From Amoebidium appalachense (lineage: Eukaryota; Protista; Ichthyosporea), in NCBI GenBank assembly GCA_963693365.1, contig CAVNZM010000012.1:1550001-1614000 (forward strand): a stretch of DNA of 64,000 nt, in the 5' to 3' direction. The notes beneath the pieces were generated by a model. It was not told the origin of the DNA, did no database searches, and saw only the letters and a list, made by a program, of their open reading frames with translations. This document shows, in pieces, positions 1 through 64,000 of the stretch (the stretch's first letter is position 1; every line of letters starts with the position of its first letter). The position numbers were made by a program, and so were the translations under genes.

Positions 1-446
1 CGGGCGTGTACCGGCTCCCCGGGCCGGGCAGGAATCTACTTGTAACACAGCTGCAGGTTTCCAACCCAACCCATTTTCCCGTGTAGATGTCATTCGACCA
101 GGCGCCATGAAGCGGCTTTAAGTCTTTCAGACTGAGGGGAGTATTTTCCGGACAGTGTGTGGGTCCAAGCGTGTGTGCGTGTGTGCGCGTGTGTGTGTGC
201 ATGTGTGTGTGTGTGCATGTGTGCGTGCGTGCGTGTGTGCGTGTGTGCGTGTGTGTGTGTGTTTGTGTTTGTGTTTGTGTGTGCGTGTGTGCGCGCCCGC
301 GCGCGCGCGTGTGTACATGTGTGTGTGTGTGCGTGTGTGTGCGTGTGTGCGTGTGTGCTCTTGTGCGTTCGTGCACGTACGTGTGTGCGTGCGTGCACGC
401 GCGCTGCTAGCGTGTGCGGGCGTGTGCGGGCGTGTGCGTGTGCGTG

Positions 447-608
<162 letters not shown>

Positions 609-1323
609 TGTGCATGCGCTTGTACCAACCTCGATTCCCTTCGAGTGTCTCTTCGAGCGCCTCTTCGAGCGTCTCTTCGAGCGTATGTATACATGTAAGC
701 ACTTGGGTGCGAGAGGACGCCCCTGCATACAGTGTAGTCAGTGGGGCGTCATCGACTCATCGCTCGCATACGCACGGCCATCTGGAAACTCTGTGTGGTT
801 AATTACCACGGCCATCTAGAAACACCAGATGGCCGTGGTGGTTACGTAATCGTGGACTCATTAGCCAAATATGGTCCATATTTACCAAATTCGGTAATTC
901 TGCAAGCTCTTCGTGACTTGGCCGAGTGTGTACACGAGCCTCCGCCGGCAGGCGCCGGCGGGCCGCGCATAGGGGGGCCGTGATTCACACGGTGCAAGGG
1001 TGTCATGGACAGCTGTCATTCATAATTTGTTTTTAGTTTTTGGTTCCACTTTCTCAAGAGACACGCCTCTTTTCAGGGTAGAATAAGGCCAAGCTGAAGG
1101 GAAAAATCCACCGTTTTAGAGTTTTATGAGCTACGAGTCGTCCATCGTGACCACCGGCCCACGCTTTCCCCCATTGGAGGCGTAGTATGTACATATAGGT
1201 ACGTAGCCGTGAAAAGAGGAAATTTCAAAAAGGAATAATATGTGCCAATATGACGCTACTGTAAAATAATCGTTCTCCACATGATGGTACCCGGACATAT
1301 GTGGAGGTACCTAAATATTCAAT

Positions 1324-1677
1324 GCCGAAGGACGTCGACTGGCCAATCAGCAACTACTAGGCCACCACATCAATCTATTTGTGCTCGTGTATCTGGTCAC
1401 GTGGTTTCCCTATGTTCTTTTTACCCTCCTCTCTCTGCCAATGAGCCATATTAAGGTGCCCGGTTGGCTTGGACCCCTTCAGTCTGCGTGTGCAAGTCTG
1501 TCGGGTGTGTTGAATGCGGCGGTGTATTGGGTGTTTCTCACACTGCCCTCGGAGCAAAATAGTGGTGGGGGGTTCTCACGTTGTGCAAAGCTACGGGTGC
1601 TGGTGCGAAAGATTCTGTGTGTGCCGCAAAGCGATGACCAGCCTGCGTTAACTACTGCAACAACACATGGTTCATAA
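1324..1677 (+). pseudogene. Orphan terminal-exon fragment (TM6-TM7 and C-tail) of a cAMP-receptor-like/Git3-type 7TM receptor
   Basis: Translates [39 protein letters not shown]...[18 protein letters not shown]...GS*, nearly identical to the last exon at ~15183-15488. Similarity stops abruptly at 1324 in mid-exon with no acceptor, and unrelated sequence lies upstream. The rest of the gene could lie upstream of the window. Confidence 0.7.
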
Positions 1678-3068
1678 ATTCAGTGTATCTTAATAAGCAA
1701 ACTCTGCCCCCTCCGACCCCCCCCCCACCAGCCCATCCCTACCCCTCTCCCTCCCAAAAAATAAAAAGACAGGAGAAGGTTCAAAGCGAAGGCAGTCATA
1801 TGTGTGTGTATATATAGTAGATGGTTTGGATGATACGGTCTATATTTTGGGAAATCAAATGAGACTACTATCCCTCGTGTGCATGCATGGCTCACTGCGT
1901 TTTCCAGCACCGTGCCACCCGACTTCATAGGTAAGGGGCGCAGCAGGCGCACCTGGTGCGTGTAGATAAAGATTGTTTGGAATACCACTAAACGTGCGAT
2001 TCCAATCACCACGAAGAAAGAAAAAGGGGCTGTAATTACTAAGTGTATATCTAACGCGTCTCTGTTGAGCTTACTGTTATGTAGTTGCCTGCAAAAGTAA
2101 ACTGGTTGGAGGGCACAACTTCTTCCTGTCAGTCTTGAAACCCCCCCCTTCCCCCCCTTTTCCTCCCCACTCTACCCCCTTCCCCCCCCTCTCTCAAAAA
2201 AAAATCTCCCCCAACCCCGTTCTCCGCACACCCTAGCCGTCCACCCACATACCCATCAGGCCACCTTTGCGCCCATCCAGCCTTACGTTCGTGTTTATAA
2301 CTTACGGTTTTGCGCATTTGCAACTATATGATATATAGGGATTCTCATTGGCTTCCTCAGTAAGTTATAATTTGCATCGTACCACTCTAACAACTAAAAA
2401 CGAAAACAGTTCACATCATAGATTAGCTATCCACGAAAACATCTGAACACTCCACCCCCATTTTGAATTACACGAGAGTTTTCCAAATTTATCAAAAAGC
2501 GCCTGCAGCTAAACCGCCCCCCTCCCCCCCCCCCCCCCCCCCCCCCCTCTCCCCGCCCCACCCTTCCCCTCCCCCCGCTCTCTCCCACCATTAATTGGCC
2601 AGGCCCGTTAGGTTAATAAACTCTCATATAGCCAGACAGTGCACTCTATTATCAATAAAGTGGTGATCCCGCAATGTGCCACAGTGTGTGTGTTTTGAAA
2701 TTCGTAAAAATGCTCTTAGAGAGTCGTTGTACATCCTATATTAGTGCCCCCCTCTCTCCTGCCCTCTCTAGAGCTCGAGCATGAGTATGCGTGCCCACCC
2801 CCCCCTCCCCCCCTTCCTCTCCGAACAACCCTACCCACCCAGCGGCCGCTCTCCCACCGAGACCACCCCCTCCACCCTCCCCCCCCCCCCCCCCCTCCCC
2901 CCCCCCCACCTACCCACCAAACAGCCCACCCGCCACCCGTGATGTGCACTTCTATATCTGTATTGGTCAGCAACAAATGGAAAGAAGAAAACAGAACAGT
3001 GAAACCCTACCCCCCCCCCCCCCCCTCCCTCCCCCATCACTACCAACACCACTGCCCCACAAACCTAA

Positions 3069-3164
<96 letters not shown>

Positions 3165-3184
3165 GACACACGCACACACATGCA

Positions 3185-3254
<70 letters not shown>

Positions 3255-3873
3255 CATACACACACACACACCGTGACACAGACAGACACATACACACACA
3301 CCCACACACAAACACAAACACACGCACTCACAAACACAAATATACACACACTCATAAAGCCTATAAAAAAAAAGCCAAAAACCAGAAAATTTCCAAAAAA
3401 TTATTAAGTCAGATTATGCCTAGGCTATCCCGGTACAAACTTCTAGATCACAGGAATTTTTTGCACCGCCCAAACTTTGCTCTCAATGAAACTCATTTTT
3501 TGGTGTAAATGGGGTGAAGGCGCTGGCGCTCCTCTCATCATCTAGGTGATTAAGTGCAGCTACCACCATTCCCCCCCCCCCCCCATATCCCCCCCTCCCC
3601 CACCACCACCACCACCACCCCCGGCCAAAAAAAAAAAAGAAAAGAAAAGAAAAAATAGAAAAAAGAAAAACAGAAAAAAAAAAAAAAAGAAAGAACACAC
3701 GGGCGCGTGCGCGGACTCACACGCACACATCCACACTGTACAATGACTTCCCCACTTACCCCAGTCTGAGAAAGGCACCAGCGTTAGAATCTCCCTTTAA
3801 TCACCAGAACCATCATTTCTGCTTAGTACCATCTCACGTACACGTGGGCCGTACACGTGGGAATGTATCACTG

Positions 3874-4065
<192 letters not shown>

Positions 4066-4838
4066 CCCGGCCACATTTCCCCCTACAACAAACCCCTCTC
4101 ACCCCCGGAGCCCGACCCTCCCACTCGTTCTTCTTTCCCCAACCTCCCCCCTTCCCCCCCTCTCCACCTGCATCCCCTGCCGCTGCCTCCATCCCCAGGT
4201 CCTTTCCCCAACCACCACTGTTATGTTCGAAGTCTTCATCAAGTCATTGAGTGTATTTTGTTTCAAAGTAATTATTTCTCTTATCTTTTTTTTTTTTTTT
4301 TTTTTTTTTTTGGGGGGGGGGGGGGGGGGAGCGGGACATATGTGTGTGTGTGTGTGTGGGGGGGGGGGGGGGGAGATTGTGTGTTGCCACCAGCGGATGC
4401 ACCAATCTATATGGCCCAGTCACCCACCCACTCACCAGTGCACGGGCATACACGTTGCTGACCTAGCAATCCCTTACAGGCCACTTTGTCTGATTTATTT
4501 TACCGTAAAAGTTAACGTTGTACCCTTAGGCTACACCACCGCCTTAGAAGGGTGTGTTCCGGTACCTCGGCAGGAGTATCCTTTGCAAATTATTTTTCCA
4601 ACCCAACAAGTTGGTCGTAACATTTTTGACCAGGCGGCCAACGGCCTATAAGTCCATAAATACGAACCGCCCATAGCATGTCATCATCACTGCTGAATGT
4701 ATTTGTTGAGAAAGAACAAGGTCACGGTGCCAAAAGGTCATACTTTGCTAGCAATATTCATCACTGCTGGTTCTGATTACATACTAATTCTAGGCGATAA
4801 TCTCCTAGTACTGTTTCTTATTGTGGGTTGCCTGTCCC

Positions 4839-5465
4839 TTACACGGACATGCACAGCCATCTTCTTATTTTTCTCCTTGTCGACTCACTATTGAACTGTG
4901 AGGAAGGTGTAGCCAAAAGCACCCAATACACCGCAGCATCCAAAGCACCGGCACACCCGTTTAGTGCTGCTTGAAATGGCCCCAACCATTGCGGGGGTTG
5001 TATAGGGATTTGTGGGAAAGAAACAAGTGTAAAAATCACAAATGGGGTCCATGTTACGATGTAAACGAGAACAAAACAGTTCATGTATCGGCCCAGTCTT
5101 CGCTGTTTCGCCAGCCGCCGCTCCTCCGTTGCGGTGGAACTGCTGAGTGCTGATTGGTTGTTGCTGCAGTTGGGAACAGCGGGAACGGCGAAGGCATGGC
5201 CATGGGGCACGACCAGAGCTGGAGAGCTCGGCTTTGCCTGCTGAGCCAGTATCTGTCAATACAAACTACTAGCATTAGTAGGCTGTTAATGCTTTCATTC
5301 AGAATAGGTACACCTTAATGTTTTTATCGAGTATAGGCTAAGTCAATGTTTCATTGAGTATAGGTACACGTGTGCGTGCACGTGCCACGGTATCTCATGT
5401 GTGAGTGTGTGTATGGGGTAGGCGGGCAGATGAGAGGGCGGGCGGGCAGGTGGCGGCGGGGGCGG

Positions 5466-5499
<34 letters not shown>

Positions 5500-7111
5500 G
5501 CAATGAACTAAGTGCGAACCTTAAGCATTGCTATCCTCCCCCCACCTCCCCCTCCCCCCTCTCCCCCCCCCCCCCCCCCCCCCTCCCTCCCTCCCCCCTC
5601 CTCCCCTCCGGGTCTTCCGGTTGCTGTTCGTGAAACATATGCGCCCGGAATCGTATACTTACACATATGAAGCCGTGTGTGTGTGTGCTTTTAAATCCGC
5701 TCGCAATGGTTCAATATTGATAGATGGAATGTTATGTACACACGTGTCTGTGTGTGGTGATAGTGCAATGTGCTCTAAAGTGTGGTGTATGTGTCTAATA
5801 TGAACGGCATGCAGTACAGTACAACGTGTTTAAGTATGAGGGCAGGTGGATATGTGCATACCGTATCAAATGGAGGCCGGGTGTCACAGTCGGGAAGGGC
5901 TGGTTGTTCCGTGGCGCAATTCATGTTGCCTGTGCCTTGTGCGTCAACCAATTCCGTGTCCCGGAAAACTACCGTATTTGGTGTGTTCGCGTCAAGAGCA
6001 TGAGATGTAACACTTGTTTGGGCTTCCCGGTTGGCCGACGTATCAGGATGGCTAATTGAACCCGTGCCATGTGTTGTTGTGTAATCCTCCATTATGATAT
6101 CATGAGTGGGTTGAAGTGTTTGCACCAAATAAGTGGCTGCGCCAATATCTCCTCTCCCACCGGATTGCAAATGCTCATCGTTATTCATACCTGATACAGT
6201 ATTTTCGTTCACCTCGTTTCCTGGTGGCAAATTCAGTGAGGGGTTTCGGCCCTCAGTGCCACCCCAAGCCGGGTTTAGGGGAAACCGAAGGTGATTGGAC
6301 CGGAACCGAGTCGATTGCCATAAACGGTAAGTCGACGTCGGGTAGCAGAAGGCGCACACGAGCAGCGTTAGAAAAGAGTATGCCAAGTTATAGAACACGC
6401 TGAGTATGAAGTATCGCTCGGTCACTCCACATCGCATCACGATCCTGCGGGAGAATAAATGAGTATTAGCTATATTAGCTCTGGGTCACCGAGTTTTGGA
6501 TAAACCACACTAGCCTCGGTCACTCGTAACAGGTGCTTTATCTGAGTACGCGGGTATGTTGAAAGCAAAGTCACTAACAGAGCAATTAGTAGCACCGCCG
6601 AGTGTGATAAATGTGTGGGTGTGTCTTTGTGCACGTCTTCTTCAAGGGTGTTCAAGTGTGTGGATGTCGATATTCATATCTTAGTGCTTGCTTACTTGCT
6701 TTTCCATGATATCTCACAGTTGAAATGTGGATGGGTGTAGCTGCAGCCGTGCATGAGTACATACCTAAATGTATCGAGCAACGATTAAAGTCCTCTACGG
6801 TAGCTGGATTCTGAATGTTGTTACAGTGGGTGATTTTCAAATCAACTTAGCTGGTGAGTGAATGCAAGTTACATAGCGCCGGCGAGGGCCCGGGGCGGGC
6901 CGGGGGGGGGGGGGGGGAGGGGACGGTGGGGGAAAGGGTGGGGGGAGGGGGGGGTAGGGGTGGGTGGGGGGGGGGGGGGGAAGGGGGGGAGGGAGGGGGG
7001 GGGGGGGTTAGATAGGTTTGAAGATCGAGGAAAACGACACTCAGGAAGAAGAAGGACAAGGGGGTGGGAAGGCGGGGTGTGAGGGGAGGTGAAGGTGGTG
7101 GTGGTGGTGGT

Positions 7112-7145
<34 letters not shown>

Positions 7146-7900
7146 GGTGGGAGGGAGGGAGAGGTGGGGGGAGAGAATTTGAAGACAATATAATTATCCT
7201 CCAAGATAGTATATCAAAATCATTTCCGGCATGAGAACGGAAAAAAGGACGGGGGGCGTAAGGAGGTGCCAAAGGAGGGGGAGGGGGGGAAGGGGGGGGG
7301 GGGGTACATGACATTTTAGTTTTATTCTTCGGTTCGGTATTTTTTTTATTATTATTATTTTTTTTTTTTTTTTTGGGGGGGGGGGGGGAGGACCAGGAGA
7401 GTGGCAATGTCATACCTTCCATATCCGTCCGGAAGAGCCAGGGGGATGACAGCCAGCAAAAGAGGCACACCAAATCCCACCAATAGGAGGATTCGGATAC
7501 TTTCTATAATCGGAGATCGGTCTTTAACGATCACCACCCACACGTTCACCGCCACCAACACACGGCAGGTGACACTACACAACTGTCCCCACGTCAACGA
7601 AAACCCAATGAACGCACAAAGACGTGTGCGTGCACATGTTCTCGGGTCGGATAAAAATAGAATGGTGGACAACCCAGAAAGAGCGATATATAGCAAATCG
7701 GCAAGACTGATGAGTCCCGGAAAGAACTGCATGATGGTGAAAGTATGCGGGTGGTATTTCCATATATGGAAGACCTTTAGGATGATGTAGATGCTGCAAA
7801 AGAGAGAAATAGAAGATGTCACCAGGTACACTATCTGCAACGGGGCAATAAGGGTGAAGTTAAAATGTGCAAAAGGTATGCATCCGATTTTTGGTGTGTG

Positions 7901-7943
<43 letters not shown>

Positions 7944-7990
7944 CCGCACGTGTGTGTATCTGTGTGTGTATGTGTGTGTGTGTAGGTGTC

Positions 7991-8026
<36 letters not shown>

Positions 8027-8305
8027 TGTGTTTGTGTGTCTGTGTGTGTGTGTGTGTGTGTATGCCAGGCGCGTGCGTGTGCATGTGCGTGTGCGTGTGT
8101 GTGACTGTGCAGCGTGTGCGTGTGGTTGTGTGGATGTGTGTACGTGAGTGTGTGCGTGTGTGCGTGTGTGTGCGTGTGCGTGTGTGCCTGTGTGCCTGTG
8201 TGGGCGTGTGCGCGTGTGCGCGTGTGTGCATATGTGCGTGTGTGTGCGTGTGTGCGTGTGTGCGTGAATATGTGCGTGCGTGTGTATGTGTGTAAAGGTC
8301 AGTGT

Positions 8306-8336
<31 letters not shown>

Positions 8337-8991
8337 CCCGCACGTGTGTGTATCTGTGTGTGTATGTGTGTGTGTGTAGGTGTCTGTCTGTGTGTGTGTG
8401 TGTGTGTGTGTGTTTGTGTGTTTGTGTGTCTGTGTGTGTGTGTGTGTGTGTGTATGCCAGGCGCGTGCGTGTGCGTGTGCGTGTGCGTGTGTGTGACTGT
8501 GCAGCGTGTGCGTGTGGTTGTGTGGATGTGTGTACGTGAGTGTGTGCGTGTGTGCGTGTGTGTGCGTGTGCGTGTGTGCCTGTGTGCCTGTGTGGGCGTG
8601 TGCGCGTGTGCGCGTGTGTGCATATGTGCGTGTGTGTGCGTGTGTGCGTGTGTGCGTGAATGTGTGCGTGCGTGTGTATGTGTGTAAAGGTCAGTGTGTG
8701 TGTGTGTGTTTTTTTTTGGGGGGGGGGGGGGGGGGATGGGGGGAGGGGGGGGGGGGGGGGGAGGCTTTGTGGCCATTTTGGGGGGAGGGGGAGGAGGGCG
8801 GGGGGGACACATGGCCCAGGAAAAGGATTCCGAAAGCAGAGGTGAGAATGTTAACCCGACACTTTTGATTCAAATTGAATTCCGTAATGGCCCAAGACAG
8901 TAGCCACCCACACCTACAGTACATGACCTACCTTCGTAGTTACATATGTCGACTGGCCAAACTGTGTGTTGCACAGCTCATTTGGAGCCAT
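4839..8991 (-). CDS. 7TM G-protein-coupled receptor, cAMP-receptor-like/Git3-GCR1 type, ~491 aa, 4 exons
   Basis: Exons (minus) 8991-8932 ([20 protein letters not shown]), 7834-7416 (TM1-4; ISLADLL, VAVNVW), 6444-5862 (C-G..., TM5, long loop), 5252-4839 ([20 protein letters not shown]). All introns are GT-AG and the phases are consistent (1476 nt). Intron positions match the paralog at 11440-15488. The family assignment comes from motif recognition, not a search. Confidence 0.85.
7893..8708. repeat. Tandem duplication (~410 bp x2) of a compound GT/GC microsatellite in receptor intron 1
   Basis: The unique interruptions (gcccgcacg, gtaggtgtctgtc, tatgccaggcgcg, gactgtgcagc, gtaaaggtcag) occur twice in the same order. 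Confidence 0.85.
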
Positions 8992-9513
8992 GTTGTTGGG
9001 ACTCGTTTCGGCTGGTGTTCTGCATGAAAGGATAGCTCAAACGTCAGTTTCGCGCCATGATATCGCAGTGTCAAAAATCCTTTATTTTTCTCACCAGCAT
9101 TCATAGGTTTGGGCATCACACTGGCTTTTATCTTTTTTTTTTTTTTTTTTTAAAAGTTTGTTCCCGGAGAGCCTTTGGAGGCCCTCTAGGGAAAATACCG
9201 TCTACCACACAGCACCGACAGTACACTAGTTAGGGTGCTATCTATGAGTTTGGCAAGCTAGCCAAGCTTTTAATTGTCATCCTTGCTGTTTTTGCCTCGG
9301 TGCAAAACATGCAACTTGAAGGCAGAGTTCAAATGATTGGCCTAGCTTCTAGCTACGATCTTCTGGCAGAGAAAACTGTAACTCGGTATGCAAGCGAGAT
9401 GATAAAAATATGATGGTCTAAGGCCGGGTCCTGCTCCCTCCCTCCCCCCCCTCCCCTCCCCCCACAATCAATCTATTTCTTCCCCCCCTTCCCCCCCCCC
9501 CCCCCCCCCCTCC

Positions 9514-9544
<31 letters not shown>

Positions 9545-11439
9545 AAAAAAAAGAAGAAGAAGAAGAAGAAGAAGAAGAAAGAAAAAAAGAAAAAGCACTT
9601 TCTCTCTTTAACTCTTTGACCCTATTCCTTCACCGCTTTTCTGTTTCCTGCTTCACAGTTCAGCAAGGCCTTTTAAATCAACTCACCTGCCCGAGAAAGG
9701 TCCAAATGAAAGGTATATGTCTCAGTAAAGGTGTACTCAGAAAGGGCTGAGTTCGAGAAACGGCTTAAATTTTGTGAATGCGGGTACATACATACATATA
9801 CACACGGTAAGTGCATTCAAAACAATGTGTGCGCGTGTGTGGGTGTGTGTTCGTTTTTGCGTGTGGGTGGGTGTGGGTGTGTGTGTGTCGACGCGTGTGC
9901 TTTCCTACAGCCCCCGATGGCCTTCGAGTGCATGATTATCAGAGCACGCCCTGGCCGAGGATGGGCACGCGTCTTTGATTACGTATTCGTGAACTTATCT
10001 TGCAAGCCATATATGGAACAATAGTTACCAAATAAAGTAACTTTGCAGACCTGGCTCTTATCAATCCGCGATCTCTACATTTTTTTGGAAACTCGAACCT
10101 CAAGGGCCCACGGCGTGGGCCCGTGCTCCGTGGGCAGCTATGCCTTTCATATCCTGTCTTTAGTTTTTGGTTCGGCTTCCTCAAAACACAACCATTTTTC
10201 AGGGTAGAATAAGCCCAAGCTAGAGAACAAACCCACCGGTGTGGTTTTATTCCTACGAGAATTGTCGTCGACGCCTGCTGCTATCATGTCTTCTTCGAAC
10301 CGTGTTTAATATCGAGCGTTGCCTGCCGGCCGCCACCAATTGTGCCCGGGACATGTGAAAGAAGAAGCCTGTTTTTTGCTACTCCGAGCTAGAAGCTTCA
10401 CGGTTCGTGCTTCATTGGTGGGGTACAATGTATGCATACTTCTGTACATACTTCGACCAGGTCCTGCATATGTATGTATGAGCCGGATCCACAACGCTGG
10501 AAAGCAATTATCAACTGCATATACTGTATGCAATCGCAGTTCCTTCCATGATAGAACTTTTTCAATTTGGGAGGTAGAGTTGTGACCATGTATATATGTG
10601 GCTCCAGTATGTTGGGGGGGCATGCGTATGTATGATTGTGTTGTACGTGCGCCGAAGCTTAGGGGACTGGCATGAACGCAGCCGTCCGCGTGAGACCACG
10701 TGCACGTTGAACTTCTTGAACAAATATTTGCTTGCATTTTTCAGCCACTATTGCTTCCAGCTTGGGGACTCGAAGCTACCGGCACGTTTCTACATAACTG
10801 AGGCAACTAACTATATGTAAACGTGGGTTTTGTCAGATTATTGGCTTTTTTTTTTTTTTTTTTTTTTTTTTACCGTACGGTGCTTTATTTTATTAGTTAT
10901 TATTTTTACAGTTTCAGTAGCCCAATACAGGTTCGTCACCAAGCAAAAACAAGAAATCTCGGAGGTCCTAACGTGTATCAAGCGTGTTGACTTTTGTGCA
11001 GCTTCAGACGTTCTAACCTCAGCTCCCAGAAGCCCATTTTCACAAAAAAAAAACGGTTTAAGTAAAATTCCAAACCTTTCTGAGACTCATGGAGCCCGGT
11101 CGTTATTCCATAGTTATTTGAAGTAGAATTCTGGTGGCCTAATAACTGACCCGTGTATTGACACACCACGAACAGCATTTCTCCTGTTTTGTTTTCCCAC
11201 AAACTCCCTTTTTTCCTTACCGTGCTTGGCGTCTACCTTTTCTTTCTGCCCCCCCTTTTTTAGGGAGACACGGCACTTCTCGAGGTCTACTTTTGGTGGT
11301 GCTAAAGGAATATGTTTGGAGCTTCAGGTGATCCATCAGTGGCTGATAACGGACTGTATTTTTGCCTGCCGAAGTTCTAAGCGCCTTGGTACTTTGATAC
11401 TTTCCCCTTCAGGCATTAATATTAGCACAAAAAAACGTC

Positions 11440-11536
11440 ATGGGTAGTTCCGTCAATGAATTTTGCAACCACCAGTTCGACCCGGCTACCTTCAAAACAA
11501 CAAAGGTGGGTGATTCTCTGTTTTTTTTTTTTTTTT

Positions 11537-11585
<49 letters not shown>

Positions 11586-11768
11586 GGACGATAACCTGGG
11601 TCTGTTAGACTTGTGATGAGTGGAGACGCCACTGGCCGCATCACGTGAGGTTCTTATAACTATTATTGTTTTTGTGTGTGTGTGTGAGTTACGTAAAACC
11701 AAAAAAAAAAAAAAAAAAGGGGGGGGGGGGGGGGGGGGCAGAAGTGGTTGGAGATGGAGAGTTTTTTT

Positions 11769-11801
<33 letters not shown>

Positions 11802-12199
11802 GGGAGGGGGCAGAAGTGGTTGGAGATGGAGAGTTCTTTTACAGGACTTACCCCCAAGGCCTGCCGTGCACGTGTGGAATGGCTTTATAAAGCTTTACGC
11901 CAGTGATAAAATCATTTATTTGCCAACGTTTGCGCCCTTTTCTCTTTTTTCTGTTTCCTTTCAAGTTGCGGGGGGAGGGTGGGGGGGGGGGGGGGGGGGT
12001 TTGAAAAGGGGAAAAATTTCGACAAAACGAAAGGAAGACGGCACGTCAGCTTTTGCCCGTCCCAGCTCGTTGCCATCGTAGAATTTAATCTAGACTTGGT
12101 GCAACCACGACCACCACGAGCCCCCCTCCCCCTTCAACCACTCTCCCCCTAACGCACACACACCTACCCACCCACCCACCCACACCCACCCACCCACCC

Positions 12200-12230
<31 letters not shown>

Positions 12231-12302
12231 ACCCCCCACACACACACACACGCACACGCACATGCACACACGTACACACGTACACACGCACACACGCACG
12301 CA

Positions 12303-12334
<32 letters not shown>

Positions 12335-12349
12335 CACACACACCGTGCG

Positions 12350-12391
<42 letters not shown>

Positions 12392-12989
12392 ACGCACACA
12401 AACCTACAGGTGGTGTCTTTTGTATGCATCCCCGTAGCACTTTTCCCAAGCACCTACATCATCTTCAAGGTCTTCCAAAAATGGAAAAACGACCGCCAGA
12501 ATTTCAGCGTAATGCAGTTCTTTCCGGGGCTGATAAGTCTGGCCGATTCTCTATGGGCACTTTGTGGTGTTACCGTTGCAGCCGTGCAATATTTTGACCC
12601 GAGCACGTGTGCAAATGCACGTGTGTGCCCTGTTATGGGCTGGGCTTTCACATGGGGTGTTCTATCAGCCACAGTTTGCCCAGCTTTAGTGGCGGTGAAT
12701 GTGTGGGTGGTGATTGTCAAAAACCGATTACCAATCATCAAGAGGATCCGTACACTTCTATTGGTCGGATTCGGCGTGCCGTTTGTCTTGGCCCTCATTC
12801 CACTGGTGCTTCCTAGGGCATACGGAAGGTATGTATATATGTATGCATGATGTGAAATTGTGGCTGAATGTGGCATGTTTGTGTGCAGGTGTGATACTCT
12901 GCACTATGGACCAATCCATAAAGTAATTATTATCAGGCTTATTTCCCTTTAGCCAACAGGAAATAGCGACCAATCCGATTGCCCTGATG

Positions 12990-13072
<83 letters not shown>

Positions 13073-13204
13073 TGTGTGTGTGCGCACGCGCGCGCGTGCG
13101 CGCGCGCACGCGCCGTGCAAATGTGTATCAGTTACAGGTGTGATGGTTTATGATGGGTCTCGAAGCCCCGCTTGTCGCGGGAGATATCAATACTATGGCA
13201 CTAA

Positions 13205-13248
<44 letters not shown>

Positions 13249-15488
13249 CAACGAAGAATTGTTATGAGGTGTGGAGTAACCGAGAGATACTTCGCGCTCA
13301 GCCTACTCTACAATACCTTTCTTCCCCTTCTATCATTGATCGTATCGGCATTCTGTTACTTCACATCCACCTACCGCATTAGGCAATCGATTCGATTTCG
13401 ATCCAGGCACGTGCTATTCCCTTCCCTTAAACTCAGGACCACACGGCCTGCTATCGATGGAAACCGCCCATACGAGCCACAGAACACGGCATGCGAGGTA
13501 CCGGTGGCGATCAACACCAACACAACAGAACCTACGAGACATATCCAAGGAGAGGGCTCATACTATACAGGCACACCCGTTAAAGCGGATGGACGTTTGG
13601 TAAGTTCGCCGCTAGATTCGCAAGAGCACCGAACAGGTGAAGCAGACGTTGAGGCATATGAGGACATGTACGGTTTTGGTTCTAGTCCTACCCACATGCA
13701 AATATCGACCACCGCTGACGCCGTTGGTATTCACACATTCCCGTTTGACCCTTGCCCAAATATGGCTATTTCCCGACACACGGGATTGGCTGAGAGACTG
13801 TGTAATGGCGCTATTTGTCCCCCCGAGGGCCATATGGTGTGCAGCAGACCCCAGCCGACCATTTCAAGCATCTGGAGCCCTGCACGGGCACGCACAAAAG
13901 GTCCCTTCTCTCCCCTCCCCCCATTCCCATCCCCTCTCCCATCCCCACCCCCCCTACCCGGCCGCCCGCCCCCCCCCCCTCCCCCCCCCCCCTCCCTCCT
14001 CCCCCCCCCCCTCCCCCCTCCCCCCCTCCCCCCCTGCCCAGGCTCCCTCGCCTCTATATGGAGGCTCTATGGTTTTAGTCAGATTACCCGTTAGCTCCAC
14101 GTGCAGAACCAAACCCCTTCCTTAGTGGGCGACTATACCTCACCCAAATCTGCTACCAATCATCGCGTGGTCGGATATGCCATAGATCACCATCGAGCAC
14201 CTGAATCTTATAAGAAAAGCGCCTCTGATAGCACATCTTTTCCAAATAAGGCAGGCAATTTGGGTTTCACGGTTCAAAATCTGGGTTTGGGATAGGAATC
14301 TAGAAGGGGGGGGAGGGGGGGTCTTCCAGATTCCCAAACCCAAATCCAAATCTTCAGCGACAACAAGACGAAGCAAGAAAACGCCAAGAACTAAGATGTT
14401 AAGCATATTTCTGGTAAAATATAGGCCTAAATATATTATCTTATTAAGTAGCATTAATATCATGTATGTTTTATAGTGCCTATTATAGTATACTTCTTTG
14501 TTTCTTCATAGGCGTGGTGCGAAGCAGCGGTCATGCCGCATGCGTAACATCTGGGTTTAAAATCTGGGTTAGGGTTTAGGTTTTTGGGTACGGTATAGTC
14601 GCCCAGTGACTGATCTGCCCACACATTCTCAGAATCCTTGCACCTGGCTGCACTCGCTGTAAAAGCTCGCTTTTCTATGCCCAGAATCACTTCATATCAA
14701 CCCCCCCCCCCCCCCCCCCCCATCCCCCCCTTCTCCGCTCCCTCTCTTTTTTCCCATCTCAAATGAATTGAGATGAGGACCGGCGTATAGGGCGCATTTT
14801 CGCGCCACACCCGTGTGAACAGTTTTTCTCGCTTGGATGTTACCGGGGGAATATTATTTTACATTCGCTGCTCCGAACAACGTCCCTCCCCCCTTCCCCT
14901 CCCCCCCCTCCCCCCTCCCCCACTAGAAGGACCCCTTCCCCGCACACCCTTTTCTCCAACCTCTAGGAATTGATCTGTGCCCTGTATACTCTTGGTGGAT
15001 TTGAATTTGGCCCGAGGACATTTGCACCAGAAGTTACACACGGTTTGACTTCACAGAACAAATCACTCCCCTCACCACATACCCATATGTGCACGCCATC
15101 AACGGCGGATATCCCAGAAACATCGACAACCCACGCCATTGGCTCTCTTCCGAACCAATCAGCACTCACCGTAGCGTCTGCGGCCGAAGGAAGTCGACTG
15201 GCCAATCAGCAACGACTTGGCCACCACATGAACCTATTTGTGCTCGTGTATCTGGTCACGTGGTTTCCTTTTGTTCTCTTTACCCTCCTCTCTCTGCCTA
15301 AGAGTCATATTAAGGTGCCCGGGTGGATTGGACCCCTTCAGTCTGCGTGTGCAAGTCTTTCGGGTGTGTTGAATGCGGCGGTGTATTGGGTGTTCCTCAC
15401 GCTGCCCTCGGAGCAAAATAGTGGTGGGGGGTTTTCAAGGTGTGCAAAATTTCGGGTAGCGAAGGATTCTCTGTGTGCCGCAAAGTGA
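11440..15488 (+). CDS. 7TM G-protein-coupled receptor paralog, ~528 aa, 4 exons
   Basis: Exons 11440-11505 ([22 protein letters not shown]), 12410-12828 (419 nt, same length as in the paralog), 13257-13836, 14967-15488 ([20 protein letters not shown]). GT-AG introns, frame conserved. The exon 3/4 boundaries are less certain. Confidence 0.82.
14127..14604. mobile_element. MITE-like non-autonomous DNA transposon (478 bp) with TIRs and a 3-bp AGT target-site duplication
   Basis: Left end AGT|gggcgactatacctcacccaaa; right end tttgggtacggtatagtcgccc|AGT. Perfect 13-bp TIR, extendable to ~22 bp imperfect. No coding capacity. GGGC termini with a 3-bp TSD are reminiscent of the PIF/Harbinger-related group (inference). 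Confidence 0.75.
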
Positions 15489-15807
15489 CGACCAACAAAC
15501 TACAGCACAGGGTCCACCGGCGTAGACACAGTGTATATTGAATATGCAGGAGCTGCTTGCAAACAGGTTTTTTTTATTTCAGAGTTTCAAAGAGAAGAAA
15601 GAAAGCGTGCGTGTGTAGGTGCACTAGACAACCACTCCCTGCATTTGCAATCCCAATCGCCCGGCATGAAGATGGCAAACCCGGCTGTTCGATGTACCTT
15701 ACACCGTTTTTTGAACATTGTTGCGTGCAAACTAGGCAATGTAGGGCACAAATTTCTTCCTCTCAGTCTTGCTCCCCCAAATCCCTCGCCCAAATCCCTC
15801 CCCCAAA

Positions 15808-15843
<36 letters not shown>

Positions 15844-16242
15844 CCCCCTGTCACCCCCCCCCCCCCCAAAAAAAAAAATAAAAATAAAAATAAAAATAAA
15901 AAATAAAAAATCCCACCCTGCACCTCTTTCCCGAACAGCCTTCCTGTCCACGCACACACACACACACCGGTTATTCTTTTTCTCGTGTCACATTTCATTT
16001 AGGGGGACTGCAACCGGGCTAAGCCTTGGGTTGGCTGCATACATATTATACATTACTGAAAACTGGACAAGCACTAAATGCCCTGGCGTAAATAACAGAA
16101 GTTCATAGAAACCGCATCTGGTTCAAAGGTTAGCACGGAAACTCATGTGAAACCCCTTAACTTGAAGCTTATCATTTACACGATCAGTGAAACAATACAA
16201 AAGGCTTCCAATGCAATTATTACTGGGTGTAATACCTCTTGT

Positions 16243-16281
<39 letters not shown>

Positions 16282-17199
16282 GCATCCCCATGAGGACGTC
16301 CGTACGCGCACCCAACTTCCCCCCTCCACGTCGTCCCCCTCCGCTCCCCTTCCACTCCCAAATCCTCCCTCCTCCCCACCCATCCCGGCCCCAACCCTCC
16401 CCACCCAAGCCGCTCCACAGTGCCCCCAACCACCACCAGCCCAACTTGCCACTCTCCCCATTCATCCCCCCCTCCCCCCCCTCTCCCCTCCTCCCCCCCC
16501 CCCCCCTCCCCCCCCCTCCCCCCCCCCCCCCCTCCTCCTCCCCACCCAACCCCCCGGGGCGCCAAGCTGGTTCCCAAAGAGGGGTTGAAAAGGGGATGAG
16601 GTGGAGGAGAGATCTAGAAGGGGGAGGGGGAGAGGGGAGGATCTATTTGGGCTTCTGGAGTCGGACCGGCTCCTAGCTATTATGAATGGTGAGGCCTAAA
16701 ATGAACAAGGAGGAGATCATGATCGATCACCTGGATCATGGTCGATCACCTGGACCATGGAACGTCTTAGAACACGTAGGGGGCCCCCCGGCAGATTCGG
16801 CCTACTTCCACAACCGGGCCGTTTGGTTGGCTGGCGCGGGGCCGGGGTTACGTAAGGCGGCGGGGTCGGGGGGGGCATGGGGGATGCAGACACGATATAG
16901 AGGTTTGGGGGGAGGCTTGCGTAGGGCCTTACGTAAGCCTTATGCGTAAGACGGTCAGGCGGCGGCGGGCGCTGGGTAAAGCACGATACGGAAGAGGTGG
17001 GTCTGAGATTTATGTCGCGAATCGGGTTGCGCGGTTGTGAAAGTTGCGCTAACGACTTAATTAGTAGGGGATCAATCATATTCTTGGGTCGTGCGAGTTT
17101 TGCAGAACTTCGAGTGGCCTCGTGAGCCGTGATAGTGAACCAGTCGGAGGGCCCGGTTGTGAAGGCTAGCTAATGAGCGTTAATTACACCTCTAACTTT

Positions 17200-17881
17200 A
17201 TATGAGCGTAATCAGCGGCATAGTATAGGGGGAGCCATGAGGCTCGGGCAGGGTCTCGGCGGATCTGGTCTCTGCCTATGACTCCAAGTACAAATTCATA
17301 TGCGTGTGATTGTGGGACAATCTCACTCATACATCTCGGCGGCGGGAGTGAGCTCGCCCCGAGCTCATAGCAGTGCGCAGTGGAAAGCGGCTAGGCCATC
17401 AGAGGGCGGTCGGGCTGTCTCTGCTACCATATATGAGCGTAATCAGCGGCATAGTATAGGGGGAGCCATGAGGCTCGGGCAGGGTCTCGGCGGATCTGGT
17501 CTCTTTTGATTGGCTGTGCTGGAAAACGCAGTAGGCCGTCGAATGTGGCTGGGCCTCCGGCAATGTCCACGCAATAAAAAGTGTGTAAACCCCAACCCTA
17601 TGACTCCAAGTACAAATTCATATGCGTGTGATTGTGGGACAATCTCACTCATACATCTCGGCGGCGGGAGTGAGCTCGCCCCGAGCTCATATGCATAGCA
17701 GTGCGCAGTGGAAAGCGGCTAGGCCATCAGAGGGCGGTCGGGCTGTCTCTGCTACCATATATGAGCGTAATCAGCGGCATATTATAGGGGAAGCCATGAG
17801 GCTCGGGCGGATCTGGTCTCTGCCTATGACTCCAAGTACAAATTCATATGCGTGTGATTGTGGGACAATCTCACTCATACA
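17200..17881. repeat. Tandem repeat, 231-bp unit, ~2.5 copies, with a ~90-bp insertion in unit 2
   Basis: tatgagcgtaatcagcggcat starts at 17201, 17432 and 17760. The units are nearly identical and contain several short inverted repeats. Confidence 0.9.
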
Positions 17882-18197
17882 ACTTGCACAACCGGGCGAT
17901 ATGATTGGGTAAGTCTTTTGAATGAAATGGTTGGGTAAGAATCACGGATTTGTCTTAGCGGCTAGTGGAGAAGTATAGAAGAGGTGAACACGAAATTTTC
18001 GATCAGTTTGTGACGCAGCGCGGTGTAGAGCAGAGTAGAAGAAAGCTGTCTTTTTTTTTTTTTTTAGGGTAGTGCATAACAGTCAAACTCGAGTGTGGAT
18101 ATCTTTGCACACGAGTATGAGGTTTCCTCTTTGTCGAAGTATTTTTGACATATACTAATCCGTCTCAGCAGATTAGCCTAAGTGCTACGATCGAGAT

Positions 18198-18263
<66 letters not shown>

Positions 18264-19031
18264 GGCCCGGGTCCAAAGATCATCAAGATCAAGTCCGGGG
18301 CCTCAAGATAGCTGTGCAGCTGCGTGCATCATCTTGCCTCTGCCGGCGCAGGGCAGGACCACGTCAGCTGGGACAGCCGACCAATAGAATTCTAATTAGT
18401 GTGTAGGATAGATCGTAGGAGGACTTAGGAATGTGATTGTTCGGGCAGAAGCCCTTTTGTAAATATTGGCAAGTTTTGATAGTGTATGCTGCCAAACGTA
18501 TTTATATATTTCGATGACAGAGGAAAGGGGGGAGGGAGGGGGGAGGGAGATAGTATGAAATGTAGAATTAGACTCTGCGGTGCCACTAGGGGAAGGGAGA
18601 GGGGGTGAGACATGGATATATATATTAGTTGAGTAGATCGACTTAGCTCGTGCAGGCGCACGATAAAAGTAGATCGGAATGTTAATGGAATGTGGCATCG
18701 TAGGGGGCCAGGTGATGATGTTTCTTGTAGGGCACGGCCTTGATGGCCTCAGTCGTAACTTAGACTCAATCCGTACGGATCTAAGTTTGCCCGTCGGAGC
18801 CTGGTCTTAATAAACTTTACCGTTTTTCTGTACACGTTCGTTCCTTTTCGTGTGTGTACACTTAGTAGAGTGCCGCGTCTCTAGTACACATATAATAGGA
18901 TACGACAAGCTACACCCCCCTTGTTGTTTTTTTGACAAATAGTAAGTTAAGATAGCGGGGGGGGTTATGCACTTTGTATTGCTGCGGACATCGTCAGGGG
19001 CCACGGCCATCTAAAAAAACACCTACAAAGT

Positions 19032-19119
<88 letters not shown>

Positions 19120-19154
19120 ACACACACACACACACATGTACGTGACACACACAC

Positions 19155-19730
19155 ACCGCGCACACGCGGGGACACCTTCACGTACACACAATCACACACA
19201 AGTACACACACACGTAAACACCCGCACACCTTACCCTCTCACTAGCGTACACACGTACACACACGTACACACGTGCAGGAATGTGTACGTCGTCGTGCCC
19301 TGAAGTCTGTCCAGGCCAACCCACACTTCAGCAAAGAGGTGGCCGAAAAAGCTCTGGAGGAGGTCTTTGACCGTTGCTACGCTGACAGTGCCCCCCTATA
19401 TGCCATGCACCCATGATGCACACACACACGTCCACATACAGGTACACACAGAGAGAGAGAGAGTGTGTGGGGGAGGGGGGGTGGAGAGAGAGACACACAC
19501 AACACGTGTGCGCGTGACACGCACACATACTTTACACACACACACACACACACACACCTTCTACCAGACCCTGCCAAACAAGCAAACACACAGCACACTT
19601 GTCGCCTTTTCTTATGTGTGTCACACTCCTATCTCATTTTTTTATGATTCACAGTATCTTTTCTTATGTGTGCCGCACCCCTATCTTATTTTTCTTCTGA
19701 TTCACAGTACTAAAGACCGAAGATTAAAGC
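19155..19730 (+). pseudogene. Inverted duplicate of the ATP23 last intron end, last exon (19279-19416) and 3' region
   Basis: Near-identical reverse complement of ~26598-27160. It encodes ECVRRRALKSVQANPHFSKEVAEKALEEVFDRCYADSAPLYAMHP* (one extra codon), with the acceptor intact and no upstream ATP23 exons. Confidence 0.88.
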
Positions 19731-20116
19731 TGAGTGTCAATCAACATGTTAGGCAATTGCGATACCGTGGAGATCGATGTGGCTCATAGATTTATGGTCG
19801 GATCATTTTTCGAGCTTCGGGAACATCAAATATTGGCGGCAACTGATCTGAGTGCGAGCTGATGGCGCTTCAGACGGGGCCGGAATCGGATCCCTGACAG
19901 GTGCATTGTGGGTCCGAAGATGTAGGGCTACCTTTCGTAAAAACTAGTCACATCATGATGGTGTAGAGAGGACAATCATGAAAGGCATGCATATGTCTGA
20001 AAACTAAAGAAAATACCGAGGACCAGCGCATCAAACGACCAACGCCAGAGAGGAAGGGGGAGGAGGGAAGAGAATCCAAGCAGAGAAGGGGGGGGGGGGT
20101 GGGGTGGGGGTGGGGT

Positions 20117-20182
<66 letters not shown>

Positions 20183-20436
20183 AACTTGTTTTGCGCGCCA
20201 AAAAACGACCACCTGTGACGTCATATGACTAATCCGGCAGCAAGAGCCGCGCTGAGCTTCCTTCGTTTTCATGATCAAGTTGTCGCCGCTGCCAAAGTTT
20301 CTTTTTGCCTTGCACAGAGTGGAAGAGAGAAACACCGGACGTTGGCTTTATTGCTCGAGATCTTATTCAAGATAGCCATTGCCGTTTCAAGTTCTAAAAT
20401 TACTCTTTCTGAAATTTTGTTTTTTCATCCGCCAAC

Positions 20437-24947
<4,511 letters not shown>

Positions 24948-25269
24948 CACGTGTGCATGTCCATAAATGAGAATATGTCCTTGCATATTTACGACATGTG
25001 GATGGGTGATGACGTGTGTGGGTGGAAGATTAGAGAAAAATGATGTAATATTCGAGCAATTTTGTGTGTGCAGTATTTGAAATGAAAATTTGTCTTTAGT
25101 GTTTGTCCTTCGCGCTTCTATATCCAATGGTATCCGGCTTTCGTTGTAAATATAGTCAGGATTGTGTATGGGGTATATAACACAGCCCATTTTTGAAGGT
25201 AGTTTTAAATCTTAAAGTTTGTATTTTCTAATTTAGATTACTGGTATTTAGTATTTGCTCATTTGACGT

Positions 25270-25482
25270 GCACATTCTTCCTGGAGTAATTCTAGGTATA
25301 TCCAGAGTATATATATCTCCACATCTTCAATGCATTTTCCTTTCTAGGTATATGTAGTTCATATCTCCATTGCCAAAACATTTTCCCTGGTAAATTTCTA
25401 GGTATATCTAGCTCATGTTTCCATCCTTAGTGCATTTTCCCTGGAGTTGATCTACGTATATCTAGCACATATCTCCATCTTC
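25270..25482. repeat. Degenerate minisatellite, 4 units of ~50-60 bp
   Basis: Recurring cattttccctgg...tctaggtatatctag...catatctccat. Confidence 0.8.
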
Positions 25483-26360
25483 TGTCGGCTGACAGATCGT
25501 GCCGGTTTTCTGCCGAATAACTTATGATAGTGATTGTCTTAGCAGTCCAGTATACCAACAAAGTGTAAGCCTAAAGTGCCTCTCTCTTTTGTTTGATTGT
25601 TTTTCACACCGTTGTTTTTTTTGCTGTTTATGACGAATGACGACTATTTTTGTGGCACTTTACGTATGCAAAATATTCGAAGCACTGGCTGCTACATATA
25701 CCTTAAAGGTAATTAGCTACCGATTTTGCAGCATAAGACCCCCCCCCCCCCCCCCCCCCCCCCCCGGGCCCCCCAACACACACACACGTATATAACCATA
25801 TTGACAACAACAGTACACATGACTCCTGCACAAACCTTCCTGCTCCTAACGTTAACCCCCTCGTACACGTTCACGCACACACTCAAACCGGACGCGCGCA
25901 CGTACTCAACGCACACATGCACACACGCGTACTCAGCGCCTTGACATGCCCATGAAAATCTAGACCGTATATGTAAGAGGCGTACATACGCACACAGATC
26001 TAGACGAGGCATGAATGAACAAACATGCGTGCATGCGCACACAGTGAGAAACTATTACACACGGAATGAAGCAGCTAGATATACATGTGTGTGTGTGTGC
26101 ACGTGTGTACGCGTGTGTGTGTTTGTGCGTGTTTGTACGTGTCTATCGCACCATAGCCGTCGTTAGCAAGGCCACTAGACATGAAAAACTTTCATGTTGC
26201 AGCCTGGATTAGTTTGCATTTATCAACCACGGGTATGACCATTCCCAGATGTTTTCTTGGGAAAGACAACATAATTATTGACCCGGGAGTTAACCCAAAT
26301 CAGGTCAGTTTTATCTTTTCTTTCGTTTTTGGTTGGTTTACACGGTCTACACATCATATA

Positions 26361-26392
<32 letters not shown>

Positions 26393-26768
26393 TGCCCCCC
26401 CAGTTTTAGTTGTATGGACCGGCCACACATTCTTTTGGTGCAATCAAAACCAGAAAATGGGTCCCAATCTAATATTGCAAAAACGTACTGAACCCAATAA
26501 GTCAAAATGATTTTTGGTTGAATGTCATCAGGCGTATATACAGGCACATGAACAGGTACATGATTTATTCGGGGACCGAACCCACCGACATTAATAGGCT
26601 TTAATCTTCGGTCTTTAGTACTGTGAATCAGAAGAAAAATAAGATAGGGGTGCGGCACACATAAGAAAAGATACTGTGAATCATAAAAAAATGAGATAGG
26701 AGTGTGACACACATAAGAAAAGGCGACAAGTGTGCTGTGTGTTTGCTTGTTTGGCAGGGTCTGGTAGA

Positions 26769-26801
<33 letters not shown>

Positions 26802-26900
26802 ACGCGCACACGTGTTGTGTGTGTCTCTCTCTCCACCCCCCCTCCCCCACACACTCTCTCTTTCTGTGTGTGTACCTGTATGTGGACGTGTGTGTGTGCA

Positions 26901-27157
26901 TCATGGGTGCATGGCATAGGGGGCACTGTCAGCGTAGCAACGGTCAAAGACCTCCTCCAGAGCTTTTTCGGCCACCTCTTTGCTGAAGTGTGGGTTGGCC
27001 TGGACAGACTTCAGGGCACGACGACGTACACATTCCTGCACGTGTGTACGTGTGTGTACGTGTGTACGTTAGTGAGAGAATAAGGTGTGCGGGTGTTTAC
27101 GTGTGTGTTTACTTGTGTGTGAATGTGTGTCCGTGTAGGTGTCCCCGCGTGTGCGCG

Positions 27158-27190
<33 letters not shown>

Positions 27191-27356
27191 CGCGCGAGTG
27201 AATGAATGTGTGTGTGTGTGTGTACTCGTGTGTGCATATTTTTTTTTGTGTGTGTGGGTATATATATGAGGTTGTGTGGTTGCTTCGGGGGCTCATGGTG
27301 CATGGGGTGGGGTGGGGAATGAGCATTTCTTTATTTCTTTTTCTTTTTTCTTTTTT

Positions 27357-27387
<31 letters not shown>

Positions 27388-27502
27388 TTTCAATGTGCCG
27401 TATAAGGGCTAAGTACACATTCATGATGGGGACACAGCTACGCAATGAAAATTGTGCAACACATACACAAACAACATGCATCATAAGCATTGCCTATCTT
27501 CA

Positions 27503-27545
<43 letters not shown>

Positions 27546-27667
27546 GAAAAGGAAGTGTAGGTGTGGATGTGTGAGTTAGAAGGGGGAGTGTTGGTGAGGA
27601 AAGTCGATATTGAGGGGAAAGCAAAGAACATGGTGGTGGTGGCGTTTTCTTTTTGGGGGGGGGAGGA

Positions 27668-27704
<37 letters not shown>

Positions 27705-29422
27705 TGGGGGGTACGAAGCACACAATTCACGTTGAAGCACAAGGCAGATTTCGCAAAGTACACGCACACACCAAGCATGCACTATAACTTGAGGCAGGGG
27801 GGGGGGGGGGGGGGGGGGGTTTGAATGCGGCACACGGTACGAAGCACGCATACACGACGAGAAGCATGCTGCAGGACACATGCAAAGGCAAACATTCAAG
27901 TATGCAACATCAGCCATGTGCACAGTATGCGTCATAAGCAGAGCCCATCCTCAGGGGGGGGGGGGGGGGGGGGGGGGGGGGATAATGGACGTACCCTCAT
28001 GCCGTTGCGAAACTGCACCTTCCCTGTCTGCATGTATTCGATCTTCATTTCACACTCCCCGCTCAGCGCGGCTGCACGGATCTGGGGACAAAATACAGTG
28101 TGAGGTACTGGAAAGAAACAGTGTGCATTTTGTGGGTAAACATGAAATTACAAATAGGCGCAAATGCATATTCCGGAGAACAAATCTGTGCATAGATGAA
28201 TTATTGGTATGCTATGAATGAGTACGCAATAGATTGGACTAAAAGAAAATAGAGTGCTGCATACATGGGGGAATATGCAGCAAAGGCGTGGTCCGTGCAT
28301 GCAATTGGACAAATGTGAACGGGCGGTTTTCGACAACGCTTCGCTTTGGCAGCTCAAGAGACGGGCGGGGGGGGGGGGGGGGAGGGGGGGGGGAGGGGGC
28401 GAGGTGACAAACGAATGAAGGACCCGAACCTATGATATCATATCCTGACCGCCCGCCCAGGAGTGTGTGTGTGGGGAGGGGGGGAGGGGGGGAGGGGGAG
28501 GGGGAGGAGGAGGGGAGGGGAGGGGAATGTGTTACAGAATCCGGAGTACACATTCATAACGGGCAACACAATGCAGAGTGCAAAGCACAAACAAAGGGTA
28601 TGCAAATTAAGCAGAGCCCATCCTCGGTGCGCGTGGGGCGCAGGGAGAGGGGGGGGGGGGGGGGGGGGGGGGGGTGGTGAGAAGGGAGGTCATGTATGCA
28701 AAAAGGGTTGGAAACATGAACAAGACACCAAAGGACAAAACACCAAACGTCACTATATATGAAAAATTCTAAATCAAACCATGAAATGGGGCTTGGGGGG
28801 GGGGGGGGGGGGGGGGTCACCTCTGAGCAGGCGTGGTGGTGGGGGTCTGACCAGTCGACCTTTGCCCGACAGTGATCAAACATGTGGATGAGCTCATGTG
28901 CAAGTGTGCGGTCCATGTGGGCTTGGTCACGGATCCGATCCTGGCATAGCCGCACCTGATTGGCTAAGAGTCAGTAATCGATCGATTGCATGCAATCGAA
29001 TTGGTTGGATTTCGGTGGTCGAAGGCAATGTCACTGAATCTACAAAATCGGTCATTATGCAGAGGATGTGAGATTGCGGGGAAATGTCGAAATTCCAAAA
29101 CCATGTAAGGAATGTCAAACGGGCCAGCGTAAGGATTGCATGTAATGTAGCTCCACTTGAACTTGGTTTCCAAATGGCGACAATTTGAGCAAAATTCTCT
29201 CCCTCCACCGTTCTTTTTGGTGTTTGTGCGAGTGTGATGTAATGTTTCAAGAAACGGAAAGAATTCACGGTTATGGTGGCTCATAGCAGTTTGGCATTAT
29301 GCGGAATGGGAAGAGTGGATGGAAGTGGAATAGTGTGAGAAGGGAGAAAGGGGAGGTGAGGGTGTAGATGCGTGTGTGTTCAATGTGGGGGGGAGGGGGG
29401 GGGGGGGCAGAGGGAAGCAGGA

Positions 29423-29457
<35 letters not shown>

Positions 29458-29470
29458 CATAAAAGCATAC

Positions 29471-29545
<75 letters not shown>

Positions 29546-29848
29546 GGGAGAAGGGGAAGAAAGAGAGGGGAACAGAGAGAGTGAACTAGTGAGAGATAGA
29601 TACAGAGAGGGTGTGACAGGGACTCGGAATATCTGAAGTGCTGAAAGGGGGGAGGGCGGGGGGTGGGGGCGGGGGGACCCAAAAGAGAGCTGTACACATA
29701 ACACGGCCATTATCAAGCATCACCTAACCCAAACACACCAAAAAAAAAAAAACGCACAGGCAAAAGACAGCTACACAGGGCTCCTCATTCTGCGCAAAGG
29801 GACGGTTGGGGGAGATGCGTGTGTGTGCGTGTGTGTGTGTGTGTATGT

Positions 29849-29882
<34 letters not shown>

Positions 29883-31184
29883 GGGGGGGGGGGGGGACGG
29901 ATATACAATCATACCCCGACGTCTGGGTTGAAGCCACCGGCAATGCCTTCCGTGCCATCCCCCGCATCACACGGTATGCACACCATGTGCCTGGCTTCCA
30001 CCTATGCACACAAACACACACACACACACACACACAACTTTAAACAACACGTAGTGCCAGTCCTCCCCTCCCCTCCCCTCCCCTCCCTCCCCTCCCCCCC
30101 CCTCCCCACCCCTAACCCCTTCTCGTCCTCTACCTCCCAACATCTTCCACCGTTTCCTCACTTTTTCCACACACTCTTTCATCAAGCTTTATATAAACTG
30201 AAACATCCGTGCCTGCCCCCCTCCCCCCCCCCCTCCCCCCCCTCCCCCAAACCCTGACCCCACGCTTCCCCATCCACACAACCCCCACTCTCACGCTTTC
30301 CATTTTACACACACACATAACCACTCATGATCGTAGAAATAGCTAGAAATCAAGAGGACAAACCTTCCAACTCAAACCCCCCCCCCCCCCCCCCTTCTCC
30401 CCACCCCCCCTCTCCCCTCCACAAAAATAATAGTAAAATAATGGTAAGCATAATAATAAAAAATTCTTTTCTACTCAACCGCTTCTCCAGCTGGCCCGAA
30501 TCAGCATGCTCCCCCCCCCCCCCCCCTTTCCTCTCCCCCCTCCCCCCTCCCCCCTCCTCCCCTCCTTCCCCCCCCCCCCCCCCCCCCCCCCCCCTGCCCC
30601 TCTCCCCCCCCCCTTCCCCCTCCTGCTCCCCCGGTGAAGAAGAGACGGGTCATATATTCCCTTCAAAACAACTTCATAACTTTCGAGAAAAATTCCCATC
30701 CATCCCATCTCCCACCCTCAAAAAAGCTCAAAATTCCCGGCCACCACATCCAAGGGCACACCAACACCTGTTTGCACCAAACGTACCTCACACCCCGCCT
30801 TCTCCATCTGCTGAAGCATAAACTTCACCAACGGTGCTGAAATGATCAAAATATATTAGACAATGGTTAACCCTATCTATCTTCATAATTCTGAACAATA
30901 GAGAGGAAAAAAGACAGACCGCGATGCAACGATCACACAAAAACACTCGCTTTGGCACTATCATCCCCCCCCCCCCTCCCCCCCCCCCCCCCCCCCCCCC
31001 CCCCCACCACCACCACCACCACCACCAAACCCCTCCCCCCCCCCCCCACACACAGTTACTCCCAACCTCCAAGAGAGCATTTTCATGCACTTGTACACGT
31101 CCACACGAAAAAAACAAAAAACAAGAGCACATACTCCTACGGCAATGTGATCTAGATCCACTCTCATTCATCTCGCAATACCCC

Positions 31185-31282
<98 letters not shown>

Positions 31283-32008
31283 GCGCCATCTCCCCAACCC
31301 CCCTTTACACCCTTCCCCCCGTCACCTCTCCTCTGCCACTTTGCTCTTTTGCCTTCTCCCTTACTATCTCCATTCCTCTTCCTCCCCCCCCCTCCCCCCT
31401 CCCCCACCCCCCCCCCCCCCCCCCCCCAACCCCCCCCCCACTCCCTTTCCACCACATGTACCCACCCAACCTGTCCCGTGGTGTATAACTCGCTGATGCC
31501 ATCTAGTTTTACCCATCTACAGCTGGTTCATATGACCCCTGCCTGCCCCGCCTCACCTCCCCCTCCCCCACCACCACACACACACACAGCACACGCCCTT
31601 TACCACACTTCCCCCCCCCCCCCCCTCCCCCCCTTCCCCTTACCCCCTCCCCCCCAAAAAAATCACCCACCCACCCTTTATATCTCCCACCCAAACCTTC
31701 TCTCCTTGAGATCTTGTGCATCTGCATCTTCCCTCCCAACCCCACCCTCCACTCCCCCCTTTCCCCGGCTCCTATCACTTTCTCCTCCCTTCCCCCCCTC
31801 CCCCCCTTTCCCTTGAAAAAAAAAAGAGAGAGAAATCTTCCTCCTCTCCCCCCACTGGCCCTCTTTTTCAGTGTAAACGGGGGGAAAGGGGGGAAAGGAC
31901 GCAGTGCAGCCATCACCTACAGTATACACATGACTTCACTTTCTGTTGCTCACAGCGCAACCGCTGCGACTCCTTAAAGTCATCCACTTGCCCCACCTTT
32001 TGCTCCAT
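26901..32008 (-). CDS. ATP23: Mitochondrial inner membrane protease ATP23 (peptidase M76), 193 aa, 6 exons
   Basis: Exons (minus) 32008-31921, 30836-30787 (SPLVKFMLQQMEKAGCE), 30001-29915 (CIPC...AGGFNP), 28955-28821 (TLAHELIHMFDHCRAKVDW...HACSE; HExxH), 28081-27995 (IRAAALSGEC), 27035-26901 (ECVRRRA...VFDRCYADSAPY*). All GT-AG, 582 nt in frame. Confidence 0.93.
27388..27504 (-). mobile_element. Diverged 3' fragment of the hammerhead repeat family (CUGAAGA variant)
   Basis: Reverse strand reads ctCTGAAGAtaggcaatgcttatgatgc...tgtgtacttag...cattgaaa followed by poly-C. Lies in ATP23 intron 5. Confidence 0.6.
27820..27954 (-). mobile_element. 3' fragment of hammerhead repeat subfamily B
   Basis: The reverse complement matches 52258-52391 (ctgaggatgggctctgcttatgacgc...cattcaaa). 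Embedded in a G tract in ATP23 intron 5. Confidence 0.85.
28526..28625 (-). mobile_element. Diverged 3' fragment of the hammerhead repeat family
   Basis: Reverse strand reads gaggatgggctctgcttaa...ccgttatgaatgtgtactcc...cattcccc. Lies in ATP23 intron 4. Confidence 0.65.
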
Positions 32009-33524
32009 CGTGTTAAAGAAAACTAAAGAGACAGAGACTCAGTGCTGCAGGGGCCCAAAAGTGGACGATTTGTTCAATGAAGCCCAGAGGTATGTCTTCT
32101 ATATGTAGCTGAGCTTCAGTTATGATTGGTAAACGCAAAACGAACTGCTTCTCCCTTTTTATTTTTACAGAGTGTGTGCAATCTTTTGATGCAAAAATGG
32201 GGGCGCCGACACTTGCATCACACCGTGATGTTCAGTATGTTCCTTCACCGAACAACTTTCAAAAGTCGGTTAAATCACTATTGATGTAATAGTACACGAG
32301 TAGAACAAAAAGATGTTTGCCTATTTCTATTTCCAAAGTTTTATAAACTATACCTACATAGATGATCATGTATGTTTTACTAGTATTTAGAAAAAATCCC
32401 TTGTTCGTTTTTCGTTTTCGCAACAAACTCCGCGAAACACGTGGTGGTGGCGCATGCTACTCATGAAGAACAAAGCGCTTACGAGGCATGATTGGATTGG
32501 TCAGGTACGCACGGTCTGCTACATAAATGGCTATAATTTTGATGATTGAATTGGCGATGAAATTTAATCTGGAACGCGGTAACGGTCAAGGAATGCAAAC
32601 TGGCATGCAGACAGCATTCTTAGAATTTCTTTCTCGACAACACGTGCATGGTTACAATCTATCACATGTGTACATGTATTATGATTTCCATCAACCATAA
32701 CATGGCACAAAAAATAAAACAAATTTACATGCAATTTTTGTTTTTCCCGTCTACATTGCCGACAGCTTACCACGGATGCTTTCTGAGTAAGCTAAAACAC
32801 ACCTTCCCGACGGTTGTCAATGTGAAAGGTTTGTGGGTGAACCACAACACATTCCACCATAAAACATTTCACCAATAAAAATACGCCAGGTCATCATGTC
32901 TCAAATTCCTTTATGCAGCAGAAACAGGGGTTGAATTACGACTCAAAATCGTCGTATTTACGATTAAGCCCAGGGGGTCAACACGACAAACGCTGGGAGG
33001 CGCTGTATTGGTTTATCGTAGCAGTCATATATGCCCCATAGTATATTTTGGTGTGCTTTCATACGAAAACTGGTGTTTTTCTAGGTAAAATTGATCAGGT
33101 GGCTATTTTTGCACTCCAGAGCGGAATATGAAGCCCTGTTTTGCCTGTCGGGACGTAAAATTGCTAACGGAGTGTAAAATTGTAAGAAACTTTTCATTAA
33201 AGTCGGTAATATAGGTGGTCTATACGAGCTTGTAAATGAGATGAACCCCGCCATTACGATTTGAAAATTCCGACAAAACGATTTCGTTTTGGGGTAACAC
33301 GGGTAGCGCAGCCAAACCCGCACAACCCCTGAGCAGAAAAACAAAAACACGAGTTCCACCGTACTTTTTTCTTCAAAAACGCAGCCCCTTCCCCCGATGA
33401 CAACTGAAACTGACGACTGAAAACTTGCTCATCATATCTGTGGATATACATATTCTATGCACCTTCCACCTTACCGCCGTCAAAAACAACCACTGTTATC
33501 CTTCCCTTTTCCACTCTCATCAAC

Positions 33525-43380
<9,856 letters not shown>

Positions 43381-44425
43381 ATGGAATCAGTGACGGCGAC
43401 CAAAGACATACCGGTGCATCCTACGATTTATTACGAGACCCGGAAGAACCTGTAGATTTGTTTGTCCACCCCTCCCATTTGTCCATTTTTTTAGCTCTCT
43501 TTATACCTCTTTCTGTATTTCTCTCTGTCCCTCCCTCCCCCCCCCCCCCCCCCCCCCCCCCCTCCCTTCTCTCTTTCTGTGGGGGGAGGGGCTATGGAAG
43601 CAGAGCATTGACACAATCTGGCATGTATACACACACGTAGGCACACACAGACGTTTCACAGGTGCTTGTACATACACTGCACAACAGCACAATCGTGTGC
43701 ACTCACTGATGCAAATACCGTGACTACTGAAGGCATAGGGGCATGTGTATCATGTTGTGATCACGAGATTTTGAAATTGCTCAATCTTTGCATGCACACT
43801 ACACTGTCTTGCTCTCCATGAATGGTAAATTGTCTTTCTTGTCGAATATACCTGGCATTCCTAGGCCTTATTAAAGAGTTTCATGAACCGATTAATAAAA
43901 CAATTGATTGTTTTCCTGTTAAGAGATTGGTTACCTTTTTCGTTTAACCCTTCTTTTGTAAAATTCTTGTTCTAAATGTTTCCCTAAATTTTTGGTATTC
44001 TTTTTTGCACGATTTGAGCGATGTACCCTCGTTTGTATTACCATAAGCTGGTTTAGACATTATAAAATGTGTGCCCCAAAAAACAGTATTAATAAACAGT
44101 GAAACCCGATCTGTGAATGGGATGGCACCTGCGGCATATCACATCATTCGGGATAACCATAGAGTGTGATATGATGGTGCCAGTACATGTACAGGTTCTC
44201 ATTCACTTTAAGTTAATATTTGTGTTATTATAAAGCATTTTGTGCAGCCGCCTTGCCTTTCTCTTTCTACTCAGGTTATTTCGTAGCTTATGGGATCCTG
44301 GGATAGGAAGCTCGAGAAATCAACTGTGTGCCGATGTGTGTGCAAAAGCAAAATCGTGAGTAGGCGGCACGTGTGCAGGTGTGTGTGTGTTTGTGTGTGT
44401 TTGTGTGTGTCTGCGTGTGTTTTTG

Positions 44426-44463
<38 letters not shown>

Positions 44464-44823
44464 GCTGTGTGTGTGGGTTTGTGTAATGCACGCCTCATGT
44501 GTACGTGTGTGTGCGTGTGCATGTGGGCACACGCGTCATACGCGTGTGCGCGCGCGCGTATCGTGCGCACGGCGTGTGCGTGCGGCGTGCGTGCGTGCGT
44601 GTGTGTGTGTGTACATGTTCGTAGTAGCTCATGTGCGTGCGCATGCGCACGCGCACGGGCGCAGAGGCGGTGGTGGCGGCGGGGGGGGGGGGGAGGGGGG
44701 GGAATGCCTCATGTGCATTCATAAGAGCGTGTGTGCGTGTGCGTGCGTGTGTGTGTGCGTGCTTGCGTGTGTGAGTGAGTGTTTGTAGTTCTTGACGGTG
44801 GTGGTGGTGGTGGTGGTTTGTGT

Positions 44824-44854
<31 letters not shown>

Positions 44855-46061
44855 GGGGGAGGGGGGGGGGGGGGGGGAGGGGGAGAAAGCAGCCTACTAG
44901 GGATCTTTAGCTATCGATGTAGGGAGCGCTTCTAGAGGCGTATGTTGATAGTGCCTGTGACAGCAAATCGTATAAAAGACATGAAATTCGTATTGTAATA
45001 CAGTGAAATATTGTGCTAGCGGCCAAGGTGTGCTCGTGTGCGCGCATACATGTGTGTGTGGGTGTGAGCCAACTACACATGGGTCTCAGTTCGGGTGTGT
45101 GCAGGGGGAGGGCATCTGTGCTCTGTGTAAGTGCGTATTCGTGTGTGTTCTTGTGCGTGCGTGTTGTACGTGCGTGCACGTGTGTGCTTGTGCAAAGGAG
45201 ACTCGAGTGCATTTATGCATATATATAAGCGCCACTGTGTACTGACATACGTAGGGCTTTCGGATCCAGGAGGGCGTGTAGGCTAGGTACAGCCTTGACC
45301 GTCCCCCTCCGAAGTCTTCAAATGAGTTAGATGTATTCGTTTTATTGGCGATTTCGCATTGGTTGAAAACGAACCGCATCTAATCTCAGCCGTGCGGCTA
45401 CAAGCCCCACCCACAGGAATGCTGGGATTGGTCAATCACAAACCCCCCGCAACACGGATGGTCAGCCAGTAGCATGCTGTGGTGTGAGACATAATACATG
45501 CAATAATTCGGGACTCTAAAGACTTGTATAAACAATAAAAGAATATGTGATGCCACTATTTTATTTTTTCGTTTTTGAATGCTCTTTTTTATGGCAAGTG
45601 TCAGCCTCCTTATAAGCTCCAGACGCTGCTCAGAAGTCTTTGAAGGCTGTAGAATGAGGTATTATGATTTGCTATTTATCATGCGTGTAAGTTATTAATG
45701 GAACAAGGTCTGTTAGCGGTGGCAACTTGAAGTGGATTGTCCACGTAGAATGACAGCCGTATACTTGAAACCCATATGCAGTTAAGGCATTATAGGTAGA
45801 TAGAATAAACATATCATTATATATAATTGATAAACGCGTATAAAGACAACTTTCTCTTCAATAAAAGGGGAAAAAACAAACCAAATTGTAACGGTTGCGT
45901 GTTACTGTATGACCGTCTCTCGCGGCTTTTGATTGGGAGCTCTGGAATGCAGCACCCCGTTATGTTTGGAGCACTCCCCACAGTCTACCACTTCACCCAC
46001 AAATCTCCTTCGGTCTTTGGCTCTTTGACGCTGTCACAAAACAGGAAGTTTTGTAGCCCCG

Positions 46062-46116
<55 letters not shown>

Positions 46117-46158
46117 GCGAGCCGGATTCGAATTTGCGCCCGCAAAAATAAAAATAAA

Positions 46159-46198
<40 letters not shown>

Positions 46199-47046
46199 GG
46201 CAGCATCGCCGATCGGATTCGATTAGAGCAATTGTTTTAAAAGCCTATTGTTTAATGGAGCGATTAAACGGGTATTTAACTAAGTAATTTAAAATATATC
46301 ATGTATATGCATTACACCCAAATTCCTCTATGACGTTCCCATTATGTAAACCTCTTACAGCGTTAATATTATCCAAAAATATCAAAAACGAATGCATTGT
46401 ATTATTTTATATAATTCAAGATCATTTTTTGCTACATAGTATATGTTTTTGTGCCATTCACAGACCAGCCACCGCTGAGCCACCAACTTGAAGATTTGCT
46501 TCGTTATAAAAATACCGGTTTTCCATTGGCTAGAAGTTTGGCGGGAAACGCGGGTAGAGCTGTAGGATAAAGCAGACAATTTAAGCATGCTGTATGCTTT
46601 CATCAAAGTCCTGAAAACCAAAACAATATTAATTTGTCGTTTAAAAAAAAACTTTTATCTGTGTATTTGGTTTGTTTGTGTGCTTATATTATTTTTTATC
46701 TTAGGATTCTGAGCAGGGCTAACGACTGGTATTTGCTGCGTTGTAAAATTACCAATTTACCATTGGCTGGATTGTGAGCCCAGAGAATTTTGATGGCGAC
46801 ATCCAATCAGCCAATGAAAAACTGGATAGCTTTTCAATTTGAATCCTTGCCATGGTAGCTACTAGCGGGGAAATTCTAAGTCTACATTGCGTAGACCATT
46901 TGATTACGTCATTCAGTATAGTCTTCCGCCACCGTGGAGGGGCCGACTCTTTGGGGCTAGAAGTTTTGTGTCCAAGGCCCACTATTTTTCCTTGCACTTC
47001 CTTAAACCCAAAAGTTTTTCTTCTCCCGACAAAAACATTCTTTAGA

Positions 47047-47640
47047 ATGGCGGAAACACAAGTCGCACAGCCCCAGCCCGCCCAACCCAACGCCCCAGTC
47101 GGCGGGGCCGCGTCCGCTCCCCCTGCCGGCCAGAGAGTTGCGCTCACACGTGTGGGAGTTAGGATGCTGTTTGACGGCGTGATAAGATCGGAGCTTGTAG
47201 CCCAGGGAAAGAAGAAGTCACCCCTTATTTTCTGGCACAAGGCGAACTTTTCTATCAACCTGCTTGACACTATTGAAGAGTTCAAGCAGCAGGAACAAGT
47301 TTTCGCTCGTCGTGGTCTTACAAGGAGAAAGAATAACATTGGCGAGCCCTCACGCTACTATGACTGTGACGGAGTAAGATACAGTCTTAAGTGGTATGTT
47401 TTCTCCCCGTCAGAAAACGCCGCCGACCTTGAGAAGGTGGCAGATGTTGATAAGGCACCGTGCCCTCTCTACCTGTTTATTGGCAACGTCATTCTTCCTG
47501 GATATGCTTACGTTCAGGTGTTTGAGGAGGGACCTGCTCCCGTTGCGGTGGAGGAAGTGGCTGCTGGGGGTGAAGGTACGAAGACGGACAACGACACGCT
47601 GATGGCCTCTGCTGAGGTGGCAACGGAGGCACCTCAATAG
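47047..47640 (+). CDS. Intronless hypothetical protein, 197 aa
   Basis: High-complexity, GC-richer ORF (MAETQVAQPQP...EAPQ*) inside an AT-rich region, with a globular-looking core and A/P/E-rich tails. CCAAT motifs lie upstream at ~46750-46815. No family recognised. Confidence 0.6.
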   Translation: MAETQVAQPQPAQPNAPVGGAASAPPAGQRVALTRVGVRMLFDGVIRSELVAQGKKKSPLIFWHKANFSINLLDTIEEFKQQEQVFARRGLTRRKNNIGEPSRYYDCDGVRYSLKWYVFSPSENAADLEKVADVDKAPCPLYLFIGNVILPGYAYVQVFEEGPAPVAVEEVAAGGEGTKTDNDTLMASAEVATEAPQ

Positions 47641-48841
47641 ATGGCTAATCGGTTAGCATGTACATGTGCAAGGTGGCTGGGTGAGCGGGCTAGAAGGATA
47701 TACACGTGGATCCCTGTGTGCCACCATATAGGCTCGCGATTATTACGTTAGTGCATCTGCGTATATGAGCAAAACCTTTTCATGTTTCGTAAGTTGGTTT
47801 AGAGAAGGTTTTTCTGTTTTATTTTTTCCGCTGTGAGAATAGAAGGGCGAGGCATGGTTTACAGCAACAACAACGCAGTGAGACAACGTTAAGACTGACT
47901 TTGATTTATGTCTAGCAAGAATGGTTATGGGCTTCGGGGGTACCTTGAAGGTAGCATAAAATAGTAGTTTTTATTCTCATCTTGAATGTCATCAATGGGT
48001 TAAGGCTGTGCCTGCCCTTCTCTTCCTAAACGAAAGACAACATCTCCGGGGAAACAAAGATTGTTACAGGGCCACACTTCTATAGCATACTGTGCGGCGT
48101 ACAGGGGCTGTGCTCAGGATTGTATGAAGACACCATAAGTGGCGGTTCTTCACCCTACACTCCTGTGCTTAGTTCCGATATTGGTAACACGAGACAGTCA
48201 AGATGGTGAGATTTTGCAATATTGTGTTTGCAGGACAAGGTAAAATCATTGGATCCCTCCGAGGCAGGACAGCAGATGCCTAGACATCGTCTCCCTGGAT
48301 CGTCTTCCTTAAGGACAATACATAGACACGATGCACATCAAGTAGTTTCTTTTATTTACTTGCGTTATTTGCTCTTGCATAAGCAGGGACTGCATACATG
48401 GATGAAAAGTGACAGCATGATTATACGCACGTGCATCTCATCCATGACGTTCAGTAAGGCTTGAGCGGAGGAGGAGGGGAGCGCGGTCGCGGGTGCGCGC
48501 AATCGTATTTCATTGTAATTGTTTACGCAAAATCAATTTGACGTCATGCCGTATGAGTAGCCAACATGTACACGTGCACATGCTGTACAGTACTTTGTAG
48601 TTCAGTCAAAGCCGCGCTTTAGAGAGGTCTGAAGTAAGGCGATAGGTTTTAGGCTGATGTTACCACCGGGAGGGGTCACGCTCTTTGGCTTTTCGTAACT
48701 ACAGGGCCAAGAACGTCTTTTGTGGCGCCTGATGCTAAAGCCTGGTTGGCACATCCATTGCAAGGCGCGAGAATTCTTCCAACATAGGCTCTAGATCCAT
48801 ATTCTCTGTAGAGTTTTACATTGTCTACATAAAGCGAAAGA

Positions 48842-50558
48842 ATGGATGGGAAAGAGGCTGAAGCGGTGCCAGCCGCAATTGGAACTGAGACGGTTAAATT
48901 TGAGGACTTTGGTTTGGATGATAGCTTGCTCAGGGCAATCAGCAAGTTGGGATGGGACAAGCCTACACTGATTCAAGGTGTGTAAACCCTTGGCACCTAC
49001 AAGGCGTGACTGTGATATCTTGGAGGTGGAGAGTTGTAGCTTTGTAAACACGCTGATGCATGCACATACACAGGATTTACGGCACCTTGTGTTTTTGCCT
49101 TACTTTTTTTCACGTGTTCGGGCACATAGTAACTTTTGAGCGGACTTGTGAGGGTTCCAACGGGTTCTCAAGTTGTATGTACCAACATGAACACATGCAC
49201 ACACGGAAGCATACGGCTTCTGTCCACTTTAGAGCATGCTCATGTTCCAGAGGGAATTTTCAGTTGCCTCCCCTGCCTCCCCCCTCCCCCCTCCCTCTCT
49301 CCACCCTTATGTAGTTCACCCCCCTCCCCCCTCCCCCCCCCCCCCCCCCCGGGGTTCCCCCTCCTCCCAACCGCTTTTTGCTTCTTGTCACTTCATGTAC
49401 ACATTTATACCCACCTATCTCTTCTTCGATTGCAAGCATGTTCACGTGTTCTGATCTACTGCAACAGCCAAGGGTATCCCCCTTGCACTTGCCGGAAAGG
49501 ATGTCTTGGCCAGAGCACGGACAGGCTCCGGTAAAACGGCCACATATGCCATCCCCATCGTTCAAAAGATTCTCTACGCCAAGCATGTAAGTTTCGCTTG
49601 TATTGAATGTATAAAAGCTTGAAAGTTACTCGGCATAAGGGGAGAGGTGTTTGAACATTATTTGAGAGCAGTTTCTTGTTTTTTGGATCAATGGGAGCCA
49701 TTACTTATTCTTCCATGAGAAATCGCTTTTGTGGAGTTGGTTGATGGGTTGGTTGGAGGGGTTGGAGGGGAGAAAGGGGGGGGGGGGGGGGGGGGGGGGG
49801 AGAGGGAGGGGGGGAGGGGGGGTTGGAGCAATAGTGGCTGTGTAAAAGTGCCGGGCAGGATTGGGTAGGGGAGGTGAGGAAGAGGGGGCAGGGGTGTGTG
49901 TGTGGGGGGGGGGGGATGAAGCAGGGGGAGTAGATGGTGGAGTGGGTAGAGCGGGGGGAGGGGGTTGAGGGGGAGTGTGGAGGGGTCGTGGTGGAGAAAG
50001 GGGGATGGGGGGGGGGGGGGGGGGGGAGGAGGGGAGGGGGGGAGGAGGGAGGGGGGGGGGGGAGGAGAGTGAGGGTGTGTAGTGGGTGCATGGTGTTTTT
50101 GGCGGGGCCGTGTGTGCATGTGGAGCGTGGGGGGGGGGGGGGAGGGGGGGGGCAAGGACAGCACGGAAGGGCAGACAAAAACAATGGGTAGGTGCATTGA
50201 TCGTTATCAATATTTTGGGTGCACGCTCGGTTGTTCTTACCAGACATCACATGCAAATCTGTCTGTGTAAAAAGAGAAAAAGGTATTGACAAAGAGGGAG
50301 TTCACAACTTGTAATAATAAAAGAAGGAATAAGGAAGAGGAAACGACACATGCTTGTATGCATCTTGCTGTTTGAAAGGCGGCAAAGAAACTGACACTTG
50401 CTTGTATCCACCTAGAATCTGGCCAAGGAGCGGGGTGTACGTGGCCTAATCATGGTACCCACTAAGGAGTTGTGTGACCAGGCACTACGCCACGTCAGAG
50501 AGCTAACAGGTGCGTACTAGCGGCTGCCTGTGCATGTTTTGCTCACATGTTCTACTTA

Positions 50559-50603
<45 letters not shown>

Positions 50604-50746
50604 TTCTTCCCTTTTGTCCTCAACCATACTCCCCCCCCCCCCCCCCCCCTTCCCCCCGGGGTGCGAGGAGAACAAGAGGAGAAGAGAACCGAGGTGGAGG
50701 GGATCGTGGGTGGGTTGGGACGGGGAGTGGGATGAGGGGTGGTGGT

Positions 50747-50780
<34 letters not shown>

Positions 50781-51313
50781 AACTCCATGTCTTCGGAGTT
50801 TGTCTATTTTTGATTTGGTACACATTTTTTTATTTGTGGATGGGTTCCAGATTAAAGGGGGCAAGTGGGCATGTAGGCACGTGTATCAGTTCTCGTGTTC
50901 TGTGCCGATGTTGTCTTGCTTTTTATTTTCCCGTTCTTGGTGGTGTTGATGCGATGATGGGAGCAGGCCGGCGACGCTGGGTGACGGAGGGGGTCGGGGG
51001 GGATGGGGGGGGAGGGGGGGGCGGTGGGGGGATGGGGATGGAGTGGAAGCGAGTGTGTATGTATGTGCATGTGTGTGTTTGGGGGGGGGGGGGGGGAGGA
51101 GGGGGGAGGCGAGGATGAGGATGTAATGAATGTTTATAGCTGATGGGTTGTCCCGTGCAGCCTATTGCTCCAAACTGGTAAAGGTGGCTGCTGTGTCGTC
51201 CAACACAGACCTGGCCTCACAAAAGTATAACCCCCCCCCCCCCCCTCTCACCAATGATACCTCTGCATTAGTTTTTTCTCCATTTCTCTGTCCCTCCCCT
51301 CCCCCGCCTCCCT

Positions 51314-51382
<69 letters not shown>

Positions 51383-51610
51383 AGGCATGCTTGCATGCCC
51401 ACACACATACACAGGGCGACACATGCACGCGCACACAAACACACAAACACACACACACACACACACACACGAACACACGAACACACGTACGTGTGGGCAT
51501 GCTCGTGCAGGCACATGCATGCACACACACATTCATGGCAGCATCCTCAACCGCCATTTGTGATCGTTTTTCACATTCCAGCATCCCCAGCATAAGTCGT
51601 ACATCCCCCC

Positions 51611-51641
<31 letters not shown>

Positions 51642-52559
51642 AAAAAAAAAAAAAAAAACCAACCCCAGGATCCCCCTTATTTCTCTACTCTTTACTCTTT
51701 ACTCCCCCCTCCTCCTCGGCTGCCGCCGCCGCCGACCGACCGAAACCACCCTCACCCTTTTTTTTTTTCCCCGGTTTCTAACTGGTTGTCATGAATCTCT
51801 CTTTGCAGGCCAATTCTCCTGGAGAAACCAGACATTCTCATTGCTACCCCTAGCCGTGTGCTTGCACATCTTCGAGCAAAGGTAGCGTTTGGGAGCTTCC
51901 GAGAAATCCACTTGTTGGTTTCATATATTTTTTCCTGACACTATCTTTTTTCTCCTCTAATGTGTCTGCCCTCCTTAATCCCCCTCCCCCCAGACCGCTT
52001 TACTTCCATGCAACCGGGCATGGTTGCTCTGTGTCGTGCATCTGTAAGCACATACGCATTTTTCGCTGCACTGCATTAGTTTGCACCCACATCTTCACCG
52101 TTTTGCTCACCTTGCTTGCATAAGCAACCCTGCTCGTCTTTGATCAAGACGGGTTGACCCGCCCAAGTTCAGTTAATGCTGCTGTCTGAGTTGGAGCGTC
52201 GTATATACGCGGGCTAAGGGGTCGAAACTCAGACGCAATTGATGACTTGGGTCCTCCCTGAGGATGGGCTCTGCTTATGACGCATACTGTGCACATGGCT
52301 GATGTTGCATACTTGAATGTTTGCCTTTGCATGTGTCCTGCACCATGCTTCTTGTCGTGTATGCGTACTTCGTACCGTGTTCCGCATTCAACCCCCCCCC
52401 CCCCCCCCCCCCACCCACCGACACACGCACACATAAAAATAAACACATAAACACATCCTTCAACCACCCACCCACCCAGCTGCATATCTTTGAAACTTTG
52501 AGGAGTGTGTTTGTGTGTGTGCGCGCGCATGTGCAATTGGCGGTGGTGTTGAGGGCGGT

Positions 52560-52616
<57 letters not shown>

Positions 52617-52634
52617 TGGGAGGTGGGGAGGAGT

Positions 52635-52665
<31 letters not shown>

Positions 52666-52832
52666 GGGGGGGGGGAACGGAGCGGGGGGGAGGGGGGGGG
52701 GGGGAAGCGACACCGACATTAGCAGTCGCACATAAAGTAGGCATGTTCGACGCAAAAGCACTGGCATGTACACTTCAAAAGTTATATACGTGCATCCACA
52801 TACCCACATATGCACACACACACACACGCACA

Positions 52833-52885
<53 letters not shown>

Positions 52886-53344
52886 GTCTCTCTCTCTCTC
52901 GCTCTCGCTCTTAACCGTACATAGTACATACGCACCCACGTACGCACTTACACACTGGCTTACACGTACCCACGTACACGTGCACACCCACACCTGCATA
53001 GACCATGCACGTACACACATGCACGTCCACACACGTCCGCACGTACACACGTGTACACACATGCTCACACGCACCCACCCACACACCCACACACAAAATA
53101 CTCGCATACACACGTACACACGTACACGCACAGACGCTGAGCCTCGAGCTAGTTGAGATGGTTGTTATCGACGAGGCCGACCTTCTGTTCTCGTTTGGCT
53201 ACGAGGAGGATTTGAGGTCCCTTTTGGGCTTCCTGCCGTCCATCTTCCAGTCGTTTGTCATGTCTGCTACTCTTACAAAGGTGGGTCCTTTTTTTTTTTT
53301 TTTTTCTTTTCTTTTTTTTTTTTTTGCCAACCTGCGCGCTTCCT

Positions 53345-53388
<44 letters not shown>

Positions 53389-53707
53389 CCGGGAGGATGT
53401 GCTCTGCCTGTAATGCATACTTTATGCGGGTGCGGGTGTAATGTGATGCGTGTGTGCATGTGTAATTGTGGTTTGTACTCTGCATTGTGTTGTTCGTTGT
53501 GAATGTGTACATCTTTCTCTTTAACACATACTAACCTGTCCCCCCCCCCCCCCAAAAAAAAAAAAAAAAAAAAAAAAACCATCCCCGACCCACCCCCCGA
53601 GAATGGGCTCTGCATGTTATGTATACTCTTTTGTGTGGCACCTGCATGGTGTTGTCCGTTATGAATGCGTACTTCGTCCTCTGACCCATACTACATTCAT
53701 AACTATC

Positions 53708-53747
<40 letters not shown>

Positions 53748-54456
53748 TCTCTCTCAGGATGTTGAGGCCCTGAAGACACTAGTGCTGCGCAACCCAGCCA
53801 TACTGAAGCTGGAAGAGTCACATCTGCCCGAGGATACCTATCTGGCACAGCACTTGGTCATGTATGCTCCCCGATACCCCATTCCACGTGTGTGGGTGTG
53901 GGTGTGGGTGGGGGTGGGTAGGTGTGTGTGGGGGGGGAGGGGGGGGAAGGGGGGTATGTGTGTTTGTGCTTGTGTGGGGGTGGGTGTGGGGATGGGGGGG
54001 TGGGTGGGTGCCTATGTGTGTGGTGTGTGTGTGTGTTAGGGCACGGAGGGGGGGGGTAGGGGGAAGCTGTGTCAGGGATGTGATGATGGGTGTGGCTATC
54101 TGTGTCTATGTGTGTGCTTGCGTGTGTCTGTGCTTTGGTGAAAAGCCTGGGTGGAGTGGATCGGGGTTGGTCCTGGTGATATTCCTTTCTTCGTTGTTCA
54201 TTCGTTCGTTGATGTGTCTATTGTTTGTGCTTAATCTTACGGTAATATTACATTACATAGAATGGGGGATAGGGTGCTGCATGCTCCAGTTTTTCCTAAT
54301 TTTCCTTTTGGTTGACAGGTGTGAGGAGGCAGACAAGCTTCTTGTTCTGTACTCACTGCTTGCATTTAAGCTGATCACCGGCAAGATCATTCTGTTCGTC
54401 AACGGCATAGACGCATGCTACAGGGTCAAGGTGGGTGGGTGGGTGGGTGGGTGGGT

Positions 54457-54503
<47 letters not shown>

Positions 54504-54652
54504 GGGAAGGGGGGGGGGGGGTATAGATGTGCATGGGTGTGGGTTGGTGTGAGTGCGTGGGTGTGTGTGTGTACGTATGTGTGTGGATCTGTGCATGCAT
54601 ACACCCACCTCACACCCACTTGCACGCCCACTTTCACATCAGCAGGGCAACA

Positions 54653-54707
<55 letters not shown>

Positions 54708-55808
54708 GCTCTTAGTCGTGTTCCTTCACCTTGGCTATATCAGCTTCTAGAAGACACATAATGTCACTTCTCACTGCAATATGATGCTCTCCCCTTTTTA
54801 TGTTCCAGTTGTGCAAAATTAACATTTACACGTCGTCCCGCAGCTATTTTTGGATCATTTTTGCATCAATGCATGTGTCCTCAACTCAGAACTCCCCCAC
54901 AACTCGAGGTATCTTCCTTCCCCCCCCCTTCCCCCCAAACCCCCAAACCCCCCCCTCCCCCTAAAAAAAAAACAAAAAAACGCTATCACCATCACTTTAT
55001 GATGCATTATCTTTGTGTGCTTGTCACTCTTTGTTATATCCGTCATGAAAGTGTACTGCATAATCAATAACACCATCCCCCCCCCCCCCCCCCCCCCCCC
55101 CCCCCGCGCATCCCTTCTATAATCCCTTTGGTGTCTCTTCTACCTTAACTCCTTTACCCCTCTTACAACCAAACCCACTTCCTCTCAATTTTATCTTGCC
55201 CACTCTTATGTGTTGATGTGGTTTGGGGAATCGCTGTTTTTTGTCGACTTACCTCTGTCTTTGCCTGATTCCGACATATGTGATAGCAATTGTGGTGGGC
55301 AGGTGGGGTGCTTTTGGCCTTTCTTTTTTTAAAAAGAAAAAGAAACCGTCAGCCCCAAACCAAGCAGGCGAATTGCTATTAAAGAAGGGTTTTTTAGGCC
55401 GATTTATGGGCCCTTTTGGGTCAGGCCAAGTTCCTGTTAAATGCACGCCTCGCCAATCATGAAGCGCAAAACTCTTTCGGGTCTGACCCGACCTGAATCC
55501 AAAAGACATCCCCTTTAACATTCTTCTTCTACGCAGACAACACATTGTGTCAGAGTTCAACCGGGGGGTGTACGACATCATCATAGCCAGTGATGAGAAT
55601 CACGAGCTAGATGACGACACAGATGACGAAGATGACGAGGAGGAGGGTAAGTGCTCACTTTCTATAGGGCAATAACGGCATACGTGCACGTGATCGCGCA
55701 CGTGCATGCGCGCATGTGCACACATCAACAATGAGAACATGCTAGATTGCTTGGACAGCACACACACGAGCGCACATACAAAGTGCAGAGTTTTTTTTTT
55801 TTTGTGTA

Positions 55809-55852
<44 letters not shown>

Positions 55853-57185
55853 GGGGGGGGGGGGGGGGGGGCTTGCTCCATGGCATGAAAGGGGGTGAGG
55901 TACGCTCGTCAACGTGTTGGGAAGTGGGTGCAGTCTTGCACAATAGTACACACTCAAACAACGGACACATGGGTGCATGAACACAAATACACACGCACAT
56001 ACGCACACACACACACAAACAAACACACACACTGACACGCACACAGACACACACCCAAAAACACCCGCGGTGGCACGCAGGTTACTCTCTCGTCCATGGT
56101 GTGCATGTAAGCCCACAACCATATTTGACTTACGTGCAGAGATAACCACACACATGCACCACTCACGTGTTCCTTGTCTTGAAATTCATTGTCAGTGATC
56201 GAGTTGGAGTTGCTTTCTTGACTGGTGCAACAAAGGGGGATGTGTGTGTGTGTTTGGAGGAAAGGGAGGGGGGGGGGGGGGGGTTTGTTGTTGAGAGGTT
56301 CAATTTAGAAAATGGGGGATATTTAGGTTTTAACCCTTTACGTTACTGACATGTTTTGTTTCTGTGCAGAGGTGAGGAGGCCTGGAGCAACGGTGAAGGT
56401 TGAGATGGACGGAGAAAACGAAGAGAAGGAAGAGGGGCAGGAAGGGGAAGAAAAGGAAGGGGAGGAGGAGGAAAAGGAGGAGGAGGGGGAGGAGGAGGGA
56501 GAGGGAGAGGAGGATGAGAAGGATGAAGCAAAGATTAAGGAAGAGCTGGATAGAGTGGCGGCAGAAATAGGTGGGTGTATGTGTGGGGGTGAGGGTGGGG
56601 TGTGGATGGGTGGGTGCGGTGGGTGTGTGGGTGGAGGGGGGGGGGGGGGGGGGGGGGCAGATGTGTGTGTGTGTTTTAGGAGGGGGGGGAAGCAAATGAG
56701 TGGGGGTTAAATGGGGGTTAAACGGGGTGTGCGAGCAGAGAGTACATCGGTGTTTGGGTGATGGGTAAGTGGTGCATGCATGTTTGTCTATGTGCACGAA
56801 TGCTGGTGGGAGGGCAGGTTGAGTGTGCGGGTGGAGCGTGTTTGGTGATTGTGTGTGTGTGTGTGTGTGTGTGTGGTGTATCGTTTGTCGTTTGTCTCCC
56901 CCCCCCCCCCCCCCCCTCCCTGTGGGTGTGGGTGGGTGTGGTGGGTAGGCGTGGGCATGTGTGTTTGTGAATGCGGAGATGCATGAGTGTGCCTGTGTAT
57001 TTTGTGTATATATATGATATATATATATATAAATATATATATATGGGGGGGGGGGGAGGGGGGGGGTGAGGGGAGGAGGAGAGGGGGGAAGGGGGCGCAC
57101 ACATGCTCCTGTCTATGTACCCGAGTGCTAGTGGCCTTGGTGCAGCCTGGATGAGCGGGTGGAGCGGGGTGGTGGTGGTGTGTGT

Positions 57186-57240
<55 letters not shown>

Positions 57241-58085
57241 TTTAGGAGGGGGGGGGGGGGGGGGGGGGGGGAAGGGGGGAGAGTAGAAGTGATAAGGAGG
57301 GGGGATTGGGGGAGGGGGAGGGGGGAAAGGGGAGGGAGAGAGAGAGGAAAGAGTCTGCATGGGGTAACATGAGCGTACAGGCATCTGACTTTATTCCTTA
57401 TGCCCATTGCAGCAGAAAAAGAGGAGAAGGAGAAGAAGAGGAAGAGGAGGAAGGGCCAGCAGGGTGACTCACAGAAAGATGCCGAGTACGGGGTACTTAT
57501 CCCCCCCTGGGCTCTGCTTATGACGCATACTGTGCGCATGGATGATGTTGCATACTTGAATGTTTGCCTTTGCATGTGTCCTGCACCATGCTTCTCATCG
57601 TGTATGCGACTTCGTACCGTGTTCCGCATTCAAACCCCCCCAGTTTTTTTTCAGAGGTGTCCTTTCAGGACAGACCACTGTGTGCAAACCGCTTTACTTC
57701 CATGCAACCGGGCATGGTTGCTCTGTGTCGTGCATCTGTAAGCACATACACATTTTTCGCTGCACTGCATTAGTTTGCACACACATCTTCACCGTTTTGC
57801 TCACCTTGCTTGCATAAGCAACCCTGCTCGTCTTTGATCAAGACGGGTTGACCCTCCCAAGTTCAGTTGATGCTGCTGTCTGAGTTGGAGGAGTCGTATA
57901 TACGCGGGCTAAGGGGTCGAAACTCAGACGCAATTGATGACTTGGGCCCTCCCTGAGGATGGGCTCTGCTTATGACGCATACTGTGCGCATGGATGATGT
58001 TGCATACTTGAATGTTTGCCTTTGCATGTATCCTGCACCATGCTTCTCATCGTGTATGCGTACTTCGTACCGTGTTCCACATTCA

Positions 58086-58120
<35 letters not shown>

Positions 58121-58163
58121 TTTAAAAAGAAAATAGGTGCCGTCAACCACCACCAAGAATAAG

Positions 58164-58195
<32 letters not shown>

Positions 58196-58293
58196 CTCGT
58201 TTTGTGCATACTCTATTTGTGTGCTTTGTACTCTGGGTTGTGTTGTCCGTTATAAATTTGTGTTTCGTACTCTCTCAGGCATCCTAACCCCCT

Positions 58294-58333
<40 letters not shown>

Positions 58334-58973
58334 TACCCTTTTCCTGGTGCATGCTCGTCTAGGGTCATCCAAGAAAGAACAACAACTTATCCCCTTTTTT
58401 CACTCTACAATGTGTCTTTGTTTTCTTTCCCTTTCAACGCCGTCATTTCACCCCAAGAATAATATTCATCACCCCTGACCATGCTTCTCTTTTTCTTTTC
58501 TTTCCTTTCTTTTCCCCTTCCCCCCCCCCCCCCCCCCTTTTTTTTTCCCCTCCCATGCAGATGACGCGCGGTGTTGACTTTATCGACGTTGACTGGGTAG
58601 TAAACGTGGATTTCCCCACCCACGCCAACGCCTACGTGCACAGGGTGGGCCGTACTGCACGTGCAGGCAAACACGGAAACGCACTGTCCTTTGTGACCAA
58701 CCCGACACACCGTATGGTGTTGGAAAGAATAGAGAAGAAATTGAGAAGTATGTTTTGTCACCCCCCTGTTTCCCCCTCCCCCCCCCCCCCCCCCCCCCTC
58801 CCCTCCCTCCCTCACACTCACACACCCCACCCCACCTCACCCCCTTCACACACACATATTTGCATGCACAAACACACACGTGGTAGCAGACGCATGCTCA
58901 TGCACACACAGCATACACACACAGACACACACATCTCTCTCTCTCTCTCTCTGTCTTTCTCCCTCTCTCTCTG

Positions 58974-59036
<63 letters not shown>

Positions 59037-60351
59037 GTCAACCGTCATACAGATATTTTCCCAACCTTCCACGTCCCCCCCCCCCCCCACTGCTCTACAT
59101 ATGTTTCATGCTCGCTTGAACTCTTGCATGTGGACAGAGTCTACCTCACCTTGTCGTAACGTGAGTGTCAGGCCTTGCACACCTTGTTGTGTGCCTACTC
59201 TGCCCTCCCCCCCCCCCCCCCCCCCCTCCCCCTTCCCCTCGCGCGGGAGGATGAGCTCTGCTTGTTATGCATACCCCCTGCGTGGTTTGCACCCAACTTT
59301 ATGTTTTTCCGTTATCGTATTGTGTACTTCGCACTCTATGACAAATTCTAACCCCCCTCTCCCCCCACCCCCCTTTTTTTCCCACTTTACGTGTGTGTGT
59401 GTGTGCGTGTGTGCGTGTGCGTGTGTGTGCAGTCCACAGCAGCACGCAGAACAGCAGTGAGTCTGTGCTCAAACCTTACAAGTTCTCAACAAAGAAGGTT
59501 GAGGGGTTGCGCTACCGTGTGCAGGTACGTTTTTCTTTTCTTTTCTTCTTCTTCTTCTTTTTTTTTTTTTTTTTTGTAGTTGTTGTTGTTTTGGGGAAGA
59601 TATGTTGAACATGGCACCCCAACTCAAAACCAGGCCATCTTAGCGGTCGGTGCGTGGCCTCCGATGCATCGGTCGAAAACTGTATTTCATAGATAATGAG
59701 ACATAAAGCTTCCTGATTATGAGCCAATCAATCGGTCTTTTTGGATCAGTAATGGGTAATGAATGTTTTACTAGAGGTCAAAAACCAGGCAGTTTAAAAC
59801 CTATTAACTGTGTACATAAGCAGAGAAATTACGACATGATATAAAAAAATATATTATTTTCTTATAATATTATGTTGCAATTAGTTTGAATCATTCAAAA
59901 ACTTACGTGAAAGTTATACATTTGGCTATACCAAATACTTGTAGCCAATCAGAGAACAAATGTGCACTTTGCGATCACGAACCAGCAGAGCTGTTGATTG
60001 GCCGCACACTCACAATTATTGGACCTAACCAATCATTCTCTAACGGCAAAAGCACTATATCGCCTATGTTTTTGAAAGGTGAAAGAAAAGGTAGATTTAC
60101 GTTTAATGGCTTTTTGTCACTTCTAGAGCCAATGGGAACGTCCCGTAAAAAATATTGCACATTTTAGAACCAAGTCATCCCATTTAGCCACATTTGTTGA
60201 TTTCGCATTAATGAGGAAGATTTTATTTCTGACTATATTTGTATCAATCATCATATGTGTGTTTTTCAAAGTGAAAAAAAAAAACTATATTTCTGTTAGA
60301 AAAAAAAAAATATAGCTAAATGAAAATACTAGAAACATACATATATATATG

Positions 60352-60382
<31 letters not shown>

Positions 60383-61364
60383 ATATAATAGTTTTAATCT
60401 TGTATATAGTGTTTTTGTAGCACATTGTTCCAGAAAGCCATTGTATATACACCCCCTTATGATAGCGGGAGCACGTGGTCCGCCGCTAACTTGCCTGAGA
60501 TATGAGACGAGGTGAGAGATATGAGACGAGGTGGGATGAACAGGTCGATTTATGTTCAAGTATAACTCACACCCCATTCATCTTTTTCTAACCCGATGTT
60601 TTTCCGCTTTGTTTCTTTGTCTCTCTCCCGTCCCAACCCTTCGAGTCTAACACTATAACCCTATTCCATTCACCTCCTTTCTCACTCTTTTCCCCTTGCA
60701 TTCTCTTTTTCTCTTTACATTCTCATTTTTAACCCTTTTTGGCATCAGTCTCATTTTAAACCCTTTTTGTCCTCAGGATGCTATCCGCAGTGTCACCAAG
60801 GCTGCAATCAAGAGGGCTCGTCTGAAGGAAATCAGGCAGGAGATTCTCAACTCACAAAAGTTGAAGGTGCACATACCAACCTCCCTCCCCCCCCCCCCCC
60901 CCCCCCCCCCCTCCCCCCGGCCGCTCCCCTGCTCCCCTGCTCTCCTGCTTCCCTTTTCGACGATCCTTTTCCAAGTGATGAGGGGGTGCGCGCACACATC
61001 CGAGTAACAGACAGATGTATGCTGCCCATTGCTCTCCACTTTCCTGCTGATGTGGATTCGTGTTGGTAATTTGCTTGCTGTTCTTTATACTGCCATTTTT
61101 TCGCTTTTTCGTCGTGTGTATATCAAGGGCTGGTTCTTGGTACTTGTGTTGAAGGATCCCCCCCCCCCCTCCCCCCTCCCCCCTCCCCCCCCCCCCCCCC
61201 CCCCCTCTTGTACTTTGCACTCTGTAACACACGCTAATCTCCCAGTCCCCCTTATCCTCTTTCCCACTTATGCTTACACATGCCTGAAAAAGGAAGAACA
61301 GCTAGGCAAACACACACACATACACACACGCACACACACACACACACGCACACACACACACACA

Positions 61365-61419
<55 letters not shown>

Positions 61420-61464
61420 ATACGCACACATACACACATACACATACACATACACACACAAACA

Positions 61465-61557
<93 letters not shown>

Positions 61558-61712
61558 ACACACACACAGGCGCACTTTGAAGACAACCCCAAGGATCTTC
61601 AGGTGCTCCGACACAACCAACAGCTGGACACCCGCCGCTTCAACCCCGCCCTTTCCTACATCCCGTCCTACCTCATGCCTTCAAAGGTATCACTCCCAAC
61701 CACCCACCCCTC

Positions 61713-61769
<57 letters not shown>

Positions 61770-62074
61770 ACACACACAGACGGACAGACGTACATACCTT
61801 CCCCCCTTTTTTTTTATTCTTGTGTGTGTGTAACTTGCACATTTTTGTTCGTTCTGCCTCTTGTTTCTTCCCCCCTCCCCCTCCTCCCCCCCCCCCCCCC
61901 CCCCCCCCCCTCCCCCTAGTCCAGTAACCCTCGCTCCCTTCCCTGGCACACCCACCCGTCCACGTGTCCATGTGCATTTGTTTTGCCTGAACTGTTTTGT
62001 GGTAACTGTATTCGCCTTATGTCTATTCCATTTCGTCGGGTTTCTTCCGTCCACCACATTCTAATTTACCACTT

Positions 62075-62108
<34 letters not shown>

Positions 62109-63016
62109 TTGGGCCCTCTCTGAGAATGGGCTCTGCTTGTACGCATACTGTGGCCCCCCCTCCCCCCTCCCCCCTCCCCCCCCCCCTGTGGATGACGTGC
62201 GCCCCCCTGAGGATGGGCTCTGCTCAAGATGTCTCTTTATGTATGGTTTGCATTCTGCATCGTGTTATCCGTTGTTCATGTGTACTTCGTACCTTACGAC
62301 GCATTCAAACCCCCCCCCCCCCCCCCCCCCCCCCCCTCCCCCCCCCCCCCCCCCCCCCCCCCCCTGCGCACCGGGACACATGTCACCACTCCGATGCTCG
62401 AATCGTAACCCTTCCTCCCTCCCTCCGCTCTCCCCCCCCCCCTCTGGCTGATGTTGCATACTTGAATGTTTGCCTTTGCATGTGTCCTGCACCATGCTTC
62501 TCATCGTGCATGCTTACTTCGTACCGTGTTCCGCATTCAAACCCCCCAAGTCTTCTTTCAGAGGTGTCCTTTCAGGACAGACCACTGTGTGGAGACCGCT
62601 TTACTTCCATGCAACCGGGCATGGTTGCTCTGTGTCGTGCATCTGTAAGCACATACACATTTTTCGCTGCACTGCTTTAGTTTGCACACACATCTTCACC
62701 GTTTTGCTCACCTTGCTTGCATAAGCAACCCTGCTCGTCTTTGATCAAGACGGGTTGACCCTCCCAAGTTCAGTTGATGCTGCTGTCTGTGTTGGAGAGT
62801 CGTATATACGCGGGCTAAGGGGTCGAAACTCAGACGCAATTGATGACTTGGGCCCTCCCTGAGGATGGGCTCTGCTTATGACGCATACTGTGCGCATGGC
62901 TGATGTTGCATACTTGAATGTTTGCCTTTGCATGTGTCCTGCACCATGCTTCTCATCGTGCATGCTTACTTCGTACCGTGTTCCGCATTCAAACCCCCCC
63001 CCCCTCCCCCCCTACC

Positions 63017-63065
<49 letters not shown>

Positions 63066-63209
63066 ACACACACACACCCACAGGCCGAACTCAGTGTAGA
63101 CAAGGAGGCGCTGGCCAACCAACACGCTCCGGCAAAGACCTTCAGCCATGCCGAAAACCTGAAAAGGAAACAGTCTGAGAGATCATCTTCAAACACCCAC
63201 CAGCACAAG
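48842..63209 (+). CDS. DDX56: DEAD-box RNA helicase DDX56/Dbp9 (3' end beyond the window)
   Basis: Exons 48842-48977, 49468-49586, 50416-50509, 51161-51224, 51809-51881, 53134-53280, 53758-53861, 54319-54430, 54844-54908, 55537-55646, 56370-56570, 57413-57492, 58561-58747, 59433-59524, 60777-60866, 61570-61686, 63084-63209 join in frame (639 codons). Motifs: [42 protein letters not shown], plus the Dbp9-typical [34 protein letters not shown]. Confidence 0.95.
51992..52391 (+). mobile_element. Hammerhead-bearing retrozyme-like repeat, subfamily B, ~0.9 unit (DDX56 intron 5)
   Basis: GUU 52190-52192, GAAA 52224-52227, CUGAGGA 52258-52264. Near-identical to the copies at 57508 and 62445, with C tracts on both sides. 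Confidence 0.85.
53389..53702 (+). mobile_element. Two decayed 3' fragments of the hammerhead repeat family (~53389-53525, ~53597-53702)
   Basis: gaggatgtgctctgcctgtaatgcatac... and gagaatgggctctgcatgttatgtatac...ccgttatgaatgcgtacttcgt, each next to poly-C. Confidence 0.6.
57508..58087 (+). mobile_element. Hammerhead-bearing retrozyme-like repeat, subfamily B, ~1.3 units of a 452-453 nt monomer (DDX56 intron 12)
   Basis: 57508-57634 is repeated at 57960-58087. Ribozyme strands: GUU 57884-57886, GAAA 57919-57922, CUGAGGA 57953-57959. Stem I ggagg/cctcc, stem III gtctgagt/actcagac. Starts 15 nt after the exon-12 donor. Confidence 0.88.
59245..59352 (+). mobile_element. Decayed 3' fragment of the hammerhead repeat family
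   Basis: gaggatgagctctgcttgttatgcatac...tgtgtacttcg...attctaa followed by a C tract. Confidence 0.6.
62111..62309 (+). mobile_element. Two adjacent fragments of the hammerhead repeat family (62111-62152 B-like; 62187-62309 A-like)
   Basis: gggccctctctgagaatgggctctgc and ctgtggatgacgtgcgcccccctgaggatgggctctgc...gcattcaaa followed by poly-C. Confidence 0.75.
62445..62993 (+). mobile_element. Hammerhead-bearing retrozyme-like repeat, subfamily B, ~1.2 units of a 452-nt monomer (DDX56 intron 16)
   Basis: 62445-62541 is repeated at 62897-62993 (offset 452). GUU 62791-62793, GAAA 62825-62828, CUGAGGA 62859-62865. One mismatch in stem III. Confidence 0.88.
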
Positions 63210-63485
63210 GTATCACATCGTGCCCCTAAAACACGTGTGCAAACACGCGCGCACACACACTGACATACACACACCTGGTGGAGTCATGATTATGTATCGT
63301 ACTACATCCATCCATCCCCCCCCCCCCCACCCCCCACCCCCCTCGCCCGCCTGGCCCCTCTTCTTCTCACACACACACATACACACACACACTCTCTCTC
63401 TCTCTCTCTCTCCCCCCCCCCCCCTTCCTCCGTCCCTCCCTCTCTCCCTCTCTCTCCTTCCCCCCCTCCCCCCGACACACACACA

Positions 63486-63587
<102 letters not shown>

Positions 63588-63949
63588 ACCATAAGATTAA
63601 AAGGGGACGAGGCTTTGGTGCAGGGGAAGTTGAGAAACCAAATTTGTTGGGGTATATGACAATGATGGAGAATATAGAACAGTGTTTCTGGCGCGCACAC
63701 TCAGACTTTTAACCTTGCACAGGCTAAGAAAGCAAAACAGGACCCACTCAAGAGCTTCTCCCTCTCCAGGGGCTCGAAACAACAACAAAAGGTATATTAC
63801 CCCCCTCTCCCCCACTACATTTACTCTGTGTGTTAACTCCCTTCCGCAAAGGTTGCATTGTGTTGTCCGTCATAAATGTGTACTTTCTACTCTTCAAGGC
63901 AGACCTACTCACCCCCCTCCCCCTCCCCCCCCCCTTCCCCCCCCCCCGT

Positions 63950-64000
<51 letters not shown>

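Follow-up and report, generated by a model that had tools for sequence, protein, structure and literature searches.

The repeat at positions 57508..58094 (+) of the window, by which we mean the whole 64,000-nt stretch of DNA that was analysed, carries the parts of a hammerhead ribozyme in a scrambled order. Five full ribozyme copies, which belong to three subfamilies of this repeat, are present in the window. Comparison of the copies makes it highly probable that the core is split between A9 and G10.1 by two extra helices. From rough geometry, the palindromes in the linker and RNA-like contigs that span the cut site we favour a domain-swapped double hammerhead over a single folded molecule, a tentative reading to which we give slightly less than an even chance.

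Core strands and their order

The three core strands are found where the original prediction placed them, with the cleavage strand at 57878-57891 (GUU at 57884-86), GAAA at 57919-22 and CUGAGGA at 57953-59. The same layout recurs, as had been claimed, at 22051, 23078, 52184 and 62785, UH and GAAA being 27-32 nt apart and GAAA and CUGA 30-31 nt. The ribozymes at 57878, 52184 and 62785 belong to subfamily A, 22051 to subfamily B and 23078 to subfamily C. In all five copies the order is cleavage strand, GAAA, CUGANGA, which is no circular permutation of types I-III, again in agreement with the prediction. By analogy, this scrambled hammerhead core is predicted to cut 3' of U57886.

All five full copies contain CUGANGA, GAAA and an NUH triplet with A15.1-U16.1, together with a stem III of 8 bp, a stem II of 5 bp (formed with an upstream strand, see below), a stem I of 3-4 bp and G10.1-C11.1, and the helices covary. 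Every catalytic position is kept in the five copies while the helices change on both sides, and N7 (G/U) is the only core base that varies. No variant in CUGANGA, GAAA or GUU is listed at or above 5% or 3% in the sequencing runs examined.

The cyclic order of types I-III is absent, and standard models miss the motif as anticipated: no Rfam hammerhead matches the whole window at E<=5, or 57780-58000 at E<=10. A strict descriptor (stem III of at least 5 bp, stem I of at least 3 bp) recovers four of the five copies; the one at 62785 fails because of a single mismatch in stem III. By chance the descriptor matches 0.005 times per window, i.e. once in 200 block-wise dinucleotide-shuffled windows with both strands counted, and when the upstream 5-bp helix is added there are no matches in 200 shuffled windows.

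Several other candidates were set aside. A descriptor match at 7637-7726 has no stem I, lies within a minus-strand ORF and is attributed to chance. Checks by eye and with the descriptor also led us to drop three other readings: a hammerhead on the minus strand, a type I arrangement using a downstream GAAA, and a degraded type III core located between GUU and GAAA. A pattern scan of metagenome contigs gave 59 matches, none with a fitting cleavage block (57 had no cleavage block, and two had a stem III of 3-4 bp and a stem I of 2 bp). Scans of viral contigs gave 3, 0 and 1 matches, the last of them without a GAAA block, and a profile of the five copies has no match at E<=0.01 in all 63 fetched loci.

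Stem II and the architecture of the ribozyme

Stem II had been drawn as ggctct/ggggtc, using a strand downstream of CUGAGGA (57962-67). This pairing breaks at two of six positions in B and shows no two-sided changes; the covarying partner is gacNN at 57850..57854 (+), where G10.1 is 57850, a strand that precedes the cleavage strand and is separate from CUGANGA. With this partner all five pairs are Watson-Crick in all five copies, with two two-sided changes and the canonical G10.1-C11.1. The downstream stem II is probably wrong.

Read from 5' to 3', the order is P0, P1, the 5' strand of stem II, return arm, kink-turn, stem III, GUU, stem I and a palindrome, after which the 3' half continues with the 3' strand of stem II, GAAA, stem III, kink-turn, return arm, stem I, CUGANGA and P0. 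The P0 5' strands (8 bp outer and 3 bp inner) at 57813..57824 (+) pair with 57961-63 and 57967-74. The P1 hairpin follows at 57826..57848 (+), its loop being the centre of an 8-nt palindrome (57834-41). Behind stem II, the 5' strand of the return arm at 57856..57865 (+), with 6 bp, a bulged U and a 3-bp C-stem, pairs with 57938-46 and covaries. The bulged strand of the kink-turn (3-nt bulge, G1b, A2b, 3b) occupies 57866..57871 (+), with its partner at 57935-37, and 57872..57886 (+) holds the 5' strand of the proximal stem III, 12 bp to the kink-turn, and the GUU. The 5' strand of stem I at 57887..57890 (+), with 3-4 bp conserved, pairs with 57949-52. A perfect 10-nt palindrome in the S-G linker, 57895..57904 (+), is a candidate dimerisation site, with counterparts at 22065-74 in B (majority allele) and 23098-103 in C. 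Then follow the 3' strand of stem II, GAAA, the 3' arm of stem III, the kink-turn partner and the return arm within 57914..57946 (+), and finally the 3' strand of stem I, CUGAGGA, a U and the P0 3' strands within 57949..57974 (+), which include the stem II strand of the original prediction.

The 30 nt between GAAA and CUGANGA are thus paired with upstream sequence and no mere spacer. Stem III reaches 12 bp up to a standard kink-turn, and beyond it come the 3-bp C-stem, the bulged U and 5-6 pairs. Among A, B and C we count three two-sided changes in stem III, three in its extension, two in the C-stem and three in the outer pairs, and the return arm has five in nine columns; the basis of this covariation is the three subfamilies, a small number. 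In the MAFFT alignment stem III of C is shifted out of register, and the pairs were counted on hand-set coordinates. Arm lengths are constant across the subfamilies, 12 bp in the proximal and 8-9 bp in the return arm. For stem I, ggagg/cctcc does pair as drawn, but the 5 bp are private to the 57878 copy, with 4 bp in the other two A copies and 3 bp in B and C.

Using the standard definition in the available part of PMC5061560, the kink-turn pattern (3-nt bulge, tandem G.A/A.G, flanking helices) is found in four of the five copies and in all three subfamilies; the exception is the copy at 52175, where G1b is changed to A. As in Kt-7 and the box C/D kink-turn (PMC5061560), a 3-nt bulge is followed by G.A and A.G between two helices. 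In B and C the 3b.3n pair is A.G, as in Kt-7, and ion-folding by rule 2 of the same source; in A it is U.U. In contrast to the standard kink-turn, this one lies within a hammerhead stem III, a combination for which one paper, on synthetic switches, was matched in the available literature.

The downstream strand can instead pair upstream as P0, and a junction made up of P0 and hairpin P1 then lies between A9 and G10.1. P0 and P1 show no covariation in the window copies, as the sequences of A and B hardly differ and C is cut short. Breaks in the B copy are mended by the majority alleles of two DNA runs, at 22050 (0.996-0.999) and 22114 (0.94-0.96), and the upstream-helix partners 22028 and 22082 vary at similar shares of 0.03-0.04 (depth in run X17 1424.1 and 1423.8). 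The minimum-energy fold, computed without pseudoknots, contains neither stem I nor stem II (z -1.7). Overall, the fold as first drawn captured the hammerhead core but missed three features: the kinked extension of stem III, the junction of P0 and P1, and the palindrome in the linker. A construct therefore has to begin no later than 57810, and two molecules may be required.

Natural non-circular permutations have been published, as the original prediction stated: types SGC and CSG, from metatranscriptomes (available part of PMC10085705). According to that text, Eckert et al. 2023 named the order S>G>C 'type SGC' (HRIMA-1 and variants), with 583 examples from RNA data and cleavage at 0.007-0.19 per minute. 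Their search pattern allows an S-G linker of at most 8 nt and a G-C linker of at most 15 nt, with a stem I of at least 4 bp, and they assumed that CUGANGA and its flanking strands are inseparable, which limits hammerheads to six permutations.

The element resembles type SGC in its block order, in CUGANGA-U-G and C-GAAA, and in a helix that links stems I and II at their outer ends. It differs from the available description in length (~160 nt against an average of 61-65 nt), in being a genomic repeat and not RNA data, in its upstream stem II 5' strand where type SGC has an unbroken C block, in its linkers of ~18-23 and 20 nt, and in the kink-turn and the palindrome. The word 'kink' is absent from the available part of the supplement of PMC10085705. 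Since the covarying stem II partner lies ~100 nt upstream, the CUGANGA block itself is split and the element is not plain type SGC. The published limits on linkers and stem I are also violated, and with linker limits of 8 and 15 nt the published pattern would miss the motif. For these two reasons, the broken C block and the linker lengths, we do not file the element as type SGC. In our reading, the published SGC chain, closed and then reopened at A9/G10.1, gives the order of the element.

There is still a slim chance that this is plain type SGC, with the downstream GGGCUCU forming stem II through a U insertion and a G bulge and the upstream GACNN serving as an inhibitory strand. The downstream strand still pairs 4-6 bp in five of five copies, in C the two options are equally stable (downstream -6.7, upstream -6.4), and CUGANGA-U-G and C-GAAA match the cores of the published SGC descriptor and of SGC-1 (available part of PMC10085705). 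However, besides being invariant and G-U rich and having no two-sided changes and two non-pairs in B, this strand has another partner in P0, seven Naiad tails of the same layout lack a downstream stem II, and an upstream inhibitor would be the first helix to form in transcription.

These tails come from Naiad/Chlamys Penelope-like elements (Craig et al. 2021), which are reported, in the available part of PMC8557442, without canonical hammerheads, eight being marked HHR_half_core; Chlamys elements insert in (C)n. By eye, 55 of the 62 'ctgatga' places in the supplement were examined. They comprise 25 table rows of canonical motifs and 30 places in sequences, the latter divided into seven split-core Naiad tails, two CSG-like, one type I and 20 without such a fold or unparsed. 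The seven tails (places 28-31, 37, 40 and 41) show P0-P1-upstream stem II-S-G-C, none of them with a downstream stem II as judged by eye; as three and two of them are close relatives, they represent about four independent forms. The element shares with Naiad/Chlamys partial tandem copies, 5' truncation, (C)n insertion and, by eye, the split-core wiring, and differs from what is available on them in the absence of an ORF, a longer proximal arm, the palindrome and an ichthyosporean-looking host. In the available main text of PMC8557442 the string 'ichthyospor' does not occur and the fold is not described.

The same supplement contains two Naiad tails (places 34 and 35) that look by eye like intact-core type CSG, the CUGAUGA block being flanked by a long helix; only two CSG sequences were available to Eckert et al. 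(available part of PMC10085705). Two Naiad tails at the 'tcgaaac' places 8 and 10 of PMC8557442 share another, GC-rich 3' motif. It has no hammerhead layout. This motif may be a different ribozyme, HDV-like.

The repeat element and its host locus

The element at 57508..58094 (+) belongs to subfamily A and comprises ~1.3 units of 452 nt, with 57508-57637 repeated from 57960; it ends in a genomic poly-C tract. An internal C7 tract at 57635..57641 (+), directly 3' of the fixed 3' end motif, is the putative annealing site for a nicked poly-G target strand. The other A copies with a full ribozyme are a 5'-truncated one at 51991..52399 (+), in which the kink-turn G1b is changed, and one of 1.2 units at 62445..63000 (+), which has the mismatch in stem III. 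The B copy at 21713..22237 (+) has a full ribozyme with three private departures from the majority allele, and the C copy at 23045..23292 (+), with the core CUGAUGA, is truncated inside P1. Eleven copies are short 3' fragments, for example 22508..22657 (+), which starts behind the cut site, and most of the eleven are flanked by C-rich tracts. A short A fragment at 27813..27960 (-) follows a stretch that resembles an exon and has a GT donor. With a profile of the five full copies, 10 further fragments are found in the window.

The element is thus ~450 nt long and non-coding, and two of the 16 window copies (57508-58094 and 62445-63000) exceed one unit, at 1.2-1.3 units; no window copy has two whole ribozymes. 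All 16 copies stop at a C tract with the same 3' terminus, and their 5' ends vary; most short copies stand between two C tracts. Eleven start at +24 to +113 past the predicted cut and five run through it. None of the 16 starts within 20 nt of the predicted cut, with edges in poly-C being approximate, so the genome gives no sign of cut templates. Pfam finds no RT or endonuclease, and no autonomous partner came to light, in 26 of the 51 candidate ORF stretches of the window. Non-coding sequence, partial tandem copies, a fixed 3' end, ragged 5' ends and a microsatellite target are traits of retrozymes and Penelope elements, and the repeat is likely a non-coding element that was retrotransposed and inserted in poly-C tracts. 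A type I hammerhead per unit, as in non-LTR retrozymes, is not found by Rfam or the descriptor. The window has 110 C runs and 61 G runs of at least 10.

Contigs over the subfamily A stretch number 14,484 in DNA run X1 and 9,913 in X3, which is not a copy number but shows a large, diverse family. Part of the element is present in 20 of the 24 sequencing runs listed, from seven studies with five organism labels.

The description as a multicopy intronic repeat holds, given the five ribozyme copies, the further fragments and an X20 contig that spans the intron. This contig joins 57492 to the exon start at 58561 with GT/AG borders, so the element is intronic and X20 holds spliced RNA. The intron is closed by a DDX56/DBP9-like host exon at 58561..58746 (+). 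The best named matches to its 62 residues are labelled Ihof (80%) and CFRG (77%), after which the score drops. We take both labels to be ichthyosporeans, and one 62-residue exon gives the broad lineage at most. On both strands copies lie in sense with flanking exons, in the DDX56-like gene at 52184-59357 (+) and in an exon-like stretch with a GT donor at 27455-28777 (-).

Four X20 contigs close a 452-nt cycle. We rejected this as proof of circular RNA, as read-through of a 1.3-unit copy would give the same cycle. Over 57576-58057, a single A haplotype is seen in X20, in which five alleles stand at 100%, against 26-47% in the DNA runs X1 and X3; it seems that a sub-lineage is transcribed or that the strain differs. 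The stem I allele is less skewed between the DNA runs and the RNA-like ones than a share of 2% in DNA would suggest: one haplotype is aligned two ways, and its share in the DNA runs is ~30-40%. At 21895-22240, X17 and X20 contain a further subfamily with linked changes at 22082, 22112 and 22113 and an insertion behind 22118. Its contig of 898 nt includes ~740 nt of upstream sequence, such sequence is also present on a B-type contig of 552 nt, and either could lead to a longer or autonomous element.

Elsewhere in the window, exons at 7355-7800 (-), 12368-15488 (+) and 4343-6485 resemble, by eye, several related seven-helix receptor genes; Pfam has no confident match on the single exons scanned. 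An open frame of 265 codons at 46843-47640 (+) has no Pfam match in the part scanned, and at 20438-20800 (+), upstream of the B copy, a frame start shows a RING-like cysteine pattern.

One molecule or two

To judge whether the predicted fold can close, we used a rod-and-string estimate with assumed constants of 2.8 Å rise and 6.5 Å per nucleotide. In hammerheads, stems II and III stack (available part of PMC10085705). With this stacking, ~64 Å separate the kink-turn from the top of stem II, and the return arm reaches at most 27 Å, with a one-nucleotide link to stem II. In a monomer the gap would be 38-51 Å for stem II, against 13 Å of linker, and 27-39 Å for stem I, against a linker reach of 20-26 Å. 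By this estimate one molecule cannot join both ends with stems II and III stacked, and for this reason two molecules would dock head to tail. In a sketch of the dimer, the two close unstrained at a predicted rod spacing of 20-23 Å, about one helix width; the 3' spacers suffice in all three subfamilies and the 5' spacers in two, that of B being 4-5 Å short.

The S-G linker is palindromic in each subfamily with different letters: the perfect 10-nt palindrome in A, another in B and a 6-nt palindromic loop in C. The B palindrome is perfect in the majority allele (share 0.986-1.0; at 22070, 0.986-0.989 in two DNA runs). Shuffling gives P values of 0.013 (A), 0.006 (B) and 0.11 (C), to be read with the facts that the palindrome was picked afterwards, that the hairpin stem supplies part of it and that A and B are related. 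The homoduplex is estimated at -11 to -18 kcal/mol, against -1.5 to -2.7 for the hairpin. The P1 loop is also self-complementary, in A (57834-57841) and B (22010-22015), and is a possible second contact between molecules.

According to the double-hammerhead model, each RNA would form a bent arm, one end of which carries the cleavage strand and GAAA and the other CUGANGA and the stem II 5' strand. Docked molecules would swap stems I and II and be joined through the palindromes of their linkers, with the kink-turn and the 9-bp arm holding the two rods ~20 Å apart. Cleavage is then likely to take place only upon pairing of two copies. A two-copy transcript, or two transcripts, would be cut in concert after U57886, giving a unit-length RNA that could close to a circle, and a single copy, whether in an intron of the host or in a circular monomer, would remain uncut.

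Dimeric hammerheads are known from amphibian retrozymes, some of which cut well only as dimers (available parts of PMC7229834 and PMC6155905). The element resembles the non-LTR retrozymes of these sources and of bioRxiv 10.64898/2026.07.22.740005, as far as available, in being a short, non-coding hammerhead repeat linked to Penelope elements, with units in a similar range (170-400 nt there, 452 here). However, retrozymes contain type I hammerheads that dimerise by an extension of stem III, whereas the predicted swap here concerns stems I and II, and circular RNA has been demonstrated for them.

The same split-core wiring could also be active in a monomer, which we regard as the less likely course. 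Here the kink-turn would fold the arm back, part of it (the outer 6 bp or the 5-bp extension) would open, and the core would dock in cis. The arm in its fully paired form would represent a resting state, and a protein of the L7Ae family, for instance Snu13, might lock or release it. All the wiring evidence applies to this reading as well, and the fixed arm lengths are as in a compact fold. Published type-SGC RNAs cut despite the same distance puzzle, noted by Eckert et al. (available part of PMC10085705). Among the Naiad tails, a form whose label we read as octopus-type closes as a monomer by the same estimate (gap 11-22 Å, reach 26 Å). However, both the proximal and the return arm helices covary, so they are selected as paired, and the linker palindromes are left unexplained. 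A form whose label we read as coral-type fails monomer closure (28 Å against 13 Å), and place 37 has a straight arm of 14 bp with 2-3-nt links and no kink, ~62 Å against 26 Å by hand, which is beyond any hinge.

An X20 contig bridges the A cut site (57791-57929) at depth 185, between 117 and 168, with no dip; X17 and X20 are one sample, and its RNA nature is a guess. Such intact contigs fit lone copies that stay uncut, as expected from the double hammerhead, and equally copies that are religated, inert or partly DNA. An inert fold with no or negligible cutting, kept as a structured handle for a partner's reverse transcriptase or a kink-turn-binding protein, is improbable in our estimate, somewhat less so than plain type SGC. 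It agrees with these unbroken RNA-like contigs, with the absence of copies that start at the predicted cut, with a stem I of a mere 3-4 bp and with a core split by two helices, which has no tested precedent in the literature searched. Against it stand the catalytic positions that are kept in five of five copies beside covarying helices, with no core variant listed in the runs examined. The lack of copies that begin at the cut, the crude geometry, the post hoc palindrome, the downstream pairing that survives in A and C, the Naiad form that can close alone and RNA from one sample are what hold our preference for the double hammerhead at its tentative level, followed by the monomer, the inert fold and plain type SGC.

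For transposition of the element we infer a poly-C priming step and an enzyme from an autonomous partner. The reverse transcriptase would come from a Naiad/Chlamys-like Penelope element or a HERO-like one and would use as primer a nicked poly-G strand that has annealed to the C tract of the RNA. Priming of this kind would yield a fixed 3' end, variable 5' ends and copies of 1.2-1.3 units.

A split core, a kink-turn in a natural stem III and such an element in ichthyosporeans have no description in the available literature searched, the scope of which excludes subscription papers and bioRxiv supplements. New here are the failure of monomer closure by rough geometry, the subfamily-specific linker palindromes and the contigs that are intact across the cut site. 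A broader and more doubtful proposal is a class of hammerheads, common in retroelements of the Naiad type and their kin in hosts that range from a unicellular holozoan to animals, with a core split at A9/G10.1 and spaced by a kink-turn, in which a palindrome-nucleated, domain-swapped dimer would cut both transcript ends and spare single copies and monomer circles.

A natural core opened at A9/G10.1 would break the rule that CUGANGA is inseparable, and it is invisible to Rfam and to the published patterns. It would be the ribozyme that Naiad reportedly lacks, and its range would extend to what is likely a single-celled relative of animals. If true, cutting by pairs only would explain how self-cutting RNA can lie in sense orientation in host introns and how circles avoid re-cutting. 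It could also explain how 'ribozyme-less' jumping genes process their transcripts and spare host messages, by a two-component ribozyme that is possibly gated by a protein.
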